Source of the DNA: Actinomycetota bacterium | GTDB lineage: Bacteria; Actinomycetota; UBA4738; HRBIN12 | DNA: 64,000 nucleotides | NCBI GenBank assembly: GCA_036505195.1 | Contig: DASXTX010000006.1 | Coordinates: forward strand, 11,553-75,552 | Reading direction: 5' to 3' | Shown here: piece by piece, positions 1-64,000 of the stretch | Numbering within the stretch: the first letter of the stretch is position 1 | How the letters are laid out: the number at the start of each line of letters is the position of its first letter | The notes under the pieces: generated by a model | Told to the model about the DNA's origin: nothing | What the model saw: only the letters and a program-made list of their open reading frames with translations | The model's database searches: none | Program-made: the position numbers and the translations under genes

Positions 1-142
1 CCTTGCTCGGTGGCGCAACGCTACCCCACGTCCGGGAGTCGAGTCGACCCAAGGGCGACGATCGGGGGGACCGATCTCAGCGGGTCGCGGGTAGGGTACG
101 GCTGCTTCTCACGGACAACGGAACCCCGGCGAAGGAGATCAG

Positions 143-1630
143 GTGAGGGTCCGGCCCGATCGAGGATCGTTCGAACGCTCGGCCCGGGGCTTCGCGCTCG
201 CACCGGTGTGGACCGAGCTGCTGGCCGACGTGTCCACGCCGGTCGGCGTCTTCCCGGCGCTCGCGGGGGATGGACCCGGCATCCTGCTCGAGAGCGTCGA
301 GCGTTCCGAGCGCTGGGGGCGGTATTCGTTCGTCGCCGGCGATCCCGCCGCGATCGTCGTGCTCGACCGGGAGGGTCTCCGGAACCTCGACGCGACGGAT
401 CGTTTGGCGGTCGAGATGCCGAACACCGGGAACCCGCGGGCCGACCTCGTCGCGTTGGCCTCGTCGCTCCGGGCGCCGCGGGTCGCCGACCTCCCCTCGC
501 TCACCGGCGGCCTGATGGGCTTCCTCTCGTACGAGGCGGCGGAGCTCCTGGACGGGCACCCGTTCCCGAGCGGCGACACCCTCGGGCCCCCGATCGCGCT
601 GATGCTTGCCGACCGCGCCGTCGTGTTCGACCACTGGCGGCAGCGCCTGCTCCTGGTTGCGCACGTCGCCCCCGACGCCTACGACGAGGGTGCGGAGGCG
701 CTGGAGGATCTGGCCGAACGGCTCTCCGCCCCGAACGCTCCGTCGCCGGAGCCCCTTCCGGGAACCATGCCCGACGTCGACTCCAAGGGCGAACCCAACA
801 TGCCCGACGAGCGCTACCGCGAGATCGTCCGGACGATGAAGGACCACATCTCGGCGGGCGACATCTACCAGGGCGTGCCCTCGCGCCGGCTCGGGTTCCC
901 GTGCACCGACGGCGGGTTCCCCGTCTACCGGAGGCTCCGCGTCACCAACCCCGCCCCCTACATGTTCTTCGTCCGGATGCTGGGACTCGAGCTCGCCGGC
1001 TCGTCGCCCGAACCACTCGTGCGCGTGGAGGGACGGACGGTCACGAGCCGTCCGATCGCCGGCACTCGCCCGCGGGGGGAGACCGAGCTCCGGGACCGCC
1101 TGTACGAACACGAGCTGCTCGCCGACCCGAAGGAGCGCGCGGAGCACGCGATGCTCGTCGACCTCGCCCGCAACGACCTCGGTCGCATCTGCACCCCCGG
1201 GACCGTCCGTCCGAGCGAGCTCATGTCGGTCGAGCGCTTCTCGAAGGTCATGCACATCGTGAGCACGGTGGAGGGCGAGCTCGCCGAGGGCGCCCACCCG
1301 CTCGACGCGCTCGCGGTGACGTTCCCCGCGGGGACGGTGACCGGCGCGCCGAAGCGTCGCGCGATGGAGCTGATCGCCGAGCTTGAGCCGACCGCACGCG
1401 GTCCGTACGCGGGGGCGGTCGGCTACTGCACGTTCGCGGGCGACCTCGACTTCTGCATCACGATCCGGACTGCGGTGGTCGCCGACGGCGCGGCGTACGT
1501 CCAGACGGGTGCGGGGGTCGTCGCGGACTCCGACCCCGACGTCGAGCTCGCCGAGACCAACGCGAAGGCCGCGGCCCTGCTGCCCGCGATCGTCGACGCG
1601 GAGGCATCCGGCGCCGGGGAGGACGCGTGA
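143..1630 (+). CDS. trpE: anthranilate synthase component I
   Basis: 495-aa ORF with chorismate-utilising enzyme signatures (PYMFFV, RPIAGTRPRG, GAVGY). GAAGGAG SD lies 6 nt before GTG 143. The stop overlaps the trpG start (GTGA). Confidence 0.9.
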   Translation: MRVRPDRGSFERSARGFALAPVWTELLADVSTPVGVFPALAGDGPGILLESVERSERWGRYSFVAGDPAAIVVLDREGLRNLDATDRLAVEMPNTGNPRADLVALASSLRAPRVADLPSLTGGLMGFLSYEAAELLDGHPFPSGDTLGPPIALMLADRAVVFDHWRQRLLLVAHVAPDAYDEGAEALEDLAERLSAPNAPSPEPLPGTMPDVDSKGEPNMPDERYREIVRTMKDHISAGDIYQGVPSRRLGFPCTDGGFPVYRRLRVTNPAPYMFFVRMLGLELAGSSPEPLVRVEGRTVTSRPIAGTRPRGETELRDRLYEHELLADPKERAEHAMLVDLARNDLGRICTPGTVRPSELMSVERFSKVMHIVSTVEGELAEGAHPLDALAVTFPAGTVTGAPKRRAMELIAELEPTARGPYAGAVGYCTFAGDLDFCITIRTAVVADGAAYVQTGAGVVADSDPDVELAETNAKAAALLPAIVDAEASGAGEDA

Positions 1631-2193
1631 TCCTGGTCGTCGACCACTACGACTCGTTCACGTACAACCTCGTGCAGCTGCTCGAGACCCTGGGGACGAC
1701 GACCGAGGTCGTGAAGAGCGACGCCGAGACCGCGGACGCCCTCGTCGCGCGCCGACCGGAGGCCGTCGTGCTTTCGCCGGGGCCGGGCCGACCCGAGGAC
1801 GCAGGGTGTTTCACCGAGCTGCTGCGGATCCTCCCGGCGTCGACGCCGGTGCTCGGCGTGTGCCTCGGCCATCAGGCGATGGGCGTGGTCGCCGGCGCTC
1901 GCGTCGAACGTGCGACGCCGGTGCACGGCAAGGCGTCGCTCGTCCACCACGACGGCACCGGGATCTTCGCGGACGTCCCCAACCCGTTCGAGGCCGGCAG
2001 GTACCACTCGCTCGTCGTGACCCGGGAGGGCTTCCCCGACGAGCTCGAACTGACCGCGTGGAGCGACGACGACCTCGTGATGGCGGCCCGGCACCGGACG
2101 CTGCCGAGGATCGGGGTGCAGTTCCACCCGGAGTCGATCCTGACGCCGGACGGCCCCACGATCGTCCGGAACTTCCTGTCCATCGTCGGGTAG
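1627..2193 (+). CDS. trpG: anthranilate synthase component II (glutamine amidotransferase)
   Basis: 188-aa ORF with class I GATase motifs (GVCLGHQAM, QFHPES). Overlaps the trpE stop. Confidence 0.9.
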   Translation: MILVVDHYDSFTYNLVQLLETLGTTTEVVKSDAETADALVARRPEAVVLSPGPGRPEDAGCFTELLRILPASTPVLGVCLGHQAMGVVAGARVERATPVHGKASLVHHDGTGIFADVPNPFEAGRYHSLVVTREGFPDELELTAWSDDDLVMAARHRTLPRIGVQFHPESILTPDGPTIVRNFLSIVG

Positions 2194-2208
2194 TTCCTCG
2201 AACGCGCC

Positions 2209-2240
2209 GAAGGGCCGGAGCCGTACGGCTCCGGCCCTTC
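2209..2240. terminator. bidirectional GC-rich hairpin between convergent trpG and the 2282-2614 gene
   Basis: Perfect 14-bp inverted repeat GAAGGGCCGGAGCC-GTAC-GGCTCCGGCCCTTC, 16 nt after the trpG stop. Confidence 0.6.
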
Positions 2241-2287
2241 GGGATGTCCGTTCGTTAGGCGCCCTTCGGGATGTCCGTTCGTTAGGC
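2234..2287. repeat. perfect 27-bp tandem duplication (2 copies)
   Basis: GCCCTTCGGGATGTCCGTTCGTTAGGC occurs at 2234-2260 and again at 2261-2287. Copy 2 carries the TAA stop of the minus-strand gene, and copy 1 overlaps the 3' arm of the terminator hairpin. Confidence 0.9.
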
Positions 2288-2614
2288 GCCGAACGTGGGC
2301 CTCAGCTCTCCGCCCGGCATCTGCACGAACCCGGCAGGGATCTTCTCCACGGTCGCGGTCTCATCCACTGGGATCGGCGAGAACGGCCTCGGCTGGAGGC
2401 CCGCCTTGATCAAACCCGGGACCTGTGTCGGCGGCTCGAGCGCGGTGGAGACCGCCTCGTTGGCCGAACGCGCGGGCGTCTGCGTGATGCCATCGGACCG
2501 GATCAGCGTCCCGACGGCGACCGCCGCGGTGACCATGACGATCGCGAACAACACGATCCAAGTGGCCTTCGGGGCTCGCCTGCCCCCTCCGAGCGTCTCG
2601 ATCCTGGTGGCCAT
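2282..2614 (-). CDS. hypothetical membrane-anchored protein
   Basis: ATG at 2614 is preceded by GAAGGAGG with an 8-nt spacer. One hydrophobic helix (WIVLFAIVMVTAAVAVGTLI). No family recognised. Confidence 0.55.
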   Translation of the reverse strand: MATRIETLGGGRRAPKATWIVLFAIVMVTAAVAVGTLIRSDGITQTPARSANEAVSTALEPPTQVPGLIKAGLQPRPFSPIPVDETATVEKIPAGFVQMPGGELRPTFGA

Positions 2615-2766
2615 CGACCTCGCCTCCTTCGGTTTCGTCCGGGCCACCGTAGGCCGGCGAGGTCGGAGGGTTCGGTGCCGCGTACCACCGATCGGGCGTG
2701 CTCGCGGTCACATGCGCGCTGCCAGCCGCCGGACGCGTCGACGCTCGGGCGTGGACGAGGCGCGGC

Positions 2767-3858
2767 CTACGTCTCGGCCTCCGACTCGCGCGCGATCGCG
2801 ATCTTCCGAGCCTCCTCGATGACCCGCTCGACGAACCGGTCCTCGGGGATCTTGTCGACCACCTCGCCCCTCACGATGAGGAACCCCTGGCCCTTGCCGG
2901 CCGCGATCCCGAGATCGGCCTCCCGAGCCTCGCCCGGCCCGTTCACGACGCATCCCATCACGGCGACGCGGATGGGGACCTTCAGCCCCTCGCGTTCGAT
3001 CGCCTGCTGCACCTGCTTGGTGAGGCCGAGGACGTCGACCTCCGCCCGCCCGCAGGAGGGACACGCCACGAGGTCGAGTCCGCGCTTGCGCAGGCCGAGC
3101 GACTGCAGGATCCACGTCCCAACCTTGACCTCCTCGACCGGATCGTCCGTGAGCGAGACGCGGATCGTGTCGCCGATCCCCTCCGAGAGCAGCGTGCCGA
3201 TCCCCACCGCGCTCTTGACACCCCCGGCCGGCATCGGGCCGGCCTCGGTGACGCCGAGGTGCAGCGGATAGTCGCAGGCCTCCGCGAGCAACCGGTACGC
3301 CTGGATCATGACGCCGGCGTTCGAGTGCTTGACCGAGATCTTGATATCGGAGAAGTCCTCCTCTTCGAGGATCCTGGCCTCGTACAGCGCGCTCTCCACC
3401 AGGGCCGCCGCCGTCGGAGCGCCATGCTTGGCCAGCACGCCTTTCTCGAGCGACCCCGCGTTGACCCCGATGCGGATCGGCACGCTCCGAGCCCTGGCCT
3501 CGCGCGCGATCAGCCGGACCTTGTCCTGGTACTTGATGTTTCCCGGGTTGATGCGCAGCCCCTGGACCCCGGCCTCGAGGGCGGCCATCGCGTACTTCCA
3601 CTGGAAATGGATGTCGGCGACCACCGGGACCGTCGACTTGGCCGCGATCGCCGTCAGAGCCTCGGCGTCCTCCCAGTGCGGCACGGCCACCCGGACGATG
3701 TCGACGCCGGCCGCGACCAGCGAGGCGATCTGCTGCAGGGTCGCGTTGATGTCGGCGGTCTTGGTCGTGGTCATCGACTGGACGCGGATCGGTGCGTCGC
3801 CGCCGATCGTCACGTCGCCCACCCGCACCTGCCGGGTCTTCCTGCGTTCGGTCAGCAC
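2767..3858 (-). CDS. ispG: 4-hydroxy-3-methylbut-2-enyl diphosphate synthase (flavodoxin type)
   Basis: GcpE family sequence ([26 protein letters not shown]). Start assigned to GTG 3858 ([11 protein letters not shown]). The upstream part of the 547-aa track ORF runs across the neighbouring gene and the repeat element. Confidence 0.9.
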
Positions 3859-3880
3859 GGTTCCAGTCTCCCATTCCCTA

Positions 3881-3927
3881 CGGGGGGTACCGCTCGCGCA
3901 TCCGCGCTCGCTCCTTGAGCCCCCGGC
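3881..3927. repeat. REP-like GC-rich intergenic repeat, copy A (ispG 5' leader)
   Basis: A 37-nt core TACCGCTCGCGCATCCGCGCTCGCTCCTTGAGCCCCC is identical to the copy at 40438-40474. Outer inverted repeat is GGGGG(G/C)T...AGCCCCC. Confidence 0.8.
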
Positions 3928-3941
3928 ACCCCCGGCCCGCG

Positions 3942-4391
3942 CTACTCGCCGAACACGTGGAAGACGACCTGCCGGTCCTTGGGTTCGTCCATCTCGAACA
4001 GGATCAGCCGCTGCCACCGCCCCAGCATCGCCGAGCCGTCCGCCACGGGGATCGCGTGCGAGGAGGCCGAGAGCAGCATCGCCTTCACGTGCGCGGGGCC
4101 GTTCCGGCGCTCGTGGGACTCGTCCAGGTTCTGCGTGCGGCGCGCCGCGTCGTCGTGCGCGTAGTACACGTCGTCGGGGACCAGGCGCAGCATCCGGGCC
4201 CGGAAGTCCTCGAGCGCGCCGTCCTCCCACTCGTTGACGATCAGCGCGCACGTCGTGTGGGCGCAGAACGCAACCACCGATCCATCGGTGACGCCCGAGT
4301 CCTTGATCGCACGCTCGAGCTCCTCCGTGAGGTCGAGGAACGCGTAGCGCTGCGGAGCGGCGATCTCGATGGTCGTGGTTGCGGATCTCAT
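3942..4391 (-). CDS. YjbQ/UPF0047-family protein (secondary thiamine-phosphate synthase-like)
   Basis: 149-aa ORF resembling the YjbQ family ([23 protein letters not shown]). Its start overlaps the stop of the histidine kinase (ATGA). Confidence 0.7.
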
Positions 4392-5491
4392 CCCTTCCTC
4401 CTCGTGTCATTCGCGGGCGTACCCCCCGAGCGTTGGCGCTCCTGCCGCGGATCCGATGGCGACGCGACCGGCAGCTCGAACGTGAAGGCGCTCCCGCGAC
4501 CGGGCTCGCTGTCGGCCCAGATCCGCCCGCCGTGCGCCTCGACCACCGAACGCGCGATCGCGAGCCCGATCCCGGTCCCGCCGTCGTCGCGCGAACGCGA
4601 CTCGTCCACCCGGTAGAAGCGTTCGAACACGTGGGGCAGGTGCTCGGCAGGGATGCCCGGGCCCGTGTCGGCGACGACCACGTCGATCGAGCCGTTGTGG
4701 CTCGACGCCGAGACCGTCACGCGCCCGCCGGTCGGCGTGAGCCGCACCGCGTTGTCGAGTAGGTTGAACAGCACCTGATGGACCCGCTCGCGGTCGGCGA
4801 AGACCGGCGGCAGGTCTCCCGGCACGTCGTCGTCGAGTGTCACGCCCGGGTCGGGGCGGGCGACCTGGATCTCGGAGAACACCTGCGAGACGAGCGGCGC
4901 GAGCTCGACGCGTTCGCGCTCGAGCGGCACGTCGCCCGACTCGAGCCGCGACAGATCGAGGAGCTGGTCCACGAGCCGTCCCAGCCGCTCGGATTGCACA
5001 AGCATGATCTGCACCGTCTCGGGGTCGGGCTGCTCCACGCCGTCCAGCAGGTTCTCCAGGTGGGCCCGGAGCGCCGAGATCGGGGTCTTGAGCTCGTGCG
5101 ACACGTTCGCCACGAGCTCGCGGCGCAGGAGCTCGAGCCCCTCGAGTTCCGTGCTCATCCGGTTGAACGCCTCGGCGAGCTTGCCGACCTCGTCGCGCGA
5201 GTCCGTGTGGATCCGCTGCGAGTAGTCGCCGGTCTCCATGCGACGGGCCGCCCGCGCCATGTCGCGGAGCGGCTGCGTCATCCCTCGTGCGACCCATCGA
5301 GCGATCACGAGCGCGATGCCCGCGCCCAGGACGCCGGCGAGCAGGAGCTCCCACCAATGCGCGCCGATCGTGAAGACCTCGAACCCCACGCCGAGGATCA
5401 GGTAGACGAGCAGGAGGGTCATCCCGACGGCGAACACGATGACCGATCCGAGCTTCGACCGGATCGTGGGCAGCCGCTGCAGGAGCGTCAC
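4388..5491 (-). CDS. sensor histidine kinase (TM-HAMP-HisKA-HATPase)
   Basis: H-box [13 protein letters not shown] boxes ([27 protein letters not shown]), and two N-terminal TM helices. Start set at GTG 5491, 7 nt after the regulator stop. Confidence 0.85.
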
Positions 5492-5498
5492 GGCCGGT

Positions 5499-6191
5499 TC
5501 ACTCGTCCCCGAACGCGTAGCCGACGCCGTGCACCGTGCGGACGAACCTCGGCTCGGCGCCATCCTCGCCCAGCTTCCGGCGGATGCGCGCCACGTGCGA
5601 ATCGACGACGCGTCCACCCGCGTAGTCGCGGTACCCCCAGACGCGATCCATCAGCTGCTCGCGGCTGAGGACGACGCCGGGCTCGCGGGCGAGCGCGAGC
5701 AGGATCTCGAACTCGAGCGGGGTGAGCTGCACCTCCTCGCCGTCCACGCTCACCTTGCGTTTGGCGGGATCGACCGAGAGCCCGCCGTGGTCGATCGGCA
5801 CGGTCGATGGAGGCGAGGTGATGCGTTCGACGCGTCGCAGGATCGCCCTGACCCGGACCGTCAGCTCTCGGAGGCTGAACGGCTTCGTCAGGTAGTCGTC
5901 CGCGCCCACCGCGAACCCGGCCACCTTGTCGGCCTCTTCGGTCCGCGCCGTCAGCATCAGGACGGGTACCCAGCGCCCGGCCTGGAGCCTCCGGCACACC
6001 TCGAGACCGTCCATCCCGGGGAGCATCAGGTCGAGCACGACCAGATCGGGTTCCTCCGCGCCCGCCAGCTCCAGCGCCTGCGGGCCGTCGGACGCCACCA
6101 GCACCCGGAACCCCTCGCTCGAGAGGCGGGCGCGGACGGCTTCGGCGATCGCGGTCTCGTCGTCCACCACCAAGACGGTCTGCTCGGTCAC
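5499..6191 (-). CDS. OmpR/PhoB-family response regulator
   Basis: Receiver domain (VLVVDDE, DLVVLDLMLPGMDG, KP) plus winged-helix C-terminus (RVWGY, HVARIRRKL, VHGVGY). Confidence 0.9.
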   Translation of the reverse strand: MTEQTVLVVDDETAIAEAVRARLSSEGFRVLVASDGPQALELAGAEEPDLVVLDLMLPGMDGLEVCRRLQAGRWVPVLMLTARTEEADKVAGFAVGADDYLTKPFSLRELTVRVRAILRRVERITSPPSTVPIDHGGLSVDPAKRKVSVDGEEVQLTPLEFEILLALAREPGVVLSREQLMDRVWGYRDYAGGRVVDSHVARIRRKLGEDGAEPRFVRTVHGVGYAFGDE

Positions 6192-6319
6192 CGGCCCATC
6201 GTAGCCGTCGGGCCTTCGCGGCCCTCCGGCCGGGTGTTGAGAAATCGTGGCGGCGCCGACCGGGTCAGGACCGATGGCGTGGCACGAACGCCCCGGATCG
6301 ATCCCTCGGATCGCGGCAG

Positions 6320-7438
6320 CTAGACGGGCGGCTTGACGAGGTCCACGTACACGACGGCGACCGTGAAGACGATGAAGAACCCGGCGACCGCCGCCGAGAC
6401 CGGGACCACCTTGCGCATGTCGACCGGCCGGCCCCGGATCTTCTCGATCGCGAGGACCGTGAGGTGCCCGCCGTCGAACGGCGGCAACGGGAGGAGGTTC
6501 AGCAGACCGACGAAGACGTTCACGACGCCGAACAGGAAGAGCAGGTCGCCGAACTGATCCTCGGACGCGAGGTTGCCCGCGAGCCGCCCCACCCCGACCA
6601 CGCTCGCGGGGTCGCTCGGCTGGCGGGCCTCGTCCGTGAAGACCAGGTCGAACAGGCGACCCAGCCCCTCAGGTCCGAAGATCCGCCCAACCCCCTGCAC
6701 CGTGAGGACGGCCTGCTCGCCGAGGAGGCCGACGGCACCGGTGACCGACCCGACCGGACCTTCGGTCTCGCGGATGATCCTTCGAGGCTCCACTCCGACG
6801 CCGATCCGGCCGATCCGCTCGCCGGCCACCTGAGACAGGACCGGGGCCATCACGGCCCGGAACGTCCTGCCGTCGCGCTCGATCATGAACGTCACGGGCT
6901 CCCCGGCGTGCGCGGTGGTGAACGCCACCAGCTCGTCGGCGGACGGATCGGTGAGGCCGTCGACGGCGACCACCACGTCGCCGGACCGGAGTCCGGCCGC
7001 CGAGGCCGGCGACTCCACGCCGTGGAGGCGGGACACGACCGAGTCGATCACGACGCCCTTGGCCACCGGCTGCCCGACGAACCCCAGCCAGAGCCCGAAG
7101 CACAGGAACGCCAGGACGAAGTGGGTCGCCGGCCCCGCGAGGATCACGAGCGACCGCTGCCAGATCGGCTTGGCCCCGAACGTCCGTGGGAAGTCCTCGG
7201 GCGCGACCGTCTCGTACGGGTTCATCCCGGCGATCTTCACGTAACCGCCGGCCGGGATCGCCTTGAGGCCGACCTCGGTTTCCCCCCGCATCCGCGACCA
7301 GAGCTTTGGACCGAAGCCGACGAAGAACTCGGTCACCTTGATCCCGTACGCCCGCGCGACCGCGTAGTGCGCGGCCTCGTGGATCACGATCACGAGGATC
7401 AGGGCGAGGAAGAAGGCACCGATGCCGAGGGCCGCCAC
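6320..7438 (-). CDS. rseP: site-2 protease, M50 zinc metalloprotease
   Basis: HEAAHY (HExxH) lies in the first TM segment, with a PDZ-like middle and C-terminal LPLPPFDGG. Start at GTG 7438, just after the dxr stop at 7450. Confidence 0.85.
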   Translation of the reverse strand: MAALGIGAFFLALILVIVIHEAAHYAVARAYGIKVTEFFVGFGPKLWSRMRGETEVGLKAIPAGGYVKIAGMNPYETVAPEDFPRTFGAKPIWQRSLVILAGPATHFVLAFLCFGLWLGFVGQPVAKGVVIDSVVSRLHGVESPASAAGLRSGDVVVAVDGLTDPSADELVAFTTAHAGEPVTFMIERDGRTFRAVMAPVLSQVAGERIGRIGVGVEPRRIIRETEGPVGSVTGAVGLLGEQAVLTVQGVGRIFGPEGLGRLFDLVFTDEARQPSDPASVVGVGRLAGNLASEDQFGDLLFLFGVVNVFVGLLNLLPLPPFDGGHLTVLAIEKIRGRPVDMRKVVPVSAAVAGFFIVFTVAVVYVDLVKPPV

Positions 7439-7449
7439 GGGGGACCGTC

Positions 7450-8607
7450 CTACCGAGCCTCGATGATCTCGGCGGCACGCCGGCGAGCCCAGGTATCGGC
7501 CCGCTCGAGGTTCACCACCGAGACCACGCTCGAGGGCGCCTCGTGCTCGTCGACGACGGCCGTGACGACCTCGACGATGCGCGTGAGGGGGATCTTGCCC
7601 TCGAGGAAGGCCATGACCGCGACCTCGTTGGCCGCGCTCATGACCGCGGGGAAGGTCAGAGCGAGCTCGCCGACGCGATAGGACAGGTCGATCGCCGGGA
7701 ACGCCTCCCGATCGACCGGCTCGAACGACAGGCGGCTGTCGGCGAGTGGAACGGGGCCCACGCCCGTCGGGAGCCGCTCGGGCCAGGCGAGCGCGAGCTG
7801 GATGGGCAGCCGCATGTCCGGGACCGCGAGCTGAGCGGTCATCGACCCGTCCCGGAACTCCGCGAGCGCGTGCACGAGGCCCTCCGGGTGGATCACGGCG
7901 TGGATCTGCGAGTACTCGAGCCCGAACAGGTAGTGCGCCTCGATCACCTCGAGGCCTTTGTTCATCAACGTGGCCGAGTCGATCGTGATCTTCGGCCCCA
8001 TCTGCCAGACGGGGTGCGCGAGCGCCTCCTTCACGGAAGCCTTGGCGAGCTCCGCGTGGGTCCAGCCCCGGAACGGACCGCCCGACCCGGTCAGGATCAC
8101 GCGCTTCAGGTCCTCGCGGCGCTCCCCGCGCAGGCATTGAGCGAGCGCGGCGTGTTCCGAGTCGACCGGGATGAGCCGCTCCGGCTCGCCCTTGATCAGG
8201 TCGACGACGAGGTCGCCACCGACGACCAGGCTCTCCTTGTTTGCGAGGGCGAGCAGCTTGCCCGCCTGCAGGGTCGCGAGCGTGGGCGCCAGGCCGGCCG
8301 ACCCGACCAACGCGTTCAGGACCATGTCGGCCTCGGAATCTCGCGCCAGGCTCTCGGCCGCCTCGGGCCCCACGTGGACCTCAACGCCCCTGATGCCGGT
8401 GAGCTTCTCCTCGAGGTCGACGGCCGCCTCGTCGTTCGCGATGGCCACGTGCGGCGGGAGGAACTCCCGGATCTGCCCGACCAGGAGCTCCTGGTTGGTG
8501 CCCGCGGACAGGCCGACCACCTTGAACCGGTCGGGGTTGTGCCGCACGACGTCGAGCGCCTGCGTCCCCACCGATCCCGTCGAGCCGAGGATCACGAGCG
8601 AGCGCAT
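7450..8607 (-). CDS. dxr: 1-deoxy-D-xylulose 5-phosphate reductoisomerase
   Basis: N-terminal ILGSTGSVGTQALDV NADPH motif, NKES, and full-length Dxr-like sequence. Start at the MRSLVILG methionine. Confidence 0.9.
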   Translation of the reverse strand: MRSLVILGSTGSVGTQALDVVRHNPDRFKVVGLSAGTNQELLVGQIREFLPPHVAIANDEAAVDLEEKLTGIRGVEVHVGPEAAESLARDSEADMVLNALVGSAGLAPTLATLQAGKLLALANKESLVVGGDLVVDLIKGEPERLIPVDSEHAALAQCLRGERREDLKRVILTGSGGPFRGWTHAELAKASVKEALAHPVWQMGPKITIDSATLMNKGLEVIEAHYLFGLEYSQIHAVIHPEGLVHALAEFRDGSMTAQLAVPDMRLPIQLALAWPERLPTGVGPVPLADSRLSFEPVDREAFPAIDLSYRVGELALTFPAVMSAANEVAVMAFLEGKIPLTRIVEVVTAVVDEHEAPSSVVSVVNLERADTWARRRAAEIIEAR

Positions 8608-8674
8608 CGCCCCAACGATACCCCGCGGCGCCCACAAACCACGGAAGGTCGGCTGACCCCGGGTGAGAGAGGCC

Positions 8675-10267
8675 TCAGAGCAGGATCAGGCGGAGGTAGA
8701 TGAAGGCGGCGGGGGCGACGAACAACACGGAGTCGATCCGGTCCATCACGCCGCCGTGACCGGGCAGGATCCCGCCCATGTCCTTGATCTCGAGGTCCCG
8801 CTTGAGCAGCGATTCGGCCAGGTCGCCGAGCGGCGCGAACAGCGCGACCACCACAGCCAGGCCCACCGAACGCCCGATCGTGTCGAGCAGCGAGACCGAC
8901 GAGCCCACGACGCCGACGGCGACCGCGATCACGACGAGCGTGGCGCCGATCGCGCCCTCCCACGACTTCTTCGGGCTGATGGTCGGCGCGAGCGGGCGGC
9001 TCCCCCAGAAGTAGCCGACGCCGAACGCCGCCGTGTCGTACACGAACGTGAGCCCGATGATCGAGAGCGTCAAACCCTCGCCGTCGGGAAGCTTCAGGAC
9101 CGCGAGCGCATAGGCGGCAAGCAGGGGGATGTACGCGACCCCGAGCACGGTGATCGCGATGTTCGACACGACGTTGCGGCGATGATGCGCGGGAACGGTC
9201 ATGTACCAGAGGAACGTCGCGAACAGCGAGAGCGCCATGATCGCGAGCATCGCGTTCTCCCCCCGGTAGTACCCGGCGCCCAGGATGAGCGCCCCCGAAA
9301 CCAGGCCGAGCGCCGTCGCCGGCTGGTAGTGCCGCTTCTGCATCGCGAGGTAGAACTCCCCCTGCGCGAACAGCACCACGATGCCGGCGAAGATCGCGAA
9401 CGCCCCCGGCCCGATCTGGATCGCGCCGACCGCCAGAGCCGCGAGCACCAGACCCGTGAGGAACGCCGTCGGGACGTCCCGGCCCGGGCCGGCGCGTTCG
9501 GGTTCGGCGCCGACCTCGATCGCGGTCGGTTCCTGCCAGCTCGGCCCGCCGAAGCCCTCGGCCCCGACGCGGACCGGGCGCGAGGTCTCGGCCTCGTCCG
9601 CCCCGCCCTCCTCGCCGAGGAGCTGGGCGATCGCGACCTCCTCGGTGGGCTGCGGTGCCGGCGCCTCCGGCTCGACCTGCACCTCGTCCCGGACCGACTC
9701 GGCGAAGTGGTCGGCCGCGGCCTCGACGGCCTCGATGTCCGGCGCGTCCTCCAGGTTCCCTGCCACGTTCTCCGGCGCGACCTCCGGGACCACCACCGTC
9801 TCGGTCTCCTCGATCAGCTCGGCCACGCCCGGCTCGTCGCCGGGGAGGTCGACGTACCCTCCCGAGCCGGCCTCGGTGCCCTCGTCGACGTCGTAGCTCT
9901 CCGCCTCGGCCTCGAACAGGAACGAGCCGACCCCGCCCTGCTCCCCCTCGACGTCTGGCTCGACCTCTGGCTCGACCTCTGGCTCGGCCTCGGACGGCGA
10001 CTCCCGGGCCGCGAACGGCTCGTCGCCGCCGGACGGTTCGCGCGCATAGGGCTCGGCAGCCGCCGCCTCCTCGGTTTCGGGGGAACGTTCCTCCGGCTGC
10101 TCCGGTTCCACGGGCGACGGCTCGTCGCGGCCCTCCGTGCCCGACGCCTGTTCCGAACCCTTGCCCTCGGATGACTCCGGCCAGTCGACGTCCTGGATCG
10201 GCGCGAAGAACTTGTCGAGATCCTCGAAGAGGTCCTCGCCCTCGGTCCGGTCCTCGTCCTCCGGCAC
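8675..10267 (-). CDS. cdsA: phosphatidate cytidylyltransferase with ~250-aa acidic N-terminal extension
   Basis: The C-terminal ~280 aa are polytopic with the CdsA signature (SLLKRDLEIKDMGGILPGHGGVMDRIDS). The upstream in-frame region keeps GC3-rich codon usage and starts 3 nt after the frr stop. Whether the extension is translated is unverified. Confidence 0.75.
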   Translation of the reverse strand: MPEDEDRTEGEDLFEDLDKFFAPIQDVDWPESSEGKGSEQASGTEGRDEPSPVEPEQPEERSPETEEAAAAEPYAREPSGGDEPFAARESPSEAEPEVEPEVEPDVEGEQGGVGSFLFEAEAESYDVDEGTEAGSGGYVDLPGDEPGVAELIEETETVVVPEVAPENVAGNLEDAPDIEAVEAAADHFAESVRDEVQVEPEAPAPQPTEEVAIAQLLGEEGGADEAETSRPVRVGAEGFGGPSWQEPTAIEVGAEPERAGPGRDVPTAFLTGLVLAALAVGAIQIGPGAFAIFAGIVVLFAQGEFYLAMQKRHYQPATALGLVSGALILGAGYYRGENAMLAIMALSLFATFLWYMTVPAHHRRNVVSNIAITVLGVAYIPLLAAYALAVLKLPDGEGLTLSIIGLTFVYDTAAFGVGYFWGSRPLAPTISPKKSWEGAIGATLVVIAVAVGVVGSSVSLLDTIGRSVGLAVVVALFAPLGDLAESLLKRDLEIKDMGGILPGHGGVMDRIDSVLFVAPAAFIYLRLILL

Positions 10268-10269
10268 GC

Positions 10270-10830
10270 TCAGATCTCCTTGAGCTCGGCATCCTTGTGG
10301 GCCACGACCTCGTCGATGTCCGAGATGTGCTTGTCGGTGAGCTTCTGGAGCTCCTTCTCGGAGCGCACGAGGTCATCTTCCGAGATGCCACCCTCTCGCT
10401 CAAGTTTCTCGAGCTCCTCCTTCGAGTGCCGCCGGATGTTCCGAACGGCAACCCTGCCCTCCTCACCGCGGTGATGGACCAGCTTGATCAGCTCCTTCCG
10501 GCGCTCCTCGGTCAGGGGCGGGAAGCTCAGCCGGATCACGGTGCCGTCGTTGCCCGGGGTGATCCCCAGGTCGCTCGCCATGATGGCCTTCTCCATCGTG
10601 GCGATCGCGTTCCGGTCGAACGGCGAGATCACCAGGGTCCGCGGTTCGGGCACCGAGAACGACGCCAGCTGCTGGATCGGCACCGGCGTGCCGTAGTAGT
10701 CCACGACCACCCGTTGCAGCAACGCGGGGGTCGCGCGTCCCGTCCGGACCCCGGAGAGCTCGTCCTTCAGCACCGCGATGGCCTTGTCCATCTTCTCGGT
10801 GGCCGCCTTCAGCGCGGAGTCGATCGTCAT
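10270..10830 (-). CDS. frr: ribosome recycling factor
   Basis: 186-aa Frr-like sequence ([25 protein letters not shown]). ATG 10830 overlaps the pyrH stop (ATGA). Confidence 0.9.
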
Positions 10831-11576
10831 CGAACAGCACCGTGCACCAGCGTCCCGATCGGCTCGCCGGACACCGCTCGGCGGATGTTCCCCTCCGATC
10901 GGAAATCGAACACGATGATCGGCAGGCCGTTCTCCATGCACAGGCTGATCGCCGTGGCGTCCATGACCTGGTATCCCTCGCGGAGCACGTCGAGGTACTC
11001 GATCGTCTCGAACCGCTCCGCGGTGGGGTCCACGTGCGGGTCTGCGGTATACACCCCGTCGACCTTCGTCCCCTTCAGGATCGCCTGCGCACCGATCTCG
11101 AGCGCGCGTTGGGCGGCGGTTGTGTCCGTAGAGAAGTACGGCGCGCCGATCCCGGCGGCAAACACGACGACCCGACCCTTCTCAAGATGCCTGATCGCGC
11201 GGAGCGGGATGTAGGGCTCCGCGATCTGCGCCATGTGGATCGCCGTCTGGACCCGCGTCGGTACATGGATCTTCTCGAGCGCGTCCTGCAGCGCGAGGGC
11301 GTTCATCACGGTGGCGAGCATGCCCATGTAGTCCGCGCGGGAGCGATCGATGCCCGGCGCCTGGCGCCCGCGGAAGATGTTGCCGCCGCCGACGACGACG
11401 GCGCACTGCACCCCGAGGTCGACCACGTCTGCGAGCTCGCGGGCGAGCAGGCCCGTGGACTCCGTCGAGATGCCGTAGCCCGTATCCATCGGGGCGAAGG
11501 CGTCCCCCGAGAGTTTGAGCAGCACACGATGGTAGACCGGCCGGACCGCCTCCTGCGCGTCTTCCTGTTCCGGCAT
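10827..11576 (-). CDS. pyrH: UMP kinase
   Basis: Amino-acid kinase fold motifs ([36 protein letters not shown]). Confidence 0.9.
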
Positions 11577-11586
11577 GACGCCCACC

Positions 11587-12195
11587 CTACCCGGTCTCCT
11601 CGCCGAGCCGATACCGAACGAACCGGCGCACGGCCACCTTCTCCCCGACCTTGGACGACATCTCGTCGAGGAGCTGCTGGATCGTCTTCGAGTCGTCCTT
11701 CACGTACGGCTGGTCGAGCAGGACCGTCTCTGCGTAGAACGTCTTCAGCTTGCCCTCGACGATCTTGGGGACCACGTCGTCGGGCTTGCCCATCTCCCGG
11801 GCCTGCGCCTCGAAGATGCGTCGCTCGGACGCGAGCTCGTCCGGGGCGACGTCCTCGCGGCTGACGTACCTCGGCGCCGAGGGGCTCGCGATGTGGAGCG
11901 CCAGGTCCTTGGCGAGCTGCTTGAACTCGTCCGTGTTGGCGACGAAGTCCGTCTCGCAGTTGACCTCCACCATCGCACCGACGGTGTTGTTGAAGTGGAT
12001 GTAGGCCTCGATGAGCCCCTGGTTCGCCGAGCGACTCGCCCGACCGGCCGCGGACGCGAGCCCCTTCGTCCGCAGGATCTCCTCCGCCTTGTCGAGATCG
12101 CCGTCCGCCTCCTGGAGCGCCTTCTTGCACTCCATCATGCCGGCCCCGGTGCGATCGCGGAGCTCCTTCACCATCCGCGCGTTGATCTCCGCCAT
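11587..12195 (-). CDS. tsf: elongation factor Ts (short ~200-aa form)
   Basis: N-terminal UBA-like motif [19 protein letters not shown], in the conserved position between rpsB and pyrH. Confidence 0.9.
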
Positions 12196-12200
12196 CCGCG

Positions 12201-13088
12201 TCAGCCTTCCTTCGGCTCGGCCTCGGAGCCCGGGACCGAATCGGGGACGATCGGCTCGGGCTCCGCGGCGGCCTCGGCGGCCGGAGCGGCCTCGGGGGCC
12301 GGGGCGGGATCGGGTGTCGGAGCGGGCGCGGCCGTCGGCTTCGGGGCCGGGGCGGGCTCCGGCTCGATCTCGGGACCGGTCGCGCGCGTCACGACGGCCT
12401 CGCGGCCCTCTTGCCGTCCCTCGGCGAGGGCATCCGCGATCAGACGGGTGACGAGCGAGACCGATCGGATCGCGTCGTCGTTGCCCGGGATCACGAAGTC
12501 CACCTCGTCCGGGTCACAGTTCGTGTCCACGATCGCGATGACCGCGATGCCGAGTTTGCGCGCCTCGTTGACCGCGATGTGCTCCTTCTTGGTGTCGATC
12601 ACGAAGATCGCGTCGGGGAGCCGTTCGAGGCTTTGCATGCCGCCGAGGTTGCGCTCGAGCTTCTCCTTCTCGTGGCGCAGGCGGATCGCCTCCCGCTTGG
12701 GGAGGAAGTCGAACGCGCCGGTACGTTCCATCTCGCGTAGCTCGCGCAGACGGAGCAGGCGACGCGACACCGTTTGGAAGTTCGTGAGCATCCCGCCGAG
12801 CCAGCGGGTCGTGACGAACGGCATCGCGACGCGTGCGGCGTGCTCGGAGATGACCTCCTGCGCCTGCTTCTTCGTTCCGACGAACAGGATCACCCCGCCG
12901 CGGCGGCCGAGATCCCTCGCGTAGGCGTAGGCCTCCTCGAGTCCCGACAGGGTCTTCTCGAGGTCGATGATGTAGATCCCGGAGCGTTCCCCGTACAGGT
13001 ACCGGCCCATCTTCGGGTTCCAGCGTCTTGTCTGGTGCCCGAAGTGCACCCCTGCCTCGAGGAGCTCCCGCCTGGTGACGACAGGCAT
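12201..13088 (-). CDS. rpsB: 30S ribosomal protein S2 with Pro/Ala/Glu-rich C-terminal tail
   Basis: [25 protein letters not shown] and following S2 sequence. GGAAGGAGGG SD precedes ATG 13088. The last ~60 aa are low complexity. Confidence 0.92.
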
Positions 13089-13150
13089 GGTGCCCTCCTT
13101 CCGGTTGTCCCTCCGCCCGGTTCTGCGCGCCTGCGGCCCGGCTTCGTGTG

Positions 13151-13190
13151 AGGGGTTGCCGCTCGCGCTTCGCGCTCGCTGCTTGACCCC
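13151..13190. repeat. REP-like repeat, diverged copy C (rpsB 5' leader)
   Basis: GGGGTTGCCGCTCGCGCTTCGCGCTCGCTGCTTGACCCC aligns with the 3881/40358 elements in the same orientation. Confidence 0.6.
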
Positions 13191-13300
13191 TGACCCGGCC
13201 GGGACCCCGCGGACGATCCCCGGACGTGTGAGCTCGGCGTCGAGACGCCGGCGAACGCGCAGTCTACCAGCGGCGTTGTCGCGGGCCGCCGTTTCCCGGT

Positions 13301-14296
13301 TCAGCGCCGGCCGGAGGGGTGTCGGGAGGGCTGCCGCTGCGGAGCCCTGCGGCGCTGCACCGGTTGCTCGGGGACGGAGGGCTCGGCGACGATCCAGCGG
13401 TAGGCGAGCCCGCCCATGAAGCCCAGATGGAGCACGCTCGCGGCCAGCACGAAGACCCAGCCGAAGAAAGTCGGGTTCGCCGTGACCTCTCCCCCACCCG
13501 GGGCCAGGCCGACGACCACGGGCAGCGCGATGAAGAAGTACAGGCCGCAGAACAGGAGGTGCCGGCTCCCCGGCAGCATCGCGGCCCTTCCCGAACGCCG
13601 GATCGTCTCGACCACGCCTCGGCGTTGTCGGACGGCGGCCGTCGGCGCGAAACCGAGGAAGAACAGGCCACCCACGAGCGACCCGACGGCGGCGAGCAGC
13701 CCGATCCCGGGGCCCAGGACCGGGAAGATGATGTTGCTGGCCAGGATCAGCGTGAACGAGAGCACCTGGACGACGATCACGGTCGGGATCGCCGCGACGC
13801 CTCGGAGCAGGCCCCAGGAGCTCACGCGACCGTCCTCCAGCGACTCGACGATCATCCCGGCCAGCAGGCCGTAGAGCACGCCCCGGATCAGGATCGCCAC
13901 GCCGGTGAAGATCAGGAACGACGGTCCGAGGCCCAGCAGGCTCTGGCCCGTCCCGAGATCGAAGTACGTCGCGATCGGTGGCAGTGCGAGGACGTCGACC
14001 AGCAGAGCGGGTCGGCCCTCGAACCCGAGCGCGTACAGGGCGAGCCACGCGAGGAGCGGTACGAGGATCGCGATCGCCAGCAGGACGGGCGAGGACACGA
14101 TGGCGAGCAGGCCCCGACCGAGCGAGCGCCCGATCGGCGGCATCACCGACCCACCGCTCTGACCGAAGAGCGCGCCGCCGAACCCGCGACGCGGTTCGGC
14201 CGGTGCCTCGGCCGACTCGACCGCGGTCTCGGTGGGTACGGCCTCCACAGGTGCCGGCCGCGGCCGCGCCTGGCGCCGTCGCCTCTTCCCGCTCAC
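13301..14296 (-). CDS. polytopic membrane protein, unknown function
   Basis: At least 6 hydrophobic segments. GTG 14296 overlaps the stop of the upstream beta-propeller gene (GTGA). An internal ATG (MPPIGRS) is an alternative start. Confidence 0.6.
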
Positions 14297-15846
14297 GGCC
14301 CCTCCCCTGGTTCCGAGGCCCGATCTGAACCGTCGTCGCCGGGGTCGCCGTCGGCGACCACCCCGAAGCGCCGCGTGGCCCAGATGCCCGGGATGAACGC
14401 GACCGCGAAGACGATCACCGCCGCGAGCGCCCATCGCGTCAGCGTGGTCCCGCCCTCGAGCTGCGTCGGCGACGGGACGTCGACCAGCGCACCCTGCGGG
14501 TCGTGTTCGAACGCGATCAGCCCGGCGTCGCGACCACCCTTCACCGCGATGACCGCGTCGCTCGAGAGCGCGATCGTCCCGATCAGCCCCGGAGACGGCG
14601 CGCTCTCCCAGACGAGATGTCCCGACGCCACGTCGACCGCGACCAGGCGGCCGTCGCCGAGCCCCAGCAGGACCGAGGATCCGGACACGACCGGCGAGCT
14701 GCGCAGCACCACCTCGTTCAGCTGGTAGCTCCATCGGCGCCCGCCGTCCGCCCCATCCAGCCGATACAGACCCCCGGCGATATCCGCCGCGAAGACGCCG
14801 TCGTCGTCGAACGCGAGCGAGCTCGCCGGGGAGAACAGCGAGAGCGCCAGCGTCGCCCACCGCTCGGTCCCGTTCTCGGTGTCGAGCGCCCGCACGCGCC
14901 GGTCGGCCGACCCGATGAACAGGGAACCGCCGCCGGCCGAGGGCGCTGTGCCGGCCGTGGAGTTCGTCTGGATGGCCTGCGCCGGCCACGAGCGCTCCCC
15001 CGTCGACTCGTCGAACGCCGCGACGACGACCTGCGCCGTGTCGGTGTTCCGGGCGACCGCGACCACCTGTCCGTCGGCGACCGCGACCGCCGAATCGACG
15101 CGCCCTTCCATCTCCGCAGACCACGTGATCGTGCCGCTCTCGAGTGAGACGGCGTACACCGTCCCGTCCTGGTCGCCCACGAACGCGTTCGTGCCCTCGA
15201 TCGTGACCCCGCTCCGCGAGGTCGCGCCCAACGACGTCCGCCAGAGCTCGGTCCGGTCGGCGAGGGAGACCGCGACGAGCGTGGAGACGTCGGGCAGCTC
15301 GTCCGGTCCGGTGGGAGACGGGCCGGGCCCTGTCGTCGAAGGCGAACCGCTCGCCTCGGCGCTCGGGCTCGGGCTCGGCGAGCCCTCCGATGCTCCGCCT
15401 GCATCGTTCGGACCAGGCCCATCGAGGAAGACGAGGATCCGCCCCCGGGGGCCTGCGCCGATCGCCGGGATCGACAGGGGCCCCCCGTCCCGAGGCACCC
15501 GCCACTCGATGGTGCCCGACGTGACGTCGATCGCGTAGACGGCCTCGTTCCCGACCGACACGGCAAGGTCGCCTGCGACCACGGCGCCCGACAGCGCGTC
15601 GCCCGTGGGCGCCGGCAGGGTCCATCGGACGCGGTATGGGGGTTCCGGGCCGTCGGCCAGCACCCCGGGGTGACCAGCTCCGCCCTGGAACTGCGACCAG
15701 GTGGGCGCCTCCTGCGCGACCGCCGCGCCCGACAGGAGCACGAGCGGTGCGGTCGCGACCGCCGCCGCGGCGGCGAGACGGACGGCGCGCGACGATCGGT
15801 CACGGCGCATCGGGAACAGGTGGGCTCTCCTCTGACGGGGGCGCAC
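14293..15846 (-). CDS. secreted PQQ-like beta-propeller repeat protein with C-terminal TM anchor
   Basis: Signal peptide ([20 protein letters not shown]), repeated 'G.vyAvd..tG...W' blades, and terminal helix [18 protein letters not shown]. Alternative start at ATG 15810. Confidence 0.75.
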
Positions 15847-15904
15847 ATGCTAGCCGCAGTCACCTTCCCGCGACCCGATGCTCTACGTGCCGACGCGGGC
15901 GGGG

Positions 15905-16453
15905 TCAGCTCGAGATCGGCACGAGCCGTATCAGGTCCTGTACGCCGAGAGGGGCCAGGAGCAGGAGCGGGTCCACGTACTCCCCGTCGAGCTTCGCGCC
16001 GAAGTGCAGGTGCGGGACGCTCGCACCCAGCGGTCCGGTTCCGGTGGTCCCGATCGGTTGCCCCCTCGAGACGACATCACCCTTGCGGACCGTCGTCGAC
16101 AAGATCCAGGAGTACGTGCTCGAGAGCCCGCCACCGTGGACGATCGTGACGAACAAATCCCCGCCCACCCGACCGGCGAACGAGACCGTCCCCGCCTCGG
16201 GGGCGAGGATCGGCGTCCTGGGCGCGACCGCGATGTCGATCCCACGGTGGCCGGCCCCGAACGGTGTGTCGGGCGGGTCGAACCCCCGGATCACCGGTCC
16301 CTGCACCGGCCAGGCCCACGTCCCGACCGGCAGCGCCGCGACGAACCCGATGCGGTCGGTCCCGGAGCCGGTCGACGACGGTCCAACCGAGGCCGACGAC
16401 GGACCCGTGAGGGTCACCATCAGCAGTGAGAAGACCAGCGCCCGGAACGCCAC
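15905..16453 (-). CDS. M23 family metallopeptidase (secreted)
   Basis: HRGIDIAV and HLHFGAKLDGEYVDPL motifs with an N-terminal signal sequence. Confidence 0.85.
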   Translation of the reverse strand: MAFRALVFSLLMVTLTGPSSASVGPSSTGSGTDRIGFVAALPVGTWAWPVQGPVIRGFDPPDTPFGAGHRGIDIAVAPRTPILAPEAGTVSFAGRVGGDLFVTIVHGGGLSSTYSWILSTTVRKGDVVSRGQPIGTTGTGPLGASVPHLHFGAKLDGEYVDPLLLLAPLGVQDLIRLVPISS

Positions 16454-16541
16454 GTGGTTCTCCGATCGACGAGCGAGCGACGATCCTAGGGGAGTGAACG
16501 GACGGGAACCGTGACGCGGTTCACATGTCGTGGCGATCGGT

Positions 16542-17495
16542 TCATTCGGTCTCGACGAGCTGCAGTCGGAGCTGACCGACCGCCTTCGTGTGGATCTGGC
16601 AGACCCGCGATTCCGTCACGCCGAGGATGTCGCCGATCTCGGCGAGGGTGAGGCCCTCGAAGTAGTACAGGGTGACCACGATCTTCTCGCGTTCGGACAG
16701 CGAGTTGATCGCCGCCGCGAGCAGTCCGCGCGTCTCCTCGCCCTCGAGCGCCGTTGTCGGGTCGGTCCCGCGGTCGGCCAGCGTGTCCAACAGCGACACC
16801 TGTTCGCCGCGATCGCTCCCGACGCTCAGGATCTCGTCGAGCTGGAGCACCTGCACGAACGAGATCTGGTTGATGACCTCGTGGAGCTCGCGCAGCGTCA
16901 CGCCGAGACGCGCGGCCACCTCCTTCTCGGTCGGGCCGCGCTTGTGGATCGACTCGAGGTCCGAGTACGCCTTCTCGATCTCGCGCGCCTTGAACCGGAC
17001 GGATCTCGGCACCCAGTCCATCGCGCGGAGCTCGTCGATGATCGCGCCCTTGATCCTCGGGATCGCGTAGGTCTCGAACTTGTTGCCGCGGCCGGGGTCG
17101 AACTTCTCGAGGGCGTCGATCAGCCCGAACATCCCGTACGAGACGAGGTCGGCCTGATCCACGCTCGCGGGAAGGCCGGTCGCCACGCGGCTCGCGACGT
17201 ACTTCACCAACGGGGCGTAGTGCAGGATGAGGCGTTCGCGAGCGCCCTCGCGAGCGCCTGAGACCTCGTTCTGCTTGAACTCCTCCCACAGCCGGGCGAG
17301 CTCGTTGAGCTCGTCGGGCGACGCGGGCTGGCGGGTGGAGACCCTCGACGACGACGCCACCCTGACCGGGCCGGACCGCGTCGCGGGCCGGTCGTTCTTG
17401 GCGGCCTTCATCGTCTTGGCGGCCTTGTCGGTCTTCTTCGGCTTCGACGACTCCACCGGGGTCTTGGCCTTCTCGGCTTTGGGCGCTCGAGGCAT
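16542..17495 (-). CDS. whiG: sigma-28 family (WhiG/FliA-type) RNA polymerase sigma factor
   Basis: Regions 2-4 are present ([49 protein letters not shown]). There is a Lys-rich ~70-aa N-terminal extension. ATG overlaps the xerC stop (TGATG). The position matches Streptomyces whiG synteny. Confidence 0.8.
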
Positions 17496-18421
17496 CAGGC
17501 CCTCGGGTGGCTCTGCTCGTAGGCCTCGAACAGGCGTGCGCGACTCACGTGGGTGTACCGCTGGGTCGTGGCCACGCTCGCGTGGCCGAGCATCTCCTGG
17601 ACCGACCTGATGTCCGCTCCTCCCTCGAGCAGGTGCGTGGCGAACGAGTGTCGCAGGGTGTGCGGCGTCACCCGCCGGCCCGAAAGGGCTGCGCCCGCGT
17701 ATCGTCCCACAAGCCGTCGGATGTCGCGTGGGCCGATCGGCCGACCCCTGCGGTTCATGAACAGCTCGTCGTCCCTGCCGGCGCCGAGGACGCCGCGCAC
17801 CGCGAGCCAGGCGGCGACCGCCTCCCGCGCGAGGTCGCCGAGCGGCACCTCGCGCTCCTTGTCGCCCTTGCCGACCACCGTCACCCGGCCGCGTTCGAGA
17901 TCGACGCGGTCGGTCGTGAGGCCGGCGACCTCGCTCACCCGCAGCCCCGACGCGTACATCAGCTCGAGGATCGCCCGGTCCCGCAGCGCCACCGCCGCGT
18001 CGACGTCGCTCGCGTCCGCGGTCACGACGGGCGCCTCGACGAGGGCCGCGGCCTCCGGCACGCGCAGGACCACCGGGAGGCGGTTCACGACCTTCGGGCG
18101 GCCGAGGAGCGCCGCCGGATCCTCGGCGACGACCTCGTGCGAGACCGCCCACCGGTAGAACGTGTGGATCGCGCCGACGCGTCGCGCGATCGACGCGCGC
18201 GCATACCCGAGGCTCGTGAGCTGGGCGAGGAACCTCCGCAGGTCGTCGATCCCCGCCCCGGGCAGGTCCCGCCGGTTGCGGCGCAGGAACGCGGCCAGCT
18301 GCGACAGGTCTCGGCGGTAGGCGTCCACGGTCGAGTGAGCCAGGTGGCGTTCGAGCGCGAGGTGATCCGCGAACCCGTCGATCAGGGCAACGTCGGACTG
18401 AGCAAGGTCGCGGGCGGGCAT
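17495..18421 (-). CDS. xerC: tyrosine recombinase XerC
   Basis: Catalytic-domain motifs ([39 protein letters not shown]). GGAGGA SD precedes ATG 18421. Confidence 0.88.
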
Positions 18422-18521
18422 GGTCCTCCGGGCTCGGCGGTCCCCCTTGTACCAATCGAGGTCGGCCCGTTCAAGCAGCGGACCCTGATCGGCGTCCGTC
18501 CGTGCGCGAACCGGTCGTAGG

Positions 18522-19907
18522 ATGCGGGCGATGGAGCTCGACGTCCTGGTCACCGAGGGGCTCGGGGACTCGAGCTACGTCCTTACCCGGGGTGACGAGG
18601 CTGCGGTCGTCGATCCTCAGCGCGACGTCGAACGGTTCGTCGACGCTGCCCGTGCCCACGGAGCAACCATCCGGCGCGTCGTCGAGACCCACGTCCACAA
18701 CGACTACGTCTCGGGCGCGCTGGAACTCCGCGCGGCGACCGGCGCCGAGATCTGGGGCCCGGCCGAGGCGGGTTATGGGTTCGGGTACCGACCGGTGGAG
18801 GACGGCACCGAGATCCCGTTCGGCGATGCAACCCTCCGCGGTCTCTCGACCCCCGGCCATACGCCCGAACATCTCGCCTACCTCGTGCGCGACGGCCCGG
18901 AACGGGTCGCGCTGTTCTCCGGCGGGAGCCTCATGGTCGGCGGCGCGGGGCGGACCGACCTGCTCGGTCCCAAGCGGACGGACGAGCTCACGCGGCTGCA
19001 GTTCCGTTCGATGCGGCGGCTCGCGGACCTGCCCGACGGGGTCCGGGTGCTCCCCACCCACGGCGCGGGGAGCTTCTGCGCCGTCGGGTCCCCGGGCGAA
19101 CGGCGGACGTCGACGATCGCCGAGGAGCGCGCCACCAACCTCTCGTTCACGGAGACCGACGAGGAGGCCTTCGTGCGACGACAGCTGACGGGCCTGATGG
19201 CGTTCCCCGACTACTACGCGGACATGGCGCCCATCAACCGAGCCGGACCGCCCGTGCTCGGGGCACCGCCGCGACCCCGGGCGATGACCGCCGACCAGGT
19301 GGCGGACGCGCTCGCCGCGGGTGCCCGGCTGGTGGACGTTCGCGACGGGGCGGCGTTCGCCGAGCGACACGTCGCGGGGTCCCTGAACGTCCCGCTCGAG
19401 CCGTCGTTCCCCTCCTACGTCGGTTGGCTGCTGCCCTTCGCGACACCGGTGGTGCTGTCCGTAGCAGATGACGAGAGGGACGACGATGCGCTCGATGAGG
19501 CATCCCTACAGCTGCGACGCATCGGCTGGGACGCGGTCCTCGGCCACCTCGAGGGCGGCATCGATACCTGGACCGCGTCGGGTCGCGCGACGCGTTCGTT
19601 CCCGATCCTGCGGCTGGAGCAGCTGCTCGACGAGCTCGCCGCGGGCGAGGCCGGCGAGATCCTCGACGTTCGGCAGACCACGGAGTGGGACGCGGGCCAC
19701 CTCGAGGGTTCGCGGCACGTGTTCGTCGGGGACCTGCCCGAACGTCTCGACGGATTCGACCCCTCGGAGCGGCAGACGGTGATCTGCGCGAGCGGCTACC
19801 GCTCGTCGATGGCCGCGAGCCTGCTCGACGGCGCGGGCGTCCCGGTGCGGCTCGTGGCGCGGTCGGGCGTTCCCCGGGCGCTCCGCTCGCTCGCCGCATC
19901 CCGATGA
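18522..19907 (+). CDS. MBL-fold hydrolase fused to two rhodanese-like domains
   Basis: N-terminal metallo-beta-lactamase motif ([15 protein letters not shown]). The C-terminal half has two rhodanese-like segments, the second with ICASGYRS. Confidence 0.75.
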
Positions 19908-21028
19908 GGTCGCGCCTTGAGCGTCGTCTCGTAGCGGCCGCCCACGTTGCGGACGAACCCGCGCAGCTCCAGCCGCATCAGGACGCCGACGACGTCGTGG
20001 ATCCCCACCCCGAGCGAGGACGCGAGGCGATCGGGGAGGGTGGGCTCGACGATGCCACCCAGGACCCTGCGCTCGGCGTCGTCGAGGTCCAGGCGCTCGG
20101 CGACCTCGGTCGGCGCGACCTCGACGCCGAGGTCGCCCAGCAGATCCTCGGCGTCGCGGATCAGGGTCGCGCCCTCGCGGATCAGCTGCAGCGGCACCTC
20201 CGACAGAGCGCTCGTGACCGAACCCGCGACGGCGTACACGTCCCGCCCGAACTCCATCGCGTGCTCGGCCGTGATCAACGAGCCGCTCCCCCTCGCGCCT
20301 TCGACAACGACGGTCGCGCAGCACAGCCCCGCCACGATCCGGTTGCGAGCGGGGAAGTGGTGCTGGCTGGGCGGCGTTCCGGGCGCGTACTCGCTCACCA
20401 GCGTTCCCGTATCGCCGATCCGCCGGATCAGGGCTCGGCTCGCCGACGGGTACGCGACGTCCAGCCCCGACCCCAAGACGGCGAGCGTCGGGCCTCGCAC
20501 CGAGAGCGCGCCGTCGTGCGACGCGGCGTCGATGCCGCGGGCTGCTCCGCTCACGACGGTGATCCCAGCGAGCGCCAGCCCGCGCCCGATCGCGTGCGCC
20601 GCCTCCCGTCCCGAGGCGGTGCAGCGCCGGGCGCCGACCGTGGCGACGGCCGAGGTCACGTCGGGCGGCGTCCGACCGATCACGTAGATCGCGCCGGGTG
20701 GATCGGGGATCTGGCGGAGCTGGCTCGGGTAGTGGACCGAGGCCCAGGTGACCAGGCGAGCCCCGCACGCCGTCGCCGCGCCGGAGATCGCGTCCGGGTC
20801 AAGGGCACGCGCGAACGCCTGGTCGTTCTCGCTGCCGCCCCGGCCCTCACGGATCCAGGCCAGGGTCGAGGCCGCCGAGCCACGTTCGATCGCCAGCGCG
20901 ATCAGGCTCCGCGGGGAGATCCCACGCAGCGCGGACAGGACGAACAGCGCTCGTCGGTCCTCATCGTCCGAGCCGTAACCCGGCGGCCACGTGGGCCACG
21001 GGCCACGCGCTCGGTCCTCAGACCGCAC
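19796..21028 (-). CDS. dprA: DNA processing protein DprA/Smf
   Basis: Rossmann core (VSGAARGIDAASHDGAL, VLGSGLDVAYP, FPARNRIVAGL). The 3' end overlaps the convergent MBL gene by 112 nt. Confidence 0.85.
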   Translation of the reverse strand: MRSEDRARGPWPTWPPGYGSDDEDRRALFVLSALRGISPRSLIALAIERGSAASTLAWIREGRGGSENDQAFARALDPDAISGAATACGARLVTWASVHYPSQLRQIPDPPGAIYVIGRTPPDVTSAVATVGARRCTASGREAAHAIGRGLALAGITVVSGAARGIDAASHDGALSVRGPTLAVLGSGLDVAYPSASRALIRRIGDTGTLVSEYAPGTPPSQHHFPARNRIVAGLCCATVVVEGARGSGSLITAEHAMEFGRDVYAVAGSVTSALSEVPLQLIREGATLIRDAEDLLGDLGVEVAPTEVAERLDLDDAERRVLGGIVEPTLPDRLASSLGVGIHDVVGVLMRLELRGFVRNVGGRYETTLKARPHRDAASERSARGTPDRATSRTGTPAPSSRLAAIDER

Positions 21029-22550
21029 GCTCGAGCTCCGGCACCGGCGAGGCCGAGCGGTACGCCAGCGCCTCGACGACGTGTTCGGGTTCGACTCGGT
21101 CCGCCCCCGCGAGGTCCGCGATCGTCCGCGAGACCTTGAGCGTGCGGTCGAACCCGCGACCCGTGAGCGCGTGTAGGTCGACCGCCGACGCGAGGAGGTC
21201 GCGGGCGTCCGCGGAGATCCTCGCCTCGCGCCGCGCGAGGGGACCGGGGAGCTGGCCGTTGTTCGGGAAGCCGAATCGCGCGTAGCGGCGGCGCTGCCGC
21301 GCGCGCGCCTGCTCGACGCGTTCGCGGACCGCCGGCGAGGACTCCCCCGGCTGTTCGCCGAGGAGTTCGCGCTTGGTGAGGCGCGGGATCACGAGCCTGA
21401 TGTCGACGCGGTCCAACAACGGGCCGGTGAGCTTGGCGTGGTACGTCTGCAGACGATCCTCCCGGCACGTGCAACGGCGGACGGCGTCCCCGGCGAACCC
21501 GCACGGGCACGGGTTCGCGGCGGCGACGAGCGTGAACCTCGCCGGGAACACCACCGAGCCCACCATCCGCGTGACGACCACGCGCCCGTCCTCGAGCGGC
21601 TGGCGCAGGCCCTCGATCGCGTCGCGGCGGAACTCCGTGAACTCGTCGAGGAACAGCACCCCGTGGTGCGCCAGCGACACCTCCCCGGGGCGCAGGAACG
21701 CCGTTCCCCCGCCGAGCAGGGCGGAGGGCGACACCGTGTGGTGCGGCGAACGGAACGGCCGAGCGTGGATCAGGCCCCCGTCCAGGAGTCCGGCCACGGA
21801 GTGCAGCTGGGTCACCTCGAGCGACTCGTCCCGCGACATCGTCGGCAAGATCGTGGCGAGCCGGCGCGCGAGCATCGTCTTGCCCGCGCCGGGTGGACCG
21901 ACCATGACGACGTTGTGTCCTCCGGCGGCCGCCACCTCGAGCGCCCGGCGAGCCTGGGCCTGACCTCGGACCTCGGCGAGATCGACCGCGTGCCGCGCGC
22001 CCTCGCGCAGGCCCGTCGCCTCGGGCACGGTCGGCCGCCACGTCCCGCGCAGGAACCCGACCACCTCCCCGAGCGACCCCGCGCCGACGACCTCGAGATC
22101 GTCCACGAGGGCGGCCTCGGCCGCGTTCGACGCCGGGACGACCACGCCTCGCAGTCCCGCGCGCGCGGCGGCGATCGCCACCGACAGCACGCCCGGTGTC
22201 GAGACCAGCCCGCCCTGGAGCGAGAGCTCGCCGACGAACACCCACGCTTCGAGCTCCGCCGAGGGCACCTGCGCGGTGGCCGCGAGCACCCCCATCGCGA
22301 CCGGCAGGTCGAGGCCGGGGCCTTCCTTGCGGAGAGTCCCGGGCGAGAGGTTCACGACGACGCGACGGAGCGGCCACTCCAAGCGCGCGCTCTCGACCGC
22401 CGGTCGGATCCGATCGCGCGCGTCCTGCACGCCCGCGCCGGGCAGCCCGGTCAGGGTGAGCGACGGGAGTCCGCGACCGACGTGCGCCTCGACGGCGACG
22501 AGATGGCCGCGGACGCCGACGACGGTGACGCCGTTGACGCGTCCGTACAC
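21018..22550 (-). CDS. comM: YifB/ComM Mg-chelatase-like ATPase
   Basis: Lon-like N-domain, Walker A (GPPGAGKT), and LFLDEF. In the typical position beside dprA and yraN. Confidence 0.88.
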   Translation of the reverse strand: MYGRVNGVTVVGVRGHLVAVEAHVGRGLPSLTLTGLPGAGVQDARDRIRPAVESARLEWPLRRVVVNLSPGTLRKEGPGLDLPVAMGVLAATAQVPSAELEAWVFVGELSLQGGLVSTPGVLSVAIAAARAGLRGVVVPASNAAEAALVDDLEVVGAGSLGEVVGFLRGTWRPTVPEATGLREGARHAVDLAEVRGQAQARRALEVAAAGGHNVVMVGPPGAGKTMLARRLATILPTMSRDESLEVTQLHSVAGLLDGGLIHARPFRSPHHTVSPSALLGGGTAFLRPGEVSLAHHGVLFLDEFTEFRRDAIEGLRQPLEDGRVVVTRMVGSVVFPARFTLVAAANPCPCGFAGDAVRRCTCREDRLQTYHAKLTGPLLDRVDIRLVIPRLTKRELLGEQPGESSPAVRERVEQARARQRRRYARFGFPNNGQLPGPLARREARISADARDLLASAVDLHALTGRGFDRTLKVSRTIADLAGADRVEPEHVVEALAYRSASPVPELERAV

Positions 22551-22582
22551 GGTCGGCCGACCCTAGCGGGACCCACCGACAC

Positions 22583-22951
22583 CTAGAACGCGTCCTCGAA
22601 GATCTCGACGTCCGCGCCGCGCGGACCGAGCCAGACGCTCGCGACGTCGAAGCGCACCCGCGCGTGCTCGAACGCGTTCCGTTGCAGGAACGCGTCCGCG
22701 AGCGTCCGTACCTTCTTGCGCTTGGCCCACGTCACCGCCTCGTAGCCGCCGCCGAACGCGGGCCCCGAGCGCGCCTTCACCTCGCAGACGACCAGCAGGT
22801 CGCGGCGCACGATGATCAGGTCGAGCTCGCCCAGGCTGCAGCGCCAGTTGCGCGCGACCAGCGCGAACCCCCGTCGCTCGTAGACGCGGAGCGTTGCGTC
22901 CTCGCCCGTGCGACCGCGTTCGGAGCGCCGGTCGGTCCTCGATCCGCCCAC
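22583..22951 (-). CDS. yraN: YraN-family (UPF0102) endonuclease-like protein
   Basis: RNWRCSLGELDLI...VCEVKAR motif of the family. Confidence 0.8.
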   Translation of the reverse strand: MGGSRTDRRSERGRTGEDATLRVYERRGFALVARNWRCSLGELDLIIVRRDLLVVCEVKARSGPAFGGGYEAVTWAKRKKVRTLADAFLQRNAFEHARVRFDVASVWLGPRGADVEIFEDAF

Positions 22952-23000
22952 CCGGCGACGCTAGACCGCGTCGCCGACATGCCGACGCCGACCCCCCCGA

Positions 23001-23034
23001 CCCGGAGGGCCCGGCCGAGGCCGGGCCCTCCGGG
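23001..23034 (-). terminator. GC-rich hairpin downstream of the S8 peptidase gene
   Basis: Perfect 16-bp inverted repeat CCCGGAGGGCCCGGCC-GA-GGCCGGGCCCTCCGGG, 16 nt after the stop at 23050. A second 8-bp hairpin lies at 22954-22975. Confidence 0.6.
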
Positions 23035-23049
23035 TCGTCGTCCGAACGG

Positions 23050-26000
23050 CTAGGGACCGACGTGGATGGTCGAGCGTGCGGACGTGGTTCCGGACGTCAG
23101 GTTCGACGTCATCCTGGCCGTGAGTACGTAGTCGCCCGCCAACTTGCCCAGTGCATCGAAGGTGATCACGACCTTGCCACCGGGCGTCGGCCCCGAGATC
23201 GCGATCACGAACTCGTTCCCGTCGTCGGGCAGCGGGCTGATGTTGATGCCGCTGGATCCATCGCGGTTCTCGGCGCCGGCATTCAGACCGTCCGCCGCGC
23301 CGGTACCGACGACCCCGTAGCCCATCGAGACGTCCTCGTCCGGGTGAGCGTCCCCGTTCACCCCGATCCAGATCTGGAAGTCGTGGGCGTTGCCGGGGGC
23401 CTGTCCGAACGTCGGCACGTCCTCCCAGTCCACGACGATCCAGCAGTCGTTGACGACACAGCCCCCGGCTCCGCTCGCGAGGACGGTGATCCGGGCACCG
23501 CAGTTGGGCAGGCCCGGTGCCGCACATCCGCCCGCCGCGGCGAGGTTCAGATCCGTCCACCAGGGAGCGATGACGTTGTTCGGCCTTGCCGGGTTCGGCA
23601 GGGTCTGCGGAACGAACGAGTTGTCCCCGGCGGAGCCACCGCCGATGATCACGTACCCGTTCGAGTCCACGCCGATCCTCGTGTACGTCTCACGACCCCA
23701 CGGGAACGCCGGCACGTTGAAGTTCGTGATCGTCTCATCGCCCATCCCGGCGATCGGCGCGACCCCGAAGAGCCGGAGGGGGAGGTAGCCGCCGGCGGGC
23801 GTCCCACCCGGGGTGAGCGTGATCGCATCGATCGTCGGCGCGATCGACCCGTCCAGCGTCCCGCGCCAGGTGTAGCCGTTGACGCCGCTCACCTCGAGGC
23901 TCGTGGTCGACGCCCGGTCCAGCGTCACCTGCTCGTTGTTCAGCGGCAGGTTCGACGCGCTCGGGGTCATCTCCGTGATCGTGGTGTCGGCATCGGACGG
24001 CGAGAGGTTCTGCGCCGTCACGGTGCACGTGCTCGAGGCGTTCACGGCGATCGATGCAGGCGTGCAGCTCTGCGTCAGCGTCACGTCCCCCTGCCGGGCG
24101 AAGAACGCCACCGGAAGGTAGATGTCGTTGGCGCCGGCCGCCTTCGGATCGAGCTTGATCGACCCGAAGTACTGCGTGTTCGGGGCGAGGCCCTCGCCCG
24201 TGATCGTGAACACGAGCGTCTTGGTCTGACCCGGGTCCATCCCGAACTTCGATTGGTTCACGGAGATCGACGCCCCCGGCGGAGCGGACGTCGTGACCGT
24301 CAGCTGCTGCGAACTCCCGCTCACGTTCGTGAACGACCGCGTCGTCGAGACGCTCCCGCTGAACGTCGGCACGTTGATGCTCGGAAGGTTCGCGTCGATC
24401 CGGTGGATCGGATCCGAACCGAGCGACGCGTAGTCGGCCGCCGTCTCGTCGAACACGACGACCGGGGCGACCGCCCGGTCCGCTCGGATCGAGCCTGCCC
24501 CGGTGTTGAACGGATCGGCCGGCGTGACGCCGTCGGGCTGGAGCACGCTCTGCAGCGAGGACGTCATCATCGCCGACTTGATCTGCCCGGGGGTCCAGCT
24601 CGGGTGGGCGGCCTTGACGAGGGCCGCGACCCCCGTCGCGTGGGGCGCCGACATCGACGTGCCCGCGATCGCCATGAAGTCGTCGCCGGGTGGGCCGCTC
24701 GGGATCGCGACCGAGGTCGGATGCGGGCTCCTGCCGGCGAGGATCTCGATGCCCGGAGCCGTGATGTCCGGCTTGATCCAGTCGCCGAGCGGTCCGCGAG
24801 ACGAGAACGTCGTCATGATGTCCGGCGTCTGCGCGGTGCGCTCTCCGGTCGTGAACGTCGCCGTGACGTCCGGGTGAGCCGCCACGAAGCCCCGGACGTC
24901 GTCGCCCGGCTGGTCCTCTCCCTGCCACGTGCCGTCGTCGAGCATGATCGCCGGCAGCCAATGCAGGTCGGTGAACAGGTCCTGGTGGCCGACGTTGGCC
25001 AGGATCATGCCGGCGGCGTTGCCCTGGAGAGCCCGGAAGCCCGAGTCCGCTCGTCCCGCGGGGTTCCCCCGGTCGCACAGCACGATCTTCCCGAGGAGCG
25101 AACCTGCGGGGAAGTTGGCGCTGCAGGTGAGGCTGGTGTACCCGGGGACGCTGGTCGGAAGCACGACCGGCGTCGGCGTCTCGATGCCCGGCGTGATCGT
25201 CGTCCCGACGACGTCGAGCGAGACCGCGTCGGCGGCGGACTCGAGGTGGAGCGAGCCCTGATAGATCCGCGCGGGGTACGAGGCGCCCACGGTGTTCGTC
25301 CACGCGCCCGCGTGGTCGGCGGTCGCCGCTCCCGGACCGGAGTTGCCGGCCGAGGCGTTGACCAGGATCCCCGCGCCGTACGCGCTCAGGAAGGCCTGTT
25401 CGACGGCGTCCGAAAACGCGTTCGCGCCACCGCTGATCGAGAAGTTGAGGACGTCGACACCGTCCGCGATCGCCTGGTTGACGGCCGCGACGCTGTCGGA
25501 CTGGAAGCACCCACGGTTCAGGCACACCCGGTACGCGATCGCCCAGGCGCCCGGCGCCATGCCGCTCGTCGGGCCTCGATCGATGCCGAGCATCGGCGCG
25601 CTGTCGACGAAGTCGCCGGCGGATGTGGTGAGCGTGTGGGTCCCGTGCCCGTCGGCGTCGCGCGCCGAACACAGCCACGGACCCGAACCCGGCGTGTTGA
25701 GGCAGTACTCGTCGGGCTGGGGGACGAACACGGTCGTGTAGGTGTCCGTGAACGCGTAGGCGCCGACGAGCTTGTGGTTGCACGTGAACGGCGTGTCGTT
25801 CGCCTGGCCCGAGACGCCGAACTGACACCCGTACGACTGGGGCGGTGCCGGCAGTCCCTTGTCCTCGAGCATCGGGCTCTCGGGCCACACGCCCGTGTCG
25901 ATGTTCGCCACCAGGACGCCCTCACCCGCGTGATCCGTGCCCCCCAGGGAGGGCCACACGGCCGAGGCTCCGATGGACTCGAACGGCTCTTGCACCGCGA

Positions 26001-26532
26001 GCGGCTGTTCGAGCTGGTCGCGCTGGACGGCCGCCACGCCCGGTGTCTCGAGCAGCTCGCCCACCTGGTTCGCCGGCAGACGCAGCGCGAGGCCGCCGTA
26101 GGCGAGCCGGAACGACTGTCCGATCTGCGCGCCGGGGACGTGTGCCCGGATCGCGCGCGTGGCTCGGGCCTCGAAGCCGTCGATGTACGACTGGTACTTC
26201 GCGACGGCCGCAGCGTTGCGGTCGAGCGAGCGACCGGTGATGCTGGGGCTGGTCGCCTTGAGCCTGGCCAGGCCGCCCGCGTAGACGGCGGCGGGATCGT
26301 AGTCGAGCTTGACGATGACGTTGATGAGCTCGGAGCTCGCCTTGCCCAGGAGCGACGGATCGGTCTCGGCGAGCCGTCCCGTCAGCGACTTGGCGACGTC
26401 GACCTGATCCACCTGTTCGACGGCGCCGGTGACCTGGAACCCCTCCGTGCCGGGCTGCGCGGACACCGTCGTGGCACCCGTCACGATTAGCAGGCCCAGC
26501 GCGAACACGCCCGCCAACACCCGATGCCTCAT
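23050..26532 (-). CDS. large secreted S8 (subtilisin-like) serine peptidase
   Basis: Asp/His/Ser triad contexts (VANIDTGVW, HGTHTLTTSAG, GTSMSAPHATGVAALV). Signal peptide after ATG 26532, with GGAGAGAGG SD. Long C-terminal beta-rich region. Confidence 0.88.
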   Translation of the reverse strand: MRHRVLAGVFALGLLIVTGATTVSAQPGTEGFQVTGAVEQVDQVDVAKSLTGRLAETDPSLLGKASSELINVIVKLDYDPAAVYAGGLARLKATSPSITGRSLDRNAAAVAKYQSYIDGFEARATRAIRAHVPGAQIGQSFRLAYGGLALRLPANQVGELLETPGVAAVQRDQLEQPLAVQEPFESIGASAVWPSLGGTDHAGEGVLVANIDTGVWPESPMLEDKGLPAPPQSYGCQFGVSGQANDTPFTCNHKLVGAYAFTDTYTTVFVPQPDEYCLNTPGSGPWLCSARDADGHGTHTLTTSAGDFVDSAPMLGIDRGPTSGMAPGAWAIAYRVCLNRGCFQSDSVAAVNQAIADGVDVLNFSISGGANAFSDAVEQAFLSAYGAGILVNASAGNSGPGAATADHAGAWTNTVGASYPARIYQGSLHLESAADAVSLDVVGTTITPGIETPTPVVLPTSVPGYTSLTCSANFPAGSLLGKIVLCDRGNPAGRADSGFRALQGNAAGMILANVGHQDLFTDLHWLPAIMLDDGTWQGEDQPGDDVRGFVAAHPDVTATFTTGERTAQTPDIMTTFSSRGPLGDWIKPDITAPGIEILAGRSPHPTSVAIPSGPPGDDFMAIAGTSMSAPHATGVAALVKAAHPSWTPGQIKSAMMTSSLQSVLQPDGVTPADPFNTGAGSIRADRAVAPVVVFDETAADYASLGSDPIHRIDANLPSINVPTFSGSVSTTRSFTNVSGSSQQLTVTTSAPPGASISVNQSKFGMDPGQTKTLVFTITGEGLAPNTQYFGSIKLDPKAAGANDIYLPVAFFARQGDVTLTQSCTPASIAVNASSTCTVTAQNLSPSDADTTITEMTPSASNLPLNNEQVTLDRASTTSLEVSGVNGYTWRGTLDGSIAPTIDAITLTPGGTPAGGYLPLRLFGVAPIAGMGDETITNFNVPAFPWGRETYTRIGVDSNGYVIIGGGSAGDNSFVPQTLPNPARPNNVIAPWWTDLNLAAAGGCAAPGLPNCGARITVLASGAGGCVVNDCWIVVDWEDVPTFGQAPGNAHDFQIWIGVNGDAHPDEDVSMGYGVVGTGAADGLNAGAENRDGSSGINISPLPDDGNEFVIAISGPTPGGKVVITFDALGKLAGDYVLTARMTSNLTSGTTSARSTIHVGP

Positions 26533-26643
26533 GCCGTCCACCTCTCTCCGGGTCGTTGGGACCAGCCTCACACGGAAGGGCACGTTCCCGCATGTCTGAT
26601 CGATGCAGTAGGTCGGTTCGGCGATTGCGGGAGGTTCGGGTCG

Positions 26644-26949
26644 TCAGTCGGGGAGCTGCATCGTGTCCTCCTGACGCAGCTCCTCCACGTTCACGTCGTG
26701 GCGGGTCAGCACCCGCACGTTCGACACGAGGCGGGCCGGCCGCCACATGTCCCACACCCAGGCGTCGCCGAGCACGACCTCGACCCAGCCGTCCTCGCGC
26801 TGGTTCAGCTCGACCGTGTTCGCCAGGTAGAAGCGCCGCTCTGTCTCCACGACGTAGGCGAACATCGGCACGATGTCGCGGTACTCGCGGAGCAGCTCGA
26901 GCTCGCGCTGCTCCTCGAACCGCTCGATGTCGTCTTCTTCGGGGTTCAC
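26644..26949 (-). CDS. DUF2469-family protein (Rv2901c-like)
   Basis: YVVETERRFYLAN and DAWVWDMWRPARLV match my recollection of the actinobacterial family encoded next to rnhB/lepB. Confidence 0.75.
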   Translation of the reverse strand: MNPEEDDIERFEEQRELELLREYRDIVPMFAYVVETERRFYLANTVELNQREDGWVEVVLGDAWVWDMWRPARLVSNVRVLTRHDVNVEELRQEDTMQLPD

Positions 26950-27590
26950 GGCTCCTCCACCCTATCGCCGTCGTAGTAACCGGTCCGCAGGCCCTTGAAC
27001 GAGTACCGGTGGATCGGAGAGGGTCCGTGCCGCCTGATCGCGTCCCGGTGCTCGTCCGTCCCGTACCCCCGGTTGTGGTCGAACCCGTAGGCGGGGAACC
27101 TGCGGTGGTAGCGGTCCATCATCCGGTCCCGGGTCACCTTGGCCACGATCGACGCGGCCGCGACCGACGCGGTCACCGCGTCCCCCTTCTTGATCGACAG
27201 GTTCGGGATCCCGAGCCGCTTCACCGGGAAGCCGTCGGTCAGGACGTAGTCGGGTGCGACGGGCAGGGTGGTGATGCACCGACGGAGCAGCCAGACGTTG
27301 GTCTTGTGCAGGCCCCGGCGATCGATCCGCGTCGGCGTGCACCGGCACACGGAACGAGCGACGGCGTGGCGCACGATACGCTCGAAGGCCGCGTCACGCT
27401 GGAGCGCGGTCAGCACCTTCGAGTCGTTGATCCCCTCCAGGTCGAAGTCCGCGGGCAGGATCACGGCCGCGGCCACGAGCGGCCCGGCGAGGGCCCCGCG
27501 CCCGGCCTCGTCGACGCCGGCGATCAGGCGGAAGCCCTGCGCCCGCAGACCGCGCTCGTAGCGCCCGAGGTCCAGGACTAGTGGATCCAC
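26946..27590 (-). CDS. rnhB: ribonuclease HII
   Basis: GVDEAGRGALAGPLVAAAV catalytic motif, DSK, and AASIVAKV. Start (GTG 27590) is uncertain and would overlap the lepB end by 13 nt. Confidence 0.85.
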   Translation of the reverse strand: MDPLVLDLGRYERGLRAQGFRLIAGVDEAGRGALAGPLVAAAVILPADFDLEGINDSKVLTALQRDAAFERIVRHAVARSVCRCTPTRIDRRGLHKTNVWLLRRCITTLPVAPDYVLTDGFPVKRLGIPNLSIKKGDAVTASVAAASIVAKVTRDRMMDRYHRRFPAYGFDHNRGYGTDEHRDAIRRHGPSPIHRYSFKGLRTGYYDGDRVEEP

Positions 27591-28237
27591 CCGACCCTCG
27601 ACGGTGGCCACACGATCGCGAACGCTCTCCCCACCACCTTGTCGACCGGGGCGAACCCAAGGCCGAACCGCGAATCGTTCGAGTTCAACCGGTTGTCGCC
27701 CAGGACGAAGAGCGCGCCTTCCGGAACCTTCACCGGGCCGTAGTCCCTCGTGTCGACCGCCCCCTTCAGGTAGGGCTCGCGGATCCGGACCCCGTCGACG
27801 AACAGTCTCCCGTCCCGCAGCTCGACCGTCTCGCCCGGGAGCCCAATCACCCGTTTGATGAAGTCCTCGTGCTCGGGCCGTTCGATGCCGAGCGTGCTCG
27901 ACAACCAGTGGACGAATCCGCCGACGATGCCGCGATCCGGGCCGGGGCGCCCCTGCGGGTCCGAGAACACGATGACGTCGCCGCGATCGGGACCGTACAC
28001 CACCTTCTGGACGAGCACGCGGTCCCCCGGCTCCAGGGTGGGCTCCATCGAGCTCGAGGGGATGAAGAAGGCCTGGACGACGAAGGTCTTGAGGACGATC
28101 GCGACCGCCAGCGCCACGATGAACAGGATCGGGAGCTCGCGCAGGAACGACCTGCGTTCCTCCTGGTCGGCGGGCCGAGGCTCCGAGAGCGTGAACCCGC
28201 CGGCCGGCTCCTCGGAGCCCGACAGGCGCTCGGTCAC
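27578..28237 (-). CDS. lepB: signal peptidase I
   Basis: SSSMEPTL catalytic Ser box, GDNRLNSNDSR box, and an N-terminal TM helix. Confidence 0.9.
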   Translation of the reverse strand: MTERLSGSEEPAGGFTLSEPRPADQEERRSFLRELPILFIVALAVAIVLKTFVVQAFFIPSSSMEPTLEPGDRVLVQKVVYGPDRGDVIVFSDPQGRPGPDRGIVGGFVHWLSSTLGIERPEHEDFIKRVIGLPGETVELRDGRLFVDGVRIREPYLKGAVDTRDYGPVKVPEGALFVLGDNRLNSNDSRFGLGFAPVDKVVGRAFAIVWPPSRVGWIH

Positions 28238-28240
28238 CGA

Positions 28241-28831
28241 CTAGCCCTGGATCTCTGCCTCGGAGGGCTCGGTCTGGGCCACCCCGTCGTCCGACGCCTC
28301 GGCCGCGGGTACCGCGTCCGACGTGTCGGCGTCTGCAGCTTGGGTCCCGGCCGACTCGGCGTCCGTGATCTCGGTCGCGTCGGCGGTCTCCTCGGCCCCT
28401 TCGACGGATCCGTCGTCGGCGGCAGCGGCGGAGCCTGCTGCGGCCCGTTCGGCCTCGGCAGCGGCGATCGCCGCGAGCTCCTCGTCGCCGAGCCGGCGCT
28501 CGCGGATCCGCGCCTTCTTGCCGCGGCGCTCGCGAAGGTAGTAGAGCTTGGCTCGGCGTACGTGGCCACGCGAGACGACCTCGAGCTTGCCGATCGACGG
28601 CGAGTGGAGAGGGAACGTCCGCTCCACGCCCACGCCGAACGAGATCTTCCGGACGGTGAACGTCTCCTGGAGGCCGCCTCCCTGACGCCGGATCACGACA
28701 CCCTGGAAGACCTGGATGCGCTCGCGGCCCGCCTCGACCACCCGGACGTGCACCTTCACGGTGTCGCCCGGCCGGAACTCGGGCAGATCCGTGCGGAGAT
28801 AGGGGGCGTCGACGAGATCGGTCTTGTTCAT
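28241..28831 (-). CDS. rplS: 50S ribosomal protein L19 with ~80-aa acidic Ala-rich C-terminal tail
   Basis: The first ~115 aa are L19-like ([38 protein letters not shown]). The remainder is A/E/D/T-rich low complexity. Confidence 0.9.
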
Positions 28832-28856
28832 GGCGGGAGGCCCATGGTAACAGGGG

Positions 28857-28939
28857 GTGCGGGAGCTCAGGGAGCGAGCGCGCTCCGCGGGTGCGGGAGC
28901 TCACGGAGCGAGCGCGCTCCGCGCGAGCGGCGGCCCCGG
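28857..28939. repeat. REP-like repeat, locus D: two tandem copies in inverted orientation (trmD-rplS spacer)
   Basis: GTGCGGGAGCTCA(G/C)GGAGCGAGCGCGCTCCGCG occurs at 28857 and 28891 (34-bp period). Its reverse complement, GCGCTCGCTCC(C/G)TGAGCTCCC, matches the core of copies A and B. Confidence 0.7.
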
Positions 28940-28966
28940 AGGAACGGGCGCGACGGTACGCGTCGG

Positions 28967-29641
28967 TCAGCGTTCGAGCAGGTCGGGGCGGTTGCGGCGG
29001 GTCTTCTCGAGGGCGGCCTCGCGACGCCAGCGATCGATCTCGGCGTGGTTGCCCGAGAGCAGCGTCTCGGGGACCCGCATCCCGCGGAACTCCGCCGGGC
29101 GCGTGTAGTGAGGGTGGTCCAGGATCCCCTCGTCGCCGAACGAATCCTGCTCGTGGGACTCCTCGCGACCGATGACGCCGGGCACGAGCCGCGTCACCGC
29201 CTCGAGCACGACCAGGGCAGGGACCTCCCCGCCCGCGACGACGTAGTCGCCGATCGAGACCTCCTCGGCCGGCACGCCCTCGACGACGCGCTCGTCGACG
29301 CCCTCGTAGCGCCCGCAGATGAGCACGAGCCAGGGTTCGGCGGCCAGCTCACGCGCGAGGGCCTGATCCAGCCTGCGTCCGGCCGGGGAGAGCACGAGCG
29401 TGCGTCGGTCGCCCGAACCGAGCGACTCGATCGCCGCGAACACCGGCTCGGGCTTCAGCACCATCCCCGGCCCGCCGCCGTACGACTCGTCGTCCACCTG
29501 GCGATGCTTGTCGGACGTGCTGTCACGCAGGTCGTGCACCCGCACGTCCAGGAAACCGGCCTCGATCGCCCGCCCGAGCAGGCTCTCGCGCAGCGGGCTC
29601 TCGAAGATGCCGGGGAAGATCGTGACGACGTCGATCCGCAC
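28967..29641 (-). CDS. trmD: tRNA (guanine37-N1)-methyltransferase
   Basis: Full-length TrmD-like sequence (MRIDVVTIFP, CGRYEGVDERV, SIGDYVVAGGE). Confidence 0.9.
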   Translation of the reverse strand: MRIDVVTIFPGIFESPLRESLLGRAIEAGFLDVRVHDLRDSTSDKHRQVDDESYGGGPGMVLKPEPVFAAIESLGSGDRRTLVLSPAGRRLDQALARELAAEPWLVLICGRYEGVDERVVEGVPAEEVSIGDYVVAGGEVPALVVLEAVTRLVPGVIGREESHEQDSFGDEGILDHPHYTRPAEFRGMRVPETLLSGNHAEIDRWRREAALEKTRRNRPDLLER

Positions 29642-29650
29642 GACCGCAGG

Positions 29651-30082
29651 CTAACGCGACGGGCCTCCGCGGAGCGCCCTCGGCCGCAACCTCCATCGGT
29701 ACCGTGCCGTCGTCACAGAGATCAGCAGGGAAACGAAGGCCACGGCCGCGAAGTCCCACCCCCCCTCGGACGGGTCGGCCGAGAGAGCGAACCACCACAG
29801 GTTGACCGCCCCCACGGCCACCGCCGCGACCCAGCCGGGCCACCGGTAGATGTGATCGCCGATGACGCCGCCCGCGAAGTACGGCACCAGCACGAGGGCG
29901 ACGATGCCGAGCGGCACGAGGATGACTGCGGACACTCTGCCTCCGAGCTGGCGACCAAGGACCCATGGCAGCGCGAACACAAGGGCACCTCCGGCGGCCC
30001 ACCCGACGAGGTTGGCGATCCGCCAGAGCCTGAGGGTCGCCCGGTCGAGAGCGTCGAGGTCGCCGCCGCGCATCCGAGTCAC
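29651..30082 (-). CDS. small polytopic membrane protein, unknown function
   Basis: 143 aa with about 4 hydrophobic helices. GTG overlaps the stop of the upstream gene (GTGA). Confidence 0.55.
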   Translation of the reverse strand: MTRMRGGDLDALDRATLRLWRIANLVGWAAGGALVFALPWVLGRQLGGRVSAVILVPLGIVALVLVPYFAGGVIGDHIYRWPGWVAAVAVGAVNLWWFALSADPSEGGWDFAAVAFVSLLISVTTARYRWRLRPRALRGGPSR

Positions 30083-30660
30083 CCCTCCAGGATCGAAGGG
30101 AGCACACCCAACTCCCGCAGGTCGATACGGATCGGTCCGAGCCGCTGGGTCCGCGAATGACAGGTGGACTCGCCCGGGATGGGCTCACAGCCCGAGTCGT
30201 ACCAGCCGCTCCCGGCGACCACGCCGCCAGAGGGCCTGTCGATCTCGACCCATGCCATGTCGGAGGTCCGCGATCCGCTCTCGGAGGTTGCCAGGGCGGA
30301 GCGCTGACCGTGCAGCTGTAACCACCAGGATGGTCCGCCCGGATCGGGAGGAGGTCGCCTCACCACGAACTGGAGCCCGAGCGTATCGCCGAGGTCGGCC
30401 ACGCGAACGAGCGTCCACGCAGAGTCTCCGACGTCGAAGGAGTACCCGACCGGCGCGCCTTCGGCGGCCCCAATCCGGTCGTCGAGGCCGCGTTGGGGTG
30501 GAAACACGATGGTCGCTAGCACCGCGAGCGCGATCACGATCCCGATCCATACGTACCGATGGAGGGCTCGACGTCGGAAGTCTCGGAGCGCCGCCCGCAC
30601 CACGTCGGGTGACGAGACGTCGCCGAGCGAACGCAGATCGATCGGCGCCTCATCACTCAT
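30079..30660 (-). CDS. putative anti-sigma factor (single-pass membrane protein)
   Basis: ATGA overlap with the ECF sigma stop. Short cytoplasmic N-terminus, one TM (YVWIGIVIALAVLATIVF), and a ~130-aa external domain. No HxxxCxxC zinc motif. Assignment is by position only. Confidence 0.5.
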   Translation of the reverse strand: MSDEAPIDLRSLGDVSSPDVVRAALRDFRRRALHRYVWIGIVIALAVLATIVFPPQRGLDDRIGAAEGAPVGYSFDVGDSAWTLVRVADLGDTLGLQFVVRRPPPDPGGPSWWLQLHGQRSALATSESGSRTSDMAWVEIDRPSGGVVAGSGWYDSGCEPIPGESTCHSRTQRLGPIRIDLRELGVLPSILEG

Positions 30661-31115
30661 GACGTGTACGCCTCCCTGAGCCGGCCGCGAGCGCGGTGCA
30701 GCCGCACGCGGAACGTCTCCGGCGTAACACCGAGCATCCGGGCCACCTCGATCGGCTCGAACCCGAGGACGTCGACTATCACGAGCGCCTCACGGTCGGC
30801 GAACCCGAGTGATGCGAGGGCGCGCTCGAGATCCATCCGCTCTTCCGGATCGGGTCCCTGGACGCTCGCCTCGTCCGGCACGTGAGGCCGGCGTTCGAAC
30901 AGCCCCGCTCGCGCCGCCTCGAACACCACCCGGCGGGCGATCCCGAACAACCAGGTGCGCACCGAGGAATCGCCGCGGAACCGATGCGCTGCTGAGCATG
31001 CCCGCACGAACGTCTCCTGCGTGAGCTCCTCCGCGTCCAACGGGTTGCCGATGAGGCGGAGGAAGTAGGCGAAGACGGCCTGCTGGTGGGCCCGGAACAC
31101 ATCCTCAAGCTCCAA
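30657..31115 (-). CDS. ECF-type sigma-70 family sigma factor
   Basis: 152 aa. Region 2 (AEELTQETFVRA, WLFGIARRV) and region 4 (REALVIVDVLGFEPIEVARMLGVTPETFRVRLHRARGRL). Confidence 0.85.
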   Translation of the reverse strand: MELEDVFRAHQQAVFAYFLRLIGNPLDAEELTQETFVRACSAAHRFRGDSSVRTWLFGIARRVVFEAARAGLFERRPHVPDEASVQGPDPEERMDLERALASLGFADREALVIVDVLGFEPIEVARMLGVTPETFRVRLHRARGRLREAYTS

Positions 31116-31175
31116 CCGACGCTCGATGGTCTTTCACGGTAAATGAGTGACGGGGAAGGCTCCAGCGTTACCCGA

Positions 31176-31685
31176 TCATGGTGCGGTCAGACCCGGGATC
31201 TCGCGGACGACGATCCGCTTCGCGTTCATATCCACGTCGAGGATCACATCCTTGAGCACCGGAACGAGCGTCTCGACGCCTTCGTCGTCGACCGCCGACC
31301 AGACGTCGTTCGCCGAGGTGTGGATCACGTCGCGGATGGTTCCGAGCGCGCGCCCCGTGTCGGTCTCGACGGCGCACCCGACGATCCGGTGGTCCCACCA
31401 CGAGCCCTCGGGGAGCTGGGGAGACGCCGATTCGGGGACGACGAGCAGGGCCTTCTGGAGTGCCTCGGCCTGGGCGCGGTCCTCGACACCACGGAACCGG
31501 ACGAGGAGACGATCCTTGTGCGGCCGGGACGACTCGACGGTCAGCGTCCGGCCGTCCTCGAGCCACACGGTCGCACCGTCGTCGAACCGCCCCGAGACCT
31601 CGGAGATCACGAGGACGGCGACCTCACCGGTCACGCCGTGTGCCCGTGTGATCCGGCCGACCACGACGGTCGGCTCGTCCATCAT
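31176..31685 (-). CDS. rimM: 16S rRNA processing protein RimM
   Basis: VVVGRITRAHGVTGEV N-terminal barrel and PRC-barrel C-terminus. In the canonical position after the KH gene. Confidence 0.88.
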   Translation of the reverse strand: MMDEPTVVVGRITRAHGVTGEVAVLVISEVSGRFDDGATVWLEDGRTLTVESSRPHKDRLLVRFRGVEDRAQAEALQKALLVVPESASPQLPEGSWWDHRIVGCAVETDTGRALGTIRDVIHTSANDVWSAVDDEGVETLVPVLKDVILDVDMNAKRIVVREIPGLTAP

Positions 31686-31718
31686 CGCTCCTCGCTGTGG
31701 GTTCGCGGGACCAGACGG

Positions 31719-32036
31719 TCAGTCGACGATCTCGACGCCGGTGTGATGGATCCCCGCGCGCATCCCCGCGGCCTTCATCACGATCCTGATCGCGCGAGCC
31801 GTGCGGCCGCCGCGACCGATGACCTTACCCATGTCGTCCTGCGCGACGCGAAGGGTGAGCAACACGCCGCGTTCGTCGTCGACCTGCTCGACATGGACGG
31901 CGTCCGGATCGTCCACCAACTCGCGCGCGAGGAAGTCGAGGAGATCCTTCATGTTCTCTGGCATGTTCTCCGGCATGTTCTCTGGCATGTTCTCCGGCAT
32001 GTTCTCCGGCATGTTCTCCGGCACGTCTTCCGGCAC
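31719..32036 (-). CDS. KH-domain RNA-binding protein (YlqC/UPF0109-like) with repeat-encoded N-terminus
   Basis: The core MKDLLDFLARELV...GKVIGRGGRTARAIR (GxxG KH motif) begins at ATG 31952. The maximal ORF from GTG 32036 adds (V/M)PE(D/N) x7. Confidence 0.8.
   Translation of the reverse strand: MPEDVPENMPENMPENMPENMPENMPENMKDLLDFLARELVDDPDAVHVEQVDDERGVLLTLRVAQDDMGKVIGRGGRTARAIRIVMKAAGMRAGIHHTGVEIVD
31953..32036 (-). repeat. 12-bp tandem repeat x7 (ATGCCGGAGAAC consensus)
   Basis: Minus-strand reading is GTGCCGGAAGAC GTGCCGGAGAAC, then five copies of ATGCC(G/A)GAGAAC, directly abutting ATGAAG of the KH core. Confidence 0.95.
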
Positions 32037-32052
32037 GCTTCCTGCCAGGCGT

Positions 32053-32343
32053 TCAGGAGGCCCGGGCGGCCTTCGCGTCCTTCTTCTCAGACGTGAAGCG
32101 CTCCCAGATGCCGACCTTGGTCATCAGCACCCTGACGGTGTTGGACGGTTGCGCGCCGACCCGGAGCCAATGCAGCGCACGCTCCTCGTCGATCTCGATC
32201 ACCGAGGGGTCGTCCATCGGCTGATACCTGCCGATGTTCTCGATGAACCGGCCGTCGCGCGGGCTCCGCTGGTCGGCGACGACGACCCGGTAGAAGGGGC
32301 GCTTCTTGGCCCCCAACCGCTTCAACCTGATGCGAACCGACAT
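32053..32343 (-). CDS. rpsP: 30S ribosomal protein S16
   Basis: [24 protein letters not shown] and following S16 sequence. Confidence 0.92.
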
Positions 32344-32370
32344 GTCCCGTACTCCTAACGGATGGATTCC

Positions 32371-33711
32371 CTAACCGATACCCGGGAGGTTCGGCATCCC
32401 CGGGATCCGGGGCATGCGCTTGCCGCCCAGCATGCTCTTCATCATCTTCTTCGCCTGCTCGAACTCCTTGAGCAGCGCGTTGACCTCCGCGGTCGTCACG
32501 CCCGATCCGCGCGCGATCCGCGAGCGCCGGGACCCGCCGATGATAGCGGGATTCTGCCGCTCCTCCCTGGTCATGGACTGGATGATGGCCTGCGCTCGAC
32601 CGATCTGGCCCTCGTCGACCTCGAGGTCCTTGAGCGCGTCCTTGCCCCCAGGGACGCCCGGCAGCATCGCGAGGAGATCCTGCAGGGGGCCGAGCTTGCG
32701 GAGCGCCTGCATCTGGACGAGGAAGTCCTCGAGCGTGAACCGAGCCGAGAGCATCTTCTCCGCGGTCTCGGCGGCCTGCTCCTGGTCCAGGTTCTCCTGC
32801 GCCTTGTCGATCAGGGACAGCACGTCGCCCATCCCCATGATCCGTGACGCCATCCGGTCGGGGTAGAACGGCTCGAGGTCCTCGGGCCGCTCCCCCGTCC
32901 CCGCGAAGAAGACCGGCCTGCCCGTCACCGCCGTGATCGAGAGCGCCGCGCCGCCGCGCGCGTCCCCGTCGATCTTCGTGAGCACGAACCCGGTGGTGTC
33001 CACCTCCCTCATGAAGGCGCGAGCCTGGATCACCGCGTCCTGACCGGTCATCGCGTCGCAGGCCATGACGACGTGGTGGGGATCGATCGCGTCCTTCACG
33101 CGCCGGGCCTCGCGCATCATGTCCTCGTCGACGTGCAGGCGCCCGGCCGTGTCGACGATCACGACGTCGTAGGCCTCGCGACCCGCGTGCTTGACCCCGG
33201 CCTTCGCGACCTTGACCGCGTCCTTGCCGTCCGAGACCACGTCCACGCCGATCTCGCGGCCGAGGGTGGACAGCTGTTCCACGGCGGCGGGGCGCCACAG
33301 GTCGGCGGCGACGAGCAGCGGGCGCTTCCCTTTGGACTTCAGGTGGTGCGCGACCTTCGCGCAGGCGGTCGTCTTCCCCGAGCCCTGCACGCCGGCCATC
33401 ATCACGACGGCCGGTCTGGCGGACGGCAGGGTGAACGCCACCTGGGTGCCACCCATCGTCGCCTGGAGCTCGTCCCGCACGACCTTGATCACCTGCTGGG
33501 CCGGCGTGAGGCTCTTCATGACCTCCTCGGACAGCGCGCGGTCGCGGACCCGGGCCAGCAGGTCGTCGGCGACCTCGGCGGCGACGTCGGCATCCAGCAA
33601 CGCGACGCGCATGTCGGCGATCGCGACGTCCACCTGCTTGGGGTGGAGCTTGCCGCGGGAACGCAGCTTCCTGAAGATGTCGTCGAGACGGCCGGTGAGC
33701 GTGTCGAACAT
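32371..33711 (-). CDS. ffh: signal recognition particle protein Ffh
   Basis: NG domain (GVQGSGKTT, DTAGR) and Met-rich M domain. Confidence 0.92.
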   Translation of the reverse strand: MFDTLTGRLDDIFRKLRSRGKLHPKQVDVAIADMRVALLDADVAAEVADDLLARVRDRALSEEVMKSLTPAQQVIKVVRDELQATMGGTQVAFTLPSARPAVVMMAGVQGSGKTTACAKVAHHLKSKGKRPLLVAADLWRPAAVEQLSTLGREIGVDVVSDGKDAVKVAKAGVKHAGREAYDVVIVDTAGRLHVDEDMMREARRVKDAIDPHHVVMACDAMTGQDAVIQARAFMREVDTTGFVLTKIDGDARGGAALSITAVTGRPVFFAGTGERPEDLEPFYPDRMASRIMGMGDVLSLIDKAQENLDQEQAAETAEKMLSARFTLEDFLVQMQALRKLGPLQDLLAMLPGVPGGKDALKDLEVDEGQIGRAQAIIQSMTREERQNPAIIGGSRRSRIARGSGVTTAEVNALLKEFEQAKKMMKSMLGGKRMPRIPGMPNLPGIG

Positions 33712-33723
33712 CGAGGACCCAGG

Positions 33724-34119
33724 TTACGACCCGGCCGGGGAGGTCTCGGGCGGTCCCTCCAGGACCCGTTCGACGGTTCGGAGCAACTCGGTGGGTGGGA
33801 AGGGCTTGGTGAAGTACTCGTCGGCGCCGAGCGAGAGGACGAACTCACGTCCCTCCTCGCCCGTCGCGGTGATGATGATCACGCGGATGTCGCGGGTCGC
33901 CTCGTGGCCTTTGAGCTCGGCGAGTACGTCCGCGCCGCTCGTCCCGGGGATGTTGAGGTCGAGGAACATGATGTCCGGCGGCCGCTCGCGCACCATCGAC
34001 AATGCCGTCTTGCCGTCGGACGCCTCGCGCGTATCGAACCCCGCGTTCTCCAGGATCAGCCGCATCGCCTCGCGCATCGTCGGATGATCCTCGACGATCA
34101 GGATCTCGGCCCGGGGCAC
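33724..34119 (-). CDS. stand-alone receiver-domain (CheY-like) response regulator
   Basis: 131 aa with ILIVEDHP, DIMFLDLNIPGTSG, and KPF. No output domain. Lies 3 nt after the ftsY stop and 12 nt before the ffh start. Confidence 0.8.
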   Translation of the reverse strand: MPRAEILIVEDHPTMREAMRLILENAGFDTREASDGKTALSMVRERPPDIMFLDLNIPGTSGADVLAELKGHEATRDIRVIIITATGEEGREFVLSLGADEYFTKPFPPTELLRTVERVLEGPPETSPAGS

Positions 34120-34122
34120 GTC

Positions 34123-35148
34123 TCAGCCCCCCAAGAGGCGGGCCGCGAACGCCTCACTCTCGAAGGGCTCCAGATCCCCGACGCTCTCACCGGTGCCGAC
34201 GACCTTGACCGGCACCCCCAGCTGATCGCGCACCGCCAGGACGACTCCCCCCTTCGCCGTGCCGTCGAGCTTCGTCAGCGCCACGCCCGTCACCTCCACC
34301 GCCTCGGTGAAGGCCCGGGCCTGCGCGATCCCATTCTGACCCGTCGTGGCGTCCAGCACGAGCAGCGTTTCATCGGGGGGTCGCCCCACGGCCCTCTCGA
34401 TCACCCGGCGGACCTTCTTCAGCTCCTCCATCAGGGGCTGCTTCGTGTGAAGCCGGCCGGCGGTGTCGACGATCAACACGTCCGAACCTCGTGCTTGCGC
34501 CGCCTGGACCGCGTCGAAGGCGACGGCCCCCGGGTCCGCACCGCGTGCCTGTCGGACCAGGTGCGCGCCGGCGCGCCCGGCCCACACCTCGAGCTGCTCC
34601 GACGCCGCCGCGCGGAAGGTGTCCGAGTTCGCGATGCTCACGCGCTTGCCCTGGCCGGCCAGCCGCGCCGCGAGCTTGCCGATCGTGGTCGTCTTGCCGG
34701 AGCCGTTGACCCCGACCACGAGCACCACGCCCAGGCCCTCGGTCGGCAGTTCGAGCGGCGAGGGTCCTCCCAGGATCGATCGGATCTCGTCGCCGACGAG
34801 CGCCGAGGGGTCGTCTCCCTGCCCGTAGCGTGCCCGAACGTCGCCGACGATCCGAGCCGACGTCGCCGGGCCGACGTCGGCGCCGACGAGCAGCCCCTCG
34901 AGCTCGCTCCAGGGGTCCTCGACCCCGGCCCCGAACGCCGACCGGATCCGCCCCGCGAGCCCGGGGCCGGGCGCTCGGGGCGGGGCCGTGGGGGCCGCGG
35001 CGGTCTGCCGACCACCGGACGCGACGCCCGGACCGCGGCCGCCGGCGGGTGGCGTTCGCCCCGGCGCGGGGCGCCGTCTCGACAGGACGACGCCGAGGAC
35101 GATGCCGACCACGACGAGGCCCACGACGATCGCGACGACGAGCTCCAC
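34123..35148 (-). CDS. ftsY: signal recognition particle receptor FtsY
   Basis: N-terminal TM helix, then NG domain (GVNGSGKTTTIGKLA, DTAGRLH, TKLDGTAKGG). Start at GTG 35148, 12 nt after the smc stop. Confidence 0.88.
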   Translation of the reverse strand: MELVVAIVVGLVVVGIVLGVVLSRRRPAPGRTPPAGGRGPGVASGGRQTAAAPTAPPRAPGPGLAGRIRSAFGAGVEDPWSELEGLLVGADVGPATSARIVGDVRARYGQGDDPSALVGDEIRSILGGPSPLELPTEGLGVVLVVGVNGSGKTTTIGKLAARLAGQGKRVSIANSDTFRAAASEQLEVWAGRAGAHLVRQARGADPGAVAFDAVQAAQARGSDVLIVDTAGRLHTKQPLMEELKKVRRVIERAVGRPPDETLLVLDATTGQNGIAQARAFTEAVEVTGVALTKLDGTAKGGVVLAVRDQLGVPVKVVGTGESVGDLEPFESEAFAARLLGG

Positions 35149-35159
35149 GGTGGCCGAGG

Positions 35160-38100
35160 CTATCGGACGGCGTCGGGCTCGGGGGCCACGACGGTCGCGC
35201 CGGCCTCGCCCGGGGTCGCGCTCGCGGGCGGCGAGTCGATCCGCTGGGCGAGGACCCTGGAAGTGCCCTCCTTGCTCATCGACACCCCGTACATCATCCC
35301 GGCGACCTCCATCGTGCGCTTCTGGTGCGTCACCACGAGGACCTGGGCATCCTTGGCGAAGCCCTCGATCAGGCTGATGAACCGGTGCAGGTTGATGTCG
35401 TCGAGCGCCGGCTCCACCTCGTCCATCAGGTAGAACGGGCTCGGGCGCGCCTTGAAGATCGCGAACAGGAACGCGAGCGCCGTGAGCGCGCGCTCGCCGC
35501 CCGACAGAAGCGAGATGCGCTTCACCCGCTTGCGACCCGGGCGCGCCTCGATCTCGATCCCGGTCGAGAGCGGGTCGCCGGGCTCGGTGGACACCAGCCG
35601 CCCCTCGCCGCCGGGGAACAGCTCGCCGATCAGCCGCTCGAACTCGGCGGCCACGTCCCGGTAGGCGGCCTCGAACGTGGTCACGATCTCGGTCTCGATC
35701 CGCTGGATCACCTCGAGCAGGTCCCGGCGCGCCCTGCGGACGTCCTCGAGCTCCCGGTGCAGGAAGTCGTGGCGCTCCTGCAGCGCCTCGAACTCGCCCC
35801 CGGCGAGCAGGTTCACGCGTCCGAGCAGTGCGAGCCGCCGCTGGACGAGCTCGGCCGCGCGCTCGAGCCCCGGGACGGTGTCGTCCTCGGACAGCTCGGT
35901 CAGCGCGTCGTCCGGCTCGCGCTGGTGACCCTCTCGCAACACGCGCTCGGCGTCCCGGATCCGGCGCTCGAGATCGCCGCGCGCGCGGTCCTCGTCCTCG
36001 TACGTCTCGCGGAGCCGCTCGAGCTCGGTCGAGGCCTCCCGCCACAGGCGGTTCACCTCCGCCTCCTCGTCGGTGGCCGCGCGCTCGGCGGCCGACGCGG
36101 CCGACCGTGCGGCGGTCCCCGCCTCCAGCGCCGTCTCGGCGGCGGCCAAGCGCTGCTCCCCCTCGCCGCGCGCGCGCGTCGCCTCGTCGGCCTGGGCGCG
36201 CAGCGAGTCGGCGTCCTGGGCCGCCAGCGTGTCGCGCTCGGCGCGGACGGTCGACAGCCGCGTCTGGATCCGGTCGCGCTCGCGGCGGAGCGTTTCCACG
36301 GCGACCCGGGCCTGGATCGGGGGCTCGGGCGTCCGCGGTAGCTCCGGGAGCTCGTGGGCGACGGGCTCGGCGGCCGCGAGGTTCTCGCGCCAGGCGGCGG
36401 CCGCGTCGTCCATCCCGGCCAGCCGTTGCGTGAGGATCTCCTCTTCCTTCCCCACCGAGGAGAGCTCTCCATCGATCCTCGCGATGCGCTCGGCGGCGTG
36501 GGTGATCCGGGAGTCCGCCTCCTCGATCGCCTCCGCGAGTTCGGCCAGCTCCCCCGAGGTCTCGTCGAGCCGCGCGCGTCGTGGCGTCAGCGTCGACACC
36601 GACCGTGCCAGGTCGCGCTCGACGACGGCGAGTTCCCGCCGCACCTCCTCGGCGCGCGAGTCGGCGGTGAGCGTCGTGCGGATCAGGGCGGGTCCGACGA
36701 GCACGCCGTCGGGCGTGACGAACGACGCCTTCGGGTGCTCGGCGTGCTTGGCGGCCGCCTCCTCCAGCGTCTCGGCCAGGTAGATGTCCTTCAGCAGGGT
36801 CGAGGCGAGGCCCCGCACCGCCGGGTCCGCGTCGACGATCGACAGCAGCGTCCGCTCGCCCGAGAGCTCGAACGCGGCCGGCCCGCCGCCGGCCACCGCG
36901 AGCGTGGCGCCCTCGCCGGTCGGGGCGTCGGCCAGCGCGCGGCCCGCGTCCTCGTACACGACGGCGTCGGCGAGCGAGCCGAGCCCGGCTCGGAGCGCGC
37001 GGTCCCAGCCGTCGACCGCGCGGATCAGCTGGCCGAGGAGGCCGACGCCGCGGCCGGCGTGCTCCTCGAGGAAACGGGAGCCCGGGGTGCGCTCGAGGTC
37101 GTCGAGCCGGGCTTGCAGCACGTCGCGGCGCAGCTCGAGGCGGCGCCGACCCTCCTCGAGCTCGGCCACCGTGTCCGAGAGCCCGTGGCGTTCGCGCTCG
37201 AGCTCCGACCGGCGGTCGCCGAGCGGCGACGTGGACGCGTCGAGGCGTTCGACGTCGGCCGCGAGCGCCTCGCGTTCGGCCTCGCCGGCCGTCCTGCGCT
37301 CCCGGACCTGCCCGAGCGAGTCCTCCAGCCGCGAACGCTCCCGATCGTGCGAGGCGAGCGAGCGGCGGAACGTCTCCATCTCGGCGCGGTGCGCGGCGGC
37401 CTCCTCGGCGAGGCGCCGGCGGTCGTCCTCGGCATCGCGCCGGGCGTCCGCCGCCGACGCGAACTCGGACTCCGCCGCCTCGAGCTCCCGGGCGCGGCCC
37501 TCGAGCTCCTCCGCCGTCTCGGCGAACCGGGCCTCGAGCCGGCGCAGATCCTCCTCCAGCGAGGCCATCCGAACACCCCGGTTGGTCTGCGCGGCGACCG
37601 CCTGCCGGGCCTCGGACTCGAGCTCGACCGCGCGCCGGAGCTCGAGCTCGGCCGCGGACTTCGCGGCCTGCGCCTCGACGGACGCCGCTTCCGCTTCCTG
37701 CAGCGCCCAGACGGACCGCGCGCGCTCGTCGGCCGCCGCCGCGACGCGTCCGTCCAGCGCGTCCAGCCGCTCGCGCGCGGCGGTGCGTCGCGCGAGCCCC
37801 TCGTCCCATCCCTCCTTGCGCCGGTCGCGCTCGTCCCACAGGTCGCGCAGCCGCGCGGCCGCCAGACGGACCGCGACGGCATCGGCCTCCGCGGTCAGCG
37901 TCTCGTGCCTCTTGGCCATCTCGGCCTGCTGGCGGAGCGGCTTCAGCTGGCGACGGAGCTCGGCGAGGACGTCCTGGAGCCGGAGCACGTCCTGGTCGAG
38001 CCCGGCGAGCTTGCGTTCGGCGCGCTCCTTGCGCTTGCGGTGTTTCGCGACGCCGGCCGCCTCCTCGATGTAGCTGCGCCGGTCCTCGGGCCGGGCGGTC

Positions 38101-38549
38101 AGCACGTCCTCCAGCTGACCCTGACCGACCACGGTGTGGAGCGCGCGACCGATCCCGGACTCCGAGAGGAGCTCCTGCACGTCGAGGAGGCGGACGACCT
38201 GACCGCCGATCCGATACTCGCTCTCGCCGGAGCGGAAGATCGTGCGGCTGATCTCGATCTCGGTCATCGGGACCGGGATCAGCCCGGCCGAGTTGTCGAT
38301 CACGAGTCGGGCCTCGGCCATCCCGAGGGCCGACCGCTGAGGGCTGCCGGCGAAGATCACGTCGGCCATCTGGCCGCCCCGGAGCGCACGGGGTCCCTGC
38401 TCGCCGAGCACCCAGCTGATCGCGTCCACGAGGTTCGACTTGCCCGAGCCATTCGGTCCGACGATGACCGAGACGCCCGGAGCGAACTCGAGGACCGTCT
38501 TGTCGGCGAACGACTTGAAGCCTCGGACCTGCAGGGAGCGGAGGAACAT
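35160..38549 (-). CDS. smc: chromosome segregation protein SMC
   Basis: 1129 aa. N-terminal Walker A (GPNGSGKSN), long coiled coils with a hinge, and C-terminal LSGGERALTALAFLFAI / Walker B YLMDEVEPALD. Confidence 0.92.
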   Translation of the reverse strand: MFLRSLQVRGFKSFADKTVLEFAPGVSVIVGPNGSGKSNLVDAISWVLGEQGPRALRGGQMADVIFAGSPQRSALGMAEARLVIDNSAGLIPVPMTEIEISRTIFRSGESEYRIGGQVVRLLDVQELLSESGIGRALHTVVGQGQLEDVLTARPEDRRSYIEEAAGVAKHRKRKERAERKLAGLDQDVLRLQDVLAELRRQLKPLRQQAEMAKRHETLTAEADAVAVRLAAARLRDLWDERDRRKEGWDEGLARRTAARERLDALDGRVAAAADERARSVWALQEAEAASVEAQAAKSAAELELRRAVELESEARQAVAAQTNRGVRMASLEEDLRRLEARFAETAEELEGRARELEAAESEFASAADARRDAEDDRRRLAEEAAAHRAEMETFRRSLASHDRERSRLEDSLGQVRERRTAGEAEREALAADVERLDASTSPLGDRRSELERERHGLSDTVAELEEGRRRLELRRDVLQARLDDLERTPGSRFLEEHAGRGVGLLGQLIRAVDGWDRALRAGLGSLADAVVYEDAGRALADAPTGEGATLAVAGGGPAAFELSGERTLLSIVDADPAVRGLASTLLKDIYLAETLEEAAAKHAEHPKASFVTPDGVLVGPALIRTTLTADSRAEEVRRELAVVERDLARSVSTLTPRRARLDETSGELAELAEAIEEADSRITHAAERIARIDGELSSVGKEEEILTQRLAGMDDAAAAWRENLAAAEPVAHELPELPRTPEPPIQARVAVETLRRERDRIQTRLSTVRAERDTLAAQDADSLRAQADEATRARGEGEQRLAAAETALEAGTAARSAASAAERAATDEEAEVNRLWREASTELERLRETYEDEDRARGDLERRIRDAERVLREGHQREPDDALTELSEDDTVPGLERAAELVQRRLALLGRVNLLAGGEFEALQERHDFLHRELEDVRRARRDLLEVIQRIETEIVTTFEAAYRDVAAEFERLIGELFPGGEGRLVSTEPGDPLSTGIEIEARPGRKRVKRISLLSGGERALTALAFLFAIFKARPSPFYLMDEVEPALDDINLHRFISLIEGFAKDAQVLVVTHQKRTMEVAGMMYGVSMSKEGTSRVLAQRIDSPPASATPGEAGATVVAPEPDAVR

Positions 38550-38620
38550 CGGAGGTCGATGCTAACAGTGGCCCTCGCCCCGGCCGCGCATCCCGCCGGG
38601 GAAAGTTCGGTGCCCGAGCT

Positions 38621-38890
38621 TCACCCGGTGACCCGGAACCCGGTCTCTCCCAAGGGGTCCTCGACCACCGCATCCAGGTGGTCCACGTTCGCGAGGTCCG
38701 GACCGACGCCGCTCCACGCGACCATCTCGTCGACTGCCGCGTCGGGGCCCTCGAACGCGGCTTCCACCCGGCCGTCGGGCAGGTTGCGGACGTACCCCGT
38801 GAGGCCGAGCCCCCGCGCGAGGCGGGCGCAGCTCGCACGGTAGAAGACGCCTTGGACGCGGCCCGACGCGACGACGCGGACCCGCTTCAT
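38621..38890 (-). CDS. acyP: acylphosphatase
   Basis: 89 aa with VSGRVQGVFYR and GYVRNLPDGRVE motifs. Confidence 0.85.
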   Translation of the reverse strand: MKRVRVVASGRVQGVFYRASCARLARGLGLTGYVRNLPDGRVEAAFEGPDAAVDEMVAWSGVGPDLANVDHLDAVVEDPLGETGFRVTG

Positions 38891-38907
38891 CCGGGCATAC
38901 TAGGTCT

Positions 38908-39498
38908 GTGCCCGATTACGACACGAGGACCGCCCTGCTCGTCGTGGACGTCCAACACGACTTCGCCGACGCGGTCGGCAGCCTCTACGTCCGGGGCGCG
39001 GAGGAGATCGTTCCGCTCGTGAACGACGAGGTGGCCTCGGCGGTCGATGCGGGCGCGCTGGTCGTCTACTCCCAGGACTGGCACCCCGAGAGCACGCCGC
39101 ACTTCGAGAAGGACGGCGGGATCTGGCCCGTGCACTGCGTGCACGACACGTGGGGGGCCGAGTTCCACTCGGAGCTCCGGGTGGTGGAGGACGCGCCGGT
39201 GATCCGCAAGGGGATCATGGGCGAGGACGGCTACTCCGCGTTCAGCGTCCGCGACCCGCGCAGCGGGGAGTCGTGGGAGACCGCGCTCGGCACGGTGCTC
39301 CGCGACCGGATGATCCGACACGTCGTCATCTGCGGTCTCACGACCGACTACTGCGTGGTCGAGTCGGTCTCGGACGCGCGGGCCCGCCACCTGGAGGTCG
39401 ACGTCCTCACCTCCGCGATCCGCGCGGTCGACCTGCGCAGCGGCGATGGGCAACGCGCGCTCGAACGCATGCGCGACGTCGGCGCCGTCCTCGTGTAG
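38908..39498 (+). CDS. pncA: isochorismatase-family hydrolase, nicotinamidase/pyrazinamidase-like
   Basis: LLVVDVQHDF, DWHP, and ICGLTTDYCV (catalytic Cys context). Confidence 0.75.
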   Translation: MPDYDTRTALLVVDVQHDFADAVGSLYVRGAEEIVPLVNDEVASAVDAGALVVYSQDWHPESTPHFEKDGGIWPVHCVHDTWGAEFHSELRVVEDAPVIRKGIMGEDGYSAFSVRDPRSGESWETALGTVLRDRMIRHVVICGLTTDYCVVESVSDARARHLEVDVLTSAIRAVDLRSGDGQRALERMRDVGAVLV

Positions 39499-39510
39499 CG
39501 GGCTCGGCGA

Positions 39511-40353
39511 TTACGACTGGCACTGCGGGCAGAAGTACGCGTTCCGCCCCGATATCTTGACGGCCTGGATCGGCGTCCGGCAGCGACGGCACGGGAGGCC
39601 GGCCCGCCCGTACACCTTGAGTTCGCTCTGGAACTCGCCCGGCTTGCCGAACAGGTCCAGGTACGCCTCGTCCTCGAGCGTCGTGCCGCGGAACCGGATC
39701 GCCTCCTGCAGGACCTCCTGCATCGCGCGGTAGAGCCGTCGCACCTCCTGGGAGGACAGCGTGTCCGACGGACGGTCGTAGCGCAGACCGGCGGCGAACA
39801 GGACCTCGTCGGAGTAGATGTTCCCCAGACCGCTCACGAACTTCTGATCCATCAGCAGCTGCTTCATCTTGGTCGCCCGCTGCGCGAGCGCGGATCCGAA
39901 GGCCTGCCACGTGAACACGTGGTCGAGCGGATCGATCGCGAGGTGCTGGAGCTCCTTGACCTTGCCGAGCTCGTCCGCGGTGGCGACGAACATCTCGCCG
40001 AACGTCCGCGGGTCGACGAACCGAAGGTCGCCGCCCTGCTGGAAGGTGAGCACCACATGGGTATGCGGCGGGAGCGCCACCCGCTTGTTGGCGCGCACGA
40101 ACTGCCCGCTCATGCCGAAGTGCGTCACCAGCACGTCGCCATTGTCCATGTGGAGCAGGAGGTACTTGCCGCGTCGCTCGGCCTTGGTGAACTTGCGCCC
40201 CACGACGAGATCGCTGAACTCCTTGCGCTTGGCGTGCCGGCGGATCACCCGCATCGCGTTCTTCGACGGCCGCACCTCCGCCTCGACGACCTTGCGACCC
40301 ACGACGTCCTTCTCGAGGTCCCGGCGCATCACCTCGACTTCGGGAAGTTCCAC
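39511..40353 (-). CDS. fpg: formamidopyrimidine-DNA glycosylase family protein with atypical N-terminus
   Basis: Fpg/Nei fold with H2TH and a C-terminal zinc finger (CRRCRTPI...CPQCQ), in the canonical position after rnc. The only nearby start is GTG 40353, giving M-E-L-P-E-V-E instead of M-P-E-L-P-E-V-E. Confidence 0.8.
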   Translation of the reverse strand: MELPEVEVMRRDLEKDVVGRKVVEAEVRPSKNAMRVIRRHAKRKEFSDLVVGRKFTKAERRGKYLLLHMDNGDVLVTHFGMSGQFVRANKRVALPPHTHVVLTFQQGGDLRFVDPRTFGEMFVATADELGKVKELQHLAIDPLDHVFTWQAFGSALAQRATKMKQLLMDQKFVSGLGNIYSDEVLFAAGLRYDRPSDTLSSQEVRRLYRAMQEVLQEAIRFRGTTLEDEAYLDLFGKPGEFQSELKVYGRAGLPCRRCRTPIQAVKISGRNAYFCPQCQS

Positions 40354-41210
40354 TACGCCCCCTTCTTCCGGGGGGCTACCACTCGCGCATCCGCGCTCGC
40401 TCCTTGAGCCCCCCCGGCCCCCTTCTTCCGGGGGGCTACCGCTCGCGCATCCGCGCTCGCTCCTTGAGCCCCCCCGGCCCCCCACTTCCCGGCAGGCTCC
40501 GCCGGCTCCGCACGCTCCGACAGGCGGACGTAGGCCTGATGCGCGGCCTGCTGCTCCGCCTCCTTCTTCGAGCGGCCGATGCCGGTGCCCCACTCCTTGC
40601 CGGCGAGGAACACCGTGGCCGTGAATTCCTTCTGATGATCGGGCCCGCGTTCGCGGATCCGGTACTCCGGCACCGAGCGCACCTCGGCGGAGGCGAGCTC
40701 CTGCAGGATCGTCTTGTAGTCGCGCTCGCCCTCGCCGCGGACGTAGGCGATCATCCGGGGCCGGAACACCCGCTCGACCAGCTTGCGCGCCGCGGGGAGG
40801 TCGCGATCCAGGTACACGGCGCCCAACACGGCCTCGAGCGCGTCCGCCAGGATGCTGCTCTTGTCGCGGCCCCCGCTCATCTCCTCGCCGCGGCCGAGCA
40901 GGACGAATCTCCCGAGCCCGAGGTCCCGGGCCGCGTCGGCGAGCGCGCTCATGTTGACGATCGCGGCCCTCAGCTTCGCGAGTTCGCCCTCGGGCATCTC
41001 GGGGAACTCGCGGAAGGCCATGTCGGTGACGACGACCCCCAGGACCGCGTCGCCGAGGAACTCGAGGCGCTCGTTGTTCGCGGGCAGCTCGTTCTCGAAC
41101 GCGTACGAGCGGTGGGTGAGCGCGAGTTCACGCAACGACCCGTCACGGAACCGGACGCCGAGGATCCGATCGAGCGCTTTCGGCCCCTCCGGGGCGCGCT
41201 CCCGGGCCAC
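40353..41210 (-). CDS. rnc: ribonuclease III with repeat-encoded C-terminal tail
   Basis: RNase III signature (ERLEFLGDAVLG) and dsRBD (GPDHQKEF...SKKEAEQQAAHQAY). The ORF then reads through both 60-bp repeats and stops (TAG) overlapping the fpg GTG. Confidence 0.88.
   Translation of the reverse strand: MARERAPEGPKALDRILGVRFRDGSLRELALTHRSYAFENELPANNERLEFLGDAVLGVVVTDMAFREFPEMPEGELAKLRAAIVNMSALADAARDLGLGRFVLLGRGEEMSGGRDKSSILADALEAVLGAVYLDRDLPAARKLVERVFRPRMIAYVRGEGERDYKTILQELASAEVRSVPEYRIRERGPDHQKEFTATVFLAGKEWGTGIGRSKKEAEQQAAHQAYVRLSERAEPAEPAGKWGAGGAQGASADARAVAPRKKGAGGAQGASADARVVAPRKKGA
40358..40477. repeat. REP-like repeat, locus B: two tandem 60-bp copies (1 mismatch)
   Basis: The unit CCCCCTTCTTCCGGGGGGCTACC(A/G)CTCGCGCATCCGCGCTCGCTCCTTGAGCCCCCCCGG occupies 40358-40417 and 40418-40477. 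Confidence 0.9.
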
Positions 41211-41213
41211 GCG

Positions 41214-41390
41214 CTACTCGACCTCGATCGCTTGGCGACCCGCGTAGTACCCGCAGTTCCCGCAGACCCGATGGGGGAGCTTCGGCTGATGGCACTGGGG
41301 GCACTCGGAGTAGGTGGGCGGCTGCGCCTTCCAGTTGGCCTTGCGCTTGGCTCCGCGCGTGTGACTCTGGCGTCGCTTGGGTACCGGCAT
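41214..41390 (-). CDS. rpmF: 50S ribosomal protein L32 (Cys-containing form)
   Basis: MPVPKRRQSHTRGAKRKANWK with CPQC...CGNCG. 58 aa. Confidence 0.9.
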   Translation of the reverse strand: MPVPKRRQSHTRGAKRKANWKAQPPTYSECPQCHQPKLPHRVCGNCGYYAGRQAIEVE

Positions 41391-41401
41391 GTCGATCCTC
41401 T

Positions 41402-41956
41402 CTAGCTGGTCGTCGTTCGGTCGTCGTCGTCGGACGGCTCCTGGTCGGGCTGCGCCTCCAGGTGCTGCAGCAGCACGTCGAGGGCGTCCCACCGAGGATC
41501 GGTCACCTCGTGACCGGGGCACTCGCCGAGGTTGCGGTCGCCGCCGCAGATCTCGCACAGGCCCAGGCAGTCGGGACGGCACAGCGGCGAGAACGGCATC
41601 TCGAGCACCACCGCGTCGCGCACGATCGGCTCGGGGTCGAGCGTCAGATCCGGCTTGAGCGCGTAGTCGTCGTCGGGACCGGGCTCGCGCGGGACGAGCT
41701 CGGTCATCTCCACGTCGAAGTCTCGTTCGAACGTCTTGAGGCATCGGGCGCACCGCATGGCGAAGCGCCCCTCGAGCGAACCCCGAACGAAGATGCCCTC
41801 GACCACGCTCTCGAGCGTGAGGTCGGCGGCGATCGGCGTGCCCTCGGGCACGTCGGCGAGCTCGGTCCGCAGACCGGGGACCGGCTCCTCCACGTGCACG
41901 GTCCGCGAGGATCCCGGGGTCTCGAGGAGATCTCGGACGTCGATCGCTCGCATCAC
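41402..41956 (-). CDS. yceD: YceD/DUF177 family protein
   Basis: 184 aa with CARCL...(CxxC) and an acidic C-terminus, in the conserved position upstream of rpmF. Confidence 0.8.
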   Translation of the reverse strand: MMRAIDVRDLLETPGSSRTVHVEEPVPGLRTELADVPEGTPIAADLTLESVVEGIFVRGSLEGRFAMRCARCLKTFERDFDVEMTELVPREPGPDDDYALKPDLTLDPEPIVRDAVVLEMPFSPLCRPDCLGLCEICGGDRNLGECPGHEVTDPRWDALDVLLQHLEAQPDQEPSDDDDRTTTS

Positions 41957-42501
41957 GCCTCCTCATCCTCCCGGTCCTCCGACAACCTCACCTCGGGTCC
42001 GAGCTCATCGCTCGGCGTGGCGCCGCGCAGCTTCTCGCGCCCCGCGACGACCTGGTCGATCGTCCGGGAGAGCCCGTCGTTGGACGCCATCATGTCCTCG
42101 AGGATCTTCTGGAGCGTTCCTTCCAGCTGCGCGAGCTTCGCATCCACGTAGTCCTCGGCCTCGAGCCGCAGCCGGCGGGCGTCTTCCTCGGCCTCATGCA
42201 CGATGCGTTCGGCCTCGTCCTTGGCCCGCTGCATGACCGCTTCGTGGGACGCGAGACGCAGCTGCTCGGCACGTGCCTGCTCCACCATCGCCTCGGCGTC
42301 GCGCCGGGCCTTGGCGAGCAGCTCCTCGCGATCCTTGACAACCCAGCGCGCCTGCTTGATCTCGTCGGGGAGCGAGCTCTTCAAGTCCTCGATCAGGTTC
42401 AAGACCTCGTCGCGGTTCAGCAGCGCGGACGACGACAGGGGCATCGACTTCGCGTCGCGCACCATCTCCTCGAGCTCGGACAGGCGGGAGGTGAGATCCA
42501 T
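41953..42501 (-). CDS. coiled-coil protein of unknown function
   Basis: 182 aa, highly charged with heptad-like sequence. ATGA-type overlap with yceD, and the start abuts the coaD stop. Family not confidently recognised. Confidence 0.6.
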   Translation of the reverse strand: MDLTSRLSELEEMVRDAKSMPLSSSALLNRDEVLNLIEDLKSSLPDEIKQARWVVKDREELLAKARRDAEAMVEQARAEQLRLASHEAVMQRAKDEAERIVHEAEEDARRLRLEAEDYVDAKLAQLEGTLQKILEDMMASNDGLSRTIDQVVAGREKLRGATPSDELGPEVRLSEDREDEEA

Positions 42502-42987
42502 CTACGCGGCACTCCCGAGCTTGTCGGCCAGCCGCCCCGCGACGTGGGCCGGGACGAGGTTCGACACGTCCCCGCCGAAGCGTGCGACCTCCTTGACGAG
42601 CGAGGAGGACAGGAACGACCACTGCGGGCTCGTGGTCATGAACAGGGTCTCGACCCCCGCGAGCTGGTGGTTCATCTGCGCCATCTGGATCTCGTACTCG
42701 AAATCGGTCACCGCCCGGAGCCCCTTCACCACGACGTCGGCGCCCCTGCGGGTTGCGTATTCGACGAGCAATCCGCTGAACGCCTCGACCTCGACGTTGC
42801 CGAGCGTGTGCACCGCCTCCTTGATCATCCCCACCCGCTCCTCGGCTCCGAACAGCGGCTCCTTGGACGGGTTGTCGAGCACGCCGACGATCAGCGCGTC
42901 GAAGCGCCCCGCAGCCCGTTCGATGATGTCGATGTGACCGTTCGTGACGGGGTCGAACGTCCCCGGACACAGGGCGGTCAGGCCCAT
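42502..42987 (-). CDS. coaD: phosphopantetheine adenylyltransferase
   Basis: [16 protein letters not shown] nucleotidyltransferase motif. 161 aa. Confidence 0.92.
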
Positions 42988-43542
42988 CTAAACCTCCCGG
43001 AATATGAAGACGAGGGTGTCGCCGTAGGACAGTCGCCTCGCGACGAGCCAGTGTAGCGGAATGACAGGCGTGGAAGACCGTTTCGGGCGCGTCAGGACCA
43101 CGCGCCAGGCGTGCCCGGAGAGCCCGGCGGAGCCGATCGCCGCCACCAGCCCGTCCAGCTCGTCCGGGTCCATCGCGTACGGGGGGTCGGCGAACACCAG
43201 GTCGAACCCCTCGAGAGGATTGTCATCTCTGGTGACAAATGTGAGCACGTCCGAGGGAACGATCTCCGCGACCTCCCCGAGCCGCGCCCGGGCGAGGTTG
43301 TCGCGGATCGCCGCGAGCGCCGCCCGGTCCCGCTCGACGAGCGTCGCGTGCTCGGCGCCCCGCGAGAGCGCCTCGATCGCCATCGCGCCGGTCCCCGCGT
43401 ACAGGTCCAGGACGCGCGTCCCCGGCACCTCCGCCGCGAGGCTGGAGAACACGCCCTCGCGCGCCATGTCGGAGACGGGGCGAACGCCGCGCGGGACCGG
43501 GCCCAGCCGAACGCCCTTGGCCGTGCCCGCGATCACCCTCAC
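42988..43542 (-). CDS. rsmD: 16S rRNA (guanine966-N2)-methyltransferase
   Basis: MRVIAGTAKG, LDLYAGTGAMAIEALSRGA, and DPPY motif. Confidence 0.88.
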   Translation of the reverse strand: MRVIAGTAKGVRLGPVPRGVRPVSDMAREGVFSSLAAEVPGTRVLDLYAGTGAMAIEALSRGAEHATLVERDRAALAAIRDNLARARLGEVAEIVPSDVLTFVTRDDNPLEGFDLVFADPPYAMDPDELDGLVAAIGSAGLSGHAWRVVLTRPKRSSTPVIPLHWLVARRLSYGDTLVFIFREV

Positions 43543-45776
43543 GAGTGGAACAGCCAGTCGATCGACCCCTCGAACCTCGACCGGAGTTCCGCCAGCAGAC
43601 CCGGCTCACCCGCAAGGTCGGGATCGCGATCGATCGCCGCGAAGGCGCGGGCGCGGGCCCGCTTGACGAGGTCGAGGTCGTCGGCCAGGCGCGCGAGCTT
43701 GAGGTCCGGCAGGCCCGACTGCTTGACGTCGAACAGCGTCCCCTCCCCGCGCAGGCGCAGGTCCTCGTCGGCCAGCTCGAACCCGTCCGTCGTACGGACC
43801 ATGGCCTCCAGCCGCGCGCGAGCCTCGAGGTTGCCCTCCTCGGACTCGTCGAACAGCACGCATGTCGACGGGTGCGCCCCCCGTCCGATCCGGCCGCGGA
43901 GCTGGTGCAGCTGCGCGAGGCCGAAGCGCTCGGCGTTCTCTACCAGCATCACGGTCGCGTTCGGAACGTCCACGCCGACCTCGATCACCGTCGTCGAGAT
44001 CAACAGGTGCGTGCGTCCCGAGCGAAACCCGTCCATCACGCGCTCCTTCTCGGCCGGGCGCAGCTTGCCGTGCAGCACCTGAACGGACAGATCGGGGAAG
44101 ACGTCGGTCGCCAGGCGCTGCGCCTCCCCCTCCGCCGCGCGGACCTGGTTCCGGTTGGTCTCGTCGATCGCCGCGCACACCACGAACGCCTGCCGCCCCG
44201 CCTCGACCTCGGCCAGGACGAGCTCGTAGGCGGCCTGCCGTTGCGGCTGCGTGCGCGCGATCAGGGTTCGGATCGGTTGGCGGCCCTTGGGCATCTCGTC
44301 GAGGACCACGACGTCCAGATCGCCGTAGTAGGTGAGCGCGAGCGTCCGCGGGATCGGGGTCGCCGTCATGATCAGGACGTCCGGCGACGCGCCCTTGCCC
44401 TTGAGCGCCATCCGCTGGTGCACGCCGAACCGGTGCTGCTCGTCGATGACCGCCAGCGAGAGGTCCGCGAACGCGACCCCCTCCTGGATGAGCGCATGGG
44501 TGCCCACGACGAGGTCGACGTCCCCCGCCGCGATGCCATCCAGGATCCGGGCTCGGTCCTTCCCCGTCACGGCGGCCGTGAGGAGGGCGTACGTCACGCG
44601 GGGCTCGTCGTCCGCTTCGGGACCAGGATCCAACAGCGAGCCCTGGGCCGGGTCCGAGCTCGCGCCCGACGCGAGCTCGAGGAACCGGAGCGCCCCCGAC
44701 CCACCGAGGAGCGCCTCGACCTGTCGGAAATGCTGTCCCGCCAGCACCTCGGTGGGAGCCATGATCGCTGCCTGGTGGCCCGATCCGATCGCGACGAGCG
44801 CCGCGTGCACCGCGACGAGCGTCTTGCCGGAGCCGACGTCCCCCTGGAGCAGGACGTTCATCGGGCGCGGGCGCGCCATCGCCGCATCGATCTGCTCCGT
44901 TGCCCGGCGCTGCGCGGCGGTGGGCTCGAACGGCAGCGTTCGGTCGAGGCGTTCGAGCAGCGGACCTCCCGGCTCGTGCGCCACGCCGATCTCGGCGCGC
45001 TCGACCCGATGCTTCCGGAACGCCAGCCCAAGCTCGAGGACGAACAGCTCGTCGAACTTCAGCCGTTCGATCGCGGCGGCGAGCTCGGGTTGCGAGCCCG
45101 GGAAGTGGATGTCCCGGATCGCACGGTCGAACGGAGGCAGCGCCTCCGCGCTGATCAGGTCCTCGGGCATGGGATCGGGGATCGGAGCGAGTCGTCCGAG
45201 CGCGCGCCACACGAGCTCGCGGATCGTGCGCGTCGTGATGCCCTCGGATGCTCGGTGGATCGGCGTGATCCGCCCCGTGTGCACAAGGTCCTGGTCGTCG
45301 CCCTTGAGCAGCTCGATCTCCTGGTTCGCGAGCTGGAGCCGCCCTCGGTACAGCTGCGCGATGCCCGAGACCGCGACCTCGTATCCCTCCTTGTACATCG
45401 AACCCGTCCAGGGCTGGTTGAAGAACGTTAGGTCGAGGTAGCCCGAGCCGTCGTACAGCGTGATCGTGACCATCGACTGCCGGCGCCGGGTCTGCCGCTT
45501 GGAGACCCGCTTCACACGTGCGATCACGGTCGCGTAGGTGCCGATCTTGAGCTCCCCGATCCGCGACACCTGGGAGCGGTCGATGTACCGGCGCGGGTAG
45601 TGATGCAGGAGGTCGCGGACGGTCCCGATACCCTGGTCGGCCAGGACCTCGGACGCCGGCGGGCCCTTCGTCCGCAGGCCGACCCGGCGCGCGGCCAGCT
45701 GGCGATCGATCGCGCCAACCGGGCTCTCGAGCGTCAGGCCTCGGGCGCGAGGCTCCTTGGTCCGGACGTCCTCCAC
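43539..45776 (-). CDS. recG: ATP-dependent DNA helicase RecG
   Basis: Wedge/OB N-terminal region and SF2 helicase motifs (GDVGSGKT, DEQHRFG, TATPIPRT, QLHQLRGRIGRG). Start (GTG 45776) is uncertain, and the upstream part of the 885-aa track ORF is Arg-rich. Confidence 0.85.
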   Translation of the reverse strand: MEDVRTKEPRARGLTLESPVGAIDRQLAARRVGLRTKGPPASEVLADQGIGTVRDLLHHYPRRYIDRSQVSRIGELKIGTYATVIARVKRVSKRQTRRRQSMVTITLYDGSGYLDLTFFNQPWTGSMYKEGYEVAVSGIAQLYRGRLQLANQEIELLKGDDQDLVHTGRITPIHRASEGITTRTIRELVWRALGRLAPIPDPMPEDLISAEALPPFDRAIRDIHFPGSQPELAAAIERLKFDELFVLELGLAFRKHRVERAEIGVAHEPGGPLLERLDRTLPFEPTAAQRRATEQIDAAMARPRPMNVLLQGDVGSGKTLVAVHAALVAIGSGHQAAIMAPTEVLAGQHFRQVEALLGGSGALRFLELASGASSDPAQGSLLDPGPEADDEPRVTYALLTAAVTGKDRARILDGIAAGDVDLVVGTHALIQEGVAFADLSLAVIDEQHRFGVHQRMALKGKGASPDVLIMTATPIPRTLALTYYGDLDVVVLDEMPKGRQPIRTLIARTQPQRQAAYELVLAEVEAGRQAFVVCAAIDETNRNQVRAAEGEAQRLATDVFPDLSVQVLHGKLRPAEKERVMDGFRSGRTHLLISTTVIEVGVDVPNATVMLVENAERFGLAQLHQLRGRIGRGAHPSTCVLFDESEEGNLEARARLEAMVRTTDGFELADEDLRLRGEGTLFDVKQSGLPDLKLARLADDLDLVKRARARAFAAIDRDPDLAGEPGLLAELRSRFEGSIDWLFHS

Positions 45777-45791
45777 GCCGTCGGTTCTACC

Positions 45792-46298
45792 ATGCGGTCC
45801 ATGACGCTCCGCCGTCTCGGTCTCGCGCTCGCCTGCTGGGCACTGCTCGCGGCGGCGTGCGGCTCGAACGCACCGTCGACGCCCGCCCGGCTCCCCACCG
45901 ACCCGACCGCTCTGCCCGAGTTCACGCTCGCGGACTACCGGCACGCGCTCGGCGAGCTGCGGGGAACGCCGGTGGTGGTCAACGTGTGGGCGTCGTGGTG
46001 CGGCCCCTGCCGGGAGGAGGCGCCGCTCCTCGCGGCGGCGCACCGGACGTACGGCGACCGCGTCCGGTTCATCGGCGTCGACATCCTCGATGAGCGCGGA
46101 TCGGCACGGGACTTCATGCGCGAGTACGGGTGGACCTACCCGAGCGTGTACGACCCGAGCGGCGAGATCCGCGACGGCCTCGGCCTGCTCGGTCAACCCG
46201 TGACGCTCTTCTACGACGCGTCGGGAGAGCTGGTCGACACGTGGACGGGCCCGCTCTCGAAGGAGGCGTTGCGTTCGCGCCTCGATGCGATCGCGTGA
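45792..46298 (+). CDS. thioredoxin-like (TlpA/ResA-type) lipoprotein
   Basis: Lipobox-like LLAAACG and active site WASWCGPC. Confidence 0.8.
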   Translation: MRSMTLRRLGLALACWALLAAACGSNAPSTPARLPTDPTALPEFTLADYRHALGELRGTPVVVNVWASWCGPCREEAPLLAAAHRTYGDRVRFIGVDILDERGSARDFMREYGWTYPSVYDPSGEIRDGLGLLGQPVTLFYDASGELVDTWTGPLSKEALRSRLDAIA

Positions 46299-46299
46299 T

Positions 46300-49200
46300 C
46301 TACGTCAGGTGAGCCGTCTCGAGTGGCCGGAGCAGCGACGCCCGGGCGACGGCGGGGGTGTTGAGGGCATCCAGCACCTCTTTGGCCTTGCTCATCAAGC
46401 GCGGCGCTCGCCGTCGGTTCCCCGCTTGGCGTTCTGCGTGCGCTTGCATCGCGAGCGCACGAGCGAGCCATGCGGTAACGCCGAGCTCCCGCCACCGTTC
46501 GACGGCCTCGTGGAACGCAACGGCGGCTGCGTCGGCTCGCCCGGATCGAAGTTCGAGCAGCCCGCGGTTCTCCGCGTCGATCGCGGCGGGTTCGCCGGTC
46601 GCGGCCACGGATCTCGATGCGGCTCGGGGCTCGCGGCCGGACATGATCATCCCCTGGTCGCGCGCCGCTCTGGCGAGCAGGAGCGTCCCGGTCGCGCCGG
46701 CAGAGCGCGCCGCCCCGACGGCGCTGTCCAGATCGGCGAGAGCTCGCGACGGCTCACCTGCTTCGAGACGGGCGCGACCTGTCAGGAGCGGGGCGAGGGG
46801 CTCCCAGAGTCGCCATCCATTGGCCACGACACCGGAACGGAGTTCGTCCGCCGCCCGTTCGACCTCCCTCAACGAACCGCGATCCAGATGGATCTGGGCC
46901 GTTACCAAGTGGGCATCGAGGATGTCGAGTCGTGTAGGCGGTTGTAGCAACTTCACCGCCGAGCGCAGCCTACGGGTGGCTACCGCCGGGCGGCCCGATC
47001 GCGCTGCCGAGCGTGCGCCGGCAAGCATCCCGAGCGCGACGACGCGGTCCGCCTCCATCTCGTGCCCCATCATGATCGCGGCCTCGGCGAGCTGTTGGGC
47101 TCGTTCTTGTGGTCCGATGTGCGCGGTTGCCATCGCTTCGATCACGAGCGTGTCGGCCTCCGCGTACCGGTCGCCCGCTTCGACGGCGATGGGGCGGGCC
47201 TGTTGCATCAAACGGATCGCCTCGACGTGACGCCCCCGATAGTGCTCGAAGTACCCGCTCGTTCGCAGGAGGCCGCTCCGCGAACGGAGGTCGCCCTCCT
47301 TGGTCGCGAGTCGACGGCTCTCCCCGAACCACCGCCGGTACTCCCGCCCACCGACGACCGTCAGGAGGAAGGCGAGGTCCTGAGCGACGAGCGATCGGCC
47401 AACGGTCTGTCCTGCTGTGGTCAGCAGTTCGTACGCGAGCCGCAACTCCTCGAGCTCCTGCCGGTAGTCCTCGTCCGCCCACGTGTCGGATATCCAGAGA
47501 TGGGCCCACCCTTGCCCCCCAACATCGCCGCATTCCTGGAAGAGTGCCAACGCGCGTTGCAGCAAGGGTCGCGACCGTTCGGAAAGTCCTTGTGCCATGA
47601 GTGCCCTCGCTTGAAGGGCCCGGTCACCCGATCTGCGAGCAAGCTCGTGGGCACTGATCGCATGTTCGATCGCCCCGCGGCGACGGCCCATCTCCTCGAG
47701 CGCCTCGGATCTTCCGACGAGGAGCCTGGCACGTTCCGCATCCTCGACGCCCGACCCGGCCGCGTCGGCCACGCGCAGGGCTCGCGCGTACAGGGCCTCG
47801 GTCGCGCGGGCCTGGTACGCGAACGACTCCTCCGCATGGCGTCGGAGGGCCCGCACCGTGAGCGACGAGACGTCGGCGGGCGGTGGAGGTCCCGTCCGCG
47901 TTCGCAACAACAACCAGGCCGATTCGTAGTGGTGAGCAACCATCGCCGGATCCTCGTGGGGCGCATCCTCGCTGAGCCAGCGCGCGATCTCCAGGTGCTT
48001 GCGAGCACGTTCTGCCTTCGGAAGGGATTCGTAGGCGACCTCACGGATCAGGACGTGTTTGAACCCGTACTCGGAGCTTCCAGGGAGCCCGCTGCGCCGG
48101 CGCCGCCGGAGCAGGTCGCGTGCTTCCAAGGAACGGAGCAAGGGTCTGGACTTGGCGCCCTCGAGGAGGTCGTCGAGGAGCACTTCCCAGACCGCGTCAC
48201 CCACGACGGCCGCATCCTGCACCAGCCGCTTCTCGGCCGTGGGCAGCCCGTCGAGGCGTGCCGCGATGAGCCGCCGGATCGTCGATGGCACACGTTCGAC
48301 CTCGTGCGGCCGCCTGACCGCCCATCGCCCCCCTTCGAGCGCGATCGCTCCCGACTCCACGAGCATGCCGACGCTCTCCTCGAGGAACAAGGGGTTCCCT
48401 CCCGACCGCACCACCAGGTTGCGAAGCAGGTCGGGGCGGAGATCCGATCCGAGGACCTCCCGCGCGAGCACGCTCGAATGTCCCTCGTCAAGAGCACTCA
48501 ACTCGATGGCGGGAAGCGTTCGGCCGAACCCCTCCGGACGTGAGAGTCCGAGGACGAGGATCGGCCCCCGCCACGGGGAGGAGTAGATATCCTCGATCGC
48601 GTCAAGCAGCTCCGGATCCGCCCAGTGAAGGTCGTCGATGATGAACACCACGGGTCGCTTCCGGGCGAGGTCCTCCACGACCGTGCGTACCGCTCGAAGA
48701 AGTGGTTCGATCGGGTCGGGTCGACGATTCCCCGGACGTTCGATCCCGAGGAGGATCCCGATGTTCCGAACAACTGCCGCCCTCTCTTGCGCATCGGCCA
48801 CGCGGACGGCAACCCGCTCGATCGCGGTCCTGACCTTGTCTTGATCCCTCGACCCGCTCGGAACGATGGCGCCCGACAGCGCCTCCGCGAGCGCGTCCAA
48901 CGGCCGCCTGCGCCCGAAGGGACGACACCTCCCCGACAGTACCGTGGCTATTTGGACCCGCCGCGCGAACTCCTCCGCGAGTCGGGACTTGCCAAGGCCC
49001 GGCTCGCCCGATACCACCTCGACCCGGGAGCGTCGGGTGCGGGTCGCGTTCCGAAGCTCGACCTCCAAGCGGGCGATCTCGGTGTGACGATCCACGAACG
49101 GCGCCGCCTCCTTCGGCCGACGAGCCCTGTGCACGAGCGTTTGGGCCGTGAGCGCTTCGTACGTCGGGAGGGATTGCTCCAGCCCCTTCACGCGTCTGCG

Positions 49201-49803
49201 TCGTCGCGGCCCGTAGGAGATCGCATGCGACGTGAGGTCGACTGTGTGCCGATCGACGAGGACTCGCCCTGGCATGGCGAGATCGGCCAGACGCGAGGCA
49301 ACGTTGACTGTGTCACCTACGACGCGGAAGCCTGCCTGTTCGTCGGCCGGGGCTACCATCACCTCGCCCGAGTTCACGCCCGCGTGGACGTCGGGGAACC
49401 GGACGTGCGGCCCGTCGGCGTTCAGGCGATGGACGTGATCGCGGAGCGCGATCGCCGCACGCACCGCTCGCTCGGCATCGTCCTCGTGGGCGACCGGCAC
49501 GCCGAACACGGCCATGAATCCATCCCCCATGACCTGGGGGACGGTTCCACCGAACTCCTCGACGATCTCCTGAAGCTCTCGCATCGTCGGGCGGAGGAAG
49601 GTGTAGACCTCCTCAGGGTCCAGCGACGCTGCCAGGCGCGTGTATCCCGTCAGGTCGGCAAAGAGGATGCTGACGTGCTTGCGCTCGCCCCGGGGAGCGA
49701 CCAGGGGAGTCCCATCCGCCCGCCTCCCATCGGAGGTCTTTCCGCCCGCCAGATCGGGTCTACTCCGGTATGAAGGCGAACGAGCTGTCGGTCGACGAGA
49801 CAC
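46300..49803 (-). CDS. class III adenylate/guanylate cyclase - STAND (AAA_16-like) ATPase - TPR repeat protein
   Basis: Cyclase motifs ILFADLTGYT, MGDGFMAVFG, GDTVNVASRL. Walker A GEPGLGKS and Walker B VVFIIDDLHWAD. About 650 aa of helical repeats. No LuxR-type HTH at the C-terminus. Confidence 0.85.
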   Translation of the reverse strand: MSRRPTARSPSYRSRPDLAGGKTSDGRRADGTPLVAPRGERKHVSILFADLTGYTRLAASLDPEEVYTFLRPTMRELQEIVEEFGGTVPQVMGDGFMAVFGVPVAHEDDAERAVRAAIALRDHVHRLNADGPHVRFPDVHAGVNSGEVMVAPADEQAGFRVVGDTVNVASRLADLAMPGRVLVDRHTVDLTSHAISYGPRRRRRVKGLEQSLPTYEALTAQTLVHRARRPKEAAPFVDRHTEIARLEVELRNATRTRRSRVEVVSGEPGLGKSRLAEEFARRVQIATVLSGRCRPFGRRRPLDALAEALSGAIVPSGSRDQDKVRTAIERVAVRVADAQERAAVVRNIGILLGIERPGNRRPDPIEPLLRAVRTVVEDLARKRPVVFIIDDLHWADPELLDAIEDIYSSPWRGPILVLGLSRPEGFGRTLPAIELSALDEGHSSVLAREVLGSDLRPDLLRNLVVRSGGNPLFLEESVGMLVESGAIALEGGRWAVRRPHEVERVPSTIRRLIAARLDGLPTAEKRLVQDAAVVGDAVWEVLLDDLLEGAKSRPLLRSLEARDLLRRRRRSGLPGSSEYGFKHVLIREVAYESLPKAERARKHLEIARWLSEDAPHEDPAMVAHHYESAWLLLRTRTGPPPPADVSSLTVRALRRHAEESFAYQARATEALYARALRVADAAGSGVEDAERARLLVGRSEALEEMGRRRGAIEHAISAHELARRSGDRALQARALMAQGLSERSRPLLQRALALFQECGDVGGQGWAHLWISDTWADEDYRQELEELRLAYELLTTAGQTVGRSLVAQDLAFLLTVVGGREYRRWFGESRRLATKEGDLRSRSGLLRTSGYFEHYRGRHVEAIRLMQQARPIAVEAGDRYAEADTLVIEAMATAHIGPQERAQQLAEAAIMMGHEMEADRVVALGMLAGARSAARSGRPAVATRRLRSAVKLLQPPTRLDILDAHLVTAQIHLDRGSLREVERAADELRSGVVANGWRLWEPLAPLLTGRARLEAGEPSRALADLDSAVGAARSAGATGTLLLARAARDQGMIMSGREPRAASRSVAATGEPAAIDAENRGLLELRSGRADAAAVAFHEAVERWRELGVTAWLARALAMQAHAERQAGNRRRAPRLMSKAKEVLDALNTPAVARASLLRPLETAHLT

Positions 49804-50356
49804 CCTCGATAGGCCTGATCCGCTCGAAGATAAGCTTCGTCAGATCCTCCATCGAGGCGGCGGCGAGCTCGACCAAGATGTCGAAACCCTTCCCCGAAAC
49901 GGTAGCGGCCGCGTAGTAGAAGTGGTCTCGCCAGCCGTCCTCTCCATACTCCCCGATGAGAGGATCGACGATCGGCGCGAAGGCCGCGTCGAGGTCGTCC
50001 AGGACGTCGTCCGGGTTCCTTCGCTTGGTCCTCACGCGGATCAGGGCGTGGAACGGCGGGCTTCCCCTGTGCGGAGCCCCGTAGAGGCTCGGCCTGGTCG
50101 CGAGCGACCACTCGGACCGCACGCCCGCGTCCCAGAACTCGCCTGCGATCCGAGCCTGCAGGTCCTCGAGCGAATCGGCATCGACAGCGCCGAATGCGAT
50201 GAACGAACCAACGAAGTGGTGTGCCCAGCGCACGCCCGTCTTCGATCTGAATTGATCGAGGACGTCCTCGATCTTGTTGAAGCCTTCCCTCGGAGCCCCC
50301 GGCTCGAAGAGATGCATGAACACGTACGCGTTGATCGCGGGTTCCTCGCTCGGCAT
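49760..50356 (-). CDS. hypothetical protein with internal duplication of a RAM/ACT-like (ferredoxin-fold) module
   Basis: 198 aa. Two ~90-aa halves share the pattern hydrophobic beta strand / helix / G.(F)(D/I)..... / (S)(L/M)EDL helix / GV.S. The 3' end overlaps the cyclase gene start by 44 nt. Confidence 0.6.
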   Translation of the reverse strand: MPSEEPAINAYVFMHLFEPGAPREGFNKIEDVLDQFRSKTGVRWAHHFVGSFIAFGAVDADSLEDLQARIAGEFWDAGVRSEWSLATRPSLYGAPHRGSPPFHALIRVRTKRRNPDDVLDDLDAAFAPIVDPLIGEYGEDGWRDHFYYAAATVSGKGFDILVELAAASMEDLTKLIFERIRPIEGVSSTDSSFAFIPE

Positions 50357-50456
50357 GATCCTTCGCCTCCCTCCGCAGCGATGAAGCCACTTTGATGCTC
50401 TTCCGTCTCGGGTGCAACCTCGAGGGTTCGAAACCGTCTGCTACCCTCGTTGCGCC

Positions 50457-50648
50457 ATGGCCGCCGTCTGCGACATCTGCGGGAAGAAGCCGTTCTTCGG
50501 CATGCAGGTCTCCCACTCGCACCGCCGCTCCCCCAAGCGGTGGAACCCCAACGTGCAGCGCGTCCGCGCGCTCGTGAACGGGACGCCCAGGCGCCTGCAC
50601 GTCTGTACGAGCTGCCTGAAGGCCGGCAAGGTCCAGCGCGCGGTCTAA
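50457..50648 (+). CDS. rpmB: 50S ribosomal protein L28 (Cys-containing form)
   Basis: MAAVCDICGKKPFFGMQVSHSHRRSPKRWNPNVQ...CTSC. 63 aa. Confidence 0.9.
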   Translation: MAAVCDICGKKPFFGMQVSHSHRRSPKRWNPNVQRVRALVNGTPRRLHVCTSCLKAGKVQRAV

Positions 50649-50779
50649 GCGAACCATCACCCGCCGATCGCCCCCGAAGCAGGCCCTTCGTGCCTGGCGC
50701 CCCACTTACCGGCCGGTTTCCCGTTGACCTTCGGACACGGATGACCTTGGTTTCGGGAAAGGGCAACCCCCCGTTGTTA

Positions 50780-51234
50780 TGGCAACGTCTTGATCGTCGA
50801 CGACCCCACGGTGCGAGAGAGCCTTCGGGACTGCTCGAGCGCCGAGCCCCCTCGACGGTCGGAGCGGCCAGCAACGGCACCGAGGCCGTTTTCGATGCCG
50901 AGCTCGCTCGAGTCCGACCTGATCGTGATGGATCGGATGATGCCACGGACAGACGGCATCGAGGCCCCCGACTTGATCAAGGCCCACCCTGCCGCAGACG
51001 CAGGTCATCCTGCTGTCCGCGCAGGTCTCACCGAGAACGTGCGCTTGCCCGCCTCCTGCGGCACGTCCACGTGATCCCGGTGACCCAATCGACTCCCTCC
51101 AGGACCGGGCCCGCGGGGCCGACGTCGGAGCCGACGCGTACATCACAAAAGGCGCGTTCCACGACGAGCGGCTGATCGACACGGTCCGAAGCTTCGTCGG
51201 AGGATCCGCCGGCGAGCCAGCCAAGGTCCCCTAG
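50780..51234 (+). pseudogene. frameshifted CheY-like response-regulator remnant
   Basis: Receiver-domain pieces lie in three frames: VLIVDDPTVRESLRD; then LLERR..AASNGTEAVFDAELARVRPD; then LIVMDRMMPRTDGIEA.DLIKAHPA; then QTQVILLSAQ...GADAYITKGAFHDERLIDTVRSFVG with a stop at 51232-51234. Confidence 0.6.
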
Positions 51235-52046
51235 GTCTCGATCCCCCACAGCTGGTCGACGGGCCCGATCCCGCCCCCGAGCGGAAGCGCGGCGCGGATC
51301 GCCTCGGTGACGAACGCCTTCCCCTTCCGAACCGCGTCCAGGAGCTCGTCGCCGCGAGCGAGGTAGGCGGCGATCGCCGAGGAAAGCGTGCACCCGGTGC
51401 CGTGGGTGTTTGCCGTCTCGATCCACTCCCCCGCGATCCACGCCATCCGGTCGCCGTCGAAGAACAGGTCGTCGGCGCCGGTCGCCTCCGGGAGGTGACC
51501 GCCCTTGATCAGGACCGCTTCCGGCCCCATCGCCTGGATCGTTTCGGCGGCGTCCTGCATCAGGTCGCGGTCGGTCACGTCGAACCCGGCCAGGAGGGCG
51601 GCCTCGGGCAGGTTCGGCGTGACGAGCGTCGCGAGCGGCAGGATGCGTTCGCGGAGCACGCCGACCGCGTCCTCGTCGAGGAGACGATGGCCGTGCTTGG
51701 AGACCGAGACCGGATCCACGACGAGGTTCGGGATCGCCGTCTCGGCGACGGCCTCGGCGACCGCCTCGACGATCGGCGCGGAGGCGAGCATCCCGGTCTT
51801 GGCTGCATCGACCCCGATGTCCGTGACGACCGCCCGGATCTGGTCGGCGACGACCTGCGGCGGGAGCGCTTCGTACCCGCTCACGCCTCGGGTGTTCTGG
51901 ATCGTGACGGCGGTGATCGCGGTCATCCCGAACACGCCGAGTGCGCTGAACGTCTTCAGATCGGCCTGGATCCCGGCGCCGCCGCCCGAGTCCGAGCCGG
52001 CGATCGAGAGCGCTCTGGGTCGGGGCGGTCGAACGTGATCGTCCAC
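51231..52046 (-). CDS. thiD: hydroxymethylpyrimidine/phosphomethylpyrimidine kinase
   Basis: [22 protein letters not shown] and [12 protein letters not shown] motifs. Start at GTG 52046, after the thiL stop. Confidence 0.88.
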
Positions 52047-52056
52047 GAGACCCAGG

Positions 52057-53064
52057 CTACCCCTGGGCGAAATGATCCCATCCCGAGGGTTCGAGTGGCG
52101 CCGTCCGGCCGTCGGCGTCCACGGCAACGACGCCGGATCCCGCCACGATCTCGCCGATCTCGGACAGCTCGACGCCGAACCCCGATCGCAGGTCCTCGCG
52201 GGCGGCGTCGACGGCATCCCCCGGAATCGTCGCGAGCAGCTCGTAGTCCTCGCCTCCGGAGAGCGCGAGCGCCGAGGCGTCGACCTCGAGCATCTCCGCG
52301 CCCATCGACAGGGTTTCGGCGACGGGGACGGCGCCGAGAACGACTCGCGCGCCGACTCCGCTCGCCTCGCACAGTCGCGACAGGTCGGTCGACAGGCCGT
52401 CGGACAGATCCATCATCGCGGTCGCGCCGACGCGCGCGAGCACCTGCGCCTCGCCGACGCGCGCGATGGGTCGCTCGAGCGCCTCGATCAGCGCGCGGCC
52501 CCACGGCTGCGACAGGGCGTCGGCCGCTCGGCCGGACGCCGCCCGCGAGAGCGCGAGGCCGCCCGCCGCCGCGCCGAGCGAGCCGGTCACCACGATCCGG
52601 TCCCCCACGCTGGCGCCGGAGCGCAGCACCGCGCGGCCCGGAGCGACCTCCCCCACCACGGCCACCGAGACGACGACGAGGTCCGCGCGGTTCGTGTCGC
52701 CGCCGACGAGCGCGAGCGCGTACTCCGCGCAGGCGTCACGCATCCCGCCGACCAGTTCCACCACCCAGGCCGCGTCGACGTCGCCCGGAGCCGCGATCGC
52801 CACGAGCGCGTACCGGGGGCTCGCCGCCATCGCCGCGACGTCCGAGACGTTCACGGTGATCGCCTTGGCGCCGAGGTCCCGCGCCGAGATCGATCCGCGC
52901 TCGAAGTGCACGCCCTCGGCGAGGAGGTCCGTCGTGAGCACGAGCTGGCCCGCGCCGGGTTCGACGACCGCGGCGTCGTCGCCCAACCCGACCACGACGC
53001 CCGGCTCGCTCCCGGAGAGCAGGCGCGCCACGGCCTTGACCAACTCGTCCTCGGACAGCTCCAT
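52057..53064 (-). CDS. thiL: thiamine-monophosphate kinase
   Basis: PurM-like (GLGDDAAVV, LLAEGVHF, GGDTN). Start at ATG 53064. Confidence 0.88.
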   Translation of the reverse strand: MELSEDELVKAVARLLSGSEPGVVVGLGDDAAVVEPGAGQLVLTTDLLAEGVHFERGSISARDLGAKAITVNVSDVAAMAASPRYALVAIAAPGDVDAAWVVELVGGMRDACAEYALALVGGDTNRADLVVVSVAVVGEVAPGRAVLRSGASVGDRIVVTGSLGAAAGGLALSRAASGRAADALSQPWGRALIEALERPIARVGEAQVLARVGATAMMDLSDGLSTDLSRLCEASGVGARVVLGAVPVAETLSMGAEMLEVDASALALSGGEDYELLATIPGDAVDAAREDLRSGFGVELSEIGEIVAGSGVVAVDADGRTAPLEPSGWDHFAQG

Positions 53065-53217
53065 GGGTCCTTCCCCGTTCGTGTCCCGTTCTCGGCCCGC
53101 TCTCGGCGCCGCCGGCGCCGGCCGTCGCTCCGCCGGCCGGGCGCCTCCCCTTGGGTAGGATAGGGCCGCTCCGAGCGTGCCAGAGCTCGCGAGCTTCCCT
53201 GACGAAGGAGCAGGCCG

Positions 53218-54741
53218 TTGAAGGTCGAGGCACGCACGGTCCACGACAACCCGTCCGCGGACGAGCTCCGCCGCTTCACCGAGGCGATGCCGCAGTGCCG
53301 GGTCACGCGGTTCGGCAACGTGAACGTCCAGACCAGGGTCACGTCGCGGAGCTCCGGCAGCACGTACGTGGTCGCGGACCGCTCGAGCGGAAAGACGATG
53401 ACCCGTGAGGCGTTCGAGGAGATCGCCCGGCTCCAGGACGACTACCTCCGCGACAAGGACGTCATCGTGATCGACGGCTTCATCGGCAACGATCCGACCT
53501 TCCGGACGCGGGCGCGCCTCACGATCGAGCAGGCGAACGCGAACATTGCCGGGATGCAGCAGAAGCTCTACTTCCCGCGCGACGATCGCGACGGGGCGGG
53601 CGAGGAGCCGGAGGTGCACGTGATCTACACGCCGAACCTCGAGGCGCCCCGTTACCCGGACGACCGCGTGATCGCCGTCGATCTCGAGCACGGCGTGACC
53701 CGCGTCCTGAACTCCGACTACTTCGGTGAGTCGAAGAAGGGCGGCCTGAGGATGTGGAACGCGAAGGTCTACGACCTCGGCGGCCTTGCCCTCCACGCCG
53801 GTTTGAAGGTCGTCCCGACCGCCGCCGGCGAGAAGGTGTTCATGATCATCGGGCTCTCGGGCACCGGGAAGACCACCACGACGTTCACGACGCAGAACGA
53901 CTCGTTGCCCGTGCAGGACGATTTCGTCGCGCTGATGCCCGGCGGCAAGCCCTACGGGACCGAGAACGGGTGCTTCGCGAAGACGTTCAGCCTCGATCCC
54001 GACTTCGAGCCCAACATCTACAACGCGGTCGTCAAGCCGACGACCTACCTCGAGAACGTGTACCAGGACGAGGACGGCAAGGTGAACTTCTTCGAGGAAC
54101 GCTACACGCAGAACGGGCGCGCGGTGTTCCGCATGGACGACCTCGCCCGGTTCCGCGACGCGATGGACGTCGGGACCGTGGACTACCTGCTGATCCTCAA
54201 CCGGAACGAGAACCTCATCCCCGCGGTCGCCAAGCTCGACCAGGAGCAGGCCGCCGCCTACTTCATGCTCGGCGAGACGACCGGCACCTCCGCAGGCGGC
54301 GCGTCCGAGGCCGGCAAGTTCCTGAGGGTCCCCGGCACGAACCCATTCTTCCCGTTGCCGCATGGGCTGCAGGGCAACCGGATCCTCGAGCTGCTCGCGA
54401 CGCACCCGATCGAGACCTACCTACTGAACACCGGGCGCGTCGGGGGCGGCGACGACGACGAACGCTCGAAGAAGGTGAAGATCCCGCACACCTCGGCGTG
54501 CGTGAAGGGCATCGCCGAGGGTTCGATCTCGTGGATGGAGGACGAGGACTTCGGCTACCAGGTGGGCGAAGTGGCGCCGGGCCTCGACGACGTCGAGCTC
54601 CTACAACCCCGCCGCCTCTACGAGCGGCAGGGGCGTCTGCAGGAGTACCGCGAGATCGTCGACCACCTCAAGGCCGAACGAGTCTCGCATCTCGAAGGGT
54701 TCGCCGAGCTCACGCCCCAGATCGTCAAGGCGATCGGGTAG
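53218..54741 (+). CDS. pckA: phosphoenolpyruvate carboxykinase (ATP)
   Basis: Kinase-1a motif IIGLSGTGKTTTTF and a full-length PEPCK-ATP-like sequence. GAAGGAG SD lies 7 nt before TTG 53218. Confidence 0.85.
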   Translation: MKVEARTVHDNPSADELRRFTEAMPQCRVTRFGNVNVQTRVTSRSSGSTYVVADRSSGKTMTREAFEEIARLQDDYLRDKDVIVIDGFIGNDPTFRTRARLTIEQANANIAGMQQKLYFPRDDRDGAGEEPEVHVIYTPNLEAPRYPDDRVIAVDLEHGVTRVLNSDYFGESKKGGLRMWNAKVYDLGGLALHAGLKVVPTAAGEKVFMIIGLSGTGKTTTTFTTQNDSLPVQDDFVALMPGGKPYGTENGCFAKTFSLDPDFEPNIYNAVVKPTTYLENVYQDEDGKVNFFEERYTQNGRAVFRMDDLARFRDAMDVGTVDYLLILNRNENLIPAVAKLDQEQAAAYFMLGETTGTSAGGASEAGKFLRVPGTNPFFPLPHGLQGNRILELLATHPIETYLLNTGRVGGGDDDERSKKVKIPHTSACVKGIAEGSISWMEDEDFGYQVGEVAPGLDDVELLQPRRLYERQGRLQEYREIVDHLKAERVSHLEGFAELTPQIVKAIG

Positions 54742-54744
54742 ACC

Positions 54745-55068
54745 TCAGGTCTCGTCCGCCGGCGAGCGCCGGCCCAGGAACCACCCGCCCAGCAGCTGCA
54801 TGGCCGCGAGGACGAGCGGCACCATCAGGTACCAACGGAACGCCTCGAGATCGTCCAGTGCCGCGCGGCCCTGGACCTGGATCGAGGCGTAGATCAGGAA
54901 GAAGCCCGCGAACGCGAACCACAGGCCGATCCGGCCCGTGAGGTACAGCGCGTACAACAGGTGGTCGACGACGTCGGTACCCTCGAACGGCCGTCGGCTC
55001 CAGTACCAGATCGCGCGCAGGCCGCCGAGCACGAACAGCCCCGCGACCACGAGTTCGAAGATCCTCAC
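54745..55068 (-). CDS. small membrane protein, unknown function
   Basis: 107 aa with 3 hydrophobic helices. GTG overlaps the stop of the upstream PRTase gene (GTGA). Confidence 0.55.
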   Translation of the reverse strand: MRIFELVVAGLFVLGGLRAIWYWSRRPFEGTDVVDHLLYALYLTGRIGLWFAFAGFFLIYASIQVQGRAALDDLEAFRWYLMVPLVLAAMQLLGGWFLGRRSPADET

Positions 55069-55703
55069 GCCCGCGTGCCCGCCGCCCGGGCGAGCGCCGA
55101 GACGACCTGCTCGTCGGTGGTCTGATCGAAGTCCCGGTACCACTCGCCCACCGCGAGGAACGGCTGCGGCGTCTCGAGCACGACCACCTCGTCTGCCTCG
55201 GCGCGGAGGCGTTCGAGCGTCTGCGGCGGCGCCACCGGCACCGCGAGCACGACTCGTTCGGCGCCCTGCGCCCGCGCCCACCGGAGCGCGGCCACGGCCG
55301 TGCTGCCGGTCGCCACGCCGTCGTCGACCACGACGGCGACACGCCCTGCCACCGGTTGGGGCGGCCGGCCGCCGCGGTAGGCGTGCTGGCGGCGTTCGAT
55401 CTCGGCCTCCTGCGTCGCGATCTCTCGTTCGAGGTAGCGCTCGCTCACGCCGAGCGCGCGCACCATCCTCGGATCCAACACCCGGATGCCGGGCGCGACC
55501 GCGCCGATCGCGAGCTCGGGGTTGCCCGGCGCCCCCACCTTGCGCGGGACGACGACGTCGAGCGGCACGCCGAGGTCGCGGGCGACCACCTCACCCACGA
55601 TCACGCCGCCCCTGGGGATCGCGAGCACGACCGCGTCGGGTCCGAGGTGCCGGAGCGCCTCCGCGAGCCGCGCACCGGCGTCCGTCCGGTCGGCGAAGAT
55701 CAC
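55065..55703 (-). CDS. type I phosphoribosyltransferase-domain protein
   Basis: PRPP-binding loop VAVVVDDGVATGSTAVAA. 212 aa. Confidence 0.8.
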   Translation of the reverse strand: MIFADRTDAGARLAEALRHLGPDAVVLAIPRGGVIVGEVVARDLGVPLDVVVPRKVGAPGNPELAIGAVAPGIRVLDPRMVRALGVSERYLEREIATQEAEIERRQHAYRGGRPPQPVAGRVAVVVDDGVATGSTAVAALRWARAQGAERVVLAVPVAPPQTLERLRAEADEVVVLETPQPFLAVGEWYRDFDQTTDEQVVSALARAAGTRA

Positions 55704-55861
55704 CGCTCCTCCTCGATCTCGCGGCGAGCCTCCTCGTCCTCGAGCTCGCGCCGCTTGTCGGGCACGATCCGTTCGGGCGGCGGCATGGGCTTTCGGATGC
55801 GCCGGTAGGCGGCGAGCGGATCGGCATCGCGTTTGGTGCGCTTCTTCTTCCCGGAGGCCAC
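55700..55861 (-). CDS. possible small basic/acidic protein (53 aa)
   Basis: Below the 60-aa cutoff of the ORF track. GTG 55861 to TGA 55700 with strongly GC3-biased codons (MASGKKKRTKRDADPLAAYRRIRKP...EEARREIEEER). The stop overlaps the PRTase start (GTGA). Confidence 0.4.
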   Translation of the reverse strand: MASGKKKRTKRDADPLAAYRRIRKPMPPPERIVPDKRRELEDEEARREIEEER

Positions 55862-56071
55862 CCCTCGATTATGGTCCGACCGTCATTTCGCCCGCGCGAG
55901 CAGCACCCAGACGGCGCCCGGGTCCGCCTCCACGGCCACGTCTCCGACGGGTCCACGCATCGGGAACGTCGTCACGCCCCTGGTCAGGGCGTCGATCGCC
56001 GAGGTGAGGCGTTTGTCGGGCTTCGGGGTGCCCGCATAGCATGAGCGTCTCGCGAACGAGGGAGGTCCAGC

Positions 56072-56305
56072 GTGGTCCAGGCCTACATCCTGATCCAGAC
56101 CGAGGTCGGCAAGGCCGCCCAGGTCGCCAAGGAGGTCCGCGACATCGCCGGCGTCGCCGAGGCCGAGGACGTGACGGGGCCCTACGACGTGATCGTGCGC
56201 GCCGAGGCGAAGAACGTCGACGAGCTGGGCAAGCTGGTCGTCGCGAAGATCCAGGGCGTCGAGGGGATCACTCGGACGCTCACCTGCCCCGTCGTCCACC
56301 TGTAG
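56072..56305 (+). CDS. stand-alone Lrp/AsnC-type ligand-binding (RAM) domain protein
   Basis: 77 aa with MVQAYILIQTEVGK...TGPYDVIVRAEAKNVDELGKLV...VEGITRTLT. Confidence 0.75.
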   Translation: MVQAYILIQTEVGKAAQVAKEVRDIAGVAEAEDVTGPYDVIVRAEAKNVDELGKLVVAKIQGVEGITRTLTCPVVHL

Positions 56306-56310
56306 ACCGA

Positions 56311-56334
56311 GCCGGGCCTCGCCGCCGGCCCGGC
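56311..56334. terminator. GC hairpin between the convergent RAM-domain gene and ddl
   Basis: GCCGGGCC-TCGCCGCC-GGCCCGGC, an 8-bp GC stem, lying between the stops at 56305 and 56336. Confidence 0.45.
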
Positions 56335-56335
56335 G

Positions 56336-57442
56336 TCAGACCCCCGTTCCTCGTTTGCGTTCGGCCTCGTGGCGCTCGATCGCGAGCTCGATCAGCCGGT
56401 CGACGAGCTCGGGGTAGGGCAGGCCCGAGGCCTCCCACAGCCGCGGGTACATCGAGATCCCGGTGAACCCAGGGATCGTGTTGACCTCGTTGACCAACAC
56501 GCGCCCGTCCTGCATCAGGAAGAAGTCGACCCGCGCCATCCCCGCCCCGTCGATCGCCCGGAACGCGGCGACCGCCAGGCGCTGGAGCTCCTCGAGCGTC
56601 CCCGGCGGGACGTCGGCCGGGATCACCAGCTCGGCGCCGTGCTCGTCGAGGTACTTGGCCTCGAAGTCGTAGAACGTGTGACCCCGAGGGACGATCTCGC
56701 CCGCGACCGAGGCCACCGGATCATCGTTCCCGAGCACCGAGACCTCGAGCTCGCGCGCGCCGGTGGCTGCGCGTTCGAGCACTGCCTTGCGGCCGAACCG
56801 GAGGGACGTCTCCAGGGCTCCCCGCAGCCGCGACGGGTCGTCGACCCGCTCGATCCCGATCGAGGACCCGAGCGCCGCCGGCTTGGCGAACAGCGGGTAG
56901 CCCAGATGGGCGGCGCGCGCCTCGACGGCGTCGGGATCCTCCTCCCAGTCGCGCTCGTGCACGACCTCGTACGGTACCCCGGGGATCCCCGCGGCGGCGA
57001 ACAGCACCTTCTGCACGGCCTTGTCCATCCCCACCGCCGAGGCCAGCACGCCCGCACCGACGTAGGGCACGCCGGCCATCTCGAGGAATCCCTGGATCGA
57101 TCCGTCCTCGCCGTAGGGGCCGTGCATCACGGGGAAGACCACGTCGATCGGCGTTCGAGAACCGTCCCCGGACACCAGCGCCTGCGCGTCCGGCTCCTGG
57201 TCGAGTGCGATCTCGGTGCCCGAACCCGGGGCGACGTCGGCGAGCGCCTCCGGCGACGCCCCCGCGGGCAGTGCCGGCGGACCCGCCGGCAGGAGCTCCC
57301 ACCGGCCCTCCTTCGTCACCCCGATCGCGAGGACCTCGTACCGGTCCGGGTCGAGCGCGTCGATCACGGACCGGGCCGAGAGCACGCTGATCTCGTGTTC
57401 GGCCGAGCGACCCCCGAACACGACGGCGACGCGCCGCTTCAC
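56336..57442 (-). CDS. ddl: D-alanine--D-alanine ligase
   Basis: VAVVFGGRSAEHEISVLS start and ATP-grasp motifs (FPVMHGPYGEDGSIQG, NEVNTIPGFT). GTG 57442 overlaps the upstream stop (GTGA). Confidence 0.9.
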   Translation of the reverse strand: MKRRVAVVFGGRSAEHEISVLSARSVIDALDPDRYEVLAIGVTKEGRWELLPAGPPALPAGASPEALADVAPGSGTEIALDQEPDAQALVSGDGSRTPIDVVFPVMHGPYGEDGSIQGFLEMAGVPYVGAGVLASAVGMDKAVQKVLFAAAGIPGVPYEVVHERDWEEDPDAVEARAAHLGYPLFAKPAALGSSIGIERVDDPSRLRGALETSLRFGRKAVLERAATGARELEVSVLGNDDPVASVAGEIVPRGHTFYDFEAKYLDEHGAELVIPADVPPGTLEELQRLAVAAFRAIDGAGMARVDFFLMQDGRVLVNEVNTIPGFTGISMYPRLWEASGLPYPELVDRLIELAIERHEAERKRGTGV

Positions 57443-58641
57443 ACCTTCTCCAGCGCGCGCTCGACGTCCTCGATCAGGTCCTCGACGTCCTCCAGACCCA
57501 CGCTCAGCCGGATCAGGCCGTCGGCGATGCCGGCAGCCCGGCGGGCGTCGGCGTCGAGCTGCCGATGGGTCGTCGAGGCGGCGTGGCACACGAGCGTATG
57601 GATCCCGCCGAGGCTCGCGGCCACCCAGATCAGCTCGAGCGCGTCGCAGAAGCGCTGCCCGGCCTCGACCCCGCCCACGACCTCGAATGCGGCCATCCCG
57701 CCGAACCCGCGAGGGAGCATCCGCCGCGCCACCTCGTGCTGCGGGTGGGACGGGAGCCCGGGGTAATGCACGGCCTGGATCTTCGGGTGGCGCTCGAGCC
57801 ACCCGGCGAGCCCGAGCGCCGTCCGGCCGTGGCGGTCCATCCGCACCTGCAGCGTCGACAGGCCCCGCATCGACAGCCACGCCTCGAGGGGTGCGAGCGT
57901 CCCACCGGTCTCGATCACCGTGGAGCGCAGCGCCGCCATCCGCTCCTCGGACGTGCAGACGATGCCGCCGATCAGATCGTTGTGGCCGCCGATGTACTTG
58001 GTCGCCGAATGCACGACGTAGGCGAACCCGAAGGACGCCGGGGTGCACAGGTACGGCGACGCGAACGTGTTGTCGACCACGCTCGGGACGCCGGCCGCCG
58101 ACGCGAGCGGCGCGAGCGCCTCGAGGTCGGACACCGTCACGTTCGGGTTCGCGATCGTCTCGACGTAGAGCATCGCCGCGCCGGGCAGCGCCGCCCGGAC
58201 CGCGTCCGGATCGTGCGGGTCCACGAAGCGCACGTCGATCCCGTAGCGCGGCAGCACGTGCGCGAACAGCGAGTAGGTGCCGCCGTACAGCTCGTTGCTC
58301 GCCACGATCGTGTCGCCGTTCGCGGCCAGAGTCGTGGCGACCGTGTGGATCGCCGCCATCCCCGACGCGAACGACAGCGCCGACTCGGTCCCCTCGAGCT
58401 CGGCCATCACGCGTTCGAACGCGAGGAGCGTGGGGTTCCCGTAGCCGCGCGTGTAGGTGAAGCCGGGCCGGCGGAAGTTGATCGTCTCGGCGAATCCGTC
58501 GGAGGTGTCGAACCGGAACGTGGAGGTCTGGAAGATCGGGACGCTGGGTGTGTCCTGCTCCACGGGCGGCAACGCCTGGCCGTGGATCGCACGGGTGGCG
58601 AACCCTCGATCGCGGTCCTCGGGATCGTGGTCGCGTGGCAC
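57439..58641 (-). CDS. PLP-dependent trans-sulfuration family enzyme (cystathionine gamma-synthase/lyase or O-acylhomoserine sulfhydrylase type)
   Basis: Cys/Met metabolism PLP family with NPT, SATKYIGGHNDLIGG (PLP lysine), and RLSVGLED. Exact specificity cannot be resolved by eye. Confidence 0.8.
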   Translation of the reverse strand: MPRDHDPEDRDRGFATRAIHGQALPPVEQDTPSVPIFQTSTFRFDTSDGFAETINFRRPGFTYTRGYGNPTLLAFERVMAELEGTESALSFASGMAAIHTVATTLAANGDTIVASNELYGGTYSLFAHVLPRYGIDVRFVDPHDPDAVRAALPGAAMLYVETIANPNVTVSDLEALAPLASAAGVPSVVDNTFASPYLCTPASFGFAYVVHSATKYIGGHNDLIGGIVCTSEERMAALRSTVIETGGTLAPLEAWLSMRGLSTLQVRMDRHGRTALGLAGWLERHPKIQAVHYPGLPSHPQHEVARRMLPRGFGGMAAFEVVGGVEAGQRFCDALELIWVAASLGGIHTLVCHAASTTHRQLDADARRAAGIADGLIRLSVGLEDVEDLIEDVERALEKV

Positions 58642-58650
58642 GGCCCCAGC

Positions 58651-59325
58651 CTACCCGGGTGTCCAGCGCGCGGGATATCGGTCGCGGAGCTCGACCACGA
58701 GCTTGCCGAGCTCAACCATCAGGTCGTCCGTGGATGCGCGGAGCGCACGGCCGTCGGGCTCGCCCTCGAGCCGTTCGGTCGGGTCGAACGGCTCCCCCGC
58801 GGCCACCCAGATCGGCCGCCCGAACTCCAGGCTCTGGCGCCCCGACTTGCGCCAGACGAACTGACCCCCCCAGGTGGCGACCGGCAGGATCGGGATCCCC
58901 GTGGCGATCGACAGCCGGACGGCGCCGGTCTTGCCACGACCCGGCGAGAAGTCCTCGTTCGTCGTGGTGGTCGTCCCCTCCGGATAGATCACGACCACCT
59001 CGCCCTGCTCGACCGCGCGAGTGGCGTCGTCGATCGGCGACCGATCGCCCGCTCCGCGCTGAACCGAGATCTGGTGCGCCCCGCGCAGCACCGTCCCGAC
59101 GAACGGGGCGTCGAACAGCTCCTGCTTCGCGAGGAACCGGGGCCGGCGCCCCGCCTTGACCACGAAGACGCCGTGCGCGAACGGGTCCAGGTAGGAGAGG
59201 TGGTTCCCCGCGATGATGGCCGGCCCCTCCGCGGGAACCCTCTCCAGCCCCTCCAACCGCCAGTTGAACCAGAGCCGGAAGGGGGGGACCAACGCGAGCT
59301 CGGCCGCTCGGTACCACGGTTCCAC
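58651..59325 (-). CDS. plsC: 1-acyl-sn-glycerol-3-phosphate acyltransferase family
   Basis: NHLSYLDP (HX4D) and YPEGTT motifs. GAAGGAGG SD lies 6 nt before GTG 59325. Confidence 0.82.
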   Translation of the reverse strand: MEPWYRAAELALVPPFRLWFNWRLEGLERVPAEGPAIIAGNHLSYLDPFAHGVFVVKAGRRPRFLAKQELFDAPFVGTVLRGAHQISVQRGAGDRSPIDDATRAVEQGEVVVIYPEGTTTTTNEDFSPGRGKTGAVRLSIATGIPILPVATWGGQFVWRKSGRQSLEFGRPIWVAAGEPFDPTERLEGEPDGRALRASTDDLMVELGKLVVELRDRYPARWTPG

Positions 59326-59424
59326 GACGCGCCTCCTTCGGGGCGGCGATGCTACCGCGTAGCTTCGCGGGCCGATGACACGGTCCGGCGCTTCGATACG
59401 CCGCCGGGGTACTAGCCTCTGGTC

Positions 59425-60063
59425 ATGCGCGTCGTGGCCGTGCCCGTCAAGTCGCTCTCGCGCTCGAAGACGCGGCTGTCCCCCGCCCTGACGGGGCTCG
59501 AGCGCGGCGCGCTCACGCTCGCGATGCTCGAGGACGTCCTGGACGCGGCGCTCTCGGTGCCCGGCTGGGAGACCTGGGTGGTCTCGCCCGACGAGGTGGC
59601 GCTCGAGATCGCGGCCGGCCGGGGCGCCCGACCGATCCCCGAAGCCAAGCCTCCGCTCGCGAACGCGATCCGCCAGGTCGAGACGAAGGCGAAGGAGGAC
59701 GGTGCGAGCGCGCTCGCGGTGCTGCCGGCCGACGTTCCGCTCGTCACCGTCGACACGCTCCACGAAGCCCTACGAACGCTCGGAGCGGTCGTCCTCGCGC
59801 GCTCGGCGGACGGATCGGGAACCAGCCTGCTCCTGCGACGCCCGCCGCGGGCGATCCCGGCCAGGTTCGGGCCCGACTCGTTCCGACGGCACGTGGAGCT
59901 CGCCGAGGGGCGCGGCCTGCCGGTCTCCATCGTCGAGCGCCGCGAGCTGTCGTTCGACGTCGATCGCCCCGACGATATCCTCACGCTGCTCGCCGACGGC
60001 CGGCGAGGGCGGACCCGAGAGGTCTGCCTCCAGATGGATCTCGGCGCGCGCCTGCGGGCGTAG
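59425..60063 (+). CDS. cofC: 2-phospho-L-lactate (or phosphoenolpyruvate) guanylyltransferase, F420 biosynthesis
   Basis: CofC/FbiD-like with VPVKSLSRSKTRL, LPADVPLV, and DGSGTSLL. Confidence 0.7.
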   Translation: MRVVAVPVKSLSRSKTRLSPALTGLERGALTLAMLEDVLDAALSVPGWETWVVSPDEVALEIAAGRGARPIPEAKPPLANAIRQVETKAKEDGASALAVLPADVPLVTVDTLHEALRTLGAVVLARSADGSGTSLLLRRPPRAIPARFGPDSFRRHVELAEGRGLPVSIVERRELSFDVDRPDDILTLLADGRRGRTREVCLQMDLGARLRA

Positions 60064-60077
60064 CTCGGGAGGGCTCG

Positions 60078-60284
60078 ATGCCACAGGGGACGATCAAGGA
60101 CTTCGAGGACGAGGAGCGGATCGGCAGCCTGCTGATGGACGACCGCACCGAGGTGGCGATCGACGCCGTCTCGGTCGAGGGCTCGGGCCTGCGTTCGCTG
60201 CGGATCGGGCAACGCGTCCGGTTCGACCTGGTGGACGAGGCCGGACGCAAGGTCGCGAGGAACCTGCAGATCGTGACGCTGTAG
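60078..60284 (+). CDS. small cold-shock-domain-like protein
   Basis: 68 aa with an OB-like pattern (GTIKDFEDEERIGSLL...GQRVRFDLV) but lacking canonical RNP1/RNP2 motifs. Confidence 0.5.
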   Translation: MPQGTIKDFEDEERIGSLLMDDRTEVAIDAVSVEGSGLRSLRIGQRVRFDLVDEAGRKVARNLQIVTL

Positions 60285-60320
60285 CACGGAGCGAACGACG
60301 AGCGACGGCTCTTCGAACGG

Positions 60321-60626
60321 CTAGCGCCTGGCGGGGACGCGTCGCCGCTTGGACGCGACCATCTCGCGGAACTCCTTGCCGGCGGTGAACCACGGCAGGT
60401 CGCGCGCGGGCACCACGATGGGCGTCATCGGCTTGCGTGGGTTCCGCGCGATCCTCTTGTTCCGGCGCTTGCGTTCGAAGGTCCCGAACCCGACCAGGGA
60501 GACCCGCTCGCCGCGCGACACCGACTCCCGGATCACATCCATGGACGAATCGATCATGCGACCGACGTCCGCCTTGCTCGCGCCCGTGCGCTTGGCTACC
60601 TCGGCGATCAATCCGTTCTTGTTCAC
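60321..60626 (-). CDS. hup: HU/IHF-family nucleoid-associated protein
   Basis: NKNGLIAEVAKRTG...VSLVGFGTFERKRRNKRIARNPR. Start at GTG 60626. Basic C-terminal tail. Confidence 0.85.
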   Translation of the reverse strand: MNKNGLIAEVAKRTGASKADVGRMIDSSMDVIRESVSRGERVSLVGFGTFERKRRNKRIARNPRKPMTPIVVPARDLPWFTAGKEFREMVASKRRRVPARR

Positions 60627-60712
60627 GTCGCCACCCCCAGGATCCGCTCCGGCACCGTACGCACGCGACCGGCCGCTGGTCAATGCCGCGTTGGCGTGCA
60701 ACCATCTTGCCC

Positions 60713-61354
60713 ATGAGAAGGGTTCCGACGCTACTCGTTTCCCTGATCACCCTCCTTCCATGCGTGGCCTGTGCGCAAGACTCCGGACGGGAGTTCGCCC
60801 GCTACTACGACGAGCGGGGACTGTTTGCCCTGAACCTGCCCGCGGCCAACGACATCATCGTGACCCCGCCGCAGCCGGCTGAGAGCGGTCCGGGTTTCCT
60901 TTCCGGCGTGGTCTCGAGCCCGCCCGCGCCGAGCCCCTCCCCCGCCTCCGGAGCGCTCGGGGGCATCGACGTGGCCGCGCAGGGCGAACCGGACCAGACG
61001 GTCTACCAGGCCTTCGCCGTGACGGCCGACAGCTTCGACGACCTCGATCAGATGGCGCTCCACTTCCTGACCCGCAACCCGATCGTCGACGTCGTGATCG
61101 ACGATCCGACGCGGCTAGACGGCGACCCCGCGCGGCTGATCGTCGCGGACATCGATCAAGGCGGCGAGGTCACCTCCAGCGTCGCCGCGGCGATGACGCT
61201 CGGCGACGGGGCGACGGGATACCTGATCGTCGCGCTCTTCCCCCCCGGTGGCTGGGACGAGGAACGCGACGACTTCGAGCGGATCGTGCGATCGTTCCGA
61301 ACGGACGTGCCGCCCGGACTCGAGACGTTCCCCGTGGCCGGTCAGGCCTCCTGA
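60713..61354 (+). CDS. putative lipoprotein, unknown function
   Basis: MRRVPTLLVSLITLLPCVACAQD signal/lipobox-like N-terminus. No family recognised. Confidence 0.6.
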   Translation: MRRVPTLLVSLITLLPCVACAQDSGREFARYYDERGLFALNLPAANDIIVTPPQPAESGPGFLSGVVSSPPAPSPSPASGALGGIDVAAQGEPDQTVYQAFAVTADSFDDLDQMALHFLTRNPIVDVVIDDPTRLDGDPARLIVADIDQGGEVTSSVAAAMTLGDGATGYLIVALFPPGGWDEERDDFERIVRSFRTDVPPGLETFPVAGQAS

Positions 61355-61371
61355 TAGCATCCGAACCCCAC

Positions 61372-61408
61372 TGGCCCGTGGGGTATCGGTGGCCCGGCTG
61401 ACTCTGGA
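61372..61408 (+). pseudogene. orphan 5' half of tRNA-Gln (acceptor 5' arm to anticodon loop)
   Basis: 35 of 37 nt are identical to 63170-63206 of the intact tRNA-Gln. Downstream sequence cannot complete the anticodon stem or T arm. Confidence 0.8.
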
Positions 61409-61506
61409 GTATCTTCGGCCGAGCGGAGTGCATCCACGCCTTCCCTCTTCGCTGGACCGGAGCATGAGCGGGAAGTTGGTTGGGGGCCAGAAGAGAGGAA
61501 TCAATC

Positions 61507-61911
61507 ATGGACTGGGAGCCGATCAAGCGGACGGGGAAGCCGGATCCACGCAGCGTCGACGAACGAACGGGAACGACCCGGATCGTCCTTCACTTCCCGA
61601 TCTCGGCGTCGCCGCCGCGTGAGTGGAGGGAGTTCTTCGAGTCCAGGCATCGGGGACAGGAGTACCCGCCACTCACCATTCAAGAGGCGGAGGTCATCGT
61701 CCTTCCTCTCGAGAGCGAAGAAGAGTTCATCACCTGGACGGAGAACGTAGACAGGGATATCCAGCTGTCGAACGAGTTCTACGTACAGGTCCTCACCGAG
61801 GAGCAACAGCAGCGGAACGTGGCCCAAGGGGCGGAGGAGGAGCGGCTGCGGAAGCTCGAGCAGGCTCGCACCTGGACCGAGGGGCTCGATCCACCTGAGT
61901 CCTCTTCGTAG
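61507..61911 (+). CDS. hypothetical protein (islet-encoded)
   Basis: ATG 61507 is preceded by GAGAGGA SD. 134 aa with a charged, coiled C-terminus. No family recognised. Confidence 0.55.
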   Translation: MDWEPIKRTGKPDPRSVDERTGTTRIVLHFPISASPPREWREFFESRHRGQEYPPLTIQEAEVIVLPLESEEEFITWTENVDRDIQLSNEFYVQVLTEEQQQRNVAQGAEEERLRKLEQARTWTEGLDPPESSS

Positions 61912-62334
61912 AACCGGACCGCCTGCGGACCAGCTTCCTTCGCTCTGTCGGGGCCATGATCGACGCCATCGCCAGGTCGATCTCGGCGCCGCGACGAACT
62001 CGAGCGCGCGGCGAAGCCTCACCCCGGAAGTCCCGCCAATCAGCCCTTTGGCTGACTGTCAGGAGGCCAGGGCGAGCACATAATCCGCCTGCGGGGAGTC
62101 CTGAACCCCCCTTCGGGTTCGGGAGGGCGCTTCCCTGGCGGCGCTTGCCCCGAGGACAGGTGCCGCCGTGGCCCACGGCGTCCTAGGCGTCGAGAGGGGC
62201 TTCCCGCCCTACCTCACCGGGAGCCACCGACCATCGAGGACCTGCGGATGGTCAAGTGCCGAAGTTTTGAAATGTCTGCCCGTGGGTAGTCGCGCAATCC
62301 GGATACGGGCGAGGCCCGAAAGGAGGCCGTCGGG

Positions 62335-63111
62335 ATGAGGCGATTGCTTGTGATCGTTGTAGGACTGCTCCTGTTCGCTCTCGTGCCAGGATCGGCTGGC
62401 GCCATTACGAACGGTCAGAAGGACACCGAGAACAAGTACCCGTTCGTGGGCCTGCTGGCCTTCTATGATGCGGACGGCGAGTACATGCACCGATGCACTG
62501 GCACGCTCATCTCGCCCACGGTGGTTCTCTCCGCGGCACATTGCACGATCGGCACCGCGACGGCGTACGCGTATTTCTCAGTCGAAGTGCCCGATGACTT
62601 CAGGGAGAACCCCACAGGCGTCCTCGGAACCACATACACCCACCCGGATTACAACCCCAACACCGGCTACAACGACGTGGGCGTTGTGGTTCTCGATGAG
62701 GCGGTGAGTCTCAGCCAGTACCCCGTGCTGGCTCCCGAGGGGTTCCTCACTGACCTGAAAGCCGCGGGCGAAATCCGGGACGACACGTTTGTGGCTGTCG
62801 GCTACGGCCTCTTGGACGGGTGGCCGCCTCCGAACCTCGTGACCAACGAGGACCGCTGGTACGTCTCCTCCCCCTATGGGGGACTGAGGAAGAACAACTT
62901 GCTCCTGTTGCAGAACCCAGTCCCAACCGGCCTGGGCGGGACCTGTTTCGGTGACTCCGGTGGTCCGCACTTTTGGCAGGACACGCTCATCATCGTCTCC
63001 GTCACGAGCTGGGGTGATGCGATCTGCCGGGCCTCCGACATGACCCAGCGGACCGACATCGCGTCGGTGTTGGACTGGTTGGAAGAGGAGTTCAGCGTCA
63101 CACCGGCATAG
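62335..63111 (+). CDS. secreted trypsin-like (S1 family) serine protease
   Basis: Signal peptide and catalytic triad contexts LSAAHC, YNDVGVVVL, and CFGDSGGPH. AAAGGAGG SD precedes the ATG. Confidence 0.85.
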   Translation: MRRLLVIVVGLLLFALVPGSAGAITNGQKDTENKYPFVGLLAFYDADGEYMHRCTGTLISPTVVLSAAHCTIGTATAYAYFSVEVPDDFRENPTGVLGTTYTHPDYNPNTGYNDVGVVVLDEAVSLSQYPVLAPEGFLTDLKAAGEIRDDTFVAVGYGLLDGWPPPNLVTNEDRWYVSSPYGGLRKNNLLLLQNPVPTGLGGTCFGDSGGPHFWQDTLIIVSVTSWGDAICRASDMTQRTDIASVLDWLEEEFSVTPA

Positions 63112-63141
63112 GTCGAGACGCGTGCTACCGCTCCCCACGAG

Positions 63142-63172
63142 CCAGAGGGCGCTGTTAGCATGGCGCCTCTGG
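63142..63172 (+). terminator. imperfect hairpin after the protease gene, touching the tRNA 5' end
   Basis: CCAGAGGGCGC-(10 nt)-GCGCCTCTGG, about 10 bp with one bulge. Confidence 0.35.
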
Positions 63173-63240
63173 CCCGTGGGGTAACGGTAGCCCGGCTGAC
63201 TCTGGATCAGTTAGTCCTGGTTCGAATCCAGGCGGGCCAG
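63170..63240 (+). tRNA. tRNA-Gln (anticodon CUG)
   Basis: Hand-folded cloverleaf. Acceptor is TGGCCCG/CGGGCCA with U1-A72 (typical of bacterial tRNA-Gln). D stem is GGGT/GCCC. Anticodon stem is GCTGA/TCAGT with loop CT-CTG-GA. T arm is CCTGG-TTCGAAT-CCAGG. No encoded CCA. Confidence 0.85.
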
Positions 63241-63323
63241 CTACCGCGGATCGCTACCGGCGCCCAGTCGAGACCGCCGGCGTTCCATCGCGTCCAACGA
63301 GTGGGTGAGCGCGTCGCGCGTCG

Positions 63324-64000
63324 CTAGGGTCTCGGATCCAGGATCAGGGGCGGGATCGGATCCTGGGTGAAGTCGAACTCCTTGAGCAGGTTCCCCAGGA
63401 TCGAGGCATTCTCGCGGACCGTGGGTCGCGAGTCCGGACGGCTGAGGGTGGCCGGGTTGAGCCGCTGCTTGTCCAGGAACAGGTCCTCGATGAGCTTGAG
63501 GTAGGCGTCGAAGGACAGCGTCTGTGAGTCGATCAGCCCCGCCCGGGCCCACGGGCTGATCAGCAGGCCCGGAACGCGGATCCCGTAACCGTTGAGATCG
63601 ACCCGCGGGGGTTCGACGTGGTCGTAGAAGCCGCCCCAGTCGTCCCACGTGAGGAAGATCGCGGTCTCGTTCCAATCCGGGCCCCGCATCAGTGCGTTCA
63701 CGACGTTCGTGACGTGCCGCTGGCCCTTCCAGATCGGTGCGCCCGAGGCCGGGTGCTCGCCGACCCCGTTGTACGGCATGACCCACGAGACGGACGGCAG
63801 CGTGCCGTTCGCGGCCTGCCGGTAGAACTGGGTGTGCGTCTGGATGCGATCCATCTGACCCGTCTCGCGGATCGTGGTGAACCACGGGAGCGGGTTCTGC
63901 TGCGCGACCGTGTTCTTCGGGGGGTGACCGGGGCATGGGTCGAAGAAGCACGTGTCGTCGCCGACGTAGTACCCCCACGAGACCCCTTGCTCGTGCAGGA
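63324..64000 (-). CDS. phosphoesterase-family protein (phospholipase C/acid phosphatase type), 5' end outside window
   Basis: The frame stays open to the window edge ([15 protein letters not shown]...). It contains [13 protein letters not shown] and [14 protein letters not shown], typical of the PF04185-type phosphoesterases. Confidence 0.75.

Follow-up and report, generated by a model that had tools for sequence, protein, structure and literature searches.

By definition REPs lie outside genes, and they are typically found as inverted pairs that flank or accompany a RAYT gene; MITEs carry terminal inverted repeats from a parent IS together with a fixed target-site duplication. According to PMC3184786 and PMC10969869, some members of the MITE class, of which Correia/NEMIS, ERIC, RUP and BOX are examples, extend or fuse open reading frames (ORFs). 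The RPEs (Rickettsia palindromic elements) of an obligate intracellular alphaproteobacterium are AT-rich and ~105 to 150 bp long; in PMC10969869 and PMC3184786 (summarizing Ogata et al. 2000, 2002), they appear, like the element described here, as palindromic interspersed repeats that are read through in frame in unrelated housekeeping genes and also occupy non-coding sites, and both are presumed to be selfish and tolerated. Mycobacterial interspersed repetitive units (MIRUs), as portrayed in PMC12548453 and PMC3184786 (Supply et al. 1997), are intercistronic repeats of 40 to 100 bp with a variable tandem number and the orientation of the operon, for which filled and empty sites exist. They share with our element an actinobacterial host, size, variable tandem number, co-orientation, retained coupling to the downstream gene and filled and empty sites, but a MIRU has a small ORF of its own that overlaps both neighbors, whereas our element extends the upstream ORF and has no conserved start codon.

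We analyzed a repeat at the junction of rnc and fpg in a 64-kb stretch of DNA, referred to here as the window. Sequence comparisons indicate that this repeat is probably one site of a mobile family of small palindromic repeats that is tolerated in coding DNA and has spread in a clade of uncultured soil Actinomycetes. The element resembles the Rickettsia RPEs and the mycobacterial MIRUs and is a member of neither, as judged by description in the case of RPEs and by comparison with one unit in the case of MIRUs. The features of the junction are as follows:

40353..41210, minus strand: rnc (RNase III) ORF, from its translation and the Pfam domains Ribonucleas_3_3, Ribonuclease_3 and dsrm
40429..40475, minus strand: hairpin core of the second tandem unit (covariance model R1, 71.9 bits; TRF)
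40369..40415, minus strand: hairpin core of the unit nearer to fpg, in the reading frame of rnc (covariance model R1, 67.6 bits, E 9e-14; MFE -28.7 kcal/mol)
40478..40489, minus strand: partial "third copy" GGAAGTGGGGGG, an SD-like motif (read from the sequence; 2.2 copies by TRF)
40351..40355, minus strand: TAGTG junction, in which the rnc stop and the fpg GTG share one base (G); a translational-coupling junction found in filled and empty relatives
39511..40353, minus strand: fpg (formamidopyrimidine-DNA glycosylase), the downstream cistron (Pfam Fapy_DNA_glyco, H2TH, zf-FPG)

TRF detected a tandem repeat at 40357-40489 with a period of 60 nt, 2.2 copies, 95% matches and a score of 245. Its two units, 40358-40417 and 40418-40477, differ by a single base, in agreement with the preliminary description of two tandem 60-bp copies with one mismatch. 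That description had placed them in a spacer between rnc and fpg, which proved incorrect: the rnc ORF is stop-free up to the repeats, contains both units in frame (a 20-residue peptide present twice, followed by GA) and ends at a TAG (40355-40353) that overlaps the fpg GTG. The dsRBD of RNase III ends at residue 227 of 285, and the two repeat units account for the final ~40 codons. Continuity of the ORF, the GC3 phase and gene calls suggest that the repeat adds a 40-residue tail to RNase III. Homologues of this protein form length classes of 242 aa (empty site), ~265 aa (one copy) and ~285 aa (two copies), and the C terminus reads ...AEPAPVKGA-stop at empty sites, whereas at filled sites 17 residues separate AEPAPV from KGA-stop. 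Across relatives, the site carries 1, ~1.7, 2 or 3 copies.

The SD-like motif at 40478..40489 also closes each 60-nt unit, as GGAAGAAGGGGG, and the tandem unit thus corresponds to the hairpin plus a duplicated SD-like spacer. In a relative with an empty rnc-fpg site (L231), GTGAAGGGAGCC-TAG-GTG is already there; the final GAAGGGGG is therefore ancestral, and the internal one was duplicated as part of the tandem unit. This empty site rules out the earlier proposal that the repeat donated the Shine-Dalgarno sequence of fpg, since that sequence pre-exists there. The element probably inserted 4 to 5 codons ahead of the rnc stop, just upstream of the existing fpg Shine-Dalgarno sequence, after which the hairpin and SD-like spacer were duplicated in tandem.

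Searches with nhmmer and a covariance model placed further family members at 3872-3928 (minus), 13142-13196 (minus), 28857-28902 (plus) and 28890-28943 (plus), and none elsewhere in the 64-kb window, so that the dispersed copies reported previously at three additional loci were recovered. The 43-nt core pattern gave 3 matches at ≤3 mismatches versus 0 expected from 100 shuffles. Genes were identified by Pfam as rnc, fpg, rpsB, rplS, trmD, a UPF0047 gene and ispG/GcpE. The additional loci are:

3880..3926, minus strand: one copy in sense orientation; the 83-nt spacer that holds it separates the UPF0047 gene (stop codon at 3942-3944) from ispG (GTG at 3858) (covariance model R1, 63.4 bits; aligned to L015; Pfam GcpE)
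13149..13193, minus strand: diverged copy in sense orientation whose loop is GAA; the rpsB ATG (13088) follows ~60 nt downstream (covariance model R1, 49.6 bits; fold z-score -2.98)
28857..28940, plus strand: one full and one partial copy with a 34-nt period in the 135-nt trmD-rplS spacer, antisense to the operon (nhmmer; covariance model R1, 40.7 bits; TRF)

All four loci had been described as spacers, which is correct for the three non-coding ones (the UPF0047-ispG spacer, the rpsB 5' region and the trmD-rplS spacer) but not for the main locus, situated inside the rnc ORF; the copies at 28.9 kb are inverted as stated, that is, antisense to the operon. The ispG site is filled in six related contigs as well, forming a site cluster of 7, the rpsB site is filled in L196, and the trmD-rplS site is empty in L006.

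The family consensus has ~54 nt and ~80% GC and reads GGGGGG-TTC-GGGGGGCTCAAGGAGCGAGCGCG-GAAC-GCGCGAGCGGTAGCCCCCC. In the hairpin into which it folds, the internal loop CAAGGA/GGU lies between the outer stem GGGGGGCU/AGCCCCCC and the inner stem GCGAGCGC/GCGCGAGC, which contains a tandem G.A, and the terminal loop, mostly GAAC or GGAC, varies and has 3 to 5 nt; the MFE of the 47-nt hairpin is ~-29 kcal/mol. The suspected stem-loop and its conservation across copies were substantiated by compensatory changes, as 10 pairs were changed on both sides versus 3.9 expected (0 of 500 shuffles as high), and paired cells amounted to 93.2% as compared to 89.0% in shuffles and 33 to 57% in slid controls. 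This is illustrated by the replacement of GCGC/GCGC by GCCC/GGGC at six sites, by that of GGGGGCT/AGCCCCC by GCCGCT/AGCGGC and by matched run lengths in the arms (5/5 versus 6/6). In the rpsB copy (13149..13193), a C and a G were lost jointly, one from each arm of the outer stem. The internal-loop sequence CUCAAG-N-AGCGA...GCGGUAG is kept even in short variants without the inner stem, a hint that it is specifically recognized in a way not named by a purely selfish model. Parts of the core sequence were fixed in both collection scans, and conservation at those positions is therefore partly due to ascertainment. Conservation of the hairpin most likely reflects recognition by the moving machinery, an RNA-level effect of the sense hairpin near ribosome-binding sites, or both.

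Other interpretations of the element were rejected. A mini-ORF (AAGGAG, 9 nt, ATG CGC GAG CGG TAG) has its ATG solely in GGAT-loop variants; the pairing registers do not fit a K-turn or a tRNA D-arm likeness of the internal loop; and an intrinsic terminator is contradicted by the GGAAGAAGGGGG or other G/A-rich sequence that follows the hairpin in place of a U-run, as well as by the location of the hairpin inside ORFs.

The suspicion that further copies exist beyond the window was confirmed. Among the matches listed in scans of public genomes and metagenomes, we counted 152 copies in 134 arrays, corresponding to 57 site clusters; genuine copies were present in at least 12 species-level MAGs of uncultured soil Actinomycetes/Actinomycetota and in 104 of 108 metagenome contigs, and viral contigs contained zero copies. 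The first genome scan used a loose pattern, and the at least 118 loci that it listed were mostly chance matches in unrelated high-GC taxa. At least 12 orthologous sites carried the element in one genome and lacked it in a close relative, with flanks that were 73 to 94% identical. The element is thus gained or lost between close relatives, and its tandem number varies at a given site. Eight clean filled/empty junctions had no consistent target-site duplication (either none or inconsistent short G-rich repeats), and no transposase was found in the family-bearing loci; mobility is consequently deduced from presence and absence only, and deletion or recombination could contribute to the filled/empty differences. 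Searching the whole window against Rfam at the gathering threshold gave one match, a tRNA, and the best hit at the locus (E ≤10) had an E value of 1.6. Literature searches with the element sequence produced no match either, in line with the previous remark that no named family corresponds to it.

To assign coding status, we used a local codon-phase GC analysis in place of a simple ORF/GC3 gene finder that missed several real genes. About 25 of the 57 site clusters (~45%) are located within ORFs that continue in frame through the element. Most of them occupy the last codons ahead of a stop overlapping the next start; 20 read-through sites are C-terminal and 3 to 5 internal. Three copies are inside domains (DnaE PHP, LeuA), and Pfam confirmed DnaE PHP, LeuA_dimer and MiaB TRAM as contexts of embedded copies. 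Of 22 read-through sites, 15 have a stop that shares 4 or 1 nt with the next start codon. Inserts in ORFs measure 51, 54, 57, 60 and 120 nt, versus 55 nt for one non-coding insert, and the periods of non-coding arrays are 48, 59, 61, 62 and 69 nt. Reading frames are used at 19, 6 and 2 sites, and 0 sites terminate at the TAG of the element. The copies in ORFs are all in sense orientation, none in the TAG-containing frame. Between co-directional genes, 29 site clusters are sense and 3 antisense, and every antisense copy is non-coding.

With its canonical 54 nt, the element spans 18 codons; in the sense direction, two frames out of three are stop-free and encode peptides rich in Gly/Ser/Arg/Glu/Ala/Pro (GGSGGSRSERERASGSPP or GAQGASANARAVAP). 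An insertion near the 3' end of a gene should therefore spare the native stop and the bases that this stop shares with the following start. Termination-reinitiation would continue to couple the downstream cistron, so that such an insertion would be nearly neutral. The antisense strand has two stop-free frames as well, and coding tolerance alone is thus insufficient to account for the complete sense bias. The missing classes, namely copies in the TAG frame, antisense copies in ORFs and copies in structurally important protein regions, may have been shaped by selection or by the insertion mechanism.

These properties set the element apart from the described systems. Unlike RPEs, from which host and size distinguish it on the basis of descriptions, it is 54 nt long, has ~80% GC, belongs to free-living soil Actinomycetes, is concentrated at the 3' ends of genes and where cistrons meet, occurs in tandem arrays and is sense-locked. 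Unlike MIRUs, it forms a strong hairpin that is conserved, and protein domains are among its insertion sites. With REP/BIME/REPIN it shares a short GC-rich imperfect palindrome, high copy number, frequent intercistronic location, a GTAG motif and the absence of target-site duplication, but it is often intragenic, forms direct arrays and carries GTAG inside the stem (GGTAG occurs in 90 of 112 unique copies, in the 3' arm/internal loop). Like MITEs, it is a small non-autonomous repeat with terminal inverted repeats, the outer arms GGGGGGCT/AGCCCCCC being terminal on the 3' side with an extra 5' G-run outside; in contrast to MITEs, its eight junctions have no fixed target-site duplication. Of the preliminary assignment as REP/MITE-type, the dispersed, GC-rich and mobile-like hairpin family was thus retained, whereas the hallmarks of REPs (extragenic location, inverted pairs and, in the loci searched, a RAYT) and of MITEs (a consistent target-site duplication) were not found.

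It is conceivable, though rather unlikely, that the repeat is a functional cis-acting RNA, whose sense hairpin, a few nucleotides ahead of ribosome-binding sites, acts on the polycistronic mRNA as a 5' stabilizer, processing site or modulator of translational coupling and was recruited repeatedly for its usefulness. The sense bias of 29 versus 3 agrees with this, as do the covariation in the hairpin, the loop sequence kept across species and short variants, and the compensatory GCCC/GGGC change in the orthologous ispG-site copy of L127. The geometry is also suggestive: the downstream start lies 36 to 69 nt past the anchor base (the first G of GCGAGC) and, at most sites, 5'-UTR sites included, ~5 to 38 nt past the hairpin. 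However, host and neighboring genes are functionally unrelated, presence and copy number differ among close relatives with the same operons, ribosomes must melt the hairpin where it is translated, and an intercistronic role is impossible for the three mid-domain copies. With 32 G.U versus 18 A.C pairs, moreover, the structured strand is not singled out as RNA. A cis-acting RNA of this kind is compatible with a mobile origin.

In a further reading, which we consider speculative, the element would be more than tolerated: as an orientation-specific mobile hairpin, recognized via its conserved CUCAAG-N-AGCGA/GCGGUAG loop, it would home to G-rich, SD-like sequences where two cistrons meet and would in this way always be transcribed and translated together with its host genes. 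If true, it would represent a mode of insertion not described before, or else a domesticated device for tuning translational coupling and for adding disordered tails to housekeeping proteins throughout an actinobacterial clade.

The element is unlikely to be of REP type; in that case a RAYT (Y1 HUH) transposase would move it by way of hairpins in single-stranded DNA, and strand asymmetry in replication or transcription would set its orientation. The imperfect palindrome with conserved mismatches, GTAG in ~80% of copies and the absence of target-site duplication would fit such a mechanism, and d(GCGAAGC), a very stable DNA mini-hairpin, arises in GAA-loop variants. Orientation bias, which is typical of single-stranded DNA transposition (IS200/IS605), is seen for the element too, but the 64-kb window holds both orientations. 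GTAG is in the 3' arm rather than 5' of the stem, the arrays are direct instead of inverted BIME/REPIN pairs, and many copies are intragenic. No RAYT was seen in ~1.7 Mb around the elements, where IS608 TnpA, IS200 TnpA and E. coli RAYT had no tblastn match, a weak test with approximate queries.

That the family is a diverged branch of the mycobacterial MIRUs appears very improbable. The phylum is the same, the copies of 40 to 100 bp vary in tandem number, and PMC12548453 and PMC3184786 describe MIRUs as intercistronic, operon-co-oriented units with ORFs that overlap their neighbors and retained coupling. Nevertheless, the 53-bp MIRU292 unit (PMC7977185), the one published unit compared, showed no similarity: its score was 18, shuffles averaged 16.9 ± 2.8, and 170 out of 500 of them reached that score. 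Our element lacks its own start codon, is fused to the upstream ORF and is also found within domains. A selected protein module, that is, a repeated C-terminal linker or tail peptide, is disfavored and hardly credible, since the peptides from the three different frames are unrelated to one another, roughly every second copy is non-coding and loop codons vary freely, even if many copies are predicted to be translated into hydrophilic, low-complexity peptides.

To our knowledge, in-frame "protein-coding palindromes" have so far been regarded as a peculiarity of Rickettsia, and we know of no well-known actinobacterial repeats other than MIRUs that respect translational coupling. The present family indicates that high-GC actinobacteria living freely in soil harbor a small repeat with inherent frame neutrality. 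Essential proteins (RNase III, MiaB, DnaE and LeuA) appear, from their sequences, to have been repeatedly extended or interrupted with neither the protein nor the coupling to the next gene being destroyed. Length polymorphism caused by the element will confuse gene calling and orthology in MAGs, and the element could serve as a VNTR marker for typing strains of an uncultured lineage. Why it is locked so completely in sense orientation is a mechanistic question that can be tested, and the family as a whole constitutes a natural experiment on the insertion tolerance of proteins and operon junctions.

Pfam identified the genes flanking the copies of the element, a hairpin-forming repeat of about 54 nt, as those for RNase III, Fpg, S2, L19, TrmD, a UPF0047 protein and GcpE/IspG, in agreement with the names in the preliminary description. 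The window has a GC content of 70.3%, and a 43-nt core pattern matched it 3 times at up to 3 mismatches (0 expected from 100 dinucleotide shuffles). It was searched with an HMM built from copies and then with a covariance model, and beyond the loci listed here neither detected a further copy in the 64 kb.

Copies of the element in the window
40369-40415, minus strand: element copy, HMM and covariance model
40429-40475, minus strand: element copy, HMM and covariance model
3880-3926, minus strand: element copy, HMM and covariance model
13149-13193, minus strand: element copy, HMM and covariance model
28857-28902, plus strand: partial element copy, HMM only
28893-28940, plus strand: element copy, HMM and covariance model

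At the main locus, Tandem Repeats Finder reported a period of 60 nt at 40357-40489 (2.2 copies, 95% matches, score 245). The two full 60-nt units differ by a single base, and the tandem unit comprises the hairpin and a copy of the Shine-Dalgarno-like GGAAGNNGGGGG. This array had been described as a spacer between rnc and fpg that supplies the Shine-Dalgarno sequence of fpg, and neither proposal held. The minus-strand rnc frame has no stop codon ahead of the repeats, remains open through both units and terminates at a TAG, the last base of which doubles as the first G of the fpg GTG; the dsRBD of the encoded RNase III ends at residue 227 of 285 (Pfam). Frame, stop and TAG(G)TG junction are identical in two related MAG contigs, L012 (one copy) and L055 (~1.7 copies); contigs with L numbers come from MAGs or metagenomes. 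Because the frame is open and the junction is common to these contigs, the array is predicted to be the 3' end of rnc. By length, the RNase III homologues form three groups, of 242, 262-268 and 278-285 aa. The 242-aa proteins end in ...AEPAPVKGA*, and a one-copy protein has its additional residues between AEPAPV and KGA*. The empty rnc-fpg site of L231 reads ...CCCGCGC followed directly by CGGTGAAGGGAGCCTAGGTGGAG, and L232 carries a 51-nt insert at this boundary. Since the L231 site already has the Shine-Dalgarno sequence and the stop/start junction, both are older than the element.

The Fpg start (40345-40353 in the window; also L012, L055, L231 and L232) reads GTG-GAR-CTN-CCC, that is, (M)ELPEVE. 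In canonical Fpg (MPELPEVE), Pro2 is the catalytic N-terminal nucleophile; the Fpg of this lineage lacks Pro2, its residue 2 aligning to Pfam profile position 3, and would be either an atypical enzyme or a case of unusual initiation. L19 (rplS, 28241-28831, minus strand) has 196 aa, its domain ends at residue 112, and the C-terminal ~80 residues form an acidic tail rich in Ala, Asp and Glu.

A first scan with a loose pattern of one-genome-per-species contigs gave mostly chance matches, but among them the HMM detected genuine copies in no fewer than 12 MAGs, which carry the label uncultured Actinomycetes or Actinomycetota and come from soils in Denmark and elsewhere. Two of the contigs match the window over kilobases at 86-90% identity. 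In a second scan, with a tighter pattern in which neither stem was constrained, the search retrieved 108 metagenome contigs, chiefly from soil and rhizosphere (median GC 71%), 104 of which have HMM-detectable copies. The viral contigs searched contained none. Copies beyond the window are numerous; the overall count is 152 copies in 134 arrays, which group into 57 orthologous site clusters. Their consensus reads GGGGG(G)-NYC-GGGGGGCTCAAGGAGCGAGCGCG-[GAAC/GGAC/GGAT...]-GCGCGAGCGGTAGCCCCCC. At the core positions that the search patterns fixed, different ones in the two scans, conservation is partly ascertainment. Degenerate extra copies upstream of intact ones (L168 ~1380-1430, ispG site; L200 ~2390-2440, rnc-fpg site) show that older units decay within arrays.

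The stem-loop proposed previously was supported by folding (~-29 kcal/mol for the sense strand, that of the surrounding genes) and by covariation.

Predicted hairpin, sense strand
Outer stem: GGGGGGCU/AGCCCCCC
Asymmetric internal loop: CAAGGA/GGU
Inner stem, containing tandem G.A: GCGAGCGC/GCGCGAGC
Terminal loop: 3-5 nt, variable

Among 97 distinct sequences, 93.2% of the cells were paired, compared to 89.0 ± 0.4% in shuffles, and 10 of 15 pairs had both-sided changes (3.9 expected). None of 500 shuffles attained any of five pairing measures, and sliding the partner by 1-3 columns reduced pairing to 33-57%. Compensatory changes include GCGC/GCGC to GCCC/GGGC at six unrelated sites, and GGGGGCT/AGCCCCC to GCCGCT/AGCGGC in L003 and to GGGGGACT/AGTCCCCC in L122. 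The G-run and C-run lengths also covary (72 copies 6/6, 19 copies 5/5, 9 discordant). G.U cells (32) were not in clear excess over A.C cells (18), and the pairing is compatible with either strand, as RNA or single-stranded DNA.

A shorter relative in L232, GGGCTCAAGCAGCGA-CA-GCGGTAGCCC, lacks the inner stem. In this variant, which has 72-nt units, GGGCTCAAGCAGCGACAGCGGTAGCCC precedes a second hairpin (GGCTTCG...CGAAGCC). Its copies (10015-10060, 12569-12650 and 19200-19340, all sense) lie at the 5' ends of genes (rnc, khpA-like) or in a spacer. Even this variant retains the internal-loop sequence, which points to specific recognition by some factor. At the rpsP-khpA junction, L232 bears these elements instead of the 12-nt tandem repeat CATGTTCTCCGG (x7.2) found at 31950-32035 of the window. 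There, the gene for a KhpA-type KH protein (31719..32036, minus strand) directly follows rpsP, and the repeat encodes its N-terminal (PENM)6, a run of in-frame ATG codons.

Joined flanks of each site were used as query against all collected sequence. At no fewer than 12 sites, one contig is filled and another, with flanks 73-94% identical, is empty; the preliminary description had suggested such a comparison.

Clean examples of filled and empty sites
L121 filled, L161 empty: 60 nt, upstream of a leuB-like start
L123 filled, L213 empty: 57 nt, within a LeuA_dimer domain (Pfam)
L144, L159 and L225 filled, L139 and L072 empty: 54 nt, within a DnaE-like polymerase, in its PHP domain (Pfam)
L119 filled, L103 empty: 57 nt, within another ORF
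L157 filled, six other contigs empty: 120 nt, two units, after a MiaB TRAM domain (Pfam)
L118 filled, L059 empty: 55 nt, non-coding

Clean junctions showed no consistent target-site duplication, and five of six clean targets have a GGAG/GAGGG/GGGG/AAGGGAG motif on the 3' side of the insertion point, at a distance of 0-6 nt. A Y1/RAYT transposase was not seen in family-bearing loci (~1.7 Mb of fragments; approximate query sequences). L072 also has a copy in a formiminotransferase-like ORF (3890-3990), the downstream part of which is apparently out of frame with the rest. A pseudogene, a split gene or an assembly error could account for this.

The coding phase of the flanks was derived from GC by codon position, which in these genomes is 0.85-0.99 at the third position.

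Position of site clusters relative to genes
Read-through from the upstream ORF, which stops within 60 nt: 20
Within an ORF that continues past the element: 3-5
Stop codon 0-22 nt ahead of the element: 12
ORF ended by TGA/TAG in the variable loop: 1-2
Non-coding and antisense, between co-directional genes: 2-3
5' UTR, divergent or unclear: 17

The element thus appears to be largely intragenic, in frame and in one orientation, which the preliminary description had missed. Between co-directional genes, 29 clusters were sense and 3 antisense. The predicted translated sites use the frame ...GGSGGSRSERERASGSPP... (19 sites) or ...GAQGASANARAVAP... (6 sites); the third was used at 2, both with 3-nt loops that shift the frame past the TAG. 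No ORF among ~27 translated sites ends at the element's own TAG (GG-TAG-CC), where one third would be expected by chance (P roughly 1e-5). Of the 22 read-through sites, 15 have a stop that overlaps a potential start, by either 4 nt (NTGA) or 1 nt (TAGTG/TGATG), and six others have a start up to 9 nt past the stop; the median hairpin-to-stop distance is 20 nt. Tandem periods are 60 nt in ORF arrays (window, L157, L217, L148) and 48, 59, 61, 62 and 69 nt in non-coding ones.

The element matched no named family, as previously stated: neither Rfam covariance models (window and locus) nor a literature search for its sequence gave a match. The only Rfam match in the window at the gathering threshold is a tRNA gene (63170-63240). 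Between convergent genes, the stretch 2213-2290 holds a GC-rich hairpin with perfect pairing, GGGCCGGAGCC-GTAC-GGCTCCGGCCC, and after it a tandem duplication of 27 bp, also perfect (GCCCTTCGGGATGTCCGTTCGTTAGGC x2.1). The earlier REP/MITE-type assignment stands as to a hairpin-forming, mobile sequence with filled and empty sites. However, REPs are extragenic and differ in location and arrangement, and MITEs have the target-site duplication that the element lacks. MIRUs have an ORF of their own whereas the element has none, and MIRU292, the one unit compared, showed no similarity (alignment score 18, shuffled mean 16.9; 170/500 shuffles as high). Rickettsia palindromic elements (RPEs) likewise insert in frame (PMC10969869, PMC3184786), but by description differ in host and size. 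We classified the element as an RPE/MIRU kind of repeat without a name of its own. MAPK_TR_3, a tandem repeat with a length of 57 bp from M. avium subsp. paratuberculosis K-10, contains CAAGGAGTGATCGCGAGCGCGGGCGAAGCCC (PMC7977185, Table 1), which aligns to the element core better than expected by chance (30 versus 16.3 ± 2.9; 2/500 shuffles as high). As a lead only, this mycobacterial repeat may be distantly related to the element.

The simplest account is that a small palindromic repeat proliferated in this lineage and that the surviving copies are the least harmful ones. Because the canonical 54 nt equal 18 codons, with two of the sense frames open, insertion into the last codons of a gene would extend the protein by a segment that is hydrophilic and probably disordered. 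The native stop would stay where it is and still overlap the next start codon. Termination-reinitiation requires overlaps or very short distances, according to reviews of translational coupling (PMC10666635; PMC12548453). Insertion in the TAG frame would cut translation short by 25-40 nt and break the coupling of the gene pair, which we propose as the reason why such sites are absent. Among the classified site clusters, no antisense copy lies within a translated ORF. Since the antisense strand also has two stop-free frames, the restriction to the sense orientation calls for a strand-specific insertion process or a role at the RNA level; the insertion process could involve a Shine-Dalgarno-like target or single-stranded DNA.

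Follow-up and report, generated by a model that had tools for sequence, protein, structure and literature searches.

Two genes lie on the minus strand of the window, the whole 64,000-nt stretch of DNA analysed here, at the coordinates given in the initial annotation: gene 1 (49760..50356), encoding a 198-aa protein, and gene 2, whose maximal open reading frame (ORF; 46300..49803) encodes 1167 aa from a GTG at 49803. Both were found in the ORF listing and characterized by Pfam searches and AlphaFold2 (AF2) models, together with a family alignment for gene 1 and a fold search for gene 2. The flanks were also correctly named, as Pfam identified RecG, a thioredoxin-like protein, and ribosomal protein L28. 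The L28 gene rpmB (50457..50648, plus strand; Ribosomal_L28, E 6e-22) diverges from gene 1, and a gene for a thioredoxin/AhpC-like protein with a lipoprotein-type N-terminus (45792..46298, plus strand; Pfam and synteny), whose start we read as Met-65 of the ORF, converges on gene 2, whose stop codon (46302-46300) is 1 nt from its own. This thioredoxin-like gene adjoins the pair in most syntenic relatives and is missing from one (L021). Gene 1 and rpmB diverge from an intergenic region of 100 nt (50357..50456, unstranded), in which alignment of seven loci revealed a conserved TTGC(A/G)C, a 17-nt spacer, and CA(A/G)AGT, followed by GGAGGGAG and ATG, and the length of this region is kept among syntenic loci. 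No promoter was found in the region by a simple consensus scan; judging from the alignment, the conserved blocks upstream of gene 1 are probably the promoter and ribosome-binding site of the pair. Gene 1 starts with ATG downstream of a strong GGAGGGAGG Shine-Dalgarno sequence and ends with TAG (49762-49760), and no terminator-like site was found between the two genes, which are on the same strand.

The junction of the two genes (49750..49803, minus strand) contains two of three candidate starts of gene 2, as indicated by a start scan and a comparison of 14 junctions. GTG 49803-49801 is the canonical candidate and, as previously claimed, the only in-frame ATG, GTG, or TTG upstream of the first metal-binding Asp of gene 2, overlapping gene 1 by 44 nt. 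The proposal that this overlap couples the genes did not hold: an equivalent GTG is present in only 3 of 14 distinct clade junctions, the two genes are offset in frame by 0, 1, or 2 depending on the junction, and in half of the junctions no canonical start precedes the catalytic Asp. The second candidate, CTG 49752-49750, lies 7 nt past the TAG of gene 1, and an in-frame CTG occurs in 13 of the 14 junctions. The third, another in-frame CTG (49702..49704, minus strand; 'PLVAPRGERK'), aligns with the called GTG or ATG start in the three closest relatives (97, 91, and 89% identical). Across the family, gene 2 starts anywhere from 83 nt before the gene 1 stop, in overlap, to 120 nt beyond it.

The AF2 model of gene 1 (pLDDT 87.7, pTM 0.85) consists of two consecutive βαββαβ units, residues 8-90 (50087..50335, minus strand; DSSP of the model) and residues 102-195 (49772..50053, minus strand). 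Residues 150-194 in the C-terminal half matched Pfam AsnC_trans_reg (PF01037; E 2.4e-10) with 40.6 bits, the cut-off being 25 bits, and the family profile searched against PDB matched the RAM domains of 7fby, 9w4v, 2cvi, and 2zbc. By sequence, the C-terminal unit is thus a genuine RAM domain ('VSGKGFDILVE...GVSSTDSSF'). The N-terminal unit is RAM-like only by its fold and its 'GVRSEWS' end motif, and this half searched alone gave no match in Pfam. The initial annotation had described the small protein as a tandem ferredoxin/RAM-like protein, which agrees with the predicted fold, the Pfam RAM match being confined to the C-terminal half. Its further claim of an internal duplication is supported by the predicted fold but not at the sequence level, where hhalign of the two halves gave a non-significant E of 0.038 across 15 columns. 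No DNA-binding (HTH), enzyme, or membrane domain was found in gene 1 by Pfam or in the AF2 model. These features are best explained by a single-chain pseudo-dimer of RAM domains without a DNA-binding domain.

Gene 2 was described in the initial annotation as a giant combining a cyclase, a STAND module, and TPR repeats without a LuxR HTH, and Pfam bears this out. The class III nucleotidyl cyclase domain (49159..49683, minus strand) matched Guanylate_cyc over residues 41-215 with 74.5 bits; alignment to Cya2 (2w01) and CyaB (3r5g) and conservation in 33 homologues placed the metal-binding Asp residues in FADL and MGDG and the transition-state Asn and Arg in TVNVASR. The cyclase motifs had been reported as intact, which is true of these four catalytic residues, invariant across the 33 homologues, but not of the two substrate-specifying positions, which are non-canonical (Gln and Arg). 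The AF2 model is of low confidence in this domain. The STAND nucleotide-binding oligomerisation domain (NOD; 48553..49098, minus strand) matched AAA_16 over residues 236-417 with 75.7 bits and carries Walker A GEPGLGKS and Walker B FIIDDLHWAD, with the Lys and Asp-Asp likewise invariant. The remainder includes a TPR-like α-solenoid of ~570 residues (46303..48015, minus strand), modelled entirely as helix pairs with pLDDT mostly above 90; the TPR_12 match is weak, TPR_MalT matches were found in homologues, and the solenoid is presumed to be a sensor and protein-interaction domain. The best fold match in PDB is the MalT homologue PH0952 (6mfv; E 1.4e-12, 753 columns). Since Pfam detected no LuxR/GerE domain in gene 2, the cyclase is its only output. 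By its domains, gene 2 is a MalT-type STAND ATPase fused to a class III cyclase, best read as a switch of the MalT clade.

Co-occurrence of the two genes, the key test set by the initial annotation, extends well beyond this locus. A cyclase N-terminus directly follows gene 1 in all 19 close loci, and the order rpmB-RAM2-cyclase-(Trx)-recG is found in L001, L002, L004, L019/L020, and L021. Among relatives detected by profile only, a tandem-RAM gene stands beside a cyclase-STAND-TPR gene in three or more unrelated settings. In L022/L023, the pair has a 14-nt gap and is surrounded by CsbD, anti-sigma-type kinase, GAF-SpoIIE, and oxidase genes; in L027, the gap is 7 nt; in L028, the pair lies between polA and rpsA, and the 212-aa protein encoded upstream fits the family profile with 98.7% probability (E 3e-16). 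In L025, the two genes are convergent and the cyclase domain was confirmed. A distant homologue (L026, E 1e-11) has no cyclase within the ~400 nt to its contig end. The two genes therefore form a conserved two-gene unit in an uncultured soil Actinomycetota group, which is a solid result. In addition, the divergence of the gene 1 and gene 2 proteins is correlated pairwise (Mantel r 0.91, p about 2e-4); adjacency and co-divergence are equally expected of two vertically inherited neighbours. The cyclase family comprises more than 6,000 clusters, against ~100 representatives of the partner family, and many of these cyclases may work without a partner.

We tentatively propose, giving it slightly less than an even chance, that the pair is a conserved signalling operon, with the RAM protein as regulatory partner of a cyclic nucleotide (cNMP)-output STAND, gene 1 probably being the metabolite-sensing component. 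RAM domains have binding sites for amino acids and other metabolites at the interfaces of their oligomers, and no role has been settled for RAM proteins that occur alone (PMC2995911). STANDs with TPR sensors are autoinhibited monomers that multimerise upon inducer binding, and MalT is also restrained by inhibitor proteins (PMC6468293). Gene 1 would be made from the same transcript as gene 2, immediately upstream, and in gene 2 the cyclase would serve as output, the P-loop NOD as an ADP/ATP-driven oligomerisation switch, and the TPR solenoid as sensor. Like RAM domains that bind amino acids and related compounds, the tandem-RAM protein would bind a small metabolite and engage the TPR/NOD part in a ligand-dependent manner, thereby relieving or enforcing autoinhibition. 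Class III cyclases need head-to-tail dimers for catalysis. STAND multimerisation could assemble the cyclase domains into such dimers, and a cyclic nucleotide of uncertain identity would be produced. Counting against the regulatory-partner reading are the N-terminal half of gene 1 with no sequence-level RAM signal, the missing cyclase in the ~400 nt seen of L026, the convergent and hence not co-transcribed pair of L025, the far larger size of the cyclase family, and the low-confidence model of the cyclase domain. In the searchable literature we found no paper on such a pair or on a RAM partner for such cyclases, in agreement with the initial annotation. If true, the proposal suggests a so far undescribed route feeding a metabolite signal into a STAND-type cyclase.

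That the two genes are mere neighbours, whose common transcript or position is a matter of history and which do not interact functionally, is improbable. The observations are mostly from a single syntenic block, in which neighbours of any kind co-occur and co-diverge, and L026 has no adjacent cyclase; however, the pair is kept in the unrelated neighbourhoods while all other neighbours change, even when convergent, and stop-to-start distances are very short. Still less probable, to the point of being largely refuted, is the previously suggested recent horizontal insertion of lower GC between recG/trx and rpmB. The GC content of 46300-50356 is 67.8%, 2.5 points under the 70.3% of the window and at the 5th percentile of same-size windows, and the GC3 of gene 2 (0.78; gene 1, 0.84) is ~1.5 SD under the mean of 43 putative window genes (0.87 ± 0.06). 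On the other hand, 60-nt stretches within the region average 67.9% GC, not the 60-62% initially reported, GC3 is at or below 0.80 in nine of the 43 genes, and syntenic orthologues show the same moderate GC3 dip. Moreover, the rpmB/recG placement is kept in every syntenic relative, to about 43-49% identity of gene 1, and no mobile-element genes, repeats, or tRNA were found at the borders of the pair. The pair is not a recent foreign insertion.

At the level of the whole chain, the fold matches of gene 1 are generic tandem α+β barrels (TM ~0.5), and Lrp comes no higher than rank 49; gene 1 may thus have an enzymatic or cofactor-binding role. The top matches are 2pgc, chlorite dismutase/HemQ, 3mcs, and PenE (E 2e-5 to 4e-4), and together with the N-terminal half lacking a RAM signal they could indicate an enzyme or cofactor-binding barrel (ABM monooxygenase, chlorite dismutase/HemQ, or Dabb type) that makes or modifies the molecule sensed by the STAND. 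We regard this as improbable too: identity to these enzymes is 9-14% with an rmsd of 5.6-9 Å, we identified neither a haem-ligand nor a catalytic motif in gene 1, its C-terminal half exceeds the RAM threshold, and by sequence the family profile matches only RAM proteins in PDB. Gene 1 might instead act downstream of gene 2 and serve as receptor or feedback element for its cyclic nucleotide, much as in gene pairs made up of a cyclase and a receptor. The adjacency data fit this equally, RAM-type domains bind small molecules, and with such unusual specificity residues one can conceive of an unusual product that has its own receptor. It is nevertheless unlikely, as gene 1 has no output domain, the RAM ligands named in PMC2995911 are amino acids and 2-oxoglutarate rather than nucleotides, and the STAND already has a large sensor domain needing input. 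Anti-phage defence, with an Avs-like STAND as sensor, the cyclase as Pycsar-like effector, and the small protein as accessory, is very unlikely, and the allusion to immune NTPases in the initial annotation is not supported. The effector-STAND-TPR layout of Avs-type immune NTPases, the non-canonical specificity residues, and PADLOC PycC matches to the cyclase domain (best E 7e-14) would fit it. Yet PycC scores below generic Guanylate_cyc (49.7 versus 74.5 bits) and reflects the cyclase fold only, the STAND module and the small protein have no PADLOC match, and no toxic effector is nearby. Furthermore, the locus is fixed among housekeeping genes (rpmB, recG, thiD, thiL; polA, rpsA) and vertically conserved across the clade, unlike defence islands, and the best fold match is a MalT homologue.

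Compared with known systems, gene 2 shares a class III-like cyclase fold, weak PycC matches, and the effector-STAND-TPR layout with Pycsar/Avs, whereas the pair differs from them in having no cNMP-activated toxic effector, no Avs/STAND model match, and a conserved housekeeping neighbourhood. Mycobacterium tuberculosis (Mtb) Rv0386, Rv1358, and Rv2488c combine a class IIIc cyclase, a MalT-type ATPase, TPR, and a LuxR HTH. In gene 2, too, a class III cyclase at the N-terminus precedes an AAA_16/MalT-type NTPase and TPR-like repeats, and Gln replaces Lys at the first substrate-specifying position, but the C-terminal LuxR/GerE HTH is missing. The Rv0386 group has a Gln-Asn specificity pair (bioRxiv 10.1101/2024.03.06.583649), while the second position is Arg, Ala, Lys, or Thr in gene 2 homologues; the dedicated upstream tandem-RAM gene has no counterpart mentioned for the Mtb proteins in that paper. 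With MalT and PH0952, gene 2 shares the NOD, arm, and TPR sensor fold with intact Walker A/B. Regulation through an inducer as well as through separate inhibitor proteins has a precedent here (PMC6468293). Unlike MalT, gene 2 has a fused N-terminal cyclase instead of a DNA-binding domain as effector, and its presumed partner is a RAM-type protein rather than MalK, MalY, or Aes. Gene 1 resembles proteins of the 'dimeric α+β barrel' kind (2pgc, chlorite dismutase/HemQ, ABM-type 3mcs), which are tandem ferredoxin-like and single-chain, in its two-unit βαββαβ architecture, without a sequence-level relationship. It resembles the stand-alone RAM proteins Pyrococcus DM1 and Sulfolobus STS042 (2cvi, 2zbc) in having a RAM fold without an HTH and, in its C-terminal unit, in sequence. 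Amino acid binding and shifts in oligomeric state are described for known stand-alone RAM proteins (PMC2995911). In contrast to their single unit of ~75-85 aa, the 198-aa chain of gene 1 holds two RAM-like units, the N-terminal one diverged beyond sequence recognition, and gene 1 is genetically tied to a STAND cyclase and not to Lrp-type regulators.

The 198-aa ORF on the minus strand at 49760-50356 (gene 1) had been described in the initial annotation as an internal duplication of a RAM-like unit. A Pfam search detected the Lrp/AsnC RAM domain (PF01037) in residues 150-194 (40.6 bits against a cut-off of 25; E 2.4e-10), and a family profile of 30 members matched, through the C-terminal half only, the RAM domains of the PDB entries 7fby, 9w4v, 2cvi and 2zbc, which are solved Lrp-type and stand-alone RAM proteins. 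The N-terminal half by itself gave no Pfam match. When the halves were compared with each other by profile-profile alignment (hhalign), they aligned in the register proposed earlier, with a non-significant E value of 0.038 over 15 columns. A sequence-based proof of the internal duplication was rejected, since hhalign, BLASTP and the Pfam search with the N-terminal half were all negative. An AlphaFold2 model built from the family alignment (pLDDT 87.7, pTM 0.85) contains the βαββαβ arrangement twice, in residues 8-90 and 102-195. The description as a duplicated RAM-like unit therefore holds for the predicted fold and for the C-terminal half, but not for the sequence of the N-terminal half. In a whole-chain fold search the best matches were 2pgc, chlorite dismutase/HemQ and ABM-type proteins, all single-chain tandem ferredoxin-like α+β barrels, at a TM of about 0.5, and Lrp followed at rank 49. 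The model suggests that gene 1 encodes two RAM-type units joined covalently into a pseudo-dimer. RAM domains usually dimerise via their β-sheets; their ligands, amino acids or small metabolites, sit at the interfaces of the oligomers and alter the assembly state (PMC2995911). Domain searches revealed no HTH or other DNA-binding domain in gene 1, in which a second βαββαβ unit occupies the N-terminal half where full-length Lrp/AsnC (FFRP) regulators have a winged HTH. Because of this lack of a DNA-binding domain, the label "DNA-binding Lrp family transcriptional regulator" that some homologues carry at JGI is wrong. With two units in 198 aa, the protein also differs from stand-alone RAM proteins, which consist of one unit of about 75-85 aa. 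A true stand-alone RAM gene, encoding 77 aa, lies about 6 kb away in the window (56072-56302, plus strand); its product is 100% identical to the copy at locus L006 and 95% identical to that at L021, whereas the tandem-RAM proteins of these two lineages share only about 50% identity with that of the window, so that the 77-aa protein is very strongly conserved by comparison.

Directly downstream, gene 2 (46300-49803, minus strand) is an ORF of 1167 aa in which Pfam detected Guanylate_cyc in residues 41-215 (74.5 bits against a cut-off of 21.9), AAA_16 in residues 236-417 (75.7 bits) and a weak TPR_12 match. As initially annotated, its class III catalytic motifs are intact: the metal-binding Asp residues (in FADL and MGDG) and the transition-state Asn and Arg (in TVNVASR) align with those of solved cyclases, and all four are invariant among 33 homologues, as are the Walker A GxxGxGK(S/T) and Walker B hhhhDD motifs. 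The first substrate-specifying position is Gln, which is Lys in adenylyl and Glu in guanylyl cyclases, and the second is Arg, with R, A, K or T among homologues. The canonical pairs are Lys with Asp or Thr for ATP and Glu with Cys, Gly or Ser for GTP. Since both positions are non-canonical, the product of gene 2 is not predictable. In the structural model (pLDDT 82.3), a stretch of paired helices some 570 residues long, mostly with pLDDT >90, comes after the nucleotide-binding oligomerisation domain (NOD). The best fold match in the PDB was PH0952 (6mfv; E 1.4e-12), a MalT homologue and the reference STAND protein with a TPR sensor; Apaf-1, CED-4, a chain of the MalT negative-regulation complex and a plant NLR came next. 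Gene 2 combines a P-loop NOD carrying Walker A and B with an α-solenoid repeat domain, as MalT-clade STAND proteins do. The Pfam search found no LuxR/GerE HTH, and TPR-like helices continue to the C-terminus in the model, bearing out the earlier statement that the C-terminal LuxR HTH is missing. In a cluster search, more than 6,000 clusters matched this HTH-less cyclase-STAND-TPR architecture at E ≤ 1e-20, and many of them already carry the annotation "class 3 adenylate cyclase/TPR repeat protein". An assignment to the TOMM system kinase/cyclase fusion (TIGR03903) was rejected, as the match scored 219 bits against an equivalog cut-off of 705.75 and covered model positions 273-884 only, with the kinase part missing.

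The small-protein family is narrow. A word-indexed search returned 44 clusters, 105 representatives were found at E < 1e-3 among 1.84 billion, and the family is present in 2 of 185,579 GTDB species representatives; all members come from metagenomes or Actinomycetota MAGs. The N-terminus of a cyclase lies directly downstream of the small gene in all 19 close loci. On one side of the window pair lie recG and a thioredoxin/AhpC-like gene that is convergent with gene 2; on the other lie the divergent rpmB (50457-50648), thiD and thiL. Relatives whose small protein is as little as about 43-49% identical still show the order thiL-thiD-rpmB followed by divergent RAM2-cyclase-(Trx)-recG. The pair also occurs in other genomic contexts, so that the expectation of co-occurrence elsewhere was confirmed: amid CsbD, anti-sigma-type kinase, GAF-SpoIIE and oxidase genes (L022/L023), with a 7-nt gap between both genes (L027), between polA and rpsA on a 3-Mb contig (L028), and with the two genes convergent (L025). 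At L028 the small protein is an unannotated 212-aa protein upstream of the cyclase, which matched the family profile with 98.7% probability. Next to a distant homologue (L026; E 1e-11), no cyclase was found in the ~400 nt up to the contig end. Divergence in one protein of the pair goes along with divergence in the other (Mantel r 0.91, p about 2e-4), the faster-evolving one being the small protein; this correlation fits inheritance as a unit and is not specific evidence of interaction.

In several relatives (L001, L006/L007 and L025, on long contigs of the ERZ250395xx-ERZ250396xx assemblies), gene 2 is split into several ORFs or off by 1 nt. Since gene 2 is intact, at 1095 aa, on a short-read contig whose small protein is identical to that of L001 (P0006), we read the broken calls as probable assembly indels and not as pseudogenes. 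Just past rpmB in the window (50780-51200, plus strand), remnants of a CheY-like response regulator are spread over three reading frames, with N-terminal pieces like the regulator of L001/L004 and C-terminal pieces like that of L002; they may be either a pseudogene left after a deletion or the result of an assembly frameshift. Relatives have an intact receiver gene at this place, and several also have a CheA/CheW/MCP/GGDEF cluster, which is missing from the window. At the other end of the pair (46296-46302), 1 nt separates the end of gene 2 from that of the convergent thioredoxin-like lipoprotein gene, compared with an overlap of about 30 nt in L002 and a distance of 3 nt in L004 and L020. A scan found no terminator-like structure on either strand where these genes meet.

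The start of gene 2 was compared across the clade, at 14 distinct junctions. GTG 49803 is the sole canonical start that the window offers ahead of the FADL Asp, in agreement with the initial annotation as far as canonical codons are concerned. Its proposed role as an overlapping, coupling start does not generalise: an equivalent exists in 3 of the 14 junctions, and the frame offset varies between 0, 1 and 2. The in-frame GTG, ATG or TTG of three loci (the window, L002 and L004) arises where gene 1 encodes its invariant (D/E)-G-V with rare codons ending in T. A start lies within about 80 nt of the gene 1 end in only five junctions, with a GTG 172 nt upstream in a sixth (L012), and half of the junctions (7/14) have no ATG, GTG or TTG upstream of FADL at all. 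A selected overlapping start was therefore rejected as a general rule. Thirteen of the 14 junctions share an in-frame CTG 81-90 nt before LFADL (49752-49750 in the window); it follows a GGAG-like tract and is 6-17 nt past the end of gene 1, whose stop codon is TAG in 12 of the 14. We hypothesise that this conserved CTG could be the start of gene 2. CTG makes up only 25% of the Leu codons in gene 2, but the invariance is not proof, because among five control Leu columns one is also 13/13 CTG and another 11/13. A second CTG of the window (49704-49702) aligns with the called GTG or ATG start of the three closest relatives, giving three candidate starts (GTG 49803, CTG 49752 and CTG 49704). Distant modules have a canonical ATG, GTG or TTG in the equivalent place, 9-28 nt past the stop. 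At L019/L020 (around 7573-7576), the only plausible cyclase start is an ATA that overlaps the TAG of the small gene (ggATAGac); it lies 6 nt past GGGGAGGA and is preceded by GGAGGA, and the gene call of L019 (GCA_005885345.1) starts at this ATA. Fusion by read-through or frameshifting was rejected: gene 2 of L016 is in frame right after the TAG, whereas the reading frame differs at other loci. These comparisons suggest that, family-wide, gene 2 starts hard against the gene 1 stop, often at a putative non-canonical codon, a position that would fit translation coupled to gene 1.

Because no canonical start precedes the first catalytic Asp, the called start of many orthologues is an internal Met past FADL, which would remove a catalytic residue. 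Calls beginning at or after this Asp were found at junctions L001-L007 and L010-L020; as a consequence, the database proteins are truncated, by up to about 57 N-terminal residues in public cyclase-STAND entries (P0190, P0191, P0193, P0196, P0203, P0205, P0206, P0209 and P0213), and the apparent gaps of 90-176 nt are artefacts. The 100-nt region between gene 1 and rpmB contains conserved blocks, in the order TTGC(A/G)C, a 17-nt spacer, CA(A/G)AGT, GGAGGGAG and the ATG. A simple promoter and terminator scan returned nothing useful, and no terminator-like site was detected by it between gene 1 and gene 2. The sole Rfam match in the window is a single tRNA gene (63170-63240, plus strand), unrelated to the pair.

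The conserved pairing makes it probable that the tandem-RAM protein and the gene 2 product are functionally linked. That the two genes are mere neighbours would accord with the many pairs that lie in one syntenic block, but is improbable given the pairs found in other contexts, even in convergent orientation (L025). Even less credible is a recent insertion, the pair having been presented as a lower-GC insertion. The GC of the region (46300-50356) is 67.8% against 70.3% for the window (mean of its 60-nt stretches, 67.9%), at the 5th percentile of same-size windows, and GC3 is 0.84 in gene 1 and 0.78 in gene 2 against 0.87 ± 0.06 in putative genes of the window, 9 of 43 of which have a GC3 ≤ 0.80. 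The GC3 dip recurs in orthologous loci (0.80-0.88 against 0.89-0.94 in the flanks), which suggests that it is a stable property of both genes, and neither mobile-element genes, border repeats nor an adjacent tRNA were found at the borders of the pair in the window. Together with the long-kept placement, these data argue against the insertion. A defence system is scarcely more plausible: PADLOC returned generic PycC cyclase-fold matches only, of at most 49.7 bits, the STAND module and the small protein had no PADLOC match, and the pair is surrounded by housekeeping genes.

Class III cyclases are active solely as dimers. TPR-sensor STAND proteins rest as ADP-bound autoinhibited monomers that exchange ADP for ATP and multimerise upon inducer binding, and MalT is also controlled by separate inhibitor proteins (PMC6468293). 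Combining what is known of STAND proteins, RAM domains and class III cyclases with the conserved pairing, we tentatively favour, as the most likely working model, that the tandem-RAM protein is a ligand-reading partner of gene 2 that would gate STAND multimerisation and hence cyclase dimerisation. We are more doubtful that it acts as a detachable sensor subunit, in which RAM and not TPR would read the metabolite and gate STAND oligomerisation, with gene 2 made from a weak or non-canonical start in dependence on gene 1 translation. For a role of the small protein as a cNMP receptor, the cyclase beside it may be cited, and the RAM match of its C-terminal half points to other ligands; we hold the receptor role to be unlikely. 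A function as an enzyme or cofactor protein, for which one could point to the HemQ-like whole-chain matches, is slightly less likely still, the sequence matches being to RAM domains.

Proteins that join a cyclase, a MalT-type ATPase and TPRs are numerous in Actinomycetota (>6,000 clusters) and include M. tuberculosis Rv0386; what feeds into the ATPase/TPR part of these proteins is described as unstudied (bioRxiv 10.1101/2024.03.06.583649). For stand-alone RAM proteins, structures are well known and the physiological role is unclear (PMC2995911). The conserved pairing provides a testable hypothesis for both, in which RAM ligand input to a STAND switch would connect amino-acid or metabolite status to cyclic-nucleotide signalling. 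If true, it would give a concrete role to stand-alone RAM proteins and a hint at the control of Rv0386-like cyclases; the pair is known from uncultured organisms, and the input mechanism is a proposal. A further point concerns annotation, as the cyclase entries of the clade are N-terminally truncated by gene callers.

In the literature searched by full text, whose coverage is incomplete, no mention of a RAM partner for cyclase-STAND-TPR proteins was found. Pycsar and Avs anti-phage systems are marked by system-specific model matches together with a toxic effector or a defence-island context, which the window pair lacks. Gene 1 is related to stand-alone RAM proteins but is tandem, whereas these have a single unit. 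The M. tuberculosis Rv0386-type (LAL-like) cyclases have a C-terminal LuxR/GerE HTH as output, and MalT/PH0952 also have a DNA-binding output; gene 2 has neither. The gene 2 giant is nevertheless related to MalT/PH0952 and the M. tuberculosis Rv0386 group, and would work like them.

Follow-up and report, generated by a model that had tools for sequence, protein, structure and literature searches.

Gene content and architecture of the tRNA-Gln locus

The window analysed here is a stretch of 64,000 nt (64 kb) from one contig of an Actinomycetota bacterium. The source is a short-read metagenome-assembled genome (MAG) of 272 contigs that is 95% complete and carries 6% contamination, and the contig ends 1.3 kb past a tRNA-Gln gene on the + strand (63170–63241). 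This gene was called as an intact tRNA-Gln(CUG) by ARAGORN and matches Rfam RF00005 with 62 bits. The tRNA-Gln genes of the assembly are one with CTG and one with TTG, and the gene at 63170–63241 is thus the sole gene for the CUG isoacceptor.

Upstream of the intact gene lies a displaced copy of its 5' half. The 38 nt at 61371–61408 recur at 63169–63206 with two mismatches, as the initial annotation, made from the sequence alone, had reported; it placed both mismatches in the D arm, where they fall in the D-loop (TAtCGGTgG in the orphan versus TAACGGTAG). The orphan fragment proper, which corresponds to nt 1–37 of tRNA-Gln(CUG) and represents the attL core, occupies 61372–61408 on the + strand, upstream of the intact gene and in direct orientation to it. 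Identity between the copies extends from tRNA nt 1 (plus 3/4 bases before it) to nt 37 and breaks off after CTCTGGA, which is the 7-nt anticodon loop (tRNA nt 31–37). The part of the anticodon stem-loop that the orphan retains is unchanged, both substitutions being confined to the D-loop. A search for the 37-nt 5' half with up to three mismatches returned exactly two sites in the 64 kb, compared with 0.00 expected from 100 shuffles. Neither ARAGORN nor Infernal/Rfam called a tRNA or other RNA at the orphan, even at E≤10. The right copy alone scores as a tRNA, and the reading of the left copy as an orphan half that diverges after the anticodon loop was borne out. A direct-repeat 5' fragment that lies upstream of the intact gene and ends at the anticodon-loop sublocation, as in tDNA islands of reversed (5'-fragment) orientation, is therefore present at this locus.

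The repeat is enclosed by host genes. On the left, the gene at 60713–61354 (+ strand, GC3 0.86) encodes a secreted, lipoprotein-like product of unknown family and has its stop codon 17 nt upstream of the orphan. Pfam and NCBIfam searches gave no match for it; the gene is kept in 22 of the 41 relatives, and HU is always its neighbour. The following 17 nt (61355–61371, + strand) belong to the host: they are the original sequence upstream of tRNA-Gln and form the B arm of attL. They match the upstream flank both of the tRNA in the empty-site genome G020 and of every orphan. This flank contains a −10-like TAGCAT at 61355–61360, which now precedes the orphan half, and it may constitute the original tRNA promoter. 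TAGCAT hexamers were missed by the sigma-70 consensus scan, and the promoter is therefore a putative one. On the right, a phosphoesterase gene of the phospholipase C/acid phosphatase family (63324–64000, − strand, GC3 0.92), with partial matches to TIGR03397 and TIGR03396, leaves the window.

Between the two copies lies an islet of 1.76 kb (61409–63168) with a GC content of 63.6%. Windows of 1,760 nt across the genome average 69.4% (sd 2.6), and 2.5% of them are as poor in GC as the islet. The lower GC content noted earlier is thus real, but the 57–60% given for sampled 60-nt stretches overstated the difference. The GC3 of the two islet genes (0.80) is not extreme, about a quarter of the ORFs in a crude set having values as low. 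As in tDNA islands generally, the GC content of the islet differs from that of its host, while the difference in GC3 is modest.

The islet begins with the element arm of attL (P' arm, 61409–61490, + strand), which reads GTATCTTCGGCCGAGCGGAGTGC and aligns with the sequence following the orphan in relatives; a second conserved block (gaagttggttggg) lies approximately 65–80 nt into this arm. It is followed by a hypothetical gene of 134 aa (61507–61911, + strand) that belongs to no known family, searches of Pfam, NCBIfam, and PHROG having returned nothing. A non-coding spacer of 423 nt (61912–62334, no strand assigned, 68% GC) has one sigma-70-like site at 62056–62084, no Rfam match, and nothing past a 28-nt repeat word in common with the DNA of 40 relatives. 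No terminator was found in the consensus terminator scan. The second gene (62335–63111, + strand) encodes an apparently intact secreted trypsin-like (S1) serine protease of 258 aa. Its PF00089 match scores 69.5 bits, its N-terminus resembles a signal peptide, and trypsins (5dk1, 4m7g) are the closest solved structures. Nucleotides −3 to +22 of the tRNA recur in inverted form directly before the gene and thereby create a window-specific palindrome of 68 nt (63124–63191), which has a −10-like TAGCAT at its centre (63156–63161) and is absent from eight aligned relatives. The region 63105–63245 folds with −73.5 kcal/mol (z −4.07).

No recombinase was found in the islet, either by profile search or by tblastn with the cognate integrases described below (E≤10), in agreement with the initial annotation, which had listed only the hypothetical gene and the S1 protease. 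The only PF00589 match on the contig is an Xer gene approximately 44 kb off. The cognate integrase is likewise absent from the whole assembly (95% complete), in which the best matches are Xer genes with 29–36% identity and one contig-end fragment. Because 61409–63168 contains no integrase, the islet represents a remnant and not a complete island.

The same site in related genomes

The site is empty in seven relatives, soil actinobacteria of the same genus (G020, G012, G023, G004, G014, G016, and G001). Here, the lipoprotein-like gene is followed after approximately 20 nt by tRNA-Gln, which is the arrangement that had been proposed as the signature of an empty site, and in six of the seven the phosphoesterase gene lies directly beyond the tRNA. 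Across empty and occupied sites, tRNA-Gln is followed by a matching phosphoesterase gene in all relatives for which sequence beyond the tRNA is available, G012 and G017 excepted.

In at least seven other relatives (G022, G003, G008, G007, G018, G010, and G013) the site is occupied, and an orphan adjoins the host flank as in the window. Six of these orphans share one end point, whereas that of G013 is truncated earlier. Wherever the arm is readable, the orphan is followed by a shared arm of approximately 23 nt (GTATCTCCCGAYGAACGGTGTGC...) and the second block. The P' arm of the window aligns with those of G022, G018, G003, and G008, those of G010 and G007 having diverged. Homology between islands ends past the attL P' arm, their interiors are unrelated, and blastn detected no cargo DNA beyond the att arm that is common to the window and the integrase-bearing islands. 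Islands with both ends on one contig measure approximately 3, 5.8, 6.7, 8.8, and 22.75 kb. The intact tRNA-Gln copies are identical across the genomes compared, and the orphans carry zero to five substitutions. No relative has two full tRNA-Gln copies at the locus, and a search of genome and metagenome contigs for an excised attP junction gave no match. For the tRNA-proximal arm of the window, no convincing alignment with the integrase–tRNA intergenic region of the relatives was obtained, and its right junction did not turn up in a second assembly.

Some relatives share further features with the window. The truncated orphan of G013 carries the same two substitutions. In G019, the lipoprotein-like gene is followed by the hypothetical gene, an element-type P arm, and tRNA-Gln sequence cut off by the end of the contig, without a protease; G005 has a similar arrangement with an intact tRNA-Gln. 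The copies of the hypothetical gene at this locus in G019 and G005 share approximately 90% and 82% nucleotide identity, respectively, with that of the window, and G023 has a frameshifted copy at another locus. The orphan substitutions in G013 and the hypothetical gene in G019 and G005 show that the insertion event is old and shared with these relatives. In a tree of the 1-kb flank, empty and occupied states are interspersed, the empty G012 being sister to the occupied G008 and the empty G020 grouping with G003 and G018.

Homologues of the protease with 60–85% amino acid identity occur at unrelated loci in G003, G018, G023, G014, G001, and G009. The closest ones (G003 and G018) were considered as the source of the protease in the window and rejected, as their homology ends a few bases from the ORF ends; the flanks are for the same reason uninformative. 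Both an origin as original element cargo and a later arrival are possible for this gene. The cargo of the island in G003 includes another secreted protease, an S8 subtilase.

The cognate integrase and its wider family

The islands of G022, G008, and G018 share the position and the attL arm of the window and encode an intact Xer-like tyrosine integrase that adjoins the rebuilt tRNA gene, with its start approximately 70–130 nt upstream of the tRNA and divergent transcription. Integrase remnants are left in G003 (aa 1–21) and G007 (about aa 6–82). The search for an integrase next to the islet elsewhere, which had been proposed as a check, thus came out in favour of the integration reading, and these sister islands form a series of progressive decay with the window as its last stage.

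The cognate integrases match PF00589 with 88–98 bits and contain SAM_4 and SAM_1 N-domains. In the integrase alignment (A1), R161 (TGCRL), K185 (GKG), H252-x-x-R255 (HQLRH), W278, and Y287 are invariant; catalytic domain and residues identify the protein as a tyrosine recombinase. An assignment as XerC or XerD was rejected based on the scores for TIGR02225 (136 bits, cut-off 330) and TIGR02224 (134 bits, cut-off 335). The gene resides in variable islands beside tRNAs, and the enzyme is Xer-like in architecture only.

Members of this integrase family adjoin tRNA genes across Actinomycetota and Chloroflexota (36 of 44 scanned loci), the tRNA typically lying approximately 70–250 nt upstream of the integrase and approximately 780 nt in one case. 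The tRNA is divergent from the integrase at 24 of the 36 loci and co-oriented at 12. Orientation is clustered on the integrase tree, where it requires three changes, a value equalled in 0 of 500 shuffles. Among the family loci, displaced 5' fragments ending at nt 38–42 were found for tRNA-Pro (islands of 35 kb and 21 kb) and tRNA-Arg(ACG) (11 kb), and a co-oriented member at an Actinomadura tRNA-Val has a classical 3' fragment 19 kb downstream. Tentatively, and with a likelihood that we place just short of an even chance, these loci may belong to an undescribed, large Xer-like integrase lineage of uncultured soil Actinomycetota and Chloroflexota with an inherited reversed polarity, of which the window would be one worn copy. 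Its elements would bring along the 5' half of the tRNA together with a substitute for the sequence upstream of it, possibly a promoter, and target tRNA genes for Gln, Arg, Lys, Pro, Met, Val, and Ala, while sister integrases have the classical 3' polarity. As a side possibility, the orphan may retain the host tRNA promoter, which would now drive the co-directional cargo genes of the window.

Origin of the islet

The islet is best explained as what is left, after decay and loss of the integrase, of an integrative element. This element would have inserted into tRNA-Gln(CUG) with the uncommon reversed polarity by site-specific recombination of a tyrosine recombinase, a reading to which we assign a probability of roughly 87%. 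The attP of the element would have carried a copy of the tRNA 5' half (nt 1–37, sometimes with a few upstream bases), and strand exchange most likely took place in the 7-nt anticodon loop, between the arms of the anticodon stem. Integration would have stranded the host's own 5' half behind the host flank at the left end, where it became the dead orphan of attL, and at the right end (attR) a working tRNA would have been rebuilt from the element's 5' half and the host's 3' half. As the 5' half and the region upstream of it would come from the element, the rebuilt tRNA would depend on element DNA for its transcription. The lineage of the window would later have lost the integrase and the greater part of the element, leaving attL with its arm, the hypothetical gene, the spacer, and the secreted S1 protease gene, and the tRNA-proximal region was presumably remodelled into the palindrome. 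Site-specific integration followed by loss of the integrase had been proposed at the outset, and the empty sites, the sister integrases, and the shared attL arm support it. The tie to the integrase-bearing islands is drawn from position, orphan, and an arm of approximately 80 nt.

The window alone would also be compatible with a tandem duplication of tRNA-Gln followed by an insertion or deletion through which the first copy lost its 3' half, with no integrase involved, and tandem tRNA genes are common in bacteria. However, six genomes share the end base of the orphan and then the same non-tRNA arm (G013 being cut earlier), the island contents vary by genome, integrases are located at the predicted place, the relatives are without any second full tRNA-Gln, and the wider integrase clade has 5' fragments at other tRNAs, which together leave this origin a practically negligible chance. 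The comparative data rule out group-I-intron and split-tRNA ideas as well. Almost as improbable is a mis-join of the MAG at the 37-nt repeat or the palindrome. The genome is fragmented into 272 contigs with 6% contamination, the contig stops 1.3 kb beyond the tRNA, and the right junction is peculiar to this genome; yet the left junction (orphan, arm, and hypothetical gene) recurs in the independent assemblies G013, G019, and G005, and the same architecture is present in assemblies of 10–20 contigs (G003, G022, and G018). A repeat of 37 nt is, moreover, below the usual final assembly k-mers, which are typically longer than that.

The remaining alternatives concern the history and present state of the element. 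The islet might be a living, non-autonomous element similar to a CIME, with usable att cores and movable by an integrase in trans: the anticodon stem-loop of the orphan is intact, the conserved blocks of the P' arm are kept, and empty sites nested among occupied relatives imply that excision or re-integration occurs in the genus. Against this, the assembly lacks a cognate integrase or helper, and the tRNA-proximal P arm has been exchanged for a palindrome unlike the arms of active relatives. Furthermore, G013 carries the same substitutions in its orphan, which means that the insert has been in place since that split. We therefore regard present mobility as unlikely, and the islet is probably immobile. 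More credible, if still at clearly less than even odds, is a composite history in which only the orphan, the P' arm, and the hypothetical gene derive from the element, and the protease and palindrome from a later, unrelated event that also deleted the integrase. In G019 and G005 the hypothetical gene persists at this site, in G019 without the protease; in G003 and G018, whose protease genes are the most similar and lie at unrelated positions, homology breaks off a few bases from the ORF ends; and the 68-nt palindrome resembles a repair scar. On the other hand, the protease is not bracketed by a transposase, a target duplication, or a second att site, and a sister island (that of G003) also carries a secreted protease, the S8 subtilase, so that the protease of the window may be plain cargo. 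Such a composite history is a refinement of the remnant explanation and compatible with it.

Implications

An islet of deviating composition is thereby explained, and the sole tRNA-Gln(CUG) gene of this genome would be a chimera whose 5' half and upstream region came from a mobile element. Within the genus, a single site displays successive stages of natural decay, from empty sites through intact elements of 7–23 kb and integrase stumps to the remnant of 1.8 kb, and the integrase family comprises whole clades with the uncommon 5' polarity beside relatives of the usual polarity. This provides material for studying the choice of orientation at a nearly symmetrical anticodon stem-loop as well as the replacement of tRNA promoters. 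If the integrase-lineage reading is true, the family would be a natural system for what sets the polarity of integration into tRNA genes. The islet is a newly found decayed example of the 5'-fragment island class, which was already known, and current concepts are unchanged because such islands have been catalogued before. Island finders that drop Xer-like recombinases or islands of less than 2 kb may miss such elements.

Comparison with known systems

CIMEs are att-flanked remnants without a recombinase and have been described for streptococcal ICEs. The islet resembles them as attL/attR-flanked DNA without its own integrase that would have been derived by deletion from a larger element. In the window, attL retains a conserved core and arm, but the arm of attR has diverged, and a helper is absent from the assembly. 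Unlike in CIMEs, the attR arm is remodelled, no helper element accompanies it in the assembly, and mobilization in trans is putative here.

Zhao and Williams reportedly described in the Journal of Bacteriology in 2002 (184:859) a tRNA-gene island with a displaced 5' tDNA fragment, that is, with reversed target orientation. Islands of this type share with the window the intact tDNA, the direct-repeat 5' fragment upstream, and the presumed crossover sublocation, the anticodon loop, and with the intact sister islands also the tyrosine integrase that adjoins the rebuilt tDNA and the supply of the 5' half and upstream region by the element. The window differs from them in that the integrase is lost and only 1.8 kb remain, which is under the 2-kb length filter of Islander. 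A 5' fragment is present in 159 of the 3,919 Islander islands (PMC4383910), which agrees with the earlier statement that integration on the 5' side is uncommon. The database applies the 2-kb length filter and filters out the Xer subclass (PMC4383910); the cognate integrase is Xer-like, with a SAM-like N-domain and a catalytic domain and no arm-binding domain detected, and might be caught by this filter.

Classical tRNA islands and prophages that displace the 3' end (Williams 2002, 'A' sublocation) show the same chemistry, the same anticodon-loop sublocation, and a hot-spot with variable cargo. Co-oriented members of the integrase family, among them the one at the Actinomadura tRNA-Val, follow this pattern. 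The islet shows the mirror image: here it is the 5' half that occurs twice, and the host promoter side stays with the orphan. Archaeal elements whose recombination involves the 5'-distal part of tRNA genes (Krupovic & Bamford 2008; Gaudin 2014; Cossu 2017; CalSub-E1) are cited in PMC6563490, which also describes archaeal 5' integration as considerably less frequent than 3' integration. These elements have the same reversed polarity as the islet, in another domain of life and with other integrase types.

Arrangement of the islet

The window (C6:11553-75552) derives from a 3.2-Mb MAG (G000) of 272 contigs with a completeness of 95% and a contamination of 6%, whose tRNA-Gln set consists of one CTG gene and one TTG gene. 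A minus-strand HU gene (60324-60626, PF00216) and a plus-strand lipoprotein-like gene (60713-61354) are followed by a 17-nt flank containing TAGCAT and by a 37-nt start copy of tRNA-Gln (61372-61408), here called the orphan. Next come a hypothetical gene of unassigned family (61507-61911, 134 aa), a non-coding spacer of 423 nt (61912-62334), and the gene of a secreted trypsin-like (S1) protease (62335-63111, 258 aa, PF00089). The intact tRNA-Gln(CTG) (63170-63241) starts 58 nt past the protease, and a phosphoesterase-family gene extends from 63324 on the minus strand.

The repeat of the tRNA half reported in the initial annotation is real, spanning 38 nt with two mismatches (41 nt with three), and within the 64-kb window the tRNA 5' half matches these two sites only, with 0 matches expected by chance. 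Both mismatches fall in the D-loop and the identity of the copies ends at the final base of the anticodon loop (CTCTGGA), as had been proposed. The left copy had been taken for a mere half, and neither ARAGORN nor Infernal called a tRNA there, even at E<=10.

The islet between the copies had also been described as less GC-rich. This holds for its overall content, which at 63.6% versus a genome value of 69.4% falls at the 2.5th percentile among windows of its size. GC3, at 0.80 for the hypothetical gene and the protease, is unremarkable against a crude ORF set. The spacer inside this lower-GC islet is host-like (68% GC), and given the ordinary GC3, the compositional signal is thus real yet modest. 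No Rfam match and no counterpart in relatives was found for the spacer, whose sole sigma-70-like site lies at 62056-62084. It may represent a decayed gene or else serve the protease gene as leader or promoter.

Empty and occupied sites in related genomes

The lipoprotein-like gene was found in 22 of 41 related genomes, and up to 20 kb around it was fetched from 20 genomes of the same genus, in which flanking genes, tRNAs, and tRNA halves were mapped. The anticipated empty site exists in seven of them (G020, G012, G023, G004, G014, G016, and G001), with tRNA-Gln about 20 nt past the lipoprotein-like gene and, in six of the seven, the phosphoesterase gene just past tRNA-Gln. The sequence cctgaTAGCATcggaaccccac precedes tRNA-Gln in the empty-site genomes, and the same bases precede the window's orphan.

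In the occupied genomes, the orphan 5' half stands at one common position and the intact tRNA lies beyond it wherever the contig reaches: after about 3 kb in G007, 5.8 kb in G003, 6.7 kb in G008, 8.8 kb in G022, and 22.75 kb in G018, the contigs of G010 and G013 stopping short of the tRNA. All complete orphans end at one identical nucleotide, after which follow a conserved arm of element-derived DNA (GTATCTCCCGAYGAACGGTGTGC) and, about 75-85 nt in, a second block (GAGTTAGTTGG); G010 and G007 have diverged here, and the window carries both blocks. Past this element arm, no DNA is common to the islands, or to the islands and the window. The intact tRNA-Gln copies are all identical and the orphans differ by 0-5 substitutions, which is the pattern expected of a gene under selection as opposed to a dead fragment. 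At the level of sequence comparison, the relatives settle the interpretation of the tRNA-Gln islet.

The cargo at this hot spot repeatedly comprises secreted proteins, such as an S8 subtilase carrying a fervidolysin-like prodomain in the G003 island (L041) and, in the G007 island (L044), a protein whose PPC-domain match is weak and below the Pfam cut-off; the S1 protease is the window's counterpart. The G022 cargo includes an IS481-type transposase. In the largest sister island (G018:C7:57778-80531; L055, L042), the integrase is neighboured by ORFs of 83 aa and 157 aa and by the gene of a DUF3631 protein. A small protein with a match to phrog_226 and a weak one to Terminase_7 comes next, then an ORF of 84 aa without family match; the layout resembles that of a small phage-related or satellite-like element.

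Decay of the cognate integrase

A PF00589 scan of ten genomes located an integrase within the islands of G022, G008, and G018, where it lies intact, directly upstream of the intact tRNA-Gln and divergent from it. These integrases share 54-90% identity over about 300 aa with invariant catalytic R, K, HxxR, W, and Y residues, and they possess SAM-like N-domains, their likeness to XerC/D remaining below the equivalog cut-offs. In G003 (first 21 codons) and G007 (aa about 6-82) the integrase is reduced to a stump adjoining the tRNA, and no integrase was seen on the recovered stretches of G010 and G013. With intact integrases, stumps, and none in the window, the genus thus shows a decay series. In G019 and G005 the orphan is gone, and an arm of the element type still stands upstream of the tRNA.

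The cognate integrase is absent from the G000 assembly, whose nearest matches to it are Xer genes with 29-36% identity and, at the end of contig C268, a fragment of a family member. There, a tRNA (27590-27662) is followed by the co-oriented N-terminal part of a same-family Xer-like integrase (27748-28029), ended by the contig end, which may represent a further element of this family with the usual polarity.

History of the window's copy

Both D-loop substitutions of the window's orphan also occur in the truncated orphan of G013 (TATCGGGGG versus TATCGGTGG, the tRNA having TAACGGTAG); the event is therefore older than the split of the two. In a tree of the flank, empty and occupied genomes are mixed, the empty G012 being sister to G008 and the empty G020 grouping with G003 and G018, so the site has been filled or emptied several times.

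The hypothetical gene occupies the same locus in G019 (90% nucleotide identity) and G005 (82%). In G023 it exists as a frameshifted copy with 91% nucleotide identity (L112 12083-12445; G023:C6:124082-124444), located elsewhere and with no tRNA or integrase nearby, so this small gene is not confined to a single kind of locus. Judged by eye, the gene directly preceding that copy has a translated C-terminal end like that of DNA-3-methyladenine glycosylase I (Tag). Relatives including G003, G018, and G023 have protease homologues with 60-85% amino acid identity at unrelated loci, and for the two closest (G003, G018) homology breaks off only a few bases from the ORF ends. The protease may have belonged to the original cargo or may have arrived later. 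On contig C149 of G000, a displaced 3' fragment of the classical type lies 2.5 kb downstream of tRNA-Gly(TCC), with an integrase fragment between (locus features at 2525-3436, 4322-4391, 4504-4668, and 6903-6975), and an S1 protease paralogue directly past the 3' fragment makes this a second protease beside a decayed tRNA island.

Immediately upstream of the window's tRNA-Gln lies a near-perfect 68-nt palindrome (63124-63191; fold z = -4.07). Its left arm repeats tRNA nt -3 to +22 in inverted orientation, and TAGCAT stands at its centre. The palindrome is missing from all eight aligned relatives and may be a scar left by the loss of the integrase. In the more distant same-genus relatives G002 (L050 14711-14782), G015 (L051 15765-15836), G009 (L047 13979-14050), and G017 (L052 14811-14882), tRNA-Gln(CTG) is inverted with respect to the lipoprotein-like gene, and in G002 and G015 its sequence is also quite different. 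The locus is thus inverted or the gene replaced there, which means that rearrangements do happen at this locus.

Proposed mechanism of integration

The order of parts is host flank, 5' half, and element arm on the left, and element arm, 5' half, and host 3' half on the right, which mirrors the usual layout of a tRNA island. Recombination inside the shared 37 nt fits this geometry. The anticodon-loop class of integration sites offers an analogy that would place strand exchange most probably in the 7-nt loop flanked by the stem arms. The rebuilt tRNA would then owe both its 5' half and its upstream region to the element. TAGCAT is found upstream of the tRNA in four contexts, namely the host flank, the element arm of G022, G003, G019, and G005, the window, and the inverted copies of G002 and G015; the corresponding hexamer in the element arm of G018, G008, and G007 differs by one base. 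It may be a -10 element, and a sigma-70 consensus scan made no call at it. Neither an attP junction nor the window's right junction was found in public contigs, and we infer the crossover position, the supply of the promoter, and the immobility of the window's copy.

The wider integrase family and known tRNA islands

An alignment-based scan (one genome per species) yielded 48 family loci in Actinomycetota, Chloroflexota, and Dormibacterota. At 36 of 44 scanned loci, a tRNA gene precedes the integrase start by about 70-250 nt (at one of them by about 780 nt), in divergent orientation at 24 and co-oriented at 12. Orientation is clustered on the integrase tree, requiring three changes, a value matched by none of 500 shuffles, and the tree is compatible with a single origin of the reversed type. 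Whole-genome searches revealed displaced 5' fragments ending at nt 38-42 at tRNA-Pro (islands of 35 kb and 21 kb) and tRNA-Arg(ACG) (an 11-kb island), with further displaced 5' fragments on other contigs; a co-oriented Actinomadura member has a classical 3' fragment. Outside the window, on contig C52 of G000, tRNA-Leu(TAG) has displaced fragments on both sides (features at 24667-24714, 46970-47764, 47798-47882, and 57651-57707). Its 5' fragment, 48 nt long and perfect, is located 23 kb upstream, and a different tyrosine integrase runs divergently from the gene. Its 3' fragment, 57 nt long and likewise perfect, is located 9.8 kb downstream, and no integrase match falls between this fragment and the tRNA. 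The arrangement suggests two islands of opposite polarity on a single tRNA gene.

Integration on the 5' side is indeed uncommon, since 159 of the islands in Islander have a 5' tDNA fragment versus 3,760 with a 3' fragment (PMC4383910), and 5'-distal recombination has been called "considerably less frequent" in a paper citing Zhao & Williams 2002 and several archaeal cases (PMC6563490). Islander leaves out Xer-subclass recombinases and islands under 2 kb (PMC4383910), a length limit below which the window's 1.8-kb remnant falls. As 5'-fragment islands have already been catalogued, the kind is known, and the window adds a new, degenerate member to it.
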